Shown: in pieces, positions 1 to 64,000 of the stretch
How the letters are laid out: each line of letters opens with the position of its first letter
How positions within the stretch are numbered: the first letter of the stretch is position 1
Origin: Epithemia pelagica
Lineage: Eukaryota > Protista > Bacillariophyta
Direction: 5' to 3'
NCBI GenBank assembly: GCA_946965045.2
Contig: OX337228.1
Span: 2,542,001 to 2,606,000, forward strand
DNA: 64,000 nt
Notes under the pieces: generated by a model
What the model was told of the DNA's origin: nothing
Database searches by the model: none
The model's input: the letters and a program-made list of their open reading frames with translations, nothing else
Position numbers and translations under genes: made by a program

Positions 1-525
1 CTTTCGCTCCGAAATACCGGCGATGGTAACAATCTCCCGATCATCATCTCCATCCATGATTGCAGATGCACTTGATTGATTTCACACACAGATGTTCTAT
101 CTTTAACTTGATCGATCGATATCTGTAGTCCATCCCAAACGATCTCCCCCATGCTCGAATGGCCAGAATGACTTGGACTTCGACAACCGAAACAGAAACC
201 GAATGGGGATGTGTACAAGGTATGACTTTCCCCCAAAATAAATAAAACGGAGCAGAAAGCACACCTGAGTTGCCGGCCCACTCGCCACGCCTGCTTAGAT
301 AAACAGAAATGAGGCGGCGTCCCTTTTTTTATGATGTGTGGCGCCAGCCTTCTTTGGGATATCTTTTGCCATGTTTGATCGTGGTCGCGGATAAGAATAC
401 AGGATCGTGATCGTGAATCGTGACGCATCTTGTCTCTCCTCAAATGGTAAGGCCACAAAGAGCTCTTTTTGCTCCCTACAAGTGCTACTTGTGCTTGTGC
501 GGAGACGATTCAATGCCGGTTCACC

Positions 526-1907
526 ATGAAATCGTTATCTAGAGCTTCACAGTTACTGTGTTTTTATTGCTTGAGCGTCAGCTCTGCATTTGTGATCTCG
601 AACTCGCCATGTCCGACATCAAGGTCCATGGACGTGGCCGCGAGTCCTAATGGTTGGGACGATATGGGGAGCAGCACGGTAGCTCGCGAAAATTTTGACG
701 AAGTTACTGTCGATTTGTCAGATGGCCGAGATTATCCCATTTACATCGGTGCAGGTTATTCTGATGAAGAAGGCAAGACTCTTGACAGAAACTTAATATG
801 TGCAAGCCGATGCCCTGAACTAACCGTGAAATATTCTTGTTTTTCAATTCAGCTGCGGAAATCTTGCAATCTCACGTACATGGCACTAAAGTCTTGATCG
901 TTACCAACAGTCTCATTGCTCCAATGTACTTGGAAAAATATGAGAGTCGGTTTCGCTCTGGAGGCAAGTTGTCAGTTGAAACGTTTGTTGTCCCAGATGG
1001 AGAAGAGCACAAGAGTATGGAAGTTCTCCAAACCATTCTTGACAAGTGCTTATCCATTGGTCTTGATCGTAAAGCGACATTTGTGGCATTGGGTGGAGGA
1101 GTGATTGGTGACATGGTAGGTTTCGCCGCTGCCATTTACCAGCGGGGTATCAATTTCATTCAGGTGCCGACAACTGTCATGGCCATGGTGGATTCATCCG
1201 TCGGAGGAAAGACCGGTGTGAACCATCCACTGGGAAAGAATATGATTGGGGCATTTCACCAACCTCAGTGCGTTTTTATTGACACAGCAACACTCGATAC
1301 TCTACCAAACCGGGAACTACAGAGTGGGGTGTCGGAGATTGTAAAGTACGGTCTAATTCGCGATGCCGAATTGTTTGAATGGCTGGAAGAAAATATGGAG
1401 GATATATTGGAGCGTGACGGGGACGCTATGCGCTTTGCTATTACTCGGTCTTGTCAAAACAAAGCTGCTGTGGTGAAGGCCGACGAAAAAGAGGCCGGGT
1501 TGCGAGCCACATTGAATCTTGGACATACCTTTGGCCACGCCATTGAGAGTGGGAGTGGCTATGGGACATGGCTTCACGGCGAAGCCGTATCTATTGGAAC
1601 GGCCATGGCAGCTTCAATGAGTGCTCGATTAGGATGGATCGAACAGGAATTGGTAGAGAGAACCTACCAACTTCTTGAACGCGCGAAGTTGCCTGTTGAA
1701 CTTCCACCAGATTCTCCAATGGACCGCAATACATTCCTTAAGCTCATGAGTGTGGATAAGAAGGTTTCAAATGGAAAATTGCGGCTGATCCTATTGAAAG
1801 GCGAGCTGGGAAACTGCGTCTTCACCGGAGATTTTGATGACCAAGCCATGGTTGATATTATAGATGAATTTGTCGCTGAGTGCGCTGGACCATCATCAAG
1901 TGACTAG
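526..1907 (+). CDS. aroB: 3-dehydroquinate synthase, plastid-targeted (2 exons; intron 773-852)
   Basis: Motifs LGGGVIGD, VPTTVMAMVDSSVGGKTGVN, GAFHQP and LNLGHTFGHAIE, HGEAV. N-terminus MKSLSRAS...SSAFVIS resembles a signal peptide plus ASAF motif. A GC-AG intron with a CTAAC branch point joins DEE-A-AEIL in frame. Confidence 0.96.
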
Positions 1908-2199
1908 CTTTAAGACAATAGAAAAATCTCCTACTCCCCTAGCTAGGAGTACTCTTACAATACTTCTATTGGTACCTGTGGTAGGCGAAGAGTCACAATA
2001 TGCGATGTCCCCAAGACAGAAACAGTACTCTTTGACGTTATTCTCCAGTCACTATACATTGTTTCAGTAAAGTAGCCCAGAACCATTCGTCGCCCTTTCC
2101 CTCTTTTGCGGTCTTTGTCTTTGGGTCAACCAGTGCAAAATCTGCATATCCTTTTTTTGACGGCAATAGGAGTACGATATACAACTACAACGGTCGACC

Positions 2200-4314
2200 A
2201 TGTCTGAGGGTGCCGAAACTGCGCGTGAACGAAGCCGATCTCCGGAAGGTCCTCCTCCGAATGGTGGAGGAGATCAGGATCAAGCGCCTCCAGGTGGAGA
2301 CTCTGGTGGTGGAGGAGATGGAGCCGGTGGATCTGGCGGCGACTATGGAGGCGGCGACGGTGGGGCCGACGAAGGCGTGAAGCTTTACGTTGGAAATCTT
2401 GATTACGGTTAGTATTTTGAATGACATATCCCCGGTGCCTTATGGTCTGATAACTAATAAACTGTGTCTCGTGCTTGACTGCAGCTACTGACAAGGAACG
2501 ATTGAAGGAGGAGTTCTCGCAATTTGGTAAAGTCATTGATGTCTTTCTACCTGCGGAACGCGGAACCAACCGCCCTCGTGGATTTGGATTCGTGACCATG
2601 GAAACTCGTGAAGGGGCCGATGCCGCCATTTCAAAGATGGATCAGGTAGAACTTGATGGACGTACTATTCGAGTCAACGAATCTCGTCCCAAAGGTGGAA
2701 GCAGACCATTGGGACCCGGAGGCGCTGGAGGGTTCAATGCGGCTGGGAAGGCGGAGGTCAAGTTGTACGTCGGAAATTTGTCGTTTGATACCCAAGCGGA
2801 TCAAGTTCGAAGTTTGTTCGAACAGTACGGACAGGTGAAGGATTGCTTCATGCCAACGGATCGCGATTCGGGAAAAGTTCGAGGTTTCTGCTTTGTGACG
2901 ATGCCCTCCAATGTAGCCGAGGATGCGTGTCAAAAGCTGAATGGTTTTGAACTAGATGGACGTCCGCTCAGGGTGAACGAGGCGCAACCCAAAGGAGGCG
3001 GTGGATCTGGTCGTGGTGGAGGCGGCGGCTTCGGTGGTGATGGTGGCTACGGAGGTGGCTACGGAGGAGGCAGTGGCTACGGAGGAGGTTACGGTGGCGG
3101 CGGCGGCGGCTACGATGATCGAGGTTCGTAGATTTGAAGACCTCTTTTGGATTGTCCTTGAATCGCTATTTCATCAGTTGTTGTTGTTTGTGGCAGGTGG
3201 TTCGTACTCGAGAGGAGGAGGAGGTGGTGGTTACGGTGGATACGACGATCGTGGTAAGAACGACTGCAGGTTATTTGGTGCTGTACTTGTGTGTTGTCGA
3301 TCTCAATATTAAAATTTCCTTGAACAGGTGGATACAGCCGTGGCGGCAGCGGTGGTGGTTACGGAGGCGGGTATGATGATCGAGGTATGTCTGTAGAGTT
3401 TCAAATGGGTCGTCGTTTCGATAGGTTTTCCCTCATCGTGATGATTTTTGTAATTGAAAGGTGGATACCGTGGAGGCGGTGGTGGTGGTAAGTTGTACAG
3501 ATATGGATTTGGAAAATCAAAAGGGGTTGATGTGTTGTCCACAAGCTCGGTTCATAGAAGATGGATTTGGATGGCTGTTGTCAATGGTTAGCCAGTGACA
3601 TTCGTATCAAAATCGACGGGAAGACTCGAATGGACTCGTGGCATGTATGGGAGTGGCTCTCGATCGGACGATCCTCTGATTTGATGTAGAGTTCAGAGAT
3701 TATTGCACGCGTTGATGAGGAAATGGCGTCGAAGGAATTGCGAAGCTGCTGGAATCCTGTGTGTTTGCAGTCGAGAAGTTTCTTTGTCGATCGCTGCAAG
3801 TGAATCTCTGTGTGCTCGTTTTGTTACTCCCCGAAGTTCTTGAAACCAAGTTGGAGCATCCGGTTCCTCTTCTCTTTTGCATACGGGAAGTTGTACCTGT
3901 CTGATGTACCTCTGCAGTTCTGCCCATGTCGCGAAATGATTCTAGAAGCGGCCACAAGTCGATTTTTGTCATGATGTGACCGATAGAAGCTCCCCAAGGT
4001 CTTTTAATGAGAAGTGGTACATGTTGAGCTTGCTCTCTCTTTTCCTTTTGCCGCGGGCGTTGTCTGAAAGGCTTGTCGTTCCGCGTGGTAAGTCTCTTGC
4101 AGAGACGAACTGATGCTTTTAGCCCCCTCAGAAGAAAAACTGTACACCAAGATTGATGGCATCCAGAAGACTCTCAAGAACCATTCCCCTGCTGACTCCT
4201 TCTACACGGGTCGTTGTGCATGTACTCACCGCTCTTTGTCTCTTTTCTGCAGGTTATGGTGGTGGAAGCTATGATGACCGCGGTGGCTATGGAGGTGGAT
4301 ACGATAGGTACTGA
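2200..4314 (+). CDS. Glycine-rich RNA-binding protein, two RRMs plus RGG/YDDR tail (6 exons)
   Basis: Two RNP2 (KLYVGNL) and RNP1 ([16 protein letters not shown]) motifs. Inferred GT-AG introns at 2408-2484, 3124-3196, 3254-3327, 3385-3460 and 3488-4252 keep the frame to TGA at 4312-4314. Confidence 0.9.
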
Positions 4315-4717
4315 GGTCTGTCTTACGTTGTCTTGCTAAGAAGTAGGCGATGAGTGAATAAGTTTGATGATGCATATGGTCCCATGGCGTGTCTTGTGTT
4401 AGCAGTGTGGGGTTCGGGATAGGACGTTTCCGCTTGCATTCTGCTGGTCGTTGTGGGTGCTAATTGTTTTGATAGGATTACGACGGGGAAGGATCAGAGT
4501 GGCCGGGTCTTGGTGACTTCTTGACAACCTGGCACTACAAAACCGAAGAGGGAAGTTGGGGATTTAGCCTTAACAGAGTCCTTGTGCTAAGTTTTATAGG
4601 TAAGTATCTCTTTCGTTGTATCTACCAGTATCAGCACGAAAACCAAACGCTCGGAGAGACAGATGATCGGTGGTTCTACATTGCGTTTTCTTCGATGGTT
4701 CTACAGTTCACATTCAT

Positions 4718-5104
4718 TCATTTCAGAGAGCTTTTGATAAGGGCTTGTGCGATGTGTCCAGACTTTGACCATCCATATCCATCGTTACGCCCATGGTGCG
4801 TCTTGCGTGATACTCCGTTTCTGTGGTTTTGCTCCTTCGACTTCGTAGTTACCGATTTTCCTTGTTGATATGCCTGGTATTTCATCGCCTGTCCCTTCTC
4901 TTCCACTCCTTCACGAGTCTCGTGATTGCGTCCCCTTGTACAAGTGTAGTGGTGTTGTCGAAAAGTCTTCAATGATCCGTGCCGATGAGACTTTAGCATG
5001 CATATGAGCACCCGCTCTTCTAGGATGACTTGCTCAATTTCACGAGAAAGGGAAAGCGCATCAGTTTCCAATCGTTCTATCTTTTCTTTTACTGATAGAG
5101 ACAT
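4718..5104 (-). CDS. Hypothetical 128-aa protein (coiled-coil-like N-terminus)
   Basis: ATG-initiated ORF in an otherwise unoccupied interval; no recognisable motif. Confidence 0.3.
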   Translation of the reverse strand: MSLSVKEKIERLETDALSLSREIEQVILEERVLICMLKSHRHGSLKTFRQHHYTCTRGRNHETREGVEEKGQAMKYQAYQQGKSVTTKSKEQNHRNGVSRKTHHGRNDGYGWSKSGHIAQALIKSSLK

Positions 5105-5313
5105 AACTAGCGATATAGCGTGGTTCTAAAGATGGACCACGTTGTCATAATGAGTACAATGGAGTCCAGGTAATATCCTGGAACCCTGTTACCGGAAATC
5201 GAAGAGACTCCCATCGGTCCACTAATGCAAGACACTTTCTCGTAACAAATTCGCCGTGGGCACCTCTTTCTCCATTTTACAGAGGGGATCGTGCAGGAAT
5301 CAAGAACTGTTCG

Positions 5314-6894
5314 TTATCCTGTCTCGCGTAAAATCTCCGCGACATGATCAATAGGAACTTTCGAGACGTGGTCATACTGCCATTTGACGCCACTAAGTGG
5401 TTCGTTTGCCCCTGGACCTGCTTTTCGCTTTGCATCCTGCCACGAAAGAAAGTCCTGGCTCTGCAACAATTTCATTTGCGCTGTCTGCTCTCGTTGCATA
5501 CACGACTCCAAAGTTTCCTGTTTCCCCGCACCGAGCCAAAGAAGCCTATATGTACAACACAATGCCAAAGGAGACTGCCTTTCTATGCGCCTGGTAAAAT
5601 CTGCGGCAATGTCCTTCACTTCTTGATCGATGCTTGTGTCCGAAGAGTTGGAAAGTTCCTTGAATCGTTCAAGTATACCCTCGACGCTTTTTTCTCGATA
5701 AAAAATGTCCTGAAACGTAAGGGCATAGTTGACTAAATTGCTTTCTTGTACTCCCACGTCCGTAATGGATTCGTCTGATTCGGCATCCAACGATGGATCA
5801 AACATATCATAAACTGTTTCATCGTTTGGACCCAGCGTGATATCTACGCCATCGGCCGAGAAGGACGAAGCGGCGCTAACAAGTTCTGCCACCTGGACAT
5901 TGCGATACTCGGCATTGTGGTCATAGTCAGGATCATATATATGGGGGTCTGTGGCCTTGGCTGTTGCCCCTTGATATCTCTTCGGTTCCTTCAATATTGC
6001 TTGTTGCTCCCATGCCGGTGTTTCTGCCAAGAACGCCTCGATATCTTCCGCATTAGCTGGGGATGACAGACAGTGCGTCGCAAGGCCAGTATATACCATG
6101 TCTTTGTAATCCGCCTCGTATCCCATTAGGGCAAGAATGAGGGCACAGCCTGCGGAGCACTTTGCTGAGGGTTGTTTAAATTCTTGTCCTAGGCGTGGCA
6201 AGAGCCATGACATGCCAGTTGGATCCAGCGCCAGTCCACGTGAGGGATTGAGAATGGCGTAGCTCGAGTTTTCGCTGACCAAGACATACGACGAAAGCAT
6301 GAAGGCAGCCCCTCCATCGGTGATTGCTCCATTAGGCATAAACAAGAACGGAATTTTGCTAGCTTTTTCATCGTCGCCTCTAACCGCACGAGCTAGGCTT
6401 GATAGGTGATGTAACATTGGCCCTTTTGTTTCTTTTGTAAGAGTCGCTGGATCGTATCCTCCAGCTACATACCATGTGAAGTCAGAGGTCGACATAAAAC
6501 CAGCTGGCATTTGGATTTCACCTGAACCTCCTTGCGAATAATGGTGATTGTCTCGTCCTTGTTGGTTCAGATCGTAGTTTTCTCGATCGTCCGAGACAAT
6601 CAGCACACTGCTCAATGATTTGTTTCTTTTCAATATTTGAAGCCGATACGCCAAGCCCTCACATTCCCGAGGTGTCAAGTGAGGTTCTAGCAAAGCTACT
6701 CGGCGGCAAGAGCCAATGGGACGAATTAGAACAGAGCGGTTTCCGACATCATCGATATTGTCGGCAATGTCGTGAATCGATTCGGGTGCTCCATGATACT
6801 TGATAGCTTTCCTTCTATTCAGCAGTGCCGTGTGATCATGATACAGTCTCCGTGTCAACAGTAACCGGCGAGGTTGTTGGGTCAGAAATCTCAT
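5314..6894 (-). CDS. 3-hydroxyisobutyryl-CoA hydrolase-like (crotonase fold) protein, probably mitochondrial
   Basis: Arg-rich presequence-like start. Crotonase/HIBCH-like segments VAGGYD, GAITDGG, GLALDPTGMSWLLPRLG, GLATH and QSPLALCCTYRLL. Confidence 0.8.
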   Translation of the reverse strand: MRFLTQQPRRLLLTRRLYHDHTALLNRRKAIKYHGAPESIHDIADNIDDVGNRSVLIRPIGSCRRVALLEPHLTPRECEGLAYRLQILKRNKSLSSVLIVSDDRENYDLNQQGRDNHHYSQGGSGEIQMPAGFMSTSDFTWYVAGGYDPATLTKETKGPMLHHLSSLARAVRGDDEKASKIPFLFMPNGAITDGGAAFMLSSYVLVSENSSYAILNPSRGLALDPTGMSWLLPRLGQEFKQPSAKCSAGCALILALMGYEADYKDMVYTGLATHCLSSPANAEDIEAFLAETPAWEQQAILKEPKRYQGATAKATDPHIYDPDYDHNAEYRNVQVAELVSAASSFSADGVDITLGPNDETVYDMFDPSLDAESDESITDVGVQESNLVNYALTFQDIFYREKSVEGILERFKELSNSSDTSIDQEVKDIAADFTRRIERQSPLALCCTYRLLWLGAGKQETLESCMQREQTAQMKLLQSQDFLSWQDAKRKAGPGANEPLSGVKWQYDHVSKVPIDHVAEILRETG

Positions 6895-7140
6895 CGTCTC
6901 CAGATCTGGATGTCCCTCCTGCAGAGAAGATCAACACATTGTGGGCAGAACTCTGGGCTCATATCCCAGAAAGATTTGCGGCCTGCAATATTTTCTGTGC
7001 GCGAGCACGGCAAACTTCGTTCCAATCCATAGTCTACCCACACTACCTACGCTTACTGCCGAACAATGAAAAACTCTAACGATGGCCTGGTTCCATTGTC
7101 AATGGATTGCGGTCAAGAGAGTACAAAGCCAACTTTTAAT

Positions 7141-9831
7141 CTAAAGTATGCGAAAACCGGAATCCACCGAGTTCCAGCCTTTTGATTTCAAGAATTCATC
7201 CTTGTTGGACGTCGAGGACAACATGTCCCCAGTATTGGCTCCCAGTAATCGGAATGTCGAGTCCATTTGATTCCATCCTTTCCTTCGAAATAAATCGTCG
7301 TCATTATCTATTTCACTTAGGACTTTCGACACGTACGCATCTCCATAGCGCATTTGTTTCAAGCAATCGGACAAAACAACCCGCACAGCTCGTTTACGAC
7401 GCTCCAAGAATCCTTCCGACCAGTCCAAGCTCTCTGCGTCTCGTATCACAGAAACGATCAGACTTATCTCGGACTCTGACAAACGACCTGAACGAGCGAA
7501 CGTCAGCAGCCTTCTCAGAATTGAGTCGACGAGACCAATGTCCGGATTGATTTCACTGGTTTCTTTCATGGAGGAGTAAAGCTTCACAGCTGTTTCGCGT
7601 GATTGAGATACTTCGCTGTTGATATGATGCCCAATCAATGTGGAATACGATATCAGATCAGGCTTGAGTCTGCCGTTTTCAACTTGGTATTCGGATGATG
7701 TTTGATTCCCGAAAAAGTGTCCGAATATCTTCATTGCTATTGAACCTCTGTCACATCGACAACAAGCATCTAATAGTGCATTCACGGCAATAACGTCGGG
7801 CTTGCTGATTTTCTTGAACGCCATAAGTGCTCCATTAATGTCGTTCCCCAGTCCACAGGTTCTCAACAACGACGTCAAAACTCTCACGTCGTACGCGGCC
7901 TCAACGTTTTGAGTCCTCAGATCGGACACTAAACGCACCGCTTCTCCAACGCGAGGCTCGCTACATCTACCCATAGCATCGATGATTGTCGACACACTAA
8001 TGGGATCTGGCTTGATACCATTCTTGATCATGCAACCAAAAATTTTCAAGGCTTCTTCCATACCGTCGTTTGAGAGGGATAAAGAACGTAAGGCTTCCGT
8101 TTTATTGCTTGAATGGGAAGTGGTGTTGTGCAACACAGCTGCAATGAAGGAATTGTACGTTACAACGGTGGGAGGAACAATAGTACTCATGTGCGAAAGC
8201 ATTTGGTGTGCCTCGTCAAACTTTCCGTGGCGTGCCAATCCCGAAACCAAACACGTGAATGTAACTTCATTTTGAGTTATGCCTCGTTGTCGCATTAACT
8301 GAAACACTGCCAACGAATCCGACAGTCGACCGGACTTGGCGAGGCAATCCAATAGATGAGTGTACGCTTCCGTGTTAGGGTGACGGTAGTTTCCATGCCC
8401 ATGTGCCACCATGTCGCAAGGCGATGTATATTGATCCAGCAGGTTCCTAGCAACATCATAATCATGGGAAACAAGAGCTACCTGGACCAGCGTATTGACC
8501 GAGACAGCATCCCACATGCTGAGTGTTTTCATTGATTCAAAAAGCTCAAGTGCTTTCTTTAAATCATGTGTTTGAGCGTAACCTTTGAGAATTGTGTTGT
8601 ATGTTCGTTTGTTGGGACGTGGCATCTCCCGAAACCAATCGTTATTTTGTGTTGGATCAGCCGCGTCGTCCCGTGTTCTTCTCATCTGATCAAAGACTTC
8701 CTGAGCTTTGTCCATTGCATTGCAATTGACGTACGCCGCAATCAAGCTGTTCATAAACACAATATCGGGTTGTATTGAGGGATTTTTCGTGGCATGTCGA
8801 AGGACTCCACTGACACGTTTCAGGTCACCAAGCTTCCCATATCCTTTTACCAAGATGGAATATCCAGTAGGTGAAATGGGAGGGGCTCTTTCGGAGCGCA
8901 ATTGGAGCGACACAATTCTCTGACATACATCCATTTGCCCGGAATTAGAAAATGTATTCAGAACCATGTTGATATCTTTTTCAAAAACTCGTTCATTACC
9001 CTTCAAGTTTCGAACTCCTACACCTGTAATCAGGCGTTGTAGGATTCGAAATGAAATGGTTGAATGCATATTAGCGATTTTCTGTTGCCTTGACAATGAT
9101 GCCGATGAATCTACTTCATTCCATGTAGTGAGAGCCTGTAGAGCTTTGACAAATGTTAGGCGAGGCACTTTGTCAAAGGGGTCCATGACACAGCCCGAAA
9201 GTGAGAGTTGTAAATTGATGGCTTCAACAGCAAGTAATATGTGGCGAATTGACGACTGCTCGTGTCGGGGATGTGCAGCCAACAAAGTGTGTGTAAATAC
9301 CATGAATGCATCATCAGTGGCACGACCGCAAGCCACGGAAGTTTGAAACTTTTGGGCCTCATTCTGTACATACGAAGTGACTTGTTTCAATGCGTCATAA
9401 GCCTTTTCAAATTGTTTTCTCCGAGTCAACTCAACAACTTTGACAGTGAGGGTTCCAAGGTGCTGGTCCAAATCCAAGCCAGAATCCTGATTAGAAGTCC
9501 CTGCACCGTAAAGCTGAGATGATGTCGTACAACTGAGGGCTTCCTCCCGACTTCGTAGAGGATAGAGCTGAATTAAGGGTCGGAGCCCATTTGTAGGCAT
9601 TAAATGATGATAGAAAGCATCGTTGATCAGAGACAAGTCCAAACTGGTGAAGCCTGAGACTGGATTCATCAAGAGGACAAAGCAGAACAGTGCAACAATA
9701 GTCGTCCCGAAGGGCACGATGTGCGACCTTGGCGTTTTCGACAGATTTCGGTAATTCATCGAAACAGTCGTCAAAATGTTTGCTCTTGCATGTCGCCGCC
9801 ATTCATGGAAATTCGTAAGACAAGTAGTCAT
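7141..9831 (-). CDS. Pentatricopeptide repeat (PPR) protein, probably organelle-targeted; exact start uncertain
   Basis: Many ~35-aa PPR motifs (e.g. YSILVKGYGKLGD, FMNSLIAAYVNCN, YNTILKGYAQ, FTCLVSGLARHG, PTVVTYNSFIAA). Hydrophobic signal-like stretch ending VSG-FTSL near the N-terminus. Confidence 0.9.
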   Translation of the reverse strand: MTTCLTNFHEWRRHARANILTTVSMNYRNLSKTPRSHIVPFGTTIVALFCFVLLMNPVSGFTSLDLSLINDAFYHHLMPTNGLRPLIQLYPLRSREEALSCTTSSQLYGAGTSNQDSGLDLDQHLGTLTVKVVELTRRKQFEKAYDALKQVTSYVQNEAQKFQTSVACGRATDDAFMVFTHTLLAAHPRHEQSSIRHILLAVEAINLQLSLSGCVMDPFDKVPRLTFVKALQALTTWNEVDSSASLSRQQKIANMHSTISFRILQRLITGVGVRNLKGNERVFEKDINMVLNTFSNSGQMDVCQRIVSLQLRSERAPPISPTGYSILVKGYGKLGDLKRVSGVLRHATKNPSIQPDIVFMNSLIAAYVNCNAMDKAQEVFDQMRRTRDDAADPTQNNDWFREMPRPNKRTYNTILKGYAQTHDLKKALELFESMKTLSMWDAVSVNTLVQVALVSHDYDVARNLLDQYTSPCDMVAHGHGNYRHPNTEAYTHLLDCLAKSGRLSDSLAVFQLMRQRGITQNEVTFTCLVSGLARHGKFDEAHQMLSHMSTIVPPTVVTYNSFIAAVLHNTTSHSSNKTEALRSLSLSNDGMEEALKIFGCMIKNGIKPDPISVSTIIDAMGRCSEPRVGEAVRLVSDLRTQNVEAAYDVRVLTSLLRTCGLGNDINGALMAFKKISKPDVIAVNALLDACCRCDRGSIAMKIFGHFFGNQTSSEYQVENGRLKPDLISYSTLIGHHINSEVSQSRETAVKLYSSMKETSEINPDIGLVDSILRRLLTFARSGRLSESEISLIVSVIRDAESLDWSEGFLERRKRAVRVVLSDCLKQMRYGDAYVSKVLSEIDNDDDLFRRKGWNQMDSTFRLLGANTGDMLSSTSNKDEFLKSKGWNSVDSGFRIL

Positions 9832-10469
9832 CCAGACTTCCGGTCATATCTCTCTCATGTACCGGTACTCTTCTTTCCTTTGATCTTTGATCCAGGAAGC
9901 TACTGCTACTACTCTGCTTGCGAAGAACGTAAAATAAGACGTATTGTTCTTCACTTCACTTTCGGGATGCGAGAAACGTCATGGTTAGAGAGTCAGAACA
10001 GACTCTTTCAGACACATCGATATCGAGATTGGCAGGTGGTAACCTTAGCAACTCGTGCGTCTGCGTCACATAATCCCTATCGTGAAGTGGAATAGAATTC
10101 ATGAAGTATACTATTCGCTGTAGAACACCCTGACTACTGGGGTTTACGTGAATAAGAGTTGATCGGGTAACTCTAGTAGAGATAGACTAGTCCTTTGTCC
10201 TTTGGTAGTTGGAGCTATGGACTATACAAGGAGATCTGAATTCAGCACTCTTGACATAGAGCTTCGGATGAGAATGAAATACATATGGGTGGAAAGCTAT
10301 ATCGTCCAAGACATGAAACTATTGCTCTTACTCTTCCTAGTGCAGTCCTTCATGATGGGTGAACCTCCAGTTTTGTTGCTTTACGCGAGACTTAACTATG
10401 TAGCCTTACTCTGTGGTCTACAAGCAATGGTATCCACCCACGTTTCAGTAGACGTCCGCAGTGGTCAGT

Positions 10470-12299
10470 TTATCTCTCCTTCAGCCGATTCTGCATGATG
10501 GCCAGACCCAACTCATATATGGTTGAGCTAAGAAGACGTTCCTCTCGTTTCTGGGCCGTTCGCTCAGAGGCAGACCGCGACTCGAGTGATTCAATTTTGT
10601 CTTGCTTTTCTTTAAGTTTTGCTTTACACTCCTGAAGGGCAACCAGGTACTTCTCTTGGAACTTCGCCAAAGTTCGTTTCGTGTATGTTTCAAGTTTGTC
10701 TTTGTCAGAAGAGATTTTGGAAATTTCTTTGTTGCGGGCTTCCAACTCGGCCTTCAACTTGGACACTTCTTCGCTGTCTGATGCGTTTGATGCGGTAGCA
10801 GCAACCGTCGTCGCAGCCACCGCTGTCGCTGCACTTGCAGCTTTCTGCTGCGCTTTCAGCTCTTCAACCTGTTTTTGAAGATCCTCATTTTCAATCTTCA
10901 GACGGGTGAGTTTCTCTCGATCTTGAGCAGTTTGGGAAGCCGCTAAACTTGCAACAGGCGTCTCCGGGCTGGTGTCCACAAGTTCCGCTTTGGCGCGCAG
11001 TTCAGCGAGCTCTTCTTCGTACTGTTTCTTCGCCCGAGAAGCTGCCAAAAGGCTAGACTTCAGTTCTGTAATTTCAGCGGTGGCGTTTTGGTTTGAGCTA
11101 GCATTTGTTTCTCGTTCCTTTTCCATGATTTTGATTTTTTCTTCAAGCTCAAGGACTTGCTTCTGCAGCGCAGTGGACTTTTTCACCTGTGTTTCAAGTT
11201 CCATAATTTGTCGCAAATAATTTGCGGCCTGGTCTTCCAGGTCAGTCATTTGCTGATTCATTGCCCCCATACCTTCCAGTCTCTTTTTGTAGGCCATTAC
11301 AGTTGCTTCGGCTTTGTGCAACTGTTGCGCCTTCGCATTAGCAACATCCAAATCGTCCGCCAATTGTGAATTCTCAGTTTCCTTGTCCGTGAGCTTTGCT
11401 TTCACATCTTCGAGCTCACTCGTTGTGTTACGAAGATCTTCCTCTAGTTGAATCATATCATCCTGCCTCTTGACCAACCTGTCCTGCAAGTCTTCGACGA
11501 CAGCACGCAACTTTGCTTGAGCTCGCTCATTGTCTTGATTAGAGATGGTCGTTTGGGATTTGAGCTGGGAGAGTTCACGGCGAGTTTCCGCAAGTTCTTC
11601 TTCCATCCCATCGTTCACATGTGCCCCACCAAACATTATGCCGCGCCCTTCTTCCGTTCCATCACCCGCCTTTTCTTCTTCATCATCGTCATCGTCAAAC
11701 ACGAGCTCATTTTCATCTCCTTCATCGTCGTCGTCTGTATACTCTGTTAGCTTGGCCAAAGATTGCTCGAGAATGTTCTTCATCTCGACTTGATTATCTG
11801 GTGACATGCCAAGAATGCGCTGTACGAAAGTACCTTTGTCTGCGCACGTCACGGATGCAGCTGCGACTAGTTCAACCAAGCTTGCCACACCGTCTGAATC
11901 GTTTTCTTTCGCAATAGCAGTCAGCGGAATGGATTCAAAATCAGCATCTTTGAACAACCCCTCATGGTAAAAATCCTCCAGATTTCTCACTAATTTGCGC
12001 AAATTGCTTGATTTCAAAGCCCAATTGTCACCCAAGTGACGAGCAATGGTCGTCGGATCGAAATATGCCGGTGCACTGGAAACAAGAAAACCCCGGAAAT
12101 GTCAGACAATCTATGTGGAAACGAATGCCACAACTGCTGGATATCCTACCAAGGGAACGTACATTTCTGAAAGAGCTTCAAACAACGCGACTCCATCGGA
12201 TAGCTCCGACAATGACTCCGGAGACGCTCCTGACAAGCTCGCAAATGTCCCGACAAATTCCACCATGGCCATTGCCCTGGCGGAGCCTTCTTCAGTCAT
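10470..12299 (-). CDS. HOOK-family microtubule adaptor (N-terminal hook domain plus long coiled coil); intron 12076-12162
   Basis: Exon 1 SLSELSDGVALFEALSE splices to IAPAYFDP...GDNWALKSSNLRKL (hook N-terminal domain). A long heptad-rich region and C-terminal REERLLSSTIYELG follow. Confidence 0.85.
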
Positions 12300-12781
12300 G
12301 GCAGAAAAATACAGTTTATCTTCTGGGCGAAGAACAGACTTGAAACAACACTATTATGCCTGAAATCGTCAGACTGTGGACAAGAGATGCCCTGGTAGAG
12401 AAAACCAACAGCTATACCCGCTTTTGTTCACTCCACAACCCAACGAATTTTGATATTGGGATCGATGGGGGTCTTCCTCTCACTCTCTCAATGGCTTTGC
12501 CTTTTGCCGGTGCCGGTGCCGCGGTTACTGGGAAAAAAACCTCCACGACGGACACGCGGGGCGGGGAGTGGGGATATGCTTCGGAAGATCACCCCACGAA
12601 CTGAGGTTCATTAGGGATTCACACAAAATGGGACTCAGAGCGCTCTCCCGTCATTGGCGAGAGACAGCCAGCCGAATTTGGTATACGTGCTCGAAGACAA
12701 CGTATTCAACGCGTGGTTTGTGTCGGCCTCAAGTCCTCGATTGAGTCCCTCCCTCCCGCACGATACAGAACACAAAAGACC

Positions 12782-13447
12782 ATGGCGGACCAATCATCGG
12801 TTTGTAAGAGCGAATTTTGCAATGCTGGGTGGTCAGAGGTTTTGACGCACATGAGTGCCTATGGTTGGGCGTCGTTCGGGGTTGCTTTCGGCCTTGGTTT
12901 GAGTATTGTAGGAGCTGCTTGGGGTATTTGGCTTACCGGCAGCAGTTTGGTGGGTGCCGCGGTCAAAGCTCCTCGTATCCGATCCAAGAACTTGATCAGG
13001 TATGTTCTACATTTATCCAAGGATAATATCGTGTTATTGTGGATCTAATTTGCGTCATTTGTGTCATCTTCCACTACGCCTAGCGTAATTTTTTGCGAAG
13101 CAACCGCTATCTATGGAGTTATCATGGCGATCATCTTGACGAATAAGATCAAAGAGCCTGATGAACCGTCTGATTTCCTGGGTTACAACTGGGATTACAA
13201 TGGATACTACTATGCCGGATATGGCATGTTCAGTGCAGGTTTATCGGTGGGCTTGACCAACATTGCTAGTGGAGTATCGGTGGGTATTGCAGGGTCTTCG
13301 TGTGCGATCGCCGATGCCCAAGACGCCTCCCTTTTTGTGAAAATTTTGATTGTCGAAATTTTCGCATCTGCGTTGGGCATTTTCGGAATTATTGTTGGAA
13401 TCATCCAATCAAACGCCTGTACCTTTCCAATTGCACCACTGGAATAA
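12782..13447 (+). CDS. ATP6V0B: V-type H+-ATPase V0 proteolipid subunit c'' (21 kDa); intron 13000-13083
   Basis: [41 protein letters not shown] and [19 protein letters not shown] are characteristic of Vma16/c''. Confidence 0.95.
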
Positions 13448-14091
13448 TTGCTCGGTTCACACAGACACAATCCGCAATCAACTAGAGCCGCTCATGTCAA
13501 TGTTCTACTGGTCTGGTTTTGAGGTGTCCCTTGTCATGTGGGGACTGAGTCTTCTACCACGGTTTATTTAGCCATGAAACTTAGATTGTTCACACTGTGG
13601 TATCAATAAGTTAGATGATTTGGCTCACTCGTAGTTTCACAGAACAACTATCGTAGATAAGACCATTTGGAACTACGAAAGGCATCATTAGTCTTTCATT
13701 ATCATCCAGAACGTAGAGAAAGAAGAATTTGCTTGAAGTCGAGGGATAACACTTCTACTTCTCTACTAGAGGAGTAGGAGAAGGAAGTACTCCTACTCCC
13801 CTTAGTCTAGAGTACTCCTAGGAGTAGCTAGTAGAGTGGGAGCGAAGACGCATCCCATAGGCACCATAGCCTATACCCTCTCGTCTCTCATTATTCGCAC
13901 AACTAATCGCGGGCTGACGGACGTCAGTGTTGTGTCATTACCACTCCCTCCATGGCGTAATATAGAAGTAAGGAGATCCAAGTGAACGATTACAGCAACT
14001 CGCTCCATTCTGTTCTCAACAGTCCAGCACCCTTTGACTTTGTGGACAACATCTGGTTGAATTTGTCAAGAGAAGTTTCGGTTATAGGATT

Positions 14092-15016
14092 ATGCAGAGC
14101 TGCCACCTTGGTTTTCTTGTTGTGCTGGTGACATGTCAGTTGACATCGGCATTCCTCCCATCACCCTTGAGAAGACGAACTTTCTCTCAGTCTCCTTCGA
14201 TGGAAACCGAGAGCAAACTTGGTATCAGTACTTCTCATACGTCCCAGTGGTGGTCCACAACAAAGCATATATTCTTGAAAGCAGAACAAACTTCGGGAGA
14301 TGACAGCGATGATGTTGTTAAGCTCATAATCGCTGGTGCTCCTGCCAGTGGTAAGGGTACACAGTGTGAAGTTATTAAAGACAAGTACGGAGTCGTTCAC
14401 CTCAGTACGGGTGATATGTTGCGTGCCGCTGTTGCTGCCGGAACGGATGTTGGGAAACAGGCCAAGGATTTTATGGACAGTGGAAAATTGGTCCCAGACG
14501 ATGTGATCATCGGTGTCGTAAGTTCTGGCCTAGACTTGGTTATGTTTTGGTATACCGCATTTTTCAATAAGGTTTGTTTTTCTTCAGGTGAAAGATCGAT
14601 TGATGGAGTCAGACTGTGTTGAAAATGGTTGGTTGTTGGACGGGTTCCCTCGCACATCCGCTCAGGCAGACGCTCTCTCTGATGCTGGAATCACTGCCGA
14701 TTGCTTCATCTTTTTGAATGTACCTGACGAGATACTCGTTGAACGTGTAGTGGGACGACGCACTGACCCAGAAACGGGCAAAATATACCACATGAAATTC
14801 ACACCACCTGACGATGAAGAGGTCAAAGCTCGATTGGTTCAACGATCCGATGACACCGAGGAGAAAGTTAAAGTTCGTTTAGACCAGTTTCATGCCAACG
14901 TTGAAGCAGTCAAAGACAGTTTCTCAGATATTATGGTGACTGTCGACGGAAACAAGTCACCCGCGGAAGTTACCAAAGATATTGCTGCGGCCATCGATGA
15001 TAAACTTAGTGCCTGA
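14092..15016 (+). CDS. adk: Adenylate kinase, plastid-targeted; intron 14518-14587
   Basis: P-loop [30 protein letters not shown] and LID region [12 protein letters not shown]. Signal peptide plus TSAFLP motif. Confidence 0.95.
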
Positions 15017-15076
15017 ACACAGCCCTACTGAATGTTTCGGCTTCGTTTTAGTTCGCTTGATCTAATGTAGGACTTG

Positions 15077-15574
15077 TTACATCTGCATCCCTTGACTGCT
15101 TTCTATTACCTCCTCAACAGTGATACTTGACTCGTCTCCGGCAAATGCATTGCTTTCTGTAAGGAAAAGCATACAATGACACTCATGGCGCTCTCTCATT
15201 GGTACACAGGGGCAATTCCAGTATCCATCCTTGACTTCTGCTTCTTTGTTGTCATAGAAACGGCAAGGGCACAATGGAGCACCAAGGTTGACCTTGTGCT
15301 CGGCCAAACCTTTGATCACGACGGCTGGCACCGACATATCTGAGCACAGCTTTGTACCTGTATTCTTGAGGTAAGTATTGGTAAAAGCTATCATTGCTTT
15401 CGTTGCTTTTGACATGGCTTCGTCATGTTCTTCTGGTGTCACTCCATTATTTTGTGAAGAGAAGAACTCGGTAGCAGATCTTTGTCGCACAAGATCCCAG
15501 TTGACAGTCGTGAGAAAACAATCCGCCAACACGATAAGCTGACAGCAAATAAACAGCCAATTGAGAGCATTCAT
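15077..15574 (-). CDS. ftrB: Ferredoxin-thioredoxin reductase catalytic (beta) subunit, plastid-targeted
   Basis: Diagnostic CPC...CPC...CHC Fe-S/disulfide motifs (LCPCRFY, WNCPCVPMRERHECHCMLF). N-terminal signal peptide. Confidence 0.95.
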   Translation of the reverse strand: MNALNWLFICCQLIVLADCFLTTVNWDLVRQRSATEFFSSQNNGVTPEEHDEAMSKATKAMIAFTNTYLKNTGTKLCSDMSVPAVVIKGLAEHKVNLGAPLCPCRFYDNKEAEVKDGYWNCPCVPMRERHECHCMLFLTESNAFAGDESSITVEEVIESSQGMQM

Positions 15575-15806
15575 GATGTTCGTAGATCTGGGTGGTTGTC
15601 AACGCTCGCAGGTTCGTGTCTATTGTTTATCAATCATCAACAACACATCGTCGAGAAGAGATTCATAAGATCCACTGTCTGTTTAGCTGTTATTTTTTCT
15701 GTACGGTACCTTCACAGGTTCCCAGTCCCAGCTTGACACAGACAGAAAATTTCTCTACCATAGCGAGAGCGAGAGGATCCTCTAGCCTCTAGCTAGAGAG
15801 CTCTAT

Positions 15807-16065
15807 TGCCTCGTAGGGGGAAGTGCCCAGGACGCCAAGTTTGTGCCCATTGGGCACAAACTTTAGCTGCTTGTAACTTCATCAAAAATGGTCGTATGAT
15901 CACATGCTGGGGCTCAATCTTGAGCCCGAACATGTCTTCTTTCGAGCGCCAACCATCCCCCGGCACCAATCCTAGTAGGTGTGGATCTAGAAATGGATTT
16001 TGGAAAAGCATTCGGCACTGTTGTGCACTGTGGTGCACAGTTGGGCACAGTTGGGCACATCTGTT
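15807..16065. repeat. Left TIR of piggyBac-like element
   Basis: Reverse complement of 30831-31105 with a few substitutions and indels. Confidence 0.92.
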
Positions 16066-16163
16066 TTTAAGGCTTTGTGGTGCCATAGGGCATGCATTGA
16101 TTGTAGAACTAGATAGACAATAGTGTTAACATGAATTGAGTGCTATAGAGTTCATTATTTGCT

Positions 16164-16622
16164 CTAGTTGATGATGTTGAAGCATAACTCGGGAGCATCT
16201 TGTTGCGTCTCCGCAAACTCAAAGGAAAGGTCGCTTTCCACTCCAACTGAGCTCGCAAAGCTCTTCCGATTGGAGCATGGCCCCATGGCTTCAATACTCA
16301 TGTCGGAGTTGTTTTCCTTGTTGTTGTTGTTGTTGTTGTTTCCTGTGGGGCTCGGTTCTCCACTCATTGATTCATCAAAGAGAACTTGCACTTTGGTTTT
16401 GCCAAATGAAACTCGTCCAAGTGAAGGTGAAGCTGGTTTCTTCTTCACTTCCAAAGTTTCCTCATTGTTCCTGTAGACTGCAAGGGGTTTCTTCTTCTCA
16501 CCAATTGCCATGTTCGTCTTCTTTGGTTTCTTCTTTGCCATCTTCTTCATTTCCACAAGAGGTGCAGGGTTGGAGGGCGGAGGACCGTACCATTCGTTCA
16601 AGCGGACAGACAACAATGGCAT
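16164..16622 (-). CDS. Passenger ORF in piggyBac-like element (Lys-rich, low complexity; possibly disrupted)
   Basis: 152-aa ORF. An upstream in-frame ATG (~16682, MSEIINGRRMSL...) is separated from it by a single TAG. Confidence 0.4.
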   Translation of the reverse strand: MPLLSVRLNEWYGPPPSNPAPLVEMKKMAKKKPKKTNMAIGEKKKPLAVYRNNEETLEVKKKPASPSLGRVSFGKTKVQVLFDESMSGEPSPTGNNNNNNNKENNSDMSIEAMGPCSNRKSFASSVGVESDLSFEFAETQQDAPELCFNIIN

Positions 16623-17030
16623 CTACTTGTGCTTGTTCTTGTTACGCAAGCTCATGCGCCGACCATTAATAATCTCCGACATTGTTGATGGTGGTTGTTG
16701 CTTTGTCAGTTGATTGTCATTTCTGAACAAGCTCTTTCGATGAAGGCGGAAAAGGGATCAACAGTCACGAGTTCTCAACTTAGCGTGACACATGAACGCA
16801 CACCACGCGTGTCGGAAGCAGATTATGGCGCAACACACACAAAACACAAGGCGATACAACAATCAAACACAAAACACTCGACCATCATAGCTCATTTTCG
16901 TATTTTGCATTCTTCCCTCCTCATAGCTGTTCTTGTTATCGCGTAAGTTCTTGCTGTCAATATGGGCGTCTCAGAATAAGATCAGCAACTGCAGTTCCAC
17001 TCACTCCTTTTCCTCTCCAGTTCTAAAACC

Positions 17031-17543
17031 ATGCAGACACCCACTGAAGTAAATACTATCCCCAAACAATTCACCACCCGACGCGATGATGGGCAGAATC
17101 TCCCAGGTCAGGGGTTCTCTGTGTCCATCTTCGGAGATTCGGGTGTAAACATCTACATTAAGCCCGGCCACAGAGACGACGGGTACGATGGGCGCCTCAT
17201 TGTGGACCGTGGGGTTGTGCTTGTCCAGCGCTCCTTCTCGTCCGACGCTAACAAAAACGCAATCTCCATTCGTGGCTTTGCTCGTGAAAAGGTGGATGAT
17301 CACCAGCCCGAGCTTGTGATCCCCATCACATCAATTACCAACACGCTCAAATCCACCCTTGTGTCGTCACCGAGTGGATCCACGGTAAAGGGCAAGATTG
17401 TGATCAAGACAATGCATTCTTTGAATACGTTGGTTACGATGGAACCGATGACAATCACCATCAAAATGCGTGTTGTCAACTCGGTGGCAATGATCCAATC
17501 GATTGATAACGCAATTAGGACTTGGACAAGCAACAAGGACTAG
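17031..17543 (+). CDS. Passenger ORF in piggyBac-like element (170 aa, beta-rich, unknown)
   Basis: ATG-initiated ORF of globular-looking composition, convergent on the transposase and inside the TIRs. Confidence 0.5.
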   Translation: MQTPTEVNTIPKQFTTRRDDGQNLPGQGFSVSIFGDSGVNIYIKPGHRDDGYDGRLIVDRGVVLVQRSFSSDANKNAISIRGFAREKVDDHQPELVIPITSITNTLKSTLVSSPSGSTVKGKIVIKTMHSLNTLVTMEPMTITIKMRVVNSVAMIQSIDNAIRTWTSNKD

Positions 17544-17663
17544 GAAGTTAACACGTACATACTCATAGTAGTTTGACACGAAGTACAAATTGTATTTGGC
17601 TTTATAGAATCCATTAGCGCTACTGTGAAGAATAGAAACAGCCTTCATTGTTATCTTGTCCAT

Positions 17664-20660
<2,997 letters not shown>

Positions 20661-21444
20661 TGTTAGAATTCTCACCGTCTATGGTGGTTAGATTCTACAT
20701 CTCATCGATTCCCCATGTCACATAGCCTCGTGCTATCGCATCATGCCATCTAGCTTCGAGCTATGTTCCCTAGCTTCGCGCTATATCGACCTATATTTCT
20801 TCGCAAATCATGAAAAGTGAGAATAGATTGACGAACTCACTCTCAAGACTAAACTGGGTCGTGCGGTATTACAACGGACGTAAATTTGGCCGTTGCTCGG
20901 ACATTATACTAACGCCCTAAGCGTACGCGCCCGAAATCATCGAGCGCGCCCAAGCGACATCCGAGCGCTGTCGGCATCTATCCGACCCAACGGTCTAAGT
21001 ATCCCAAGCACGACACACGATCACGCGAGACCATATTTCCATTCCCACAATCTCCATATTGTCAACAAGCTGCGCGCCATGAAAACAACTATGCCAATCC
21101 AAAGCAAGAGCTGTTGACCCTGTATATGTTATCCGTCCACATATACATGTCATATACATCACATGAATCGACTCCAACTATTCCAAACCTGTTGCCGCCA
21201 AGAACCTATGACACATGACCCTTGGCAGGACCGAACATTTCACGTAGACCTATCGTAGTAATCAACACACAATCTAACAATATCACCATTTATCACATCC
21301 TCTTTTGTGTCCCGACTATCCTTTTGATAGACTGCGACTTGCTTTCCTCTCTTACCCGTGGAGAGGTTTGTATCGGTTGGTGACTACCTGATTGTCTGCT
21401 CTACCGAGCATCAATGCCACTGCGATTCAGAAAGAATTGTAACA
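20661..21444 (+). repeat. 5' LTR
   Basis: Direct repeat of 28262-29045; about 5 mismatches by eye. Confidence 0.97.
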
Positions 21445-21458
21445 GATTAACAGTCTCA
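21445..21458 (+). promoter_or_regulatory. Primer-binding site complementary to the tRNA-Asn(GTT) anticodon arm
   Basis: GATTAACAGTCTCA lies immediately after the LTR; its reverse complement is TGAGA-CT-GTT-AA-TC. Confidence 0.65.
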
Positions 21459-21480
21459 AAGCTTATTTCCTTGTGGTTTC

Positions 21481-22260
21481 ATGGATACTAACGAGCTTAT
21501 CACTCCTGTACGACAGATCTATCGAGCCAACCTGCATCCTGGGCAGCCCGATACCCTGGTGCAGCAGGAACTGGTGCCGACGCCGGAGGCAGCCAACACA
21601 TCGGTCAACATCTCCGTCGACAGTTCCAACAGCAACCCATTCGAGACTCCAACCCAGCCTCACGCCCCGATCCCTGCGCCGTTGCTTTGGCCCCCGAGTC
21701 CGCCTCGTCGGCTCGTCCCTTCTCGATCCCGTCGTACCACCCGGTTGATTGCTGATCATATCAAGTACTTCCGTCAACCAACTTCTTCGACCTTCGATCC
21801 CGAGATCATCCGTGGGGAGACCCAGATCGAACGCCAGTTCCAATCGGTGACCCATATCGTCGACCAAGAAGACATTGACCGTCTGAACGACCAACTTCAT
21901 CGTTCTCCGAGGCGTCGCCTCATCTTGGCCGCCCTCTCGGGCAACCCCATCCGTACTGTCCACCTCCGCTTCCTAACCTTCGAGCGCCCAACTGGATACT
22001 ACAATACCATCTACGTCGTGAACGCGACGACATGCCCTCTGCCTCCTAACGTTGTACGCCTAGATAACTACGTTGCCTACATCCACGAGGTCCATACCAT
22101 CGAGGACCATCGTGCAACTATCTTCCCTTTGCGTACCGAGGTCGAGAACCACTTGGCTGAAGGTGATACCCCTTCTTCTGTTGCTTGTGCTGCCCCATCT
22201 GAGCCTGGAAACGACTCTGATTATTCGGAAGAGAGTGGAGATTCGGAAACCGAAGCTTAA
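21481..22260 (+). CDS. Extra 259-aa ORF between PBS and gag (unknown function)
   Basis: ATG-initiated uninterrupted ORF with an acidic C-terminus, inside the LTR element. Confidence 0.6.
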   Translation: MDTNELITPVRQIYRANLHPGQPDTLVQQELVPTPEAANTSVNISVDSSNSNPFETPTQPHAPIPAPLLWPPSPPRRLVPSRSRRTTRLIADHIKYFRQPTSSTFDPEIIRGETQIERQFQSVTHIVDQEDIDRLNDQLHRSPRRRLILAALSGNPIRTVHLRFLTFERPTGYYNTIYVVNATTCPLPPNVVRLDNYVAYIHEVHTIEDHRATIFPLRTEVENHLAEGDTPSSVACAAPSEPGNDSDYSEESGDSETEA

Positions 22261-22580
22261 TTACTCATAGTTAACTCCCGTCCTCTCAAAACCTTTCCAA
22301 GACTTAAACTCAACGCACATCCGGGTACCCTTGGTCGCACAACACGCCACACATTCCCGTCAAATCGCGAAAATTCGGCGAAAATTTGTTGAAACTCGGC
22401 GAAAATTTGTCGGAATCAACGGAAATTTCCAGGAGTCGCACATCACAACACACATCCGGGTATCACATACGTGGTACATACGTGGCACACGTGGTACATC
22501 CGGGTTCACATCACATCACACATTAAATAAACCACATCACACCGCATATTAAATAAACATCGAACCAACCAAATAACACC

Positions 22581-23711
22581 ATGGATCCTCAATCACCCAA
22601 GACACCTACGACTCCTAAGGGAGAAGATAACCAAGACAATGTCTCGAACACAGACCTATTCGACCACATCATATTTACTGTCTGCCAATTCTTTACCAAA
22701 GAAAGGGCCGACTACTTAATGAAGTGGATGAAATACCATGGTTTTGAGAACATTACCCATGTTATCTCGTATATGCAAACTAATACCGAGGAATCCATGA
22801 ACGAATTGACACAATACAAGGTCAACAAACAGACACATGATCTACAAGGCCCCACAAGACAGCAGATCAAGCTCTTGGCTTATTTGGCCATATACAAGAC
22901 CAATGAAATTCAAGACGAGCTATCCAATAGCGACTGGATGAACCTAACGAGGAAAGAGTTCAACACTTGGAGGATCAACACAGATTTCTCTAAGGGACCA
23001 CCTAGCCAAGTTCCAGTCTCGCCAATGAAGTCACCGTCATCTGTGAAATCTGTCAGCACAGTTACTGCCGCATCCCAATCTCAACAAGACCTTACAGCAT
23101 TCAGAAAGGGAACTAAGCGCGACGCAACTGCATATGAGGTATTCAAGGATGAACGATACTACAATTCATTCTGGCGTGTATTCAAGACTACAGCTAAGGC
23201 TCAAGGCCTATCCAACGTTCTGAATTTCAAATACACACCACCCCATGATGATGAGTATGCCGAAGAACTTTTTCAAGAGCAACAAGTATTTCTTTACTCC
23301 GTTCTTGTCCGTATCATTCAGACTGACCAAGGTCGAGCCTATGTACGTGAACATGAACATGATGAAGATGCGCGTGCCGTATTGCAGAAGTTACACTCTT
23401 TGCATACCGAATCCGACCTAGCAAAACGAGAAGTCCTCCGTTTAACCAACTACATTTCCAATCTACGTCTTGACGACACATGGCGCGGAACAACACGTCA
23501 ATTTCTTCTACACTTTCAAGAGCAGCTACGTTTGCTAGACAATCTAGTGACATTGTCTGATCGCATCCCTGATCATACCAGGATGACCTTCCTCATGCAA
23601 GCTGTAGAAAAGATACCTGATCTCCGCCGAGTCAAGATCTTGGATAATGTGGTGAACACCAAATCCGGTGCAAATCCCTTTGCTATCAATCATACTTCCG
23701 TCTCCTTCTAG
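22581..23711 (+). CDS. Copia gag
   Basis: CoDi-type gag motifs (FRKGTKRDATAYEVFKDERYYNSFWRVFKTTAKAQGLSNVL; LRLDDTWRGTTRQFLLHF). The gag C-terminus continues in the -1 frame. Confidence 0.85.
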   Translation: MDPQSPKTPTTPKGEDNQDNVSNTDLFDHIIFTVCQFFTKERADYLMKWMKYHGFENITHVISYMQTNTEESMNELTQYKVNKQTHDLQGPTRQQIKLLAYLAIYKTNEIQDELSNSDWMNLTRKEFNTWRINTDFSKGPPSQVPVSPMKSPSSVKSVSTVTAASQSQQDLTAFRKGTKRDATAYEVFKDERYYNSFWRVFKTTAKAQGLSNVLNFKYTPPHDDEYAEELFQEQQVFLYSVLVRIIQTDQGRAYVREHEHDEDARAVLQKLHSLHTESDLAKREVLRLTNYISNLRLDDTWRGTTRQFLLHFQEQLRLLDNLVTLSDRIPDHTRMTFLMQAVEKIPDLRRVKILDNVVNTKSGANPFAINHTSVSF

Positions 23712-23833
23712 ACGCAGCTTATGACCATGATCAAGCAACCCAGTCATCTGTTCATAGTCGCCGTCGACATGTCAAACAACATGAATCACTATATGGCTAA
23801 GATACAGATGCTGACATAACCTCACAAGATGAT

Positions 23834-26800
23834 ATGGAGTATCATGTCCACAACACCAAAGCGACATCTGAATCTCCATCCTCTTCGTCCAAGGTTAGTC
23901 TACCGCGTGACCTATGGTTCAAACTTTCTGAAGAAGATCGCAAGTTGATCATTGAGTATAACAAGATGATTCAAGCACCTTCATCAACAACACCGAGGAA
24001 AGTGCAAACACATGCCCTCAACATTGATCCGGAACCTGATCCTGACCCCAACCAAGTTGCATCTGATGACGACTCACCTGGCGTAGTCCCTGAGCATCCA
24101 GATGATTCAGATCCGGTTACACAATTTATCAACCAAGCCATGACGACTGATATCAATCACCCGGCAACTGACCTGACTAGTGTTCTTTCTAACGCCAAGT
24201 CCAAGACGAGCAAGAAGGTTACTTTCAAAGCCAACATGCATAAACAAGCAGGACATGTTCCATGCTATTTGTTTTCCAGGAAATCTACTTTACCAGGAAA
24301 TCAATTGATTGACCGTGGTGCTAATGGAGGACTTGCTGGTTCTGACATGCGCATCCTTTCTAAGACTGGCCGCCATATCACTATTGTGGGTATTGATAAC
24401 CACGAACTTACTGGACTTCCTGTCGTCACATGTGCCGCAAAGTTTGAGACCAATGATGGACCTATTGTCGGCATCTTCAATGAATATGCTTATTATGGAA
24501 AAGGCCTATCTATCCATGCTCCTGGTCAATTCGAGCATTTCGGACTTGCTGTTGATGAACGATCTGTTAAAGTTGATGGTAAACAACGCATCACTACACT
24601 TGATGGTCGTGCTGTACCCCTTCACATCAAGGATGGGTTAGCCTACATCCACTCCTTGGGTATCCCCAGCGACGATGACATGAATACCTTACCTCATATC
24701 ATCTTCACGTCACCCGACACATGGGATCCTGGTGTTCTGGACCATTCGTATTCTCCCACACCCTCTCACAATGATCCTGATTGGAAACACGTCAAGACTG
24801 ATGGTAGTATGTCGAACCATCCATATGACAACTATGGGGAGTACACTGATCGTGTTGTTTGTAACCTCAATCTCCTTTTGGATCTCCCATACGATCATGG
24901 ACCTGACGACGCACCCTTCTTTTCTATCTATGCTGACGCAGAAGGTAATGATCCTACGCTTCATGCCTCTGTCCACCGTCGTTACCAGGAAGCGTATGAC
25001 TGGAATAAGTTCCGTCCATTCTTTGGTTGGCAATCTGAAGATGTTATTGCCGATACGTTCAAGCACACTACACGTAATGGTAGCATTACTTTTGACCACG
25101 ACACCCTCAAGAAACATTTCAAGGCTCGCAATCCGGTTCTTAATATACCTCGACGTCATGAACCCGTTGCTACTGACTCGGTTTTCTCCGACACCCCTGC
25201 TGTTGACCATGGCGGTAAAGTTGCACAAATCTTTGTTGGTCGAGATACTCTGGTTACTGATATCTATGGGATCAAGTCAGCCAAACAGTTTGTCAATACT
25301 CTTCAGGACAACATCCGGTTTCGTGGTGCCATGGAGACTCTTATCAGTGATGGTGGTTCATCTCTCATCTCTCAAAAGGTCAAAGACATTCTTTGCACTT
25401 TGCTTATTGGAGAGTATCGATCCGAACCTTATCATCAACACCAGAATAAGGCTGAAAACCGTTACCAGACCGTCAAACGTATGACCAACGCTCTCATGAA
25501 TGCCACTGGTTGCCCTGCCAACACCTGGCTTCTTTGCTTTGAGTATGTCTGTGACTTATTGAACCATACATCATCACCCACCCATTCCGGTCGCACTCCT
25601 CTTGAGGCTCTCTCCGGACGCCCACCCGACATTACTCATCTCTTGTTCTTTGCTTTCTGGGATGAGGTTTACTACCGTGTCGACCCCGCTGAACCCACTT
25701 CTGGTTCATATCCATCTTCTTCTGATGAGAAACTTGGCCACTGGGCTGGTTTTGCTCACAACGTTGGTGATTCTTTTACTTGGAAGATTCTCACCCAGGA
25801 TAACCAGATAATCTACCGTTCTGCCGTTCGCCGTGTTGTATCCACTACACCTAACCTACGTGTGGATCGACCTTCAGGGGAGGATTTGTCTGAGAAGGAT
25901 GACAATGATAAGCAAGCTGACACTGTCTTCATTCGCAGTGATAGTGAAGATCCATCCAAACCAATGCCCACGATCGATTTTGACGACATGATAGGACGCA
26001 CATTCCTATGCGACACAGAAGAAAATGGGGAGCGACACCGTGCACGTGTCATGAAACGAGTCATTGATCTTAATGAAGAAGCAACGAAACAGGAAGAACG
26101 TGTCAAGTACATCTACCGAAAGACAAATTCTGATGTTGATGAGATGATATCCTATAATCAACTCATGGAGTATATCGAACGAGATAACCAAGCTCAAACC
26201 TCTGGAGATAATCTTTTCAGGTTCAGGGACGTCATTGCCCATCAAGGCCCACTGAACACAACTGATCCAGATTACAAGGGGAGCAAATATAATTTGCTTG
26301 TTGATTGGGAAACTGGGGAGACTACCTATGAACCTTTATCACTCATCGCCAATGATGATCCGATCACTGTAGCAATTTATGGAAAGAAACATGGTTTACT
26401 CAACAAACCTGGATGGAAGCATTTGAAACGTTATGTCAAAACAAGCAAACGTCTCATTCGAGCAGCCAAACAGTCAAGGATTAAACAAGTTCACCATTCC
26501 CTCAAGTATAAGTTTGGATTCCAAGTACCACGCAATTATGAGGAAGCTGTCGCTCTTGATAAACAACATGGCAACACAAAGTGGCAGGATGCAACAGAAT
26601 TAGAATTGTCACAGATCCAGTCCTACAAGACATTCAAGGATTTTGGGAAAGCCATCTTCATTAAAGGGAAAGTATCCAATGCACCTGAAGGATATCATAA
26701 GATACGTGTACATCTTGTCTTTGACGTAAAACATGATGGACGACATAAAGCAAGACTTGTCGCAGATGGACATCTCACAAAAGAACCTGTTGAGACAATC

Positions 26801-28267
26801 TATTCAGGTGTTGTTTCCATTCGCAACCTCCGCATTGCCTTATTCCTGGGTACTTTGAATGACTTGGAAATATGGGGAGCAGATATTGGAAACGCATATC
26901 TGGAAGCCTTGACAGGGGAGAAAATCTTCATAGTCGCAGGACCTGAATTCAAGGAATTAGAAGGTCACATCCTGATTATATACAAGGCACTTTATGGATT
27001 GAAGTCATCAGGCGCACGCTGGCATGATGTCTTATTCGATGTTTTGACAGACATGGGATTTTCACCAAGCAAAGCAGATCCGGATATCTGGATGAGGAAA
27101 GCACCTGGAGAAGACTGTTACGAATACATTGCCGTATACGTTGATGACTTAGCCATTATTTCTACTGATCCTGGGAATATCTGCAAGATCCTGAAGGAGA
27201 AATACAACTTCAAACTCAAAGGAGATGGACCTATTGATTTCCACTTGGGATGTTGTTACACCAAGGATTCTGATGGAACATTAGTAGCAGATCCAAGACG
27301 CTACATTGGTAAGATGATGGACACTTTCGAACGAATCTTCAAGGAGAAACCCAAGAAAGACAAAACACCTCTCATTGGTGGAGACCATCCTGAATTGGAT
27401 GATTCTGAGCTCCTTGATGAAGAAGGTACTAGCCATTTCCAAACTCTGATTGGACAACTCCAATGGGTGATCACTATTGGTCGTTTCGACGTCTTCACCG
27501 CTACAATGACGCTATCACGCTTTCGTGCTGCTCCGAGGAAAGGACATCTTGATAGAGCCAAGCGTATCTATGGATACCTTGCACATCTCCCAGAAGGCGC
27601 AATCAGATTTAGGATTGGAGAGCCTGATTATTCAAGTCTTCCTACCCAAGAATTTGATTGGACTGGCACTGTCTATTCGAATGCAAGTGAACGTATCCCT
27701 GAAGACTGCCCAACACCTCTTGGCCGCTATGTTACCACAACTCATTATGTTGATGCCAATCTCATGCATGACATAGTCACTGGTAAATCCGTCACTGCTG
27801 TTCTACATTTGTTGAACGGAACACCTATTGACTGGTACAGCAAGAGACAGAGCACGGTGGAAACTGCTACCTATGGATCCAAGTTTGTAGCTGCAAGGAC
27901 AGCAATAGATCAGATTACAGAATTACGACATTCTCTCCGCTACCTTGGAGTACCTATCCGAGAGCAAAGTTACATGTACGGAGATAACAGATCTGTTGTG
28001 CTCAATGCAACCGTTCCTCATTCCATACTATCCAAGAGACACCATCTTCTGTCATACCACCGAGTTCGTGAAGTCATCGCAGCAAAGTATGTTGCATTCT
28101 ACTGGAAAGATGGAAAGACCAACCCTGCCGATATCCTTAGCAAACATTGGGATTTCGTATCTATTTGGCCCATGCTCAAGCCATTGTTGTTTTGGAAAGG
28201 AGAAGTTCAAGACCTCAACAAATCCAATGATGACAAGGCTGAAACGACGAGTTGTGGGGAGTGTTAG
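23834..28267 (+). CDS. Copia pol (protease, integrase, RT, RNase H)
   Basis: PR LIDRGANGG; IN ATDSVF...LISDG...AENRYQ; RT HKARLVADG, ADIGNAYL, LYGLKSSG, YVDDL; RH YVDAN...GDN...ADILSK. Confidence 0.95.
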   Translation: MEYHVHNTKATSESPSSSSKVSLPRDLWFKLSEEDRKLIIEYNKMIQAPSSTTPRKVQTHALNIDPEPDPDPNQVASDDDSPGVVPEHPDDSDPVTQFINQAMTTDINHPATDLTSVLSNAKSKTSKKVTFKANMHKQAGHVPCYLFSRKSTLPGNQLIDRGANGGLAGSDMRILSKTGRHITIVGIDNHELTGLPVVTCAAKFETNDGPIVGIFNEYAYYGKGLSIHAPGQFEHFGLAVDERSVKVDGKQRITTLDGRAVPLHIKDGLAYIHSLGIPSDDDMNTLPHIIFTSPDTWDPGVLDHSYSPTPSHNDPDWKHVKTDGSMSNHPYDNYGEYTDRVVCNLNLLLDLPYDHGPDDAPFFSIYADAEGNDPTLHASVHRRYQEAYDWNKFRPFFGWQSEDVIADTFKHTTRNGSITFDHDTLKKHFKARNPVLNIPRRHEPVATDSVFSDTPAVDHGGKVAQIFVGRDTLVTDIYGIKSAKQFVNTLQDNIRFRGAMETLISDGGSSLISQKVKDILCTLLIGEYRSEPYHQHQNKAENRYQTVKRMTNALMNATGCPANTWLLCFEYVCDLLNHTSSPTHSGRTPLEALSGRPPDITHLLFFAFWDEVYYRVDPAEPTSGSYPSSSDEKLGHWAGFAHNVGDSFTWKILTQDNQIIYRSAVRRVVSTTPNLRVDRPSGEDLSEKDDNDKQADTVFIRSDSEDPSKPMPTIDFDDMIGRTFLCDTEENGERHRARVMKRVIDLNEEATKQEERVKYIYRKTNSDVDEMISYNQLMEYIERDNQAQTSGDNLFRFRDVIAHQGPLNTTDPDYKGSKYNLLVDWETGETTYEPLSLIANDDPITVAIYGKKHGLLNKPGWKHLKRYVKTSKRLIRAAKQSRIKQVHHSLKYKFGFQVPRNYEEAVALDKQHGNTKWQDATELELSQIQSYKTFKDFGKAIFIKGKVSNAPEGYHKIRVHLVFDVKHDGRHKARLVADGHLTKEPVETIYSGVVSIRNLRIALFLGTLNDLEIWGADIGNAYLEALTGEKIFIVAGPEFKELEGHILIIYKALYGLKSSGARWHDVLFDVLTDMGFSPSKADPDIWMRKAPGEDCYEYIAVYVDDLAIISTDPGNICKILKEKYNFKLKGDGPIDFHLGCCYTKDSDGTLVADPRRYIGKMMDTFERIFKEKPKKDKTPLIGGDHPELDDSELLDEEGTSHFQTLIGQLQWVITIGRFDVFTATMTLSRFRAAPRKGHLDRAKRIYGYLAHLPEGAIRFRIGEPDYSSLPTQEFDWTGTVYSNASERIPEDCPTPLGRYVTTTHYVDANLMHDIVTGKSVTAVLHLLNGTPIDWYSKRQSTVETATYGSKFVAARTAIDQITELRHSLRYLGVPIREQSYMYGDNRSVVLNATVPHSILSKRHHLLSYHRVREVIAAKYVAFYWKDGKTNPADILSKHWDFVSIWPMLKPLLFWKGEVQDLNKSNDDKAETTSCGEC

Positions 28268-29045
28268 AATTCTCACCGTCTATGGTGGTTAGATTCTACA
28301 TCTCATCGATTCCCCATGTCACATAGCCTCGTGCTATCGCATCATGCCATCTAGCTTCGAGCTATGTTCCCTAGCTTTGCGCTATATCGACCTATATTTC
28401 TTCGCAAATCATGAAAAGTGAGAATAGATTGACGAACTCACTCTCAAGACTAAACTGGGTCGTGCGGTATTACAACGGACGTAAATTTGGCCGTTGCTCG
28501 GACATTATACTAACGCCCTAAGCGTACGCGCCCGAAATCATCGAGCGCGCCCAAGCGACATCCGAGCGCTGTCGGCATCTATCCAACCCAACGGTCTAAG
28601 TATCCCAAGCACGACACACGATCACGCGAGACCATATTTCCATTCCCACAATCTCCAAATTGTCAACAAGCTGCGCGCCATGAAAACAACTATGCCAATC
28701 CAAAGCAAGAGCTGTTGACCCTGTATATGTTATCCGTCCACATATACATGTCATATACATCACATGAATCGACTCCAACTATTCCAAACCTGTTGCCGCC
28801 AAGAACCTATGACACATGACCCTTGGCAGGACCGAACATTTCACGTTGACCTATCGTAGTAATCAACACACAATCTAACAATATCACCATTTATCACATC
28901 CTCTTTTGTGTCCCGACTATCCTTTTGATAGACTACGACTTGCTTTCCTCTCTTACCCGTGGAGAGGTTTGTATCGGTTGGTGACTACCTGATTGTCTGC
29001 TCTACCGAGCATCAATGCCACTGCGATTCAGAAAGAATTGTAACA
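28262..29045 (+). repeat. 3' LTR
   Basis: Direct repeat of 20661-21444. Confidence 0.97.
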
Positions 29046-30329
29046 CTGTCATGGTGAAGGGTGTTGACACCAATGTGGTGCTGCTCATCATCCTCGTTGT
29101 CTTGATCATACCAACTGGGAGCAGGCTCCTCATCCGAAGTGACATCCTGCCCAACCAAGACTAGATGCCCATTACCATTGATGGTGCTGTCATTGGTGGT
29201 GGTTGTCGCGGTGGCGATGTTGTTGGCAGAGCTGTTGCTGTTGTTGTTGGTGGTGGTGGTGGGGATGGGAGTGTTGTTGTTCGTCGTGGTGGCGTTGACG
29301 TTGTTGTTGGCCGTGTTGTGGTTGGTGTTGGTCGTTGCCACTGTGGTGGTGGTGAGGATGTTGGCGGTGTTGTTGTTTGTGGTGGTGGTGACGTTGCTGT
29401 TGTTCACATTGTTGTTGTTGTTGTTGGCGGCGGTGGCGGTGGTCGTCGTCGTGGCAACGTTGTTGCTGACATTGTTGTTGTTGCTGATGGTCGTCGTCGT
29501 CGGGGCAATGTTACTGTTGGTGTTGTTGGTGGTGGTGGTGGTGGTCGTCGTGGTCATTGTCGTGGCAATGTTGCTTGCTGCAGTGCTATTGTTGTTGTTG
29601 TCGGTGGTGACAGTGCGGGGGCATTGTTGTTGTGGGTGGTGGTGGTGGTGACGTTGTTGTTGGTGGTTGTGTTGGTGTTGTTTTTTTCGTTTTTTTGTTG
29701 TTGTTTGTGGTGGTGGTGGTGACAATGTTATTGGTGGCGGTGTTGTTGTTGTTGATGTTGTTGTCGTTGGTCGTCGTCGTTGTCGTGGCGATGTTGTTGG
29801 CGGTGTTGACATTGTTGTTGTAGGTCGTCGTCGTGGCGATGTTGTTGGCGGTGGAGGAGACGTTGTTGTTGTTGGTCGTCGTCGTTGTGGCGATGTTGTT
29901 GGCGCTGTCGACATTGTTGTTGGTGGTGGTGGTCGTCGTCGTCGTGGCGATGTTGTTGGCAGTGTCGACGTTGTTGTTGGTGGTGGTGGTCGTCGTCGTC
30001 GTGGCGATGTTGTTGGCGGTGTCGACGTTGTTGTTGTTGGTGGTGGTGGTCGTCGTCGTGGCCACGAGGATGTTGTTGGAAGTGGTGACATTGTTGTTGG
30101 TGGTGTTGCTGCCATTCTGCTGTTCCCCAGGAAAGTGCTCGTTCACGTACGGCCAACGCACCTGCTGCGAAGACTTGGTCTCTCGTTTTCCATTCTTGGC
30201 TCCTGTGGTCTTATCCACAAACTCAACTTCCCAACGATGCTTCTCTGTCGCTCCAACGACAATCACGGGGACATCTCCTCGTTTGACAAACACCTTGGAT
30301 CCAACGGTAATACGCTTCGTAGGGGCCAT
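29046..30329 (-). pseudogene. piggyBac-like transposase, 5' part (MAPTKR..., Thr/Asn repeat region, two apparent -1 frameshifts)
   Basis: ...HIGVNTLHH-D-S joins in frame to EGVEIGSF... once the Copia and one TSD copy are removed. The frame switches near A-runs (~29680-29700) and a C/G-run (~29620). Confidence 0.75.
29170..30110. repeat. Degenerate GTT/GGT/GTC triplet array with ~55-60 bp higher-order units (TTTTTTNNNVDTANNIA on the minus strand)
   Basis: Repeated gtcgtcgtcgtggcgatgttgttggc(a/g/c)gtgtcgac(g/a)ttgttgtt units. Confidence 0.95.
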
Positions 30330-30830
30330 GATGATGATGGGCGATGGATTTCTTTTTGCTTCTCTCTTGCTTGGACTCTTGTCAAACAACAAACTAGAAC
30401 GATTGCAATCTTGTTCTCCGGTTTATTGTGGCATCTTCGGTCTCCAACAACAGCGTTGCAGCCCGTCCCCGGGAAGGTCGGCCGGGGCAAAGAATCCCAT
30501 GCTGATCCAACCCATTTGTTCACTAGAGGGAATGCATATCTTTCTTTATCTAGGGAGTATTGGTGGAGAAGATCCATGCATGTTGTTCGATCTGCGGATC
30601 TACTTCCGAGTTAGTACCCGTGCGCCAAAATTCCAAAATCTGCACTTCCGAGCTAAGACCCGTGCGCCAAGGAAACGCGCGCACATGAACTCGCGAGCAT
30701 ACCAACGGATGGTTCTTATGGGTCAACAGACATGAACGGCATCATGGATCGTGGGAACCTCATCCTTCCAGTCTTACAAAGAACCCAACGTATATGATCA
30801 CTCATCAAATTGAGTAAGAATGGCCTTGTC

Positions 30831-31105
30831 AACAGATGTGCCCAACTGTGCCCAACTGTGCCCAACTGTGCACCACAGTGCCGAATGCCAAAAAGTGTTT
30901 TCCGAAATCCATATCTAGATCCACACCTACTAGGATTGGTGCCGGGGGATGGTTGGCGCTCGAAAGAAGACATGTTCGGGCTCAAGATTGAGCCCCAGCA
31001 TGTGTTCATACTTCATACGACCATTTTTGATGAAGTTACAAGTAGCTAAAGTTTGTGCCCAATGGGCACAAACTAGGCGTCCTGGGCACTTCCAGCTACG
31101 AGGCA
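30831..31105. repeat. Right TIR of piggyBac-like element
   Basis: Reverse complement of 15807-16065. Confidence 0.92.
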
Positions 31106-32004
31106 CTATCCTCTAGCTCGAGAAGCTACCAGGGACTACCCACTACCATCGGCTACCTACCTAATCGTGCTTCTCGTTATCTTATGGGCTATCTTGGCAT
31201 CTTGATGCCATATTCTTGGTGCTTAAATCAATCTCAGCTAAATATATCGAAGGCATAATAAAGTTTCCATGAACGACTAGGCCAAATTTTCAAATGCGAT
31301 CTCCATGGCATATCAGTCTACTACATACACCTATAGTCTTCCTTAATTCGAGAGCTATACTCATGTATTTAGGGGCTCTTTCCAGTCTTCGCATGGGCAA
31401 TCAATTTTTTCGAAACAGTCGTTCGAGAGACGGTCAACGTTGGAATAGCCGTCTCCGTGAGCTTTTCTCTCCGACGGAGGGCATATTCACGACCAGGAAC
31501 AGCCACGATTAGTGCCGAACACTTGCCTCATCATGGGCTTAACTAGAAATTACTGGTTGGAGGCAGTAAACTGACTGGTGGATGTTCAAAAAGCCCTCCT
31601 AATTCGCAATTCGCAAAGTGCAAAATACCAGATGGTCTACTCGTACTTCAGCCTCTTGATCTACGCCCAATTTCATCCAGCTCCTTCAAACGTTCCCCCC
31701 GCCATCGACGGGGCAATTCATTTTCGTTCAAACAGAAAACAGAAAGACGGTCACACACACACAAGGCAGAAGGCAGGTCACACTTCTCAGGAACCCTTTT
31801 CTGCACAGGGTCATACAAGCAATAACAGCTGTAGCTCTCGTAGTAGTACGTCTTTACGTCAAAAGGGGGTATTTTTTGAAAACTCGTACCACCGCGCGGC
31901 AACTCCGCGTTGTGTCTACTGCGTTCTCAGCACTCCGCTTGTTCGCCGATTTCAGAAGAAAATTGCCCAGTTACACGCACAACAACAGAGTAGTAATAAG
32001 AAGG

Positions 32005-34147
32005 ATGATGCCCCACTCGTCTTCACCCACAACGGCGGAGGAGCAAAACAACAACATCTCGTTTTCAGTATCGACAGCGCCCAACTCGGCGATGTACAGC
32101 AACAGCCACCGTGGCAGCCAACCCATGAATCGGAACGTACATTCAAGCCATGGCTACGGTGGAGGTCCCGGAAGTGATGGCACAGGCAGAGGGGGCAGTC
32201 ATCACCATCACCTACACGGCATGAATCCAGGCAACAATCCCACAATGGATTCTTACTCGACGGGCAGATCTTCCAGTCGAATGACACTTCAACAAAATAG
32301 CATGGGTTCGAATGCCCCGTTGACTCCTGGAGGGGGCATGGGGAATAGTAGTTACCCAGGACAGTCATCACAAGACGCTGGCAGTCCTGTCACTACCTCA
32401 GCCATGGGTTCCAACATGGGATATGGAGGAGCCATGGACTCCATGAGTCATTCTGGTATGATGGGAAATAATATGTTTGATTTGAGAGGCAGTAGTGGAA
32501 GCGGTGGACATCAAAGCATGGGGAGCTACTCGGGAGCCGTTCCGGGTCCTTCTGATCTTGATTCCAGAAGTTTAATGGCAACGGCCTCTCGTCGAAGTGG
32601 TGGTGGTGGTGGTAGTAGCAGTGGACGGTCCAGTAGCGGTGCAGCAGGTTCCTCGTCGTCATCGGGGGCGGCTGGTGGGTCCAGTCGTCAAACGCAAGAA
32701 GGTTCTTCCAGTCGGTCTTCCACTAGTGGCAGTTTGAGTCAGGCCGAGCGGGAAGAAGAATTGCTGTTGAATCTACTGATAGCTCGTAGACAACGAGGAC
32801 GCAGTGCTGGAGGAGAACCATCACCGGCATTGCGAGATGAATTGATGCGTATTCGGCAACAAGGCGGAATGGACCCCAGTAGTATGGGTGGAGCCAGTAG
32901 CTTGCTCGGTGGCAGTGCGAGCAGTGGTGGAACCATGGGAGGCTCAGGTGTCGGACCGGGAGCGTCGAGCAGCTCGTTACCACCACAAATGCATGGACTT
33001 CCTTCAATGTATGATGGGGGTATGAGTTCTGGAATGATGGGAAATAGTAACAGCAACGCTTCGTCGGGGTATCCATCTGGGGTGAGTTCTTGTAAAATCC
33101 CGAATGTTGTTCATGAGAAGTGAGAATAGGGAAAAGATTATCATGCATTGTATTGGTCTCCAATGGCGACAAACGTACTGCAACCGCATTCCTGTCATTC
33201 CGGTGTCCTTACAAGTATTGCTTTTGTTGTTATGATCGTTTTCTTACTATCAATAGGATATGGGAGATCAGCGAATCGATCGGACTCCGCATTATTTGAT
33301 GGACGCACGAACACAAGACATGATGGGATACCGATCAGGTGGTTCCGGTGGGGGTATGTCAACCGGAGGTGGTCCTTCCGCTGGTATGAAACGAGGGGCA
33401 CCCAGCATGCCTTATGACCCGTCTGGCTTTGTACCTAATAATCAGCTCAAGTACCCTTCGTATGGAATGATGACACATCCACATGCCATGGTACATACAC
33501 AAAACGTTCATGGCGCAATGGGGGGCGGGGGCGTTATGATGGGATCGGGTATGCCTCCGCCTTCAAAGAAACGACGGTCACATAAAAAGAAACCAGCGGA
33601 CATGCCGCGACGACCATTGTCGGCGTACAATCTCTTCTTTTCCGAAGAAAGAGAGAGAATTCTCAAAGAAATCGATGGCAAAGAAGATGGAGGTGAAAAC
33701 AAAGACGAAGATGGTGACAAGAAGGAGGATGAGGGCAACGATGATGTGCCGCCGACGGAAGAGGATAAGAAAGAAACCGATAAACCCAAAGCATTGCTCC
33801 GTCCGCTGATACCCAGTCAGAAGAAGCGAAGACCGCATCGTAAGACACATGGAAAGATATCCTTTCAGCAGCTTGCTCGTATGGTGGGAGAAAGATGGAA
33901 GTCCTTGCCGGAGGATCGTAGAAAGTATTACCAAAATTTGGCACAAGAAGATATGAAACGACAAAAAGAGGCCATGGAGGAATATTACGCGCGGCAGCAA
34001 GCCATTAAGCATGGAACTGCACCTCCGAGCGTTGATAAGTCATCGGTGAAGGCAGAGGATGAAGATGAGGAGGACGATCCAACTCCCAAAGCATTGGAAC
34101 CACAGGTACAAGAAGGCATGGTCGGGGGCGAACGATCCGATCTCTAA
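32005..34147 (+). CDS. HMG-box DNA-binding protein with long Gly/Ser/Met-rich N-terminus; intron 33082-33256
   Basis: PRRPLSAYNLFFSEERERIL ... HGKISFQQLARMVGERWKSLPEDRRKYYQNLA. A phase-0 GT-AG intron joins the two ORFs. Confidence 0.88.
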
Positions 34148-34725
34148 ATCAACAACGAGAGAGAAAGTGTAGCTGGGGTGGGAGAGTTCTTGTTACGTAT
34201 GATCATTTTCATGACGAGTTGTTTGTATCATTAGTCATGTACAGGTTTTTGCAACACCAACAAGTCTGAAAACCTCTTGCTTAGTAGGGCGATTGCTAAG
34301 TGGAAGCGTTTGATTGCTGCAGCTGAAACCATTCAATCGGAATGTCAAAGAAGCACGCGTAACAGATCTGTTAGCTACCGAGTGAAATGGCCTCCTAATC
34401 CCACTGTAAACTGTTTTCCCATGGTCCATCCACACTTCAATCCTTTTTATGTGTAATGTGGCGCACCCCCAGAAAACGGGGGACCATGGCATTCTTTTTG
34501 GGGTCGCATATCAGACGCGGATTGGCCACTACGTCGTCGTCGCTCTCACACACATCTCATGCCAACGTGCACATCCGCATATCCATCTCTTCCAATGATA
34601 CCAGAAATGAGGCGAACGCTTATTGAACTACGACTGAAATTTGAGAGCTTGAATAGCAACACTTGCAACAACTCTGTTCATTTCTTGCAGATCGCACAAA
34701 GAGTGTAACGTTGCAGGTTTATCCA

Positions 34726-37700
34726 ATGTCGCTTTATCACTATCAAGCAAACGAGAGGGCATCCTTGCCTCATCACCACAGCAATGCCAATGGAAGGAGA
34801 CCCATGTACCACTATCTGTACGGCAGTATGGAGGGAAGTGGAGGGCTTGATACCTCGATAGAATCAGATGCAGCCACGGATGATATGGACGCCTTGTTGG
34901 GTGAAGGTCTCATTGTTTCGGAGAGAGGTCGTGCCTCAAATTCATCGAAACACGCTCATGGTCGAGAGTCGGATCATCTTCGTCGTACCGATGGAAGTAG
35001 TTCTGGATTCTCTTTGTCTTCTCGTACCTCTTCCATTCGATCACAACGTGAGCATGGAGGCTCGTGCTCGACAGCCACTTGCTTTGTCTGTACAGTCATG
35101 ACATTTGCTTGTATTGCCAGTGTCGTTTTGCTTGTTTTTGTGGCTCCCAGTCGTCCCCTCTCAACGTTGAACAGCACCACGGCCCAGGGATATGCAACCA
35201 CAAGCCGAAAGTCATCTTCCGCCTCCTCGGCATTTCACATGAGCTTCCCCAGTGTGGTACGAAGCGATTATGGAGAAGATGTGGATGCATTTTTAAAGAC
35301 TTCTCTTTTCCACTCAAGTCTCCTCAACCAAGGGGAATCGTCCAATACGTTTACGTTCCCCTTTCCCACAGGGGCCTTTTGGATCAATTTTGTTCTGCAT
35401 GCCACTGCGGACCAAGGCCTCTCTTACCCTATTTTTGCCTATCCTTACGGATTTAAATGGTCTGACTCGCTGTTCCAGGTATCTTATCCATACTCTCATC
35501 GCAAGCTTGAAGCCACTGCGATTCATGACTACTTTTTCCCTGATTTAACCTTTGGTTGTGACGAAACCGTGTCGACGCGCCACATTACCGAGTTTGATTC
35601 ACTTTCTGTTACACTCCAATACGAGACGGAGAATAAGGGTCTCTGGTCGCTCTTCCTCGTGCAAGGGAGCCCTTACGTGTCCATGGAGTTTGGCAGTGTC
35701 ACGCCCTATATTCGTGCCTTGTCAACCTTTACAAGCTTTGCCTGTCTCCCATCGGCCAATGGAAATTCTACTTCAGCTACCACCAACACACAAGTATGTA
35801 AGACTTCCAGCAACTCTACCGACCGTATCACCACTTTGGAAGGCAATCAGTTTGTTGCTACATCGCAACAAGGGTGGCAATGGATCATTTTCACCTCCGA
35901 TTCCATCACCTTGGCATTTGATACACGGGTACGAACCACGATTCGTGCCACCGCGCCCTTCAATGGAGCATTGCGTGTCGCCATTGTCCCTCCCCCCAAG
36001 TCTGCGTCGGGGGAATCCCTGAATGTGTCGTCCACTGGCTTGCAGCGACTCATTGCTCATTGCAATGTATATCCCGTTCACGGAGAGGTAAGCTGGCAAA
36101 CCAATTACTCGGAGACGGATTCCAGCTTCCAAACATCCACGATGAAATCCATTGTGGCCGCCCGCAAAGGATCATCAACCAGCTCGGCCGGATCCGGACG
36201 TCGCGTAGCAACGGTTCGATTCAGGTTCGAGACGAAACGATTCACGAGTTCCAAGGATGGCGACTCTGGCCCTCCCCTGTTGATGTTGGCACTACCGCAT
36301 CATGCCTTGAGACTTGATCGCTCGATGCAACTCAGTCCACAAGATTTTGATTTGGAGTACTACTCAATCAAGGGATGGATGACACCGGTTCTCGGAAATG
36401 CATGGGCCTACGACCAGCTACTGATTTCTCCAGGATTTGATGATGACAGTGGATCAAATAACCAGAGCTTGTTCTTGGAGCCCACTGTTCGCTCGGCTCT
36501 AGAGAAAAGTATGAAGGAAGATATTAATCTTGCCCTGCCGACCAAGACTGAGAATATCTATGGGTTTGGGAAACAGGCTGCTCGTTTGGCGCAACTCGCT
36601 CATATTGCCCATAGATTGACTGCGAATGCTACGACGGGCACAGGTTCGAACTCTTCCAGTACAATGGAGCTCTTGCTTAGCCAGGCCACTACGCGTCTCT
36701 CTTCGGCACTTGAGGCTATACTATCCGGCGGTGTGTCAGATGAATTGGTGTACGACACAAACCTTGGTGGATTGGTTACTGTGGATGGTTTGAGAGATTC
36801 TTCAGCCGATTTCGGAAACGGAAGATACAACGATCACCATTTTCATTATGGATACCTCGTAAGTGATTCTAAAAGATCGATCGAGAATAATCAAAATGAC
36901 AGGTACTTACATGGTTGTTCTTCTCGTTTAAAGTTGTATGCATGTGCCATTATGGGAAATATTGATTCATCCTTTATTTCCAAGTACAAGTCGCAGATTG
37001 ATGCTATTTACTTTGATGTGGCGCATGACTCAAACTATGGTACACGCAAGCGTTCCGACGGAATTTTCTTTCCCGCAGCAAGGCAGTAAGTGGCATGTTA
37101 TCTATGTTTTTTTTTTCAGCTCTTTAACTCTCACACTGTTTTCAGCATGTCTTGGTTTGATGGACACTCGTACGCATCGGGACTCTTTCCTTTTGGGAAC
37201 GGGAAATCTCAAGAGAGCTCCAGTGAAGCCGTTAATTGCTATTACGGAGCTTATCTTTGGGCTATGGTGCGGGAGCAACGAAGTTCTAGTCTGGATGCCT
37301 CTGTCGAGACTGATTTTGCACGGTTGCTGCTTTCGCTTGAAATCAGTGGAGCACAGACATACTGGCACATGGTTCCGGCCGAACAAACGAATAGTTCAGT
37401 CACGGGACCAAGCATTTATCCGGAAGCCTTTTCACGAAATTATATGGTTGGAAATATTGGAATGAATGATGCCGTATGTTCGACTTGGTTTGGAACGCAA
37501 CCGTTGTATGTCCACATGATTAATTTTCTACCAGTAACTTCGGCCGCCGGAGAGCTTTTCGGCAAAGAATATGCGACTCTGGAGTTTGAGGCAGCCTTGG
37601 CTTCCATCCACGAAGTTGACAATGCCTGGCGTGGATTCGTGGTCGCGCATCATGCCATTTCCGATCCAAATACTGCCTGGAACAAAGCAGTGGAGCTGTT

Positions 37701-37944
37701 TAGTCCTACGCTCGACGCTGGCTTGAGCAAGACACAAGTTCTTTACTGGATCTCGACAAGGAAAAATTTTACGCTTCCAAATCAATCTCAACAGACATCA
37801 CAAGAAACTCAGTCAGAAACCCAAGCATCTAGTCAAGATGCGGCCAGTTCTGATGAATGCGAGTTGCACGAGATGTGTGCGCAGAGATCGTTGACCGGCA
37901 AGTGTTGCCCCGCATCATCCGGAATTATGCTAGATTGCTGCTAA
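34726..37944 (+). CDS. Glycoside hydrolase family 81 endo-1,3(4)-beta-glucanase, N-terminal membrane anchor; introns 36858-36932 and 37086-37145
   Basis: GH81 motifs LVQGSPY, DFGNGRYNDHHFHYGY, RH-MSWFDGHSYASG and GKSQESSSEAVNCY. Single TM segment; Cys-rich C-terminus. Confidence 0.92.
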
Positions 37945-37948
37945 GTTG

Positions 37949-40900
37949 TCATAGTTCAACGATTTCGACTTCATCCACGTGCTGTTGGACAGTAGGCTTC
38001 CCATTAATTTCATACTTGGAGGATGACTGTGGAACTGCTTGGCTGGGAGGTCGCACGACAGCTTTTGGTGGCCTGACCTCTTTTTGACGTCCCTCCTCTC
38101 TGTTGATGAGAGCCTCGTGTCGTATAAGAGAAAGTGAAGCTTTGATTTCGTGGTCCCAACATTTGTAGATTCTGGTTTCTTGATCTTGAGGGAGTTTGAG
38201 AGTAGCAAAGCGAACTAGTACGGCAGTGTTGTAAGTCGTTATAGAAATAACCGACCATCGATTGTCTAGCACTCCGTCTCCGCGAAGGCGATGCATAGCA
38301 CAGACCGACGCAACAAATCCACAGAGAAAAGCAGCTTCTCGGTAGAAGCCGATCGACTGTAAGCAATCGGCTCGACCCAATATCAGAAGGGCTTCATGTG
38401 GGGAACATTTCTCCTTCTCGGGAAGAGGTGCTTGGAAAAATACATCATTGTTGCCTTCCTTCGAACCTTGTCCTGCGAAAAGCGCTGCTTTCTTTGCCAG
38501 AGGTTAGTACGCATAGTAGAAAGATTATAACAAACGAAGTTTTACACGTACTTGTAAACAAGCGAATCCGTTCCAACATCCGGGGAACTTTGCAACGTCT
38601 AGCAGTGCCCCTGCAACTTCGAGAGAAGTTCGTTTGCAAACACTTTCGGTGAAAGAGTTTCGTAGACGAAACATGCATCCATGCAACTTCTGCATTGCCT
38701 CTGCTGCACTTCCCTTGGGATTGAGCGACGTGGTGGCAATTTCCCGCCATTTCTCTGCCACGTAATACTTCGTTGTGTCTAAAAGATTGTTGAGGGGATC
38801 ATCGGTGTCTTCTTCAAGAAACCAACTTGATGAGGATGCTCTGTAGCCTGGTCGCTTTGACGGTCTTACATACCCGTCACGCAGATACGGTGGCCTCACA
38901 CCATCCTTCTTCGTTCCTTTTATCAAATTTTGCCATTCCTCTGGGGCTCTCGATACAGCTTCGCGCCCGATTCTACTGCGCCATATCACTTCGTTCAAGC
39001 AAAACTGCGTGAGCGGTACAAGCACACTCAACGCATGAGAGACACCGTTGGATATTATTGACGTGTTTTTCAGGCAGATGCGTGAAAATGAAAGCAAGAT
39101 TGCCAATGCCTCTTCTTCACAAAATGTTGCAATCTTGTTCTCTTGTTCAACTTTCTCAACAGACTCTGCAAGACCGCAGTACCATGGATTGTTGGGCAAA
39201 AGCGAAAGTCTGTGCAATACGGAAGCGGCAGGAATCACCTGACCGGATGTCGCCAGAAGATGCCACTGATGACGTATTTCCGCCAACAGATGAGGACTGA
39301 GATACCCAGCGACGCATCCATCTGTCGTGGTGATTCCATAGAAAGCAGGACCGGAGCGCCGTCGCAGTTGGTGAGGGCTTCCACTGAACTCACGTGGATC
39401 CCATCCGGAGAAGTATGAGATATTTCTGCCAACGGCAAGATTAAAGCAACGTAGTGAGAGCCTGTACTGGTCCGTGGATTGCCAACTCCAACCAAATGGG
39501 ATTTCGTCAAAAGTATTCTCCGCCACGTGTTTGGCAAATAACAATAAGTTCATTTGTTCGTTGGAACAGATAACTGGCAGCCAAGTAGAGATGCAACGCA
39601 AGAGTTCTTCGGGTTCAGGCGCGTTTGTCTCTCCAATCCTACCGGCGAGAAAAGGAAATGCAGCGGCAGCTGTCATGAGGACAGACATTGCACGAGATGA
39701 CAGGGTTTTGTCAGCATTGCAACTCCATATGCTTGGTATCATTTTGGAAAGACACTGCATAGATCTTAGAAGCAATGCAGGGGAATTGATGGACTGGTTC
39801 GAACCGCTAGATGAAAGCAAATGAGTCATTCTGAGCCTAATGGTAGCACAAAGCATCGACACAATCAAGCCCACTTTGAAGTCGTACATGGAACACTTCG
39901 ATTGCGGTTTGACAGAAAACATTTCCACAACTCCTTGTGAGACCAATTCGGCTTCAAGCCTGCCAAACCAGTCGACTAGGGAAGCACAAAGTAGTTTCTC
40001 TTTGTCCAGCGATCGTATAATATCCGCAGCAAAAACATATGCCTGTATTCTATAAAATTTCCCAGAGTTTGCGGAGCAGAATGCATCCCATTGCGACCCC
40101 GGAGATTTTTGCCCGGCAACATCGCATTCCATCCACGATGAGGGCTCATTTTCAACAGAGACAATCGACTCTAAGCACTTGGTTCCGAGAAAGTTATGTG
40201 ATCCCACACCAATCAGGCTGAGCCCGTACATAAAAAGCAAATCAGGGGGGAGAACGCCTCGTCGGAAGGCCTCAGTTAACGAGTCTTCGTCAGTTCCATC
40301 GATCTCATCTTGATCTGATAATGGTTCCTCGCTACCTGACGACGCGTCATCTTCTGCAACTTCATCGTAAGACGTTTTCTGAAAAGCAAAGACACTGGTT
40401 GGTTGTGATACCTCTTCAAAAAATCGGTCTCTGGCCTTGATTTGTTTCGCTCGAAGAGTGGCCCTGGCTTTCATATATGATGAAACTGCCTCACCTACGA
40501 AACGGCAACCGTCGCAAAGCTTGCATTCCAGTAACAATCGCATCAAATCCGAAGCGATGGAAAAAACGGTTGCAGCAGATGCTCTGAGGGGCAGGCCATT
40601 TCTTGGTCGCATCACTACATCATCTTCATTCAGATCGTATGTCTCCACGCCAGAAGCATCGTTAGTGGCCTTCTCTCTTTTGAGACTTTGTTCGAGCTCC
40701 TTCCTTGCTCTTTCGCGTTCTCTGGAAGCGGACGAGCTGTCAGCTAGGCCGAGTTCCACTGTGGTCTTGTCAAAATTATCTAGCTCATTTCTACACCGTT
40801 TTTCGTAAAGTTCTGAATCTTGATCCATTACTTCTTTTGGGTCCTCTGATTCGTCTTCCTTCTTGCTACTGTTCATACTATCTGTTCGTTTCTGAAACCA

Positions 40901-42637
40901 AGATAGCAGGGCGGCACAACAACGAGTACCAGCAGAAGCCTCGAGAGCACGTGTCAGGGCTTGAAGACGCCGCTCACGCCAATCAAATGACATGGACCAC
41001 TTGCGAAGCCATCTCCGGAACGTGTAGTTATCATTTGATTTATCTCCTTTGTTCCATCTCAGGCATTCATGTCCAACTCTGAGCATCAGCTCGGAGTACA
41101 GTATCCATGCTTTGTAGCTTGATTGAAATTCCGATCGTTGCCCTTCAACCAAAGACGGGCGATTCTTCAGATCTGTCAAGAGTGTCAATGCCTCAGAAAG
41201 GCAACCAAGATCCATCAGAACGGAAGCAAGCTTCGCTGGTACGTCAATTCCTGGTGACTTGAGTTGGTCAGCTGCCTGATAATCGCTCTTTGCTTCGCCA
41301 TACCACCGCTTTTTTTCATTCTTGTGATAATCAACAGCACGACCAGTTGTAATTTGGGACAGAGATAGGACTTCGTTGTGTAGACCAGCAATTTCCAAGG
41401 CCATATCCGCCGCTCGAATCCAAAGACTGAAATCACGTTTACACAAGATTGCGGAAACATGATAAGCACCATAGGCCTTTTTCGCAATGTCGATCTGTTC
41501 AGAGAGCATAGCCTCGGCGGTTAAATCATCTACAGCGCTTTCATTTTTTATTTCCGTTCCCTGATTGTTACGTCGGAGTTGTTGCCACTCATCCCTCGTT
41601 CGGCGCTGACACCCACGCAACATATCCTCATAAACCATTCCAAGGGACGAATATACCTGTGGTGCCGATGGAGATTCCTTGGCAAGTTGCTTCAGTTTCT
41701 CAATAGCCACAGTCGATTGACCGCGAACCATAGCTCCTAGAGCCTCGCCATGGCGTTCCGCCATTCGTTCAGATCGGAAATTTTTCATACGATATAACTT
41801 TGTCTTCTTTTTTCGAACGGTTGCTCGCTTATGACTTCGTTTCGATGATGTTTGAATAGTATCATCTTCGAACACACCTTCATTAGCTACGTTGTCACCC
41901 CCTTCAGGTTCATAGTCATCGTATACTGCATCTTCCTCTATTGCTCCTTGATTTTCGTCTTCATCCTCTTCCACTTCATTTCCAACATCCCCTTCCACGC
42001 TATTTTCGTCCGAGCTGATATCTTGGCCACTTGCTTCCTCATCTTCGTCGTCAACATCAATGTTTCCTGCACATTCTTCGTCTTGCGTTGGGACGAAAAT
42101 TAGGCTGGCTTCAACAGTGCTTTCTTTTTCAGCCGCCTTTGACCCTCGCAAGCGCTGGTGTCCAGTCAGTTGGTCTGTCTCATGAGCATGATCGTCCTTG
42201 TCTTTGGACTCTAGTGCACGTCGTTTCTTGGTTCGTAGTTTCGAGTGGGCTTTTGGAACTTTCCGTCGTAAGTTACCTGCGCTGGTTCGAGCGTACTGTG
42301 CCACCTCCATCTCCTCATGAAGCATTGCTAATTCCTCGCGTAAAGCTCTGGATGCAGATGCACATCCAGAACGTGTCCTCTTCTTCTCGTAAGACGTGGA
42401 TGCTGATGGCGGTTCCCCATTCGTTTGTGTTCTGTTGACGCAATCATCGTAAGAAGATGCGCGACGGCCCACTTTTCGATCAGGACCTGGGAGATCAGTT
42501 TCAAGAACGGGTTCATCGTGACAATCTGATGATGCTTTTCGTTTTCGGCTTGTGTTGGTGGTCGGACGGTCCATCTCCACATTCACCGACCATTCACAGG
42601 GCAACAAAACAGAGGTGTCGTCGTTTTGCTTTTCCAT
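37949..42637 (-). CDS. Large TPR protein, likely TFIIIC subunit Tfc4/GTF3C3-like; intron 38492-38551
   Basis: Acidic N-terminus, then TPR motifs resembling Tfc4 (AKESPSAPQVYSSLGMVYED; AILCKRDFSLWIRAADMA). A GT-AG intron with a TACTAAC branch point joins the terminal exon in frame. Confidence 0.7.
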
Positions 42638-43223
42638 TGCTGAGAAGGCTCCATTTTCTTTCTCTCTATGGCGCTCGGGACTGTTCGCGATTCGGGACCC
42701 AAAGTCGACCTTTGGATCTGCTCGTCGTCCGTCGCGATTCGCGAGCCTCTCATTTTTTGAGAATCAGCGGAGAATCTCTTTTGGGTTGTTTCGGGGGCAA
42801 GTTTCCCTCCGGGGCATATCAATAACAGGACAGAACCATAAACCACAACTGCACAGAAAAGTTCTTCCATTGCTTATCAAAATATCAAAAATAAGATACA
42901 GAATGATGTAGGATGTAGTACACATCATCACTATAATGAGAATGAGCCAAGCATCGACAACAGATCACGTCGAAACAAAGGCCTACAACCCACGACGAAG
43001 CAATAGCCTTTACTCGCATCAAACCAACGGAGAGGTATCCATGGGAATGACCTAGATGAATGTGTTTCAACCATTCTTCTAGCAACACAAAATCTTCTGA
43101 TCAAATAAAGCTTGTAATCTAGGTAGAATCGTCGTAAAATAATGGGATAAGCCGAGAAAAGCGAGAGTTCCAAAACTTCTCATCTCGTACACGCAGGGCA
43201 AAGAAGCCACAAAAACTGAATTG

Positions 43224-43892
43224 TCAAGCCGCTGGAGCGGACGTTCCACAAAAATTGTTGAGGAAGACTGTAAGGTGAAAGAATTGACGTTGGGATTCTT
43301 GGCCTTGTCGCGAAAACCGTAGAGCTTGGCTCAAACGTTCGTTCCATAGCTTCACTTGTTCAAAGTTTGCTAGTTCCGAGTTGCAGTGAGAAGCGTTGGT
43401 ACAAACAGCCATTACAACCTGAAGCACGGAATCGGAAGCGTGAAATTGGCAGTATCGTGTCATGGAAAACGCTTGTTCGTAGTAGTGAAGCGCCTTGCTC
43501 AGTAGATTAATGTGGTGCAGCAATTTCCGCTTCTTCCATTCCAGATGATAACACAACCCGAGGTTAAACAGGCTCGCAATGGCACACGAACAAAATTGTT
43601 CGTTCGTAAGGAAGTCGTCGTCTTGTTCGAAGGAGAGTTTACACTCAAACATACATGGTTGATGAAGAAAGGATGTAAGCTTCTCAACTGACTCCCAAAA
43701 GTAGACGTAGACATTTACATCATCAACTAACTTGGCTTGGTGTCCGTTGGTGGAATCGATCGGTCTCGGGGCTAATAAGCTGCTCGACAGCTTCAGTAAC
43801 GCGAGATTCAATATTTCGACGGCATGGCGATGATCGCCTTCACCAATATGTTCAGCAGCAAGAGCGTTCAAGGCTTGAATTTCGCCCAGCAT
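43224..43892 (-). CDS. Hypothetical TPR-like helical protein (222 aa)
   Basis: Intact ORF with helical-repeat-like LFNLGLCYHL...KALHYYEQA. Confidence 0.7.
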   Translation of the reverse strand: MLGEIQALNALAAEHIGEGDHRHAVEILNLALLKLSSSLLAPRPIDSTNGHQAKLVDDVNVYVYFWESVEKLTSFLHQPCMFECKLSFEQDDDFLTNEQFCSCAIASLFNLGLCYHLEWKKRKLLHHINLLSKALHYYEQAFSMTRYCQFHASDSVLQVVMAVCTNASHCNSELANFEQVKLWNERLSQALRFSRQGQESQRQFFHLTVFLNNFCGTSAPAA

Positions 43893-45287
43893 GATGCTTT
43901 GTCATCGATCGACTTTTGTGTCGCTGTTGAGGGAGAGGATGCAGGATGTTTGATCTTTTTTGTGAGGACAACAAGCAGATGCCCCCATGCCCAAATGCCC
44001 ATGCCCCATGTGCATCATCCATCATCCGTAATAAGTACACAAAAAAAGAAATCAAGCGAACCAACAAAGAAAACGGGTTTGAAAGTTCGATTGTCTGTTA
44101 TTATGTAGTTGCTAACTACTCATTCAAAGATTAAACACAACATACTCGATACTCGTACTCCTACAGGACTCATACTTGGATGTAGACTGCAGCCTGAAAG
44201 AAGATGCAAGTAATAGGCATAATAATACTCCTACGAAATAGGAATGCTCTTTGTCCTAGTAGTAAGTCCTCCTACTCCTAGGTAGCTAGGTAGGTGAAGT
44301 ATGAACTACTCCTATGAACTATGAACTACACTTCTCTACGAACTCGTATTCTCTGGAGAGAGTAATAGATCGATGTGATTGCGTCCATCAAAGCTTCTAA
44401 CTCCACAATTATGCAGTAGTAAGTAGTAAGTAGTATCGATTATCTATCTCATGTTTCTATTCTACAGCTTATTACTCATTTTAGCAGTATATTATGGCAT
44501 TTGGCAGTAATGCCTCGTTCGCCGATCTTTGTTCTACAATATTGTACGAGCTCTCAGCGGAAGGGTGAGTCGTGCTCGTGAATGGCGAGTGAATCAGATT
44601 GCACCCTTACCCATTCACGAGCAGGACTCAATCATCCGCTAGGGGGTAGATCGCGGATCTGGTCGCAAAAGAACGTTTCCGGATAACTATCAGGGGTAGG
44701 GTAGGGGTAGGTAGGTTAGCTCTAGCCTTGCCGACGAATACAATACGAGCGGTTCTCGTAACACTTCGCGCGCACGTTTCTCCAAGACCACGACCAGATA
44801 CTTTCAGAAACTCGTGACGTCACTATGAAGCAAACTGTGAGAAGCCTAATTTGTTAAATATAAGCTCGTCACATGATCGACCATGGCCTTTTCCGACCGT
44901 CTTGCTATTGAATGCCAATTTTGGCCCCAAAACGGATGCTCTACTGCTGTTGTAAGCCTAAGAAACCTTTCTACATAGAGCATAGAAGTCGTATCAACCG
45001 TTACAACAGAAGCAGATGCCAAGAAATCGGATGTAAACGACCCAATATTGTCGAGACTCCACTGTTCGCCAAAATATGAGCAAATTTTCATTTTCCACAA
45101 CTCGCCCACCTCGCCAGGAACATTCAAACTCTACAGATGTGAATAGAGCATAAACCTTGGTCGCATTTCAATCATCCGTTCCAAAGTGTTTTTTATATTC
45201 ACAACGTCACTCTTCTTGGTAATTGATGTCAATGGATGAGGTGCTATTTGTCTCGTAAACACTCTCCATTACAAACCATGTCGAGAG

Positions 45288-47692
45288 TTGAAGACCCAAG
45301 AGACAATGGCTGGTACGAGACAGCGTAAGAAGACGGAGAAAGGCTCTCAAGCCGCTCCAAAGAATCGAAAAGGACAACGTGGTACGAAGACGCCACCGCT
45401 CGTAGACTCCCCCTCTCCGAACAAGAAGAAACAGAAGGTACACCGTGCGAGAAGATGCAACATGAAGCAACCGTCCCCAAATCTCCAAACCCGTAGTAAA
45501 CGCAAGGAGTCAGGTGTCACCTGTGCGAACAACACAGTTGAATCGGATCGCTTAGCCAAAGTGATTGCGGACTTTAAAGACAGCAAGAAGAAGCCTTGTT
45601 CAGTCTTTGGTCTTGATAGGAGACAGCGATACCGAGATTACTTCTTCTGTTTTGAATGTCACGAGGCCGATACCCGCGAGCAACTCTATCCTAATCTCGT
45701 CACCAACAGAAAAGCAGAACGTGGGGCGTACACTTGTACTGCCAACCATAAGAACATGATCCATCCAACTGATAAGGTCAAGGTGATTGTCAAAAGGAAA
45801 CATCTTCGAGCAACCACCAAAACAATCAAGGAGAATATAGTTGCCAAACTCGAAGATCGATCTTCCAAGAAACATGATGACGACACAAAGTCTCCCCCAG
45901 CCCAGTCTTCAAATGGTGACGACCCTGAGGAATCCTCCAAACCAATGTCCCCAAGGGCACGAAAGTGCCTCAAAAAATACTTACACAAGACGAGCAAGTC
46001 CAAAACCATTGGCTTCACGAGCACCATCCAAGACAAAACCAAGGACCCACCCAAGGAATCGACCTCTGTCAATGAGATTACCACCCTGCAGGCAGTTCCT
46101 TCAACACCACCCCGACTTGAGAATCATCGAGTCGTCCAAGAACCCATACTTCAAGTCGACGACTCATTGGACCTCAACAAAATGGACAAGGCATATTCCA
46201 AGAATGAAAAGGATGGAAAAGACTTTCCTCTTCATGAAACGGACAATGATCAGGGATTGATGACTAGCAATGCAGACAATGACTCTCCGAATGACTTACT
46301 GTTGGACGCAGCTAATGATTCTGATAGACCAGAGCTCAGCAATACCAGGGAACAAGGGTCTGAGTCAGCTCGCACGACGGACAAAGGCTCAGAGCCCGAT
46401 CCCAATGAACAAGGCTCAGAGCCCGCTCCCAATGAACAAGTCTCAGAGCCTGCTACCGATGAACAAGACTCAGAGTCCGCTCCCAAAGACCACGGCTTTG
46501 TGATTATCTCACGTCTGAAAGCAGAACTTGAAAAGGCACGTAATGAGAGCAACAAGATGAGACAGAATTTGAAGGATTCTAAAAGGGAAGTCAAGAAGCT
46601 TACAAACAAGGCGAAGTACTGGAAAGACTTATACAAGGCCAAAGGCGTGCCCATCAAGTTACCCAAGTCTGTTGGAAGGAAGGACAATGCTCACAAGGTG
46701 GCAGAGCATATTCGAATGTCAGTCGAGACTTCTGTGGATCCCCTTCAAGAAGACAGTTTGGGAGCACAAACCTTTTTCACAGATCTGACGACAATGCTGT
46801 TGGACCCTTCACTCCACAGTGGACAAAGTCGACGCTGCGCATACGATGTGTTTCGCCAACATGTTAGGAAGCACATCTACACTCCTCACAATGTGTTGCG
46901 ACAGATGGACTTACAGGGGGGTGCCTTAAACTTTCGTAACATAGAACTACTACGAGACATTGAAACCAAGGGTAAGCCCTGGCAGCAAACACTCTTACCA
47001 AGTACGTCTGTACTACAGGATTATGCCAAACAAGTCGAGAAGTTTGGGGAAAACTTCTGTCCCTTTAGAATGTTCAAGAATAAAAAAGATGGGAGCGAAG
47101 GGTTTGCATTCAGGGCTGCAGATGTCATTGTAGGAATACTCATGGCCGGAGATGTACTCCAGACAGAAGCATTGTTACGCTCCATCAAACTGGCCCAATC
47201 AATGGATGGAGCACTCTTCACTAAAAACTTGGGCCATACGCTGGGTGGTCTAAAGTTCAATGATGAATCCAGTGAACTACGTCAATCCAGAAACGGTGTA
47301 TTTCCAGTACTATGTGTTTGTACAAGAGAGTCGAAGGGAATTATCCGAGGCATTTTCTACAGGATGATTAAAGAAATACAAGAGGCAGCTGACTTTGTGG
47401 TTCCTCGTCACTTTGGTGTTGAGGCTATTGTAGTTAGTACCAATTGCGACATGAGTTGCGAGTGGAAGCTGGCTGCCCGCGGCGGTGCAGCAAGGCAAGT
47501 CACTTACCCGTGTGCCAAATGCGCAGTGAAAAGCGGGGCCCTCCACTTGCAAAGCCAGCCAACTCACTCCTGTTCTTGGTGTCAACAGCTTGGACACTTG
47601 GCACGGCCTAATTGGATATGCCGGCATCACCGAATCTGTACAAAGGAGGTAATTTCCCAGCTTCGGGAAGAAGTAGACCTTATGGAGAAGAA
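45288..47692 (+). CDS. RAG1/Transib-like DDE transposase, 5' part (interrupted by LINE)
   Basis: Cys/His finger (CFEC...C...H), then SMDG (D1), FPVLCVCTRES, TNCDMS (D2) and YPCAKC, in the same order as in the RAG1 core. Confidence 0.75.
46350..46490 (+). repeat. 27-bp coding tandem repeat (EQGSEPAPN-like, ~5 copies)
   Basis: Units like gaacaaggctcagagcccgctcccaat. Confidence 0.85.
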
Positions 47693-47789
47693 ACTTTTTC
47701 GATGTCGATCTTTTTGCTAAGCCTACTACTTATGCCTATAGTCCCTTCCTACTAAGTTCTACGTGTGATCCTACGTGTGTGTTCTCACC

Positions 47790-50564
47790 ATGACGAATCG
47801 ACGTTCTCCTCCTACCGCGGGAGGTAGATCCCATGGTCGCAACCATTCGTCGTCCTCTCCTTCAGCGTCCGCCACTGTGCAATCGAATGTGACTCAATTC
47901 TTTTCAGCGACACCCGCCCAGGCCACCAACTCGGCATCTCGTTCTGCTGCGACGTCGCGTCGTCCTACCGAAACCCCAGCGGCTTCCTCTGGTCCGGCCT
48001 CCGGTCCACGCATGAGTTCTTCGACGGCGCCCGCTCCGGCGTCGACAATTCGACCGACTTATGCTGGAGTGGCGGCCATGGAAGTCGAATCCGGTCCTTC
48101 TCGAGAGGATCCAGCTGATCCCATTGTCGACTCCTCCCCCCGTCGTGGTATTGCTCCGGACTCGATCCGCCCGCCCCGTTCGCCTCCTAATTCCAGGGCC
48201 CGCCGGTCGCAATCTCAACAACGGTCGCCATCGGGACGTGGTTCTCCGAGCTCTCGTCGGTCTCGCTCCCATCGCTCTCGCAATCGTTCGGCACCCACGT
48301 CTCCGGCTACCACCACAGCCACGCCTTTGGCTCCTTTGGTTCCAGGTCGAGGTGGTCGCGCCCCGGTGGGTAGCGTTTCATCGAGCAGCGGTCGTGGACG
48401 CGGCCGTTCCATCCAGGAATCTCGGACCCCCCGATCGGCTTCTATGCAGGATGTTCCCATGGCTGAAGCTCGACTTGTGTCCGACGGAGCTACGACGTGC
48501 TCCCAGAGGGCTGCTCCAGCGGTGGCGATGGCCAGTGTTCTGGCACCCAATCCCCCCGCTCGTCCCCCCGCCTCGTCGTCCCAGTCTAGTCGTGAGCGCA
48601 CTACTCAGAACTCGTCCCAGACGTCTCCCAATCGCGGTGGTTTTCAAGCCCTTTTGGATGCTGAAGTACAGGCGCTTCAGGCGGAGCGCAATCAACAAGC
48701 TGAAGATACGGCTTCCGGTGGGGCTGCGGCCACGGCCCCCTCGGCCCCTGGCGCGGATACGGACATGTCCGACGCGGCGACTGTTGCCACCGACAACACG
48801 GAGGGCTCCTTCGTTCAAATGTTTGTCCACCAACCGGTGGCTGCGACGGTCCCCACCTCGGTGGGCATTGCCCCTCGTCCCAGACAATCGACGGCTCCTC
48901 GTCCCCCGGGTCCGACGCTCCAATCCACCAATCCGTATCTTCGTACAGAGCTTCTTCCGCCGCGCTCGGTCGAGGCCCGTTACGAGATGCGGCTTCAGCT
49001 GGCGCCTTCTAGTAATGCCGACGCGGAACTCCGGTCTACCTTGGTAGCGTTTTTTGCCAAATTGCGGGAGTACGATCCTACTCTCGTCATTCATCCATGG
49101 TCGGATCGCGACAACACCACGCAACAAAACGGTCAACGCCAGTGGCGCTCCCTGGCCAAACCCGATGATATCCCTGCTACTATGGATGGGATGAGGCGGT
49201 ACTTCCCGCGCGCTTTGCCTAAACCCACTGGCGGCTTCGTCTACCCCTCCATTCATCTCGGGCATTCCCGGCCGTTTACGTCACTCAAGCACGACCTATC
49301 CTGGTGGTTTCAAAGCGAGCGCCATGGTTTGTGGCCCAGACAACTACAATGTGAATCTACCTATATTGTGGGTTGGGGTTTGTACTCGCTACAATCCATT
49401 GATGTTCCGGCCCTCAAGCGGGAACTGGAAGAAGCGCTCGGATTCCCTCTCGGGCTGCGTTGGCGTACCATCCAAACTGGTCAAGCGGGTGCCATTCCTC
49501 CAGACCAGATGGCGAAGGCTCTCCATTTTGAGGTCAACCGTCTCCACAAGCGTGAGGCTAAACGTCGTCTGGCTGACCTGTATGCCCGTACTGCGACGCG
49601 TTTCCCGTTAGGGATCAAAATGCGTCTCGTGTGGCCTTTGTCGGATGTCATGAACCTTCGGACTCGCGAGAAAGTGGCTGCCCTCCGCCTTCGGCAACTC
49701 CAATTCTGCACCCACATGAGGGGCATGCGGACATGGGAGTTACACTCGATCGACCAGCCGGATTCGGAAACCAATTTAACCCTCCGCGCTCGATTGATGG
49801 AAATTCGTAGTACGGTTGATGGTCATCAGTTATTCCATTCGGTGGACCCCAGCCATATTGGGGAGGGAGCCATGCAGTTTGCCTTTCACCCCGCCCGCGA
49901 ACAAGAAGCCCGGGCGATGATTATCGCTCTCATTCCATATCTACGTTGGAAGATGGCTGAAGAAGTGCCTAACTTGTCGGATGTTGCTCGTGAGCGTTTT
50001 TTCGCCAAAACTCTTTACTGCCATTTTAGCAAGGATGCCCTTGATCGAGCGGTGGGTGCCGTGTGGAATCCCACCACCATGACCGTGGATTCCCCGGCAG
50101 ACGACTACAACGGTTGGGTCTTTGATTCGGGCGATGGCGAGTTGGATTGTTCTGGCTTTGGCGACGACGCCACTCCTGCCTCGACTTTGACGACGGCTAT
50201 TACGTCTCCCCTTGTTCGGCCCCACGACGCTGCCGGGGATCAGGACAGTGTTTCTACCTTGCCCCAAGGCACCTCGCTGGCCTCTACTGCTAGCACTGGT
50301 TCGCAATCTACCACCAATCGTGGCCCACCCGACCCCGGAGTGGGCCCGTCTGCGGCCACTACGGCCTCGTCGATTTCCTCTCCCTCGGATCATCTTTCCC
50401 AGAACCCTAATCTTCAATCGTTTTTGACTTCTTTGACCTCTCTGCTCTCCACGTTACCCGACTCGGCGCAGACCCAAGACCTTCGCTCCCAGCTCGCTTC
50501 TTTGACCTCGGCTTCTTCCGCTTCCCCGTCGACCCCGCCCTCGGCGACGGGGCAGGGCCATTAG
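47790..50564 (+). CDS. LINE ORF1 protein
   Basis: Long intact ORF ~97 bp after the element start; low-complexity termini around a globular central region. Confidence 0.85.
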   Translation: MTNRRSPPTAGGRSHGRNHSSSSPSASATVQSNVTQFFSATPAQATNSASRSAATSRRPTETPAASSGPASGPRMSSSTAPAPASTIRPTYAGVAAMEVESGPSREDPADPIVDSSPRRGIAPDSIRPPRSPPNSRARRSQSQQRSPSGRGSPSSRRSRSHRSRNRSAPTSPATTTATPLAPLVPGRGGRAPVGSVSSSSGRGRGRSIQESRTPRSASMQDVPMAEARLVSDGATTCSQRAAPAVAMASVLAPNPPARPPASSSQSSRERTTQNSSQTSPNRGGFQALLDAEVQALQAERNQQAEDTASGGAAATAPSAPGADTDMSDAATVATDNTEGSFVQMFVHQPVAATVPTSVGIAPRPRQSTAPRPPGPTLQSTNPYLRTELLPPRSVEARYEMRLQLAPSSNADAELRSTLVAFFAKLREYDPTLVIHPWSDRDNTTQQNGQRQWRSLAKPDDIPATMDGMRRYFPRALPKPTGGFVYPSIHLGHSRPFTSLKHDLSWWFQSERHGLWPRQLQCESTYIVGWGLYSLQSIDVPALKRELEEALGFPLGLRWRTIQTGQAGAIPPDQMAKALHFEVNRLHKREAKRRLADLYARTATRFPLGIKMRLVWPLSDVMNLRTREKVAALRLRQLQFCTHMRGMRTWELHSIDQPDSETNLTLRARLMEIRSTVDGHQLFHSVDPSHIGEGAMQFAFHPAREQEARAMIIALIPYLRWKMAEEVPNLSDVARERFFAKTLYCHFSKDALDRAVGAVWNPTTMTVDSPADDYNGWVFDSGDGELDCSGFGDDATPASTLTTAITSPLVRPHDAAGDQDSVSTLPQGTSLASTASTGSQSTTNRGPPDPGVGPSAATTASSISSPSDHLSQNPNLQSFLTSLTSLLSTLPDSAQTQDLRSQLASLTSASSASPSTPPSATGQGH

Positions 50565-50703
50565 TCCCTCCACCTCGTCCCGGCGCTCGCCCCTTACGAC
50601 CCGGGACACCGAGAGGACTGCAATAAGGCCCCTTTCCTCCCCCTCTGTCTCTGAGGAGTGGGGGGACCCCCTAGCCACTTCTCCATCAGATCAAATTCTC
50701 CGT

Positions 50704-53700
50704 GTGGTGGCGCAAAATGTGTCTGGTCTGCCCCTGCAGGCTACACACCCCAAATACGCGGAACTCCAAGCTTTTATCCTTGACAACAAAATCGATGTCC
50801 TGTGCCTTTCGGAACTAAATATTGCCTGGCACAACCTACAAGAAGAACAACAATTCTCCCATTTAGTACGCCCGTGGTTTCAGTCTACCTTCACCAAAGT
50901 AGCGTGGCACACTGACCGCGATTGGTCCTCCCCTTTTCAACGCGGTGGCGTGGGTTTGTTGGTCCGGGATAGTCATACAGGGCGGGTGTGTGGGTCGGGC
51001 AGTGACCCGTCCGGCCTTGGCCGGTGGGTCTGGGTGCGCTTACGGGGTCACCATGGCTCCTTATTACGCATTGTCAGCGCGTATCGCCCGGTTCTCAATC
51101 CCCGTGACGCGGGCTCAACGTGGAATCAGCACTCTCGGGTTTTTGAATCTTCCGACCCTCCCCGACTTGGGGACCCACGGCAACTATTTCTCGACGACCT
51201 CCAGGTGATGCTTCAGTCGGCCTACGATTCTGGGGAACAGATCTTGTTGGCCCTTGACGCCAACGAACCCCTGCTGTGGACGCCAGCCAACGTGGTCGAC
51301 CAAGCTATGGCTCCGTTTTCCATGTCTAACCTTCACTTCCATCGTCATGACAGAGCTACTGCACCACCGACCCACAACCGTGGGTCGCGACCTATTGATG
51401 CTATGTTCGGGTCGTCCCCCTCTTTGACGGGCAGCCAGTGCGGCTATTTCTCCTTTGGTGAGGCCCCTGGGGATCATCGCGCCCTGTGGGTAGACATCCC
51501 CTTGGTTGAGGTTTTCGGTGTCATGTCGGCACCTGTCACTCCACGCGTCGCACGTCGCCTCCAGTGTCGGGACCCGCGCGTTGTTCGTCGGTACCAAACA
51601 ACCCTCCACGAATTCTACTCCCAGCATGATGTCCAGCGCCGTACCTTTCTCCTGGAACAGTCAATAACTGGGCCACTCTCCGAGGAGCAGGCGCTGGAAT
51701 GGGAACGACTCGATGCTCTCCGTGTTCAAGGCATCTTTCTGGCCGACAGCAAATGCCGGAAACTGCGGACGGGTGCTGTTCCGTGGTCTCCTATCTTAGC
51801 GCATGCACTGGCAGTTCACCGTTTCTGGGACCGACTGTACACTTCGGCGATTGGGCGCCATGTGAGTCCGAAATTTCTCCGTCGGTTGGCCACCAAAGCC
51901 GGTCTTGAACTTCCCTCGTGCATGCCGGTGGATGAAATCCTGCTGCACAGGCAGACGGCTTGGGCCGAATACAAACGGCTCAAGCGAGATGCTCCCCACG
52001 CTCGGCAGGCCTTCCTCCATTCTCTGATAGACGCACGCGCCGCTGCGGGTTGGGATTCGGCCAAATCCGGCTTAGCCAACCTTCTCCGCCGTGAGCAACA
52101 GCGCCAGGATGCTCGGACTCTCCGCCAAGTTCTTGCTCCTACGTCTCGGAAAGGCCTTACAGAAGTTCAGCTCCCCTCGGGCCCCGGGGCCTGGGTGGAC
52201 GGCGAATGGGACGGTGCTTGGGTGACCAGGACAGACCGTGATGGGATGGAAACTGGTTGTCTCGCGGAAAACGATCGACGGTTCCGCCAGGCGTCTGACA
52301 CGGATCTTTTACAACCCGCCCTTGTTCAGGCTTTGGGGCCTACCGGTACTTCGGCCTATGCCGACCAGTTATTGACCTCGGGAGATCCTTCGCGTGTGGC
52401 TGATCTCATCTCCCCAGAAGCCGCGGTTTACCTCTCCCACCACCGCCGACCCTCTGTACTCGTCGCGCCTCATCCATTTGATCTTGACTTTCGTACTCCG
52501 GCTTACTGTGCCTCGTGGCAGAAGATGGACGAGTATACCGCCTCCGGTCCTTCAGGTCTTCATTTTGGCCATTTCATGGCTAATAGTCTCTCGCCGTCCT
52601 TGGGTTCGGTGGACGCCGCATTGGGCCGGATTCCCTCTATTTCTGGGTACCTTCCGGTCCGGTGGCAACAAGGGTTGAATGTAATGTTGGAGAAGAAGCC
52701 CGGCGTGGTTAAAGTCTCCAAGCTTCGTACCATTCTTCTGTACGAAGCTGACTTTAACCACAACAACAAGCTGATGGGGCGGTCGATGATGCGATACGCC
52801 GAGGCGAATTCCTTGTTAGCCCCAGAACAGTATGGCAGTCAGCGAGGCCATAGCGCCATTTACCAGTGTTTGAACAAGGTTCTAACCTTTGACCTTATGC
52901 GACAAACACGCCGTCCCGGTGGTCTGTGTTCCAATGACGCGAAGTCGTGCTACGACCGTATTGGCCATAGCTCGGCGGGGTTAGCCATGCAGCGCTGTGG
53001 TGTTCCTCCCTCTTTGGTAGACGCGTCGTTGGGGCCGATCCAACACCTTCGCCACTTTATTCGTACAGCGTATGGTGACTCAACGATATCTTTCTCGGCT
53101 GCTGGGCACTTGGTTCCGGTCCAAGGCATCGGTCAAGGCAATGGGGCTGGACCTGCAATTTGGGCGGTCGTCAGTACCCCGATTTTCAATGCCATGAGGC
53201 AACGCGGTTATGGTCTTTTTCTTCGCTCCCCCCATTCGGGCTCGTCCTTTTTGTTCGTGGGCTATGCGTTCGTGGACGACACCGACCTGGTCGTCGATGG
53301 TGTGTCTGCTTCCGCTACAGCGACTCAGGTGGCCGAGCGACTCCAAGCTAGTGCCAACTTTTGGGAGGCGTCTCTTCGGGCCTCTGGTGGTGCGTTGTCG
53401 CCGGCCAAATGCCACTGGTACCTTGTGGATCATCGTTGGCATGACGGCCAGTGGCGCTTGGTAGCTCCGGCTGACTCTCCTGCCACTTTGCGGATACGGT
53501 CACCTTCCGGCCGCGTAGTTCCTATTGAGCGCGTTTCTCCCATGGAGGCTCGCAAAACGCTCGGGGTTTGGACGGCGCCTGATGGTAGCATGAAAGCGGA
53601 ATATGCCTATTTGGAGTCGAAAGTTAAAAACTGGACCGAACGGATTCGCGTCAGGACCTTGCCCCACCACCTCGTCTGGTTGTCACTCCACACCGGTATC

Positions 53701-56307
53701 TTCAAAACGCTCCAATACCCACTAGCTGCTACGACGTTTTCCGAAGCTGAATGCCGATCACTTTGCTCTCCGCTACTGAAGATTGGCCTCAGTCGCTCGC
53801 ACATTGTTCGGTCGATGCCGCGGCCCGTGGTCCACGGTCCTCAGGTGACGGGTGGGTTTGCGGTTCCTGACTTGTACGTGGAGCAAGCTATTGCTCACCT
53901 GACGGCCTTCATCTCTTTTGGACACTCTGAATCGTCTATTACCGGCTTCCTCCTTCGCAACACCCTTGAGTTTCTGCAGCTGGAGTTGGGCACTGCAGGT
54001 AATCCCCTTGCGTTGAATTTCCAGGACTGGTCCAAATGCGCGGTGCCCACGTGGTGTACGAGCTTATGGTCTTTTTGTTCTCGCTACTCCGTCGCGCTCT
54101 CATCTCCCATTCCGGCCATCCCTATATTACGCGCGGGTGACTCCTTTCTCATGGCGGCTTTTTGGTCGGCTGGTATTCGCAATCCTACTGCCCTGGCCCG
54201 GCTCAACGCGTGTCGTATGTTCCTTCGAGCCTTTACTCTAGCTGATATCACTTCGGTTGATGGGCGGTATATCCTTCTGGACGCCTGGACTGGGTCCGGT
54301 CCGTGCAGCCGCCGACCGCATCTTGAATGGTGGCCTCGTTCCCCGCCGACATCTGCCCTTGCCTGGCATGAATGGCGGGAAGCCCTAATGTCTACCTTTG
54401 GGGTGGAGGCCCGTTTTCGTCGAGTGGTTACGACTCTGGGGTCTTGGGATGTCCCGTCCGTCCTTTCCTCTTTAGCGTTGTTTTGTCCCCATTGGAACCG
54501 ACTGTGCCTTCCCCGCGGGGATGGCATCTGGCAGCTGGCGATTGCACGCCCTTCTCTTCGTGGTCGCCCCGTTTTTGATCTCTCTCCAAAATATTTGTCA
54601 GTTGCTAGTTTGGCCTTGTATCCTCCCTTATTTGCAGCCGACATCTATGGCCCATCTGCATCGCCGACCCTTTTGTACACCGACTCAGTCCCTGTGGACC
54701 TGTCCGTCTTATTCCCCCCTCCCCCTTCAACCCCTGTCTCTTTTGATTGGGGTTGTCCGGTCTTGGCTCAAGTGACTCCGGTTTGGTTTATCCCGCCCTC
54801 GGACGCGGTGCTGTCGCGTATCGTGTCGGCCCTCCATTTGGGTCAGTTGGCTGCTTTTTCGGATGGCTCCGCTCGGGAATCCGTGGCTGGTACTTGTGCC
54901 TGGGGGATCGCGACGACTGATTCTGAGGTTGCCGTCCTCGCCGCCGGTTTTCGTATTCCTGGCCCAGTTGCGGCCCATTGTTCCTTTCGAAGTGAGTTGG
55001 CTGGAGTAATTGGGATCGCGTCCCTTTTGCGCTGTGTCGCCCGCTGGGTGCCCGACCTCCAGGGCACTGTCCATTTTGCAACGGATAGCGACTCGGTGTT
55101 GGGCAGAGTATTCCGTCGACCCACTCCGGCTACTGTCGCGGATCACAGTTGGGATCTGTTGTCCTACTGCCGCTTTCTTTTAGATGGCCTCCCAGCAATC
55201 CACTGGCATGGGTTCCACGTCAAAGGGCATCAGGACCAGGGTTCTGCTCCATTGGATATATGGGCGCGACGGAATATTTACATGGATTCATGCGCCTCGG
55301 CAGTGTACTCGCTTGTTTCTCCGAATTGCTTCCCGTCTTTTCCTACCGCGCCCCTCCCTTCGCTCTCTGTGGGCGAAAAGGAGGTGGTTTCCTCCCTGGC
55401 AGCTACCATCCGGGAACACGTCCTTCGGCCACCATTGGTCGATCATTGGCAGAGACTCCAACGATTTGGTCGGGCTCCCTCGTCGTCGGTTGATTGGGCT
55501 GCTCGCTCCCTCGCCCTCGGACAACTCCAACAAAACCGCCGCCACTGGGTGATCAAGCATACGGCGACTCGCTCGGCAGTGGGCGTCGAGATGGTTCGGC
55601 GTCGGAAGTGGCGCGACCCTCGATGCCCCCGGTGTGGCGCAGCGGTGGAGTCGGCGGACCATGTCCTTCAGTGTTCCCATCCGGAGGCCAAAGCTCTCTG
55701 GCATGAGGCATTGGCCCGCCTTGACCGATGGATGGCCTTACGGCACACCCAGCCCACGGTGGCACGGTTCATTTTAGACCATCTGCGCGCATGGGTTGAG
55801 GACACGGAGTACGTGGCTCCCTTTACGTCCGTTCCTGGTTTGCGGGAAGCGGTGACAGACCAAGCACAAATGGGATGGACGGCTGCAGTCATGGGATTTT
55901 GGTCGAATCACTGGGCAGAAATACAACAAGCGCATTATAGATTCCTCGGGAAAAGGTACTCCGGTCGACGGTGGCTTGCGTTGCTCATCCAGCAGATTTG
56001 GAACACCTCGTGGGACCAATGGGAACATCGCAACGCGATTTACCATGCCAACGAGGCTCTCCGCCTCCACGCGGAGCGTCAGGACGCCATCCGACTGGCG
56101 TATTCGGGCCCTCTCCGTTCTACTCCTCTTTTACGTCTCCTTTTTCGCCGTCCCTTGGAGCGCCGTCTCCAAGATCCGCCTCACATCCAACAGGCTTTTC
56201 TGCGTCGGCTTTCTACTCCGATTGTCTCTGCTGCTGCTCGGTCCCTGCGACGACAACAGCGCGCCTTTCGGTCCTTTTTCCTTCAGCCACGGGCTTCGTC
56301 TTCCTAG
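50704..56307 (+). CDS. LINE ORF2: AP endonuclease, reverse transcriptase, RNase H, CCHC finger (frame open from 50506; no ATG at start)
   Basis: APE QNVSG / LSELN / LALDAN / PIDAMF / GDHRAL; RT NDAKSCYDRI, QGNGAGP, FVDDTD; RH FSDGS...SFRSELAG...TDSDS...HVKGHQD; CPRC...DHVLQC. Confidence 0.95.
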   Translation: MVAQNVSGLPLQATHPKYAELQAFILDNKIDVLCLSELNIAWHNLQEEQQFSHLVRPWFQSTFTKVAWHTDRDWSSPFQRGGVGLLVRDSHTGRVCGSGSDPSGLGRWVWVRLRGHHGSLLRIVSAYRPVLNPRDAGSTWNQHSRVFESSDPPRLGDPRQLFLDDLQVMLQSAYDSGEQILLALDANEPLLWTPANVVDQAMAPFSMSNLHFHRHDRATAPPTHNRGSRPIDAMFGSSPSLTGSQCGYFSFGEAPGDHRALWVDIPLVEVFGVMSAPVTPRVARRLQCRDPRVVRRYQTTLHEFYSQHDVQRRTFLLEQSITGPLSEEQALEWERLDALRVQGIFLADSKCRKLRTGAVPWSPILAHALAVHRFWDRLYTSAIGRHVSPKFLRRLATKAGLELPSCMPVDEILLHRQTAWAEYKRLKRDAPHARQAFLHSLIDARAAAGWDSAKSGLANLLRREQQRQDARTLRQVLAPTSRKGLTEVQLPSGPGAWVDGEWDGAWVTRTDRDGMETGCLAENDRRFRQASDTDLLQPALVQALGPTGTSAYADQLLTSGDPSRVADLISPEAAVYLSHHRRPSVLVAPHPFDLDFRTPAYCASWQKMDEYTASGPSGLHFGHFMANSLSPSLGSVDAALGRIPSISGYLPVRWQQGLNVMLEKKPGVVKVSKLRTILLYEADFNHNNKLMGRSMMRYAEANSLLAPEQYGSQRGHSAIYQCLNKVLTFDLMRQTRRPGGLCSNDAKSCYDRIGHSSAGLAMQRCGVPPSLVDASLGPIQHLRHFIRTAYGDSTISFSAAGHLVPVQGIGQGNGAGPAIWAVVSTPIFNAMRQRGYGLFLRSPHSGSSFLFVGYAFVDDTDLVVDGVSASATATQVAERLQASANFWEASLRASGGALSPAKCHWYLVDHRWHDGQWRLVAPADSPATLRIRSPSGRVVPIERVSPMEARKTLGVWTAPDGSMKAEYAYLESKVKNWTERIRVRTLPHHLVWLSLHTGIFKTLQYPLAATTFSEAECRSLCSPLLKIGLSRSHIVRSMPRPVVHGPQVTGGFAVPDLYVEQAIAHLTAFISFGHSESSITGFLLRNTLEFLQLELGTAGNPLALNFQDWSKCAVPTWCTSLWSFCSRYSVALSSPIPAIPILRAGDSFLMAAFWSAGIRNPTALARLNACRMFLRAFTLADITSVDGRYILLDAWTGSGPCSRRPHLEWWPRSPPTSALAWHEWREALMSTFGVEARFRRVVTTLGSWDVPSVLSSLALFCPHWNRLCLPRGDGIWQLAIARPSLRGRPVFDLSPKYLSVASLALYPPLFAADIYGPSASPTLLYTDSVPVDLSVLFPPPPSTPVSFDWGCPVLAQVTPVWFIPPSDAVLSRIVSALHLGQLAAFSDGSARESVAGTCAWGIATTDSEVAVLAAGFRIPGPVAAHCSFRSELAGVIGIASLLRCVARWVPDLQGTVHFATDSDSVLGRVFRRPTPATVADHSWDLLSYCRFLLDGLPAIHWHGFHVKGHQDQGSAPLDIWARRNIYMDSCASAVYSLVSPNCFPSFPTAPLPSLSVGEKEVVSSLAATIREHVLRPPLVDHWQRLQRFGRAPSSSVDWAARSLALGQLQQNRRHWVIKHTATRSAVGVEMVRRRKWRDPRCPRCGAAVESADHVLQCSHPEAKALWHEALARLDRWMALRHTQPTVARFILDHLRAWVEDTEYVAPFTSVPGLREAVTDQAQMGWTAAVMGFWSNHWAEIQQAHYRFLGKRYSGRRWLALLIQQIWNTSWDQWEHRNAIYHANEALRLHAERQDAIRLAYSGPLRSTPLLRLLFRRPLERRLQDPPHIQQAFLRRLSTPIVSAAARSLRRQQRAFRSFFLQPRASSS

Positions 56308-56529
56308 CCCGGGTGGAGCGCCCCTATTCTCGATGTGTTGTGTTCTCGACTGTGTGCATTTTACTCTTTTTCACATCTTCCATTTCCTCCTTTTTTCATG
56401 TTTCCATTGGTCGACTTGTCCGGGCGGGATTCGTCTCCCCTAGGTACACAAGCGACGTTAAAGCCTTCGGCAGTTTATCGTTAAACTAATCATTGAGTTA
56501 TTATTATTATTAGACCTTATGGAGAAGAA

Positions 56530-57925
56530 TATGCCAAAGAAAGTAGGAAGTTTGGAGGAAGTTTGGATGAGCTCGAACCTAACACATCAGGAAGACCCCA
56601 GGAATACACCTACGCCCCAGAACCTAACCTCAACAAACTCAATTCACTTCAAGATAGAGACTGCGTCGCCTGATGACAGAAGAGTGTACAGTGAGAACTT
56701 GACCCATGACCTTGTGCTTCGCGACATGGATTACACAGGGTCCCTACAAGAGCGACAGTGTCGATTAATGGCACAACACATAAAGGAGTGGCATTATTTC
56801 CGAGCGTGTCAGAGTCTCTCCCAATTCGAGGACAGTCAGATAGATAGTGCATTGGTACTCGTCATGGATGTGGTTCCGTGCATCTTGCACATGGAGAATC
56901 GCATGGGGATTCTCATCCTGTCGCTTCTAGCCAAGGTTGGCCTTAGCAATGCCAAGGCAAAGAAGCTCCGATGGATGACTGCAACGGACAAGAGATCACA
57001 GGAAACTCGAATCAAGGCTTTCGTCGACATGATGAACAAGATCATGAACACTAAAATTCTTGGCACCGAGGAGCAACCAAGGCAATGGATCTTGCCTTAT
57101 GATTCAAAGTCGAAGTCCATTGCAATAATTTGCATGGATAATGTAAGAGTACGCAAGGTTGTTGAGAAAGTTGAGGAACTGATCAATATCTGCGTAGCGA
57201 CTAAGAGTGACCGGACACTTTGGAAATCTTGTTTGTCCTACTACAGGCAGGGTTATTCGATTCTTCTGCGTAAGGAAGATCTGGACAACAGTACAATTTA
57301 TCAATTCCAGGAGAAAATTGATCTCTTCTTTGACAAGTGGATAACCCTGCATGGAGAATCCGGTGTGACAAACTACGCCCATATGTTGGGAAGTGGGCAC
57401 ATCATGGAGTTTTTGTTGCACTACAAGAACTTATCCGCCCACTCCCAACAAGGGTGGGAAGGTAAGTGTGGACGAGCAGTCCATTTGTTTCTTTGTGGAT
57501 TGTTGGCTCACATGATTCTTCTATCAGCTTTCAACTCGCTTTTCAAGCGTTTCTATTTTACTAGGACGCAGAGGGGTGGGTCGACGAATCGTGGTTTGGG
57601 ACAGCAAACAAGATTGGAACCTATTGCAAAATGGTTGCAGAGACGACTCGTATTCATGGCAGGACATGAATACGAGTACATTCAGGAAACAAACAAAACA
57701 ATGACGGCGGAAGAGAAAGCGGCGTTCCAAAATTGGGTACAAAAAGAGAAAGGGACGATGGAGTTTTGTATGCCAATTGACAAGCAGTCAACTGGGACGA
57801 GGTTTGATAGTGACGATGACTGGGACGTGGGGGTTGGTACAACTGGTGTTTCTGGAGTTCGTGCCAGTGGAGAAGCAGAATTGGATGATGAGTTTTGGTA
57901 CGATTCTTCTGACGAGAGTCAATAA
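56530..57925 (+). CDS. RAG1/Transib-like transposase, 3' part; intron 57462-57527
   Basis: In-frame continuation (MEK-N-MPKK) after removing the LINE. Motifs VPCILHMENR, CMDNVRVRK, GVTNYAHMLGSGH and HSQQGWE-A-FNSLFKRF. Confidence 0.78.
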
Positions 57926-58008
57926 GGGAGGACGGGAGAACGAAATGCATAGTGAGAATACTACTACAGGAGTAATGAATACATATAAGAATCGATCGAG
58001 TCAAACTA

Positions 58009-59478
58009 CTAGTTATAGGCATTGATGAGTTCGAGTATGTCTTCATGTGAGAGAGTCTTATCCACACTCTGATGTTTAGGGGGGTTGTCATTGTCGTACA
58101 GTTTCCCTGCAATAACCCGAGACGTGATTTCATGGAGCTCGGTCTCTTGGTGACGAGATATCTGGATTACCTTGTAAATGGTTCCCTCCTTGTCATAGAT
58201 GTCTCCAATCGAGATGCCTATGTCCAAAGGTGCATTCGGGTCGGGGGTTGGTGGTTGCTTATGAGACATAGTGTTCTCATAATTCTCCTTCACTCTACCT
58301 TCAACTATGTTCTTCAGATGGACAGTCGGTGGATCGTGCATGAGAGAACCATCTCTCTTAGTTCGGTAGCAGTATTTGTTGTACCCGACAGTGACTCGGG
58401 TATTCAGTGGGGAGAAAGCAATGTCCACTCCGTTCCCACGGAAAAGACGTTTGAATGGAGGTTCTTCGGGAAGTTCATCGCTCTGGGAATCACGGCCACG
58501 AACCAATGTCACACAGTGTCCAGAGGACAAGACAACTCCTTTCGGACCATCAGCTAGGCGTGGACGATGCTCGGTAGAGCCATATGTACAGCTGATTCCA
58601 AGAGTCTGACGGAGAATCTCGACGTCACTTGAAGTTTCAAAGCGAAGAACGCCCAGTTTGAAAGAAAACTTGAGTTTCTTGCGGGTCAGTAGATAATCAC
58701 TGTCTTGGAAAGATTCGGATTGGTAAAAAAACTGGCATTTCGAATGGAGGGATTCTTTTGTTACAATAGCCAAGTAGTTGAACGTTTCCATAGGTATATG
58801 GCCGATGGACAAGGACGATAATTCTTCCGACTCTGCTAGGCTGGTTCGTCTATTCAATGTCTTCGTGATGGCCTTGCGGATCAGATACAGGCCGCGCCAA
58901 ACAGATTCATGGTAACAGCGTTTACCTCCCACGAGATGATCCATGGCCAATCTTCCAGTAACATCATTTGGGAAACAAACACTTTCATCTTCGGGCAAGT
59001 TGGAAAGGAAAGTTGAGCTGTCACGAAAGTGATCATTCTTTTGCTCAAGAAATCGTAGAACAAAAACATTGGTGAGACCGTGTGCCCACGAATTCTTTGG
59101 ATCGGCAATCTCTGTTACCGAAAATACAAAGGCAGGATAGAGAATGTCGCAGGTTTCTCCAGGGGTCACAGAAAGGAAATCAGTCGATTGATACAGTTCT
59201 GTATTGAGACTGCCAGGAGAGCCAAAGGGAATCGGGCGATGATGATGCTTGGGTAAGTCAGGGAGTCTTTCATTCTTTTTCAATGGAAATAACGGGTAGA
59301 ATAGCCGGAGATGAAATCCATTTTGCGTGCGGCGTTTGATCCGACAAATAGTTGTAGTACCCGGCTCTTGTTTCCAAAGTTTGGCATGAACAAAACTCCC
59401 AACACGAAGACAGTCGTCAAGATGATTTACGTAGAGAGGAGGTTGGTTGATGTGAGCACAAAAGATGTTGGGCGACAT
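58009..59478 (-). CDS. Unknown ~490-aa protein, tail-to-tail with the RAG1-like gene
   Basis: Uninterrupted ORF with ATG at 59478; its stop lies 83 bp from the transposase stop. Confidence 0.8.
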   Translation of the reverse strand: MSPNIFCAHINQPPLYVNHLDDCLRVGSFVHAKLWKQEPGTTTICRIKRRTQNGFHLRLFYPLFPLKKNERLPDLPKHHHRPIPFGSPGSLNTELYQSTDFLSVTPGETCDILYPAFVFSVTEIADPKNSWAHGLTNVFVLRFLEQKNDHFRDSSTFLSNLPEDESVCFPNDVTGRLAMDHLVGGKRCYHESVWRGLYLIRKAITKTLNRRTSLAESEELSSLSIGHIPMETFNYLAIVTKESLHSKCQFFYQSESFQDSDYLLTRKKLKFSFKLGVLRFETSSDVEILRQTLGISCTYGSTEHRPRLADGPKGVVLSSGHCVTLVRGRDSQSDELPEEPPFKRLFRGNGVDIAFSPLNTRVTVGYNKYCYRTKRDGSLMHDPPTVHLKNIVEGRVKENYENTMSHKQPPTPDPNAPLDIGISIGDIYDKEGTIYKVIQISRHQETELHEITSRVIAGKLYDNDNPPKHQSVDKTLSHEDILELINAYN

Positions 59479-60304
59479 GGTTGCGATGTATGATATGATA
59501 ATCAATTCGGTGATCGTCTTTTAGGCATGATCGTTTGGTTGTTGCATTACATGCCGATCCGGTTGGAGGGTGTTGCATGCAGGGGATGTTGAGCGGTTGA
59601 GTCCTCCAATGAATGAGGATGATCCATCCGAGATGGTCAATGCCAGTGAGACAAAAAGAATCATGGATGGACATCGTTGAGTTTTTATATATAAGAGAGT
59701 GTGGTGAGGCCAAAGACTTTGTTTAAGCGCGCCGGGTGATATTTTTAAGAGCGAGCCTACCATTTTGGTCAGGAATGCACGTGTGGGTAGAAAAAAGGTT
59801 ACGACAACCGGTCGTATTGATCCCGGCACTCAATGGCTTTCTTTATTGCATTGGAAGGATGCTTGGTGAGTTTTGCTATTACTTGGAGCAGGATTGAAGC
59901 AAGGCAATGCGATCCTATCGTGCGATCTGAGATCCTGGCATGTGCCACTAGCCACTACACTTGGAGTGACGGAGCGAAAACAGGCTAATGTAAAATGACA
60001 GTCACTTGACAATCTTTCGTCGGTCCTCCGCGGTTTCCAATCACTGTCAGCGATAGTTCGTGGATGGTGGGACGCCAAGTCCGAGTTACGGAACTGCTAG
60101 ACTGCTCCCAGAACAATGCTACGTACGTGATGTTGCATGTGGCTCTCTCTGGAGCAGCAGGGGTTAGAGGTTAGAGCGGTCGGTCGTTTTGGCTGTGAAC
60201 CGTAAGAAGACGCACCATAAAAAAGTGGAAGTCCCCGTTCTGGTTGTGTAACAGATATGAAACAAAGAGAGTAGTGTTTGTCAGACATGTATCGTCTAAG
60301 ACAA

Positions 60305-61185
60305 TCAGGTTTTGCGTTTCTTGTACGGATTGCGTTGTGGTGTCCTGCCCCCGCCCGGCAACGATCGAATAAACTCGTCCAGACGACTTTGTTCAGCTGG
60401 AGGGAACAAAGATGGTTCCGGGTTGAACACTTCCAATTTCCTTCTGTCGAGTTCCTCCCACATTCCGTCGAAGCGAAGTATGTCGTCCTGAGTGGTGTTC
60501 ACGACACAAAAAATGACTCCCAATTAAGATAGCGCGCGGCGGCGGAATAGTTGTAGCTTCCATAAACTGACAATGTGCTCGTCAAGAGCTGCTTCCGATT
60601 CATGCAGGTGAATGCATGGTTTGAAACGTTTGCCACACGGATCTCGATCGCATTCAAGCCTGCCAGCGGGGAACCGGTTTCTTTTGTAGGTGGAATGTTG
60701 TCAATGAATTGCTTGATCATTGTAAGAGAATGCACCCTTGGATCCATAATAACCTTTACATCGCAGTACTTCCGGTAGTGAATCAACGCGTCAATTAAGT
60801 ACGGGCAAGACAGGCTGTACGCGTATAGCCGAACAGCTTCGGAAACAACAGGTTCTACGACGTCACCCCTGGCTGCTTTTCCATGCAAGACAGTCTCTTC
60901 CGATGAATGGAGTACCGCAAAAATCGCCCTGATGGGATGATCACCCGGAATGTCACTGGGATCTTGGTCTCTTTTGCGAGGTTCACAATGGAATCGATCA
61001 CCAGCTGAAACCGAAGCCAAACGGAGGCTCTCCAAGGATGGAATGAACCAACCCGAACCAATTGACATTTTCTTCTGCCTCATGGAGGCAAACATCTCCA
61101 CAACAGCGGCTTTCTCTTCCTCCTCGACAGCTCGCTGTTTTTCCAACTTGTATTCGTCAATTGTTTCTTCGTAGGAGAAGCTCAT
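60305..61185 (-). pseudogene. Phospholipase D-superfamily nuclease-like ORF (Nuc/Zucchini type); apparent -1 frameshift at T6 run ~60511-60516
   Basis: VRLYAYSLS..LIDAL...VKVIMD ... MNRK.LL....YGSYNYS.AAR..NWE. The C-terminal helix (..ILRFDGMWEEL) continues in the -1 frame. Confidence 0.7.
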
Positions 61186-61719
61186 GATTGTATCCCGACC
61201 CTGCAGAGCACAAAATGGTTGTGGGGACGAAGAGGACACGACAAAGTTGAATATACGGACGAAGGACAACGAACCACAACCTACTCTCTGCTCTAGAGAG
61301 AGCTCACAATGTGTGTTGGGTTCATGGTTGTGGCTCTTCTCTCGCCGACGAAGAAGAGGCTTCCCCGATGATTGTTGTTGCAGAGAAGGATGCACCCAAC
61401 ACGAGGAATTGCGAACCGCTAGAACTTGCTGCGTCTTGGGAGAAAGCCTTGGATGGAAAAGAAGAGAGATAAGGAGAGAGACCATGAGAATTCGAGGACG
61501 TCGGCGGTTGCTTCTGGCTCATGACGTTACTCCCCCCATCCTCCACCTTGTCTCATTTCCATGCCCTTCCAGACTACGGACAGCATTGATCCTACTGCTC
61601 TTCCTCCCTTGTACACTTACCGAAGGAGCAAATTTCATTCAGATCGCAGGACCTGCAATATTTGGATCCCAATGGGGTCACGACGTTGGGACCTCTACAC
61701 CACCGTTGCTCTCAATGCC

Positions 61720-61919
61720 CGAAGGGACCCTGCGAACACACACTGTGCGTGTGTCCCTTCGGTGTTCTCTTGAGGTCCGCACAGTTCTGCTAGTGCTAGA
61801 CTGACTGGATGTTCTAGGTGACATAGTCAGACTAGAGGGTGTGAGATATCTTAGTAGAGCTAGGGATCCTAGGAAGATATCGCACATGTGCCGAAAGGCC
61901 ACAAGAACCGATGGCTCCA
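61720..61919. repeat. Split direct repeat B2 (copy at 62205-62404)
   Basis: Identical by eye from cgaagggaccc to gatggctcca. Confidence 0.95.
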
Positions 61920-62446
61920 GGGCGGGTTAGGGGTATTTTTAAAGCTAGAGAACTTTACGGGACCTTCTCGGAGACTGGTTGCTGAAAAGCTCGTTCCAAG
62001 AATTGTGTGCTCCTCACGTTCGAAGTCTGAGGAGAATGACTGAGCTGGGACGTGCAGGCTTGATGGGGGAACGCCTGGCGGGTGGCTTGCGCGCTCTAGC
62101 CATCTGCTCAGAGAACTAAGAGTTCCACCTGCGAGACACACCAACCCAGTACAAACAAAGAAATTGACCTACTCCTCTAAGACACACCAACCCAGTACAA
62201 ACAACGAAGGGACCCTGCGAACACACACTGTGCGTGTGTCCCTTCGGTGTTCTCTTGAGGTCCGCACAGTTCTGCTAGTGCTAGACTGACTGGATGTTCT
62301 AGGTGACATAGTCAGACTAGAGGGTGTGAGATATCTTAGTAGAGCTAGGGATCCTAGGAAGATATCGCACATGTGCCGAAAGGCCACAAGAACCGATGGC
62401 TCCACACCATCAATGTGAGTGGCCGGAAGTGGGCGAGTGAGGAGAG

Positions 62447-63841
62447 TTAGAAGGCGATCCGAAGTTGGCTGGTGAAGGCGGCGAATGGAACTGGGCCATC
62501 TAATGTGGTTTCTTCGGGTGATTCCATGGCTGCTTCGGTGTTGAGTTGGAGTGGTATGGAATTGTCGGTGGATGTGTCGCCGTTTTGAAGACTGTGGGTG
62601 TGAGTGTGGTCGTGACGAACGGGAGGGGCGAGGCGAGCACCGTCGGAGTGTCGATAGTCTAATGTTGTGAGCATTAGTTTTGAGAGATTGGAGGTCCACT
62701 CGAGGACTTGGGGGCGGATGTAGCGCATGAATGCGCTACTGCTCCATCGGCCGAGAATCATGATTTTCATGATCGATGCATTGGCGAGGAAAAGAGCCAT
62801 CGCGGCTCCGGATCGGATGGAGTGGGTACCGATGTCTTGGGGGTTGTAGCCGAACGCTTCTTTTCCGCCACCTGACGCGCAGGTTGTTCTGAGAAGATTG
62901 CGGACGTCTTCTTGACGGATGAAGCGAGGGCGAGGGCGTTTGGTCGGGGAGGACGAGGTTGGTGGTGGGAACCAACAATTCACCGGTGTGGAAGGCGGGG
63001 CCTTCGGGTGGTTGATGAGGATGCGACGTACGATCTTGCCCCAGATGAGGACGGGGTCAAGGATGGGGTCGGAGGTGCGGCTCTGGGTACGAGTTTCATG
63101 TTTCTTGTTGTTTTTCTGGTCTTCGAAAGTGATGGATACGAAGTGGGCTTCGGTTTCGAAGGTTGGGTCTAGTGGATCGATGCGAGAGCGTTTGTCGTCG
63201 TTTCTTGTGAAGACGATGTTGCCGATGCAGAGGAGTTTCGTCTTGCCGCGATGTGGGACGGTTGTGTACTCGCATGATCGCATGGCGACGAAAAATCCAC
63301 CGCAAGCGAGTTCTGCAGTACAGGCGGCGAAAGAGGTGTCGTCGTAGGGGATGCGGAAGGTGATTGGTTTGGGTTTGGAGGATGGGGAGGGGCGGTGGGT
63401 GTCGTTCCACATCCAGAGGAGGTGTTTTGGGGTGGCGGCTTTTTCGCGTTTTTCCGGTGGGTCGAGGTTGGACCATGCTCGTTTGAGCGAGCTGACCAGG
63501 GGATGGAGGGTCGACTGGTCTTGTCCGTGACAGGGGCTTGACCGGTCGTGATCCCTGAAGACCGCCACCAGGTGGCTAACGGCTTGCGTGAGAGGGCCTG
63601 CGCGAAGAGGTTCCTCTCGTCCCTGCGTCCAGTGGGCCTCACGGAGTCGTTGGAGGAAGCTGCAGACAATGGCGGCTCGATGGTTGTGGGATGGGATGGA
63701 GTCGAGGAACTGGTCGTTGGAGAATCCGATGGAGGAGAGGAATTCGTCCCAGCGGCGCCAGGTTCGGTCTCGGTCTTGGTGGCAGCCTTCTGTTTTTCCG
63801 AAGAAGATTCGGGAGATCTCGGAGCGACGGAGGAGATCCAA
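62447..63841 (-). CDS. Tyrosine recombinase of DIRS/Ngaro element
   Basis: Catalytic R-H-R-(W)-Y signature: FFVAMRSCEY, GTHSIRSGAA, LGRWSS..FMRYIR. Confidence 0.92.
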   Translation of the reverse strand: MDLLRRSEISRIFFGKTEGCHQDRDRTWRRWDEFLSSIGFSNDQFLDSIPSHNHRAAIVCSFLQRLREAHWTQGREEPLRAGPLTQAVSHLVAVFRDHDRSSPCHGQDQSTLHPLVSSLKRAWSNLDPPEKREKAATPKHLLWMWNDTHRPSPSSKPKPITFRIPYDDTSFAACTAELACGGFFVAMRSCEYTTVPHRGKTKLLCIGNIVFTRNDDKRSRIDPLDPTFETEAHFVSITFEDQKNNKKHETRTQSRTSDPILDPVLIWGKIVRRILINHPKAPPSTPVNCWFPPPTSSSPTKRPRPRFIRQEDVRNLLRTTCASGGGKEAFGYNPQDIGTHSIRSGAAMALFLANASIMKIMILGRWSSSAFMRYIRPQVLEWTSNLSKLMLTTLDYRHSDGARLAPPVRHDHTHTHSLQNGDTSTDNSIPLQLNTEAAMESPEETTLDGPVPFAAFTSQLRIAF

Positions 63842-63999
63842 GACGAGATTTCTTTGGGGAGCTGTCTGATGCGAAAATGGTGAGGAATCTGTGATCGGTA
63901 AGAGTCGTGCAGAAAGGTGGTGAGAGAAGCGTCGTCGAGGTCAAAGCAACGTGAGAGGATGTCTGCGACGTTGTTGTCGCGTCCTGGGATGTGTTCGGC
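63169..63999 (-). CDS. RT/RNase H ORF C-terminus of DIRS/Ngaro element (partial)
   Basis: The frame from 63999 reads AEHIPGRDNNVADILSR (RNase H C-terminal motif) and stays open to 63169, overlapping the YR ORF in another frame. Confidence 0.85.
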   Translation of the reverse strand, partial: AEHIPGRDNNVADILSRCFDLDDASLTTFLHDSYRSQIPHHFRIRQLPKEISSWISSVAPRSPESSSEKQKAATKTETEPGAAGTNSSPPSDSPTTSSSTPSHPTTIEPPLSAASSNDSVRPTGRRDERNLFAQALSRKPLATWWRSSGITTGQAPVTDKTSRPSIPWSARSNEHGPTSTHRKNAKKPPPQNTSSGCGTTPTAPPHPPNPNQSPSASPTTTPLSPPVLQNSLAVDFSSPCDHASTQPSHIAARRNSSASATSSSQETTTNALASIH

Positions 64000-64000
64000 C

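Follow-up and report, generated by a model that had tools for sequence, protein, structure and literature searches.

We analysed a 64,000-nucleotide window of the genome of the diatom Epithemia pelagica, in which a segment bounded by short inverted repeats (44741-59819) holds a transposase gene, split by a LINE, and a second gene convergent with it. The features of the locus, in order along the window, are as follows.

44740, no strand: left copy (A) of a 1-bp target-site duplication (TSD)
44741-44762, plus strand: left terminal inverted repeat (TIR), CAATACGAGCGGTTCTCGTAAC, kept at the left end of copies L001, L003, L004, and L005
45306-47692, plus strand: 5' part of the transposase coding sequence, residues 1-795 and two bases of codon 796 (open reading frame with the ATG as in homologue P0029; homologues; invariant columns)
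47205-47207, plus strand: codon of the putative first catalytic Asp, D634, in SMDGA (invariant column D484 of homologue P0016 in alignment A3; on a beta strand of the model)
47448-47450, plus strand: codon of the putative second catalytic Asp, D715, in TNCDMS (invariant column D565 of P0016; right after model strand 300-305)
47511-47522, plus strand: CAKC, candidate ZnC2 pair C736 and C739, 21 residues past D715 (invariant C586 and C589 of P0016 in A3)
47674-47692, plus strand: left copy of the LINE target-site duplication (identical 19-mer at 56511-56529; single copy in L001 and L002)
47693-56510, plus strand: LINE (non-LTR retrotransposon), 8,818 bp, with ORF1 at 47775-50564, ORF2 at 50704-56307, and a TTA-repeat tail
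56511-56529, plus strand: right copy of the LINE target-site duplication (identical 19-mer at 47674-47692)
56530-57461, plus strand: middle part of the transposase coding sequence, with PCILH (C913, H916), a helical insertion, TNYAH..GSGH (H1080, H1086), and E1106
57458-57460, plus strand: codon of the putative catalytic Glu, E1106, in SQQGWE (20 residues past H1086; on a helix of the model)
57462-57527, plus strand: intron, 66 nt, GT..AG, in frame and stop-free, missing from four homologous proteins
57528-57925, plus strand: last transposase exon (AFNSLFKRF..RTQRGG.., C-terminal domain, acidic tail, stop)
58009-59478, minus strand: partner gene (489 aa), which lies within the TIRs and is convergent with the transposase gene; its product has a predicted N-terminal BAH-like beta domain
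59798-59819, minus strand: right TIR (reverse complement CAATACGACCGGTTGTCGTAAC), identical to the left TIR at 20 of 22 bases
59820, no strand: right copy (A) of the 1-bp TSD (flank comparison and empty-allele contigs)

The 8,818-bp insert at 47693-56510 divides one transposase gene into two open reading frames, 45288-47720 and 56519-57925. It is flanked by a 19-bp direct repeat, TAGACCTTATGGAGAAGAA (47674-47692 and 56511-56529), and the TTA-repeat tail of the LINE leaves the length of the target duplication at 17-19 bp. Both LINE reading frames are intact (929 and 1,867 aa), with a weak Exo_endo_phos match and, in ORF2, the motifs of an APE-type endonuclease and a reverse transcriptase. The GC content of the LINE is 54-64%, versus 43-49% in the host element.

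A preliminary description of the locus held that removal of the LINE and of one copy of its duplication would fuse the two frames into a protein of ~1,240 aa. This was borne out: with the 66-nt intron also removed, 45306-47692, 56530-57461, and 57528-57925 join into 3,717 nt, comprising 1,238 codons and a stop, with zero internal stops. Uninterrupted copies, which the description had proposed to look for, were found as well. P0029, a protein of 1,260 aa from the same assembly, is 99% identical to the joined window protein, and L001 is 98% identical; in both, as in L002, the two halves are contiguous, and the join between EEVDLMEK and NMPKKVG is exactly that of P0029 and L001. The LINE is missing from L001 and L002 and from the contigs of runs X1-X3, in which the loose end at 56511 continues into sequence upstream of 47674. 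The LINE, probably a young insertion, hit codon 796. It separates the codons of both Asp residues from that of the Glu, and therefore the window copy cannot make an active transposase; its ends are intact, however, and intact copies could still mobilize it in trans.

From its basic N-terminus, the 5' part of the gene encodes a Cys/His finger (~45597-45750), an acidic linker, a coiled coil, an RNase H-like domain with D634 and D715, the CxxC pair, and a second Cys cluster. The intron starts one base downstream of the E1106 codon and has the boundaries GTAAGT..CAG; homologues P0016, P0019, P0021, and P0022 skip the same segment. When run contigs were compared with the window over 56400-59850, a 1,099-nt contig of run X4 was found to skip these 66 nt, with GT..AG ends and zero mismatches to the window. 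Run X4 is probably an RNA run, its spliced contig confirming the transposase intron.

The ends of the element read 5'-CAATAC...GTATTG-3' in nine insertions with both ends and in two others with the left end only, and all subfamilies that were fetched start with CAATAC(G/C), the third base being A. Within the whole window, the TIR motif has two matches, with zero expected by chance. The TSD is a single base pair: in 9 of 9 insertions the two flanking bases are the same (chance ~4e-6). A TA duplication, or one of 2-5 bp, was rejected, as only one flanking base repeats. Contigs of runs X1 and X3 join ...GCCGACGAAT straight to 59820 (A TCCCGG), and therefore the empty allele carries a single A. 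A paralogous empty site likewise bears out the TIRs and the single duplicated base; the junction at a second one, that of the L001 insertion, is too diverged, and of too low complexity, to read. Given the polymorphic insertion and the spliced transcript from the probable RNA run, the diatom lineage appears to be active.

The transposon family is abundant in the E. pelagica genome and present in other diatoms; at E<=1e-3 it counts 2,384 cluster representatives, and the members that carry a name come from Seminavis robusta, Epithemia clementina, and a Bacillariaceae MAG. Across 35 diverse homologues (alignment A3), the D, D, and E residues, CxxC, PCxxH, and H-x5-H are invariant or nearly so, and Q-Q-G-W-E is invariant in alignments of 35 and of 61 sequences. 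The codons at 47205, 47448, and 57458 to which the preliminary description had assigned the catalytic D, D, and E were correctly placed, and the N-terminal Cys/His finger that it had pointed out is a pattern likewise conserved among homologues. The acidic residues and the candidate C2 and H2 zinc ligands follow the order of RAG1 and are located on a strand, just past a strand, and on a helix, respectively, for D, D, and E; this agreement with the RAG1 motifs is one of order, spacing, secondary structure, and structurally aligned ranges. The 20 residues between the last His and the Glu match the distance between H942 and E962 of RAG1. The second Asp and the Glu are 391 residues apart in the diatom transposase, versus ~254 in RAG1, and the family has an additional Cys3His cluster of its own.

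Sequence searches of Pfam and the PDB linked the transposase to no described family. Pfam searches at E<=10 with both ORF halves, P0029, eight divergent members, and the 35 members of A3 returned coiled-coil noise only, and in the 44 members scanned at this threshold there was no match to RAG1, Transposase_21, DUF4218, Transpos_assoc, DUF1280, or DUF1258. Profiles A2, A3, and A5, run with hmmsearch against all PDB sequences, found no RAG1, BbRAGL, or HzTransib chain at E<=10; phmmer of the two gene halves and of the H-H-E segment against PDB sequences likewise found no RAG1 or Transib. A word-indexed protein search with a 34-sequence core profile retrieved family members only, and no annotated relatives from other phyla. 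A literature search on Transib, CACTA, or RAG1 in diatoms, and on 1-bp TSDs, turned up no description of the diatom family.

Predicted structure was assessed with an AF2 model of residues 260-1050 of homologue P0016 (pLDDT 75), which is 44% identical to the window protein. The model is predicted to contain the RAG1-core fold, with the pre-RNase H, RNase H, ZnC2, ZnH2, and CTD parts. In a Foldseek search against the PDB, the best 49 matches were all RAG1, RAGL, or HzTransib (E to 9e-9), and the next had an E-value of 0.05. The predicted core aligns from the dimerization and DNA-binding domain (DDBD) to the C-terminal domain (CTD) with HzTransib (6PQN), BbRAGL (6B40), and mouse RAG1 (4WWX) at VIA-align Z-scores of 10-13, model residues 131-749 corresponding to mouse RAG1 476-1005, and D, D, and E fall on equivalent secondary-structure elements. 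An independent scan of 48,161 chains gave six at Z>=8, all of them RAG1, BbRAGL, or HzTransib. Among solved structures, the strong matches of the P0016 model are thus limited to these three. To our knowledge, however, no CMC/CACTA transposase has a solved structure, and we know of solved structures and biochemistry only for RAG1, RAGL, and one Transib. When predicted structures were included, by way of an atlas, the neighbors were PF02992 Transposase_21 clusters (TM 0.40-0.56) as well as RAG1 clusters (TM 0.41-0.67). The CACTA-type clusters resemble the model about as closely as the RAG1 clusters do, and the RAG1-core fold is apparently common to CACTA-type enzymes too, as judged from these models.

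These enzymes belong to the CMCT clade, which unites CACTA/EnSpm, Mirage, Chapaev, Transib/RAG1, Plavaka, ESTA, and Lanisha, and throughout which C(2)C and H..H motifs, a His pair spaced H(3-4)H, CA..TG ends, and TSDs of 2-5 bp are found (PMC12730594). The diatom family shares with the clade a DDE triad, a C(2)C pair past the second Asp, a His pair that precedes the Glu by ~20 residues, termini of the form 5'-CA...TG-3', a short TSD, an often present second gene, and a reach of remote-homology tools to RAG1 structures. It differs in the TSD (1 bp, versus 2-5 bp), in the His pair (invariant, but H-x5-H rather than H(3-4)H), in the Cys3His cluster and the 391-residue distance from D to E, in the BAH-like partner, and in having no match to a Pfam family of the clade. 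We consider it very probable that 44741-59819 is a copy of a ~6.2-kb, two-gene, cut-and-paste transposon family, and that its transposase represents a deep, apparently undescribed lineage of CMCT. Because the sequence and profile searches of Pfam and the PDB were blank, with no sequence-level link to any CMCT reference, this placement rests on predicted folds (TM-scores 0.4-0.67), motif order, and end features.

The second gene has ten homologues, all of them ENA entries, which adjoin transposases of the family where their loci were fetched. The gene lies inside the TIRs in eight of the ten fetched copies that span its position, and it is absent only from the truncated L004. The model of its product has a pLDDT of 50 overall and of 75-85 for residues 15-170. 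The best 50 Foldseek matches of this model are all BAH domains, at E-values of 5e-3 to 3e-2, and from a low-confidence model and weak E-values we describe the partner as BAH-like. A RAG2-like partner was also considered and was rejected: the sole confident domain is the ~150-aa beta domain that matches BAH, Pfam gave no kelch match, and the model (pLDDT 50 overall) has no propeller.

Taken together, these features suggest a scheme for the element. Gene 1 encodes a 1,238-aa DDE transposase, whose Cys/His finger and coiled coil may serve in end binding and dimerization. For the catalytic core of this enzyme, the architecture of RAG1 is predicted, with D634, D715, and E1106 as the putative catalytic residues and C736/C739 and H1080/H1086 as likely zinc ligands. 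The enzyme would recognize the 22-bp ends, CAATAC(G/C)...GTATTG, and insertion, as the 1-bp duplication shows, occurs with a 1-nt stagger. Judging from the fold, excision may proceed by a nick and then a hairpin on the flanking DNA, as for RAG1 and Transib, whilst the 489-aa product of gene 2 may read or target chromatin. A bolder reading, to which we give somewhat less than an even chance, is that this is an active, undescribed lineage of RAG1-fold (CMCT) transposases confined to diatoms, with a 1-nt stagger and a BAH-type accessory protein that was recruited independently.

One alternative, which we regard as unlikely but worth weighing, is that the family belongs to a classical CMC lineage (CACTA/EnSpm, Mirage, or Chapaev), for example as a Mirage-like relative of nematode DUF1280. 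The best protein-language-model neighbor is indeed a nematode DUF1280 cluster (0.91, 188/256 features), and the Transposase_21 clusters of plants and arthropods superpose on the model over 377-499 residues. Proteins of >800 aa are also shared with CACTA/EnSpm, and CMC elements commonly have two genes and CA..TG ends (PMC12730594). However, the 44 scanned members have no CMC Pfam domain at E<=10 (Transposase_21 and DUF4218 being those of CACTA/EnSpm), the ends are not CACTA, and the TSD is 1 bp, rather than the 2-4 bp of CMC or the 3 bp of CACTA/EnSpm.

A second alternative, to which we give a low probability, is that the transposase is a genuine, divergent member of RAG1/Transib, Transib-like or RAGL-like, in which TSD, ends, and partner have drifted. 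Such membership, which the preliminary description had proposed by calling the gene a RAG1/Transib-core recombinase, is not supported; what stands of the proposal is the predicted fold with its strong matches among solved structures, and what counts against it are the profile searches, the 1-bp TSD, the CAATAC ends, and the partner. In its favor, beyond those matches and the His-to-Glu spacing, arthropod RAG1_RNase_H and vertebrate RAG1 follow DUF1280 among the language-model neighbors, ahead of Transposase_21. The two genes between TIRs also recall ProtoRAG/RAGL. According to a 2026 preprint, bona fide Transibs have TSDs of 5 bp, 3 bp, or TA and varied termini, and InterProScan/Pfam can miss them. 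In addition, a true RAGL transposon, AanRAGL, exists in the pelagophyte Aureococcus (PMC9435367). The RAG-like element that the preliminary description mentioned from another stramenopile alga is thus a published one, and a RAG relative in a stramenopile is therefore not in itself new. Against membership, RAG1 and Transib share ten motifs and find each other by PSI-BLAST (PMC1131882), whereas our three family profiles miss RAG1, BbRAGL, and HzTransib even at E<=10, and CACTA-type predicted structures match equally well. Where RAG1/Transib has a 5-bp TSD, that of the diatom family is 1 bp; its ends begin with CAA, as CAATAC(G/C), in place of a CAC heptamer, a spacer, and a nonamer; its second gene does not encode a kelch-type RAG2; and the protein is ~2x the length of a Transib transposase, with a longer D-to-E distance and the extra Cys3His cluster already described. 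Moreover, other CMCT lineages, too, are matched to RAG1 by HHpred (PMC12730594), and a RAG1 match in a fold search alone does not prove kinship with RAG/Transib.

Finally, the likeness to RAG1 could be an artefact of the model or a generic DDE resemblance, the gene belonging to hAT, P, Kolobok, or another superfamily. Yuan and Wessler reportedly described, in 2011, a C(2)H motif after the second Asp in several superfamilies, which counts for this view, as does the detection of the P element (Z 6.3) and Hermes (Z 5.1). We judge it very improbable: these scores are separated by a two-fold gap from the RAG1-type Z of 10-13, which covers the whole core from DDBD to CTD; C(2)C together with H..H is a diagnostic combination for CMCT (PMC12730594); and the family has no Pfam hAT domain, no hAT dimerization domain, and no 8-bp TSD.

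That RAG1 arose from transposons is central to accounts of how immunity evolved. As a deep CMCT lineage, the diatom family would be a distant outgroup from which to ask which traits of RAG, among them its hairpin chemistry, zinc site, and dependence on a partner, are ancestral to the whole clade. It appears, from the models, to have kept the RAG1 architecture but to combine it with a 1-bp stagger, other ends, and a partner resembling a chromatin reader. If true, a RAG1-type cutter would here have been paired with a chromatin reader for a second time, independently of, and in parallel with, RAG1 and the PHD finger of RAG2. For diatom genomics, a large class of "hypothetical" genes are transposases, and many gene models are truncated at the conserved intron beside the Glu. 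To these the window copy adds its disruption by the LINE, an empty allele, and evidence of splicing.

The gene split by the LINE is an inactivated copy of a RAG1-fold DDE transposase, and the two-gene diatom transposon family to which it belongs fits best within the CACTA-Mirage-Chapaev-Transib (CMCT) clade, as a deep lineage which appears to have been undescribed so far. The observation made in the preliminary description is confirmed, and its interpretation is partly supported. The features on which the analysis is based are as follows.

Features of the transposon copy (window coordinates)
44741-44762 and 59798-59819: 22-bp inverted repeat (0 expected by chance)
45288-47720, + strand: 5′ ORF, 810 codons
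47674-47692 and 56511-56529: 19-bp direct repeat TAGACCTTATGGAGAAGAA, a perfect duplicate
47693-56510: LINE insert, 8,818 bp, between the 19-mer copies; 3′ tail of TTA repeats
56519-57925, + strand: 3′ ORF, 468 codons
57462-57527, + strand: transposase intron, 66 nt, GTAAGT..CAG
58009-59478, - strand: partner gene, 489 codons, convergent with the transposase and inside the element

The two ORFs had been proposed to be a single gene of ~1,240 amino acids hidden by a LINE, and they do join in frame: 45306-47692, 56530-57461, and 57528-57925 together comprise 3,717 nt, an uninterrupted frame of 1,238 codons followed by a stop. Both halves are also contiguous in other copies, as the proposal implied. 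Locus L001, from the same ENA assembly, is uninterrupted and 98% identical over 44738-47692 and 56516-59790; L002, a 5.9-kb contig of that assembly, is uninterrupted at 99.3-99.6% identity, and its 1,260-aa product (P0029) reads ...EEVDLMEKNMPKKVG... over the LINE junction. Distant homologues (39-71% identity) likewise carry both halves within one protein.

The block between the ORFs has a GC content of 54-64%, versus 43-49% outside, and contains ORFs of 929 and 1,867 codons. The longer ORF gives a weak endonuclease/exonuclease/phosphatase match (Pfam Exo_endo_phos, 2e-4) and has visible reverse-transcriptase motifs; Pfam zf-RVT matches the LINE at 0.06, and RVT_1 gave no match to its reverse transcriptase at E≤1. 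The stretch 47693-56510 is a LINE with its own target-site duplication (TSD) and a highly divergent reverse transcriptase. It is missing from the sister copies that are 98-99.6% identical to the element. The LINE looks young and is possibly active, both of its ORFs being open and its 19-bp TSD perfect; no further copies were found among the loci fetched.

The intron is real. Four homologous proteins (P0016, P0019, P0021, and P0022) omit exactly its 22 codons, and a 1,099-nt contig of sequencing run X4 matches 56821-57459 plus 57526-57984 with 0 mismatches, skipping 66 nt with GT..AG ends. No such spliced joint was seen in runs X1-X3, whose contigs reach 509 kb. The run kinds are coded as unknown; from the splice joint and the contig properties, we took X4 to be RNA and X1-X3 to be DNA. 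Most public gene models of the family (P0002, P0003, P0005-P0015, and others) end ...QQGWEG, at the intron. These deposited proteins lack the C-terminal domain because the intron was left unspliced; a single base separates it from the catalytic Glu codon.

The likeness of L001 to the window ends at 44738 and 59790 which, together with the position of the 22-bp repeat, delimits the element as 44741-59819 (~6.2 kb without the LINE). A PLD/Zucchini-type ORF (60305-61185), earlier assigned to the same cassette, is not part of the element, since it lies beyond the right terminal inverted repeat (TIR; 59819) and is absent downstream of other copies. Of the ten other copies fetched, eight extend across the position of the partner gene, and all eight have the two-gene layout (copies given as spanning it: L001, L002, L003, L005, L006, and L008-L011; L004 is truncated ahead of it, and the contig of L007 ends just beyond the partner gene). 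The ends are of the 5′-CAATAC(G/C)...GTATTG-3′ type throughout the fetched copies.

The element duplicates a single base upon insertion. In all nine insertions with both ends, the same base lies outside the left and right ends (a, c, t, g, g, c, a, c, t; chance ~4e-6), and no longer flanking repeat is present. As the flanking bases are identical rather than complementary, they lie outside the inverted repeat. At a paralogous empty site of the L006 insertion (L003:562-622), the flanks overlap by one base. The decisive evidence comes from the read contigs: in runs X1 and X3, the left flank ...GTAGGTTAGCTCTAGCCTTGCCGACGAAT is joined straight to 59820 (ATCCCGG...), such that the empty allele has a single A and the filled allele an A on each side. 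Filled-junction contigs are present in the same sample, and the insertion is therefore polymorphic, with a 1-bp duplication. Our literature search found no published description of a DNA transposon with a 1-bp TSD.

Searching 1.84 billion proteins with a profile built from 24 homologues gave 2,384 cluster representatives at E≤1e-3; the named members belong to two diatoms, Seminavis robusta and Epithemia clementina, and to a Bacillariaceae MAG. Across a 35-sequence alignment (numbered by P0016, a 44%-identical homologue), D484, D565, C586, C589, C606, C609, C623, H625, C764, H767, H931, H937, and E957 (in Q-Q-G-W-E) are invariant or near-invariant, and the D, D, E, Cys, and His residues picked out in the preliminary description are exactly those conserved.

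Residues of the joined window protein
D634, D715, E1106: catalytic triad (P0016 D484, D565, E957)
C736/C739: CxxC pair (P0016 C586, C589)
C756/C759/C772/H774: Cys3His cluster (P0016 C606, C609, C623, H625), CxxC-x12-CxH, window 47571-47630, 3′ of the ZnC2 pair
C913/H916 and H1080/H1086: further Cys/His residues (P0016 C764, H767 and H931, H937)

The C2/H2 residues would bind zinc, and the N-terminal finger may bind DNA. The Cys3His cluster is family-specific and is placed with low confidence in the model described below (residues 305-331, pLDDT <50); an equivalent is not known from RAG1.

An AlphaFold2 model of P0016:260-1050 (24-sequence alignment, mean pLDDT 75) places the first Asp on a beta strand, the second right after the fourth strand, and the Glu on a helix, the pattern expected of an RNase H-like transposase. 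RAG1, BbRAGL, and HzTransib account for every one of the top 49 Foldseek matches in the PDB (lowest E, 9e-9; next match, 0.05). VIA-align gave Z scores of 10-13 against these three, with model residues 131-749 on mouse RAG1 476-1005, and a scan that did not rely on Foldseek found Z≥8 in only six of 48,161 chains, again all RAG1, BbRAGL, or HzTransib. The best structural match is not to a hAT or P-type transposase (VIA-align Z: P element, 6.3; Hermes, 5.1), the result that the preliminary description had named as counting against it.

Assignment to RAG1/Transib itself, as first proposed, is favored by this predicted fold but not by sequence: Pfam gave no match for 44 family members, and three family profiles plus several single queries, taken to E≤10, hit no chain of RAG1, BbRAGL, or HzTransib. 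Furthermore, the diatom element lacks the classical Transib hallmarks of a 5-bp TSD and a CACAATG heptamer, whose first three bases are invariant (PMC1131882). A 2026 preprint reports that these traits vary among true Transibs and that transposase phylogeny should outrank them; their absence therefore counts against membership without proving it. The partner is not RAG2-like. The only confident domain in an otherwise poor partner model, residues 15-170, appears BAH-like: its 50 best Foldseek hits are BAH domains without exception, at weak E values (5e-3 to 3e-2). Another stramenopile alga does harbor a RAG-like element, as the preliminary description stated. Tao et al. 2022 (PMC9435367) report AanRAGL of the pelagophyte Aureococcus, an active transposon with RAG1L and RAG2L, a 5-bp TSD, and TIRs that begin with CAC; the same study describes Transib-like proteins of bacteria, fungi, and plants.

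The wider CMCT clade is marked by the motifs C(2)C and H(3-4)H, by termini of the CA..TG type, and by TSDs of 2-5 bp, and HHpred directs one of its lineages, ESTA, to RAG1 (PMC12730594). In the ESM Atlas, CACTA-type predicted structures fit our model about as well as RAG1 ones: Transposase_21 (PF02992) clusters, from plants and arthropods, align with TM 0.40-0.56 over 377-499 residues, and RAG1 clusters with TM 0.41-0.67 over 414-453. The best matches there are unnamed clusters of Cnidaria, Mucoromycota, and Rotifera; the AlphaFold DB list is similarly mixed. By language-model features, the nearest cluster is nematode DUF1280 (0.91); arthropod RAG1_RNase_H and RAG1 follow, with Transposase_21 lower. 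No solved structure is known for CACTA, Mirage, or Chapaev. No description of the diatom family was found in the literature (Repbase and Dfam lay outside that search). Going by the predicted fold, the element would be excised via a hairpin-type step, and the partner protein may play some part.

A run X3 contig leaves the right TIR (59819) into unrelated sequence (GTCATCTTAATGACATG...), and the sequenced sample thus holds an additional copy at another locus. A nested LTR retrotransposon (L001:15648-22166; 6,519 bp) has shifted the right repeat of L001; it has a 2,083-aa ORF and two 100% identical 159-bp LTRs (TGTC...GACA), and sits 29 bp from the element's right end with GTAG on either side. 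Together with the LINE in the window copy, this indicates that both near-identical transposon copies were recently struck by retroelements. A + strand A-run (GAAAAAAGG; TTTTT-rich when read inward from the end) occurs at the right end only, ~22-30 bp in from the terminus (window 59790-59797). It is also found in L001, L003, L005, L006, and L011, and is kept across several subfamilies; the ends are therefore asymmetric beyond the 22-bp repeat, and the A-run might serve as a subterminal binding site or belong to the partner-gene promoter.
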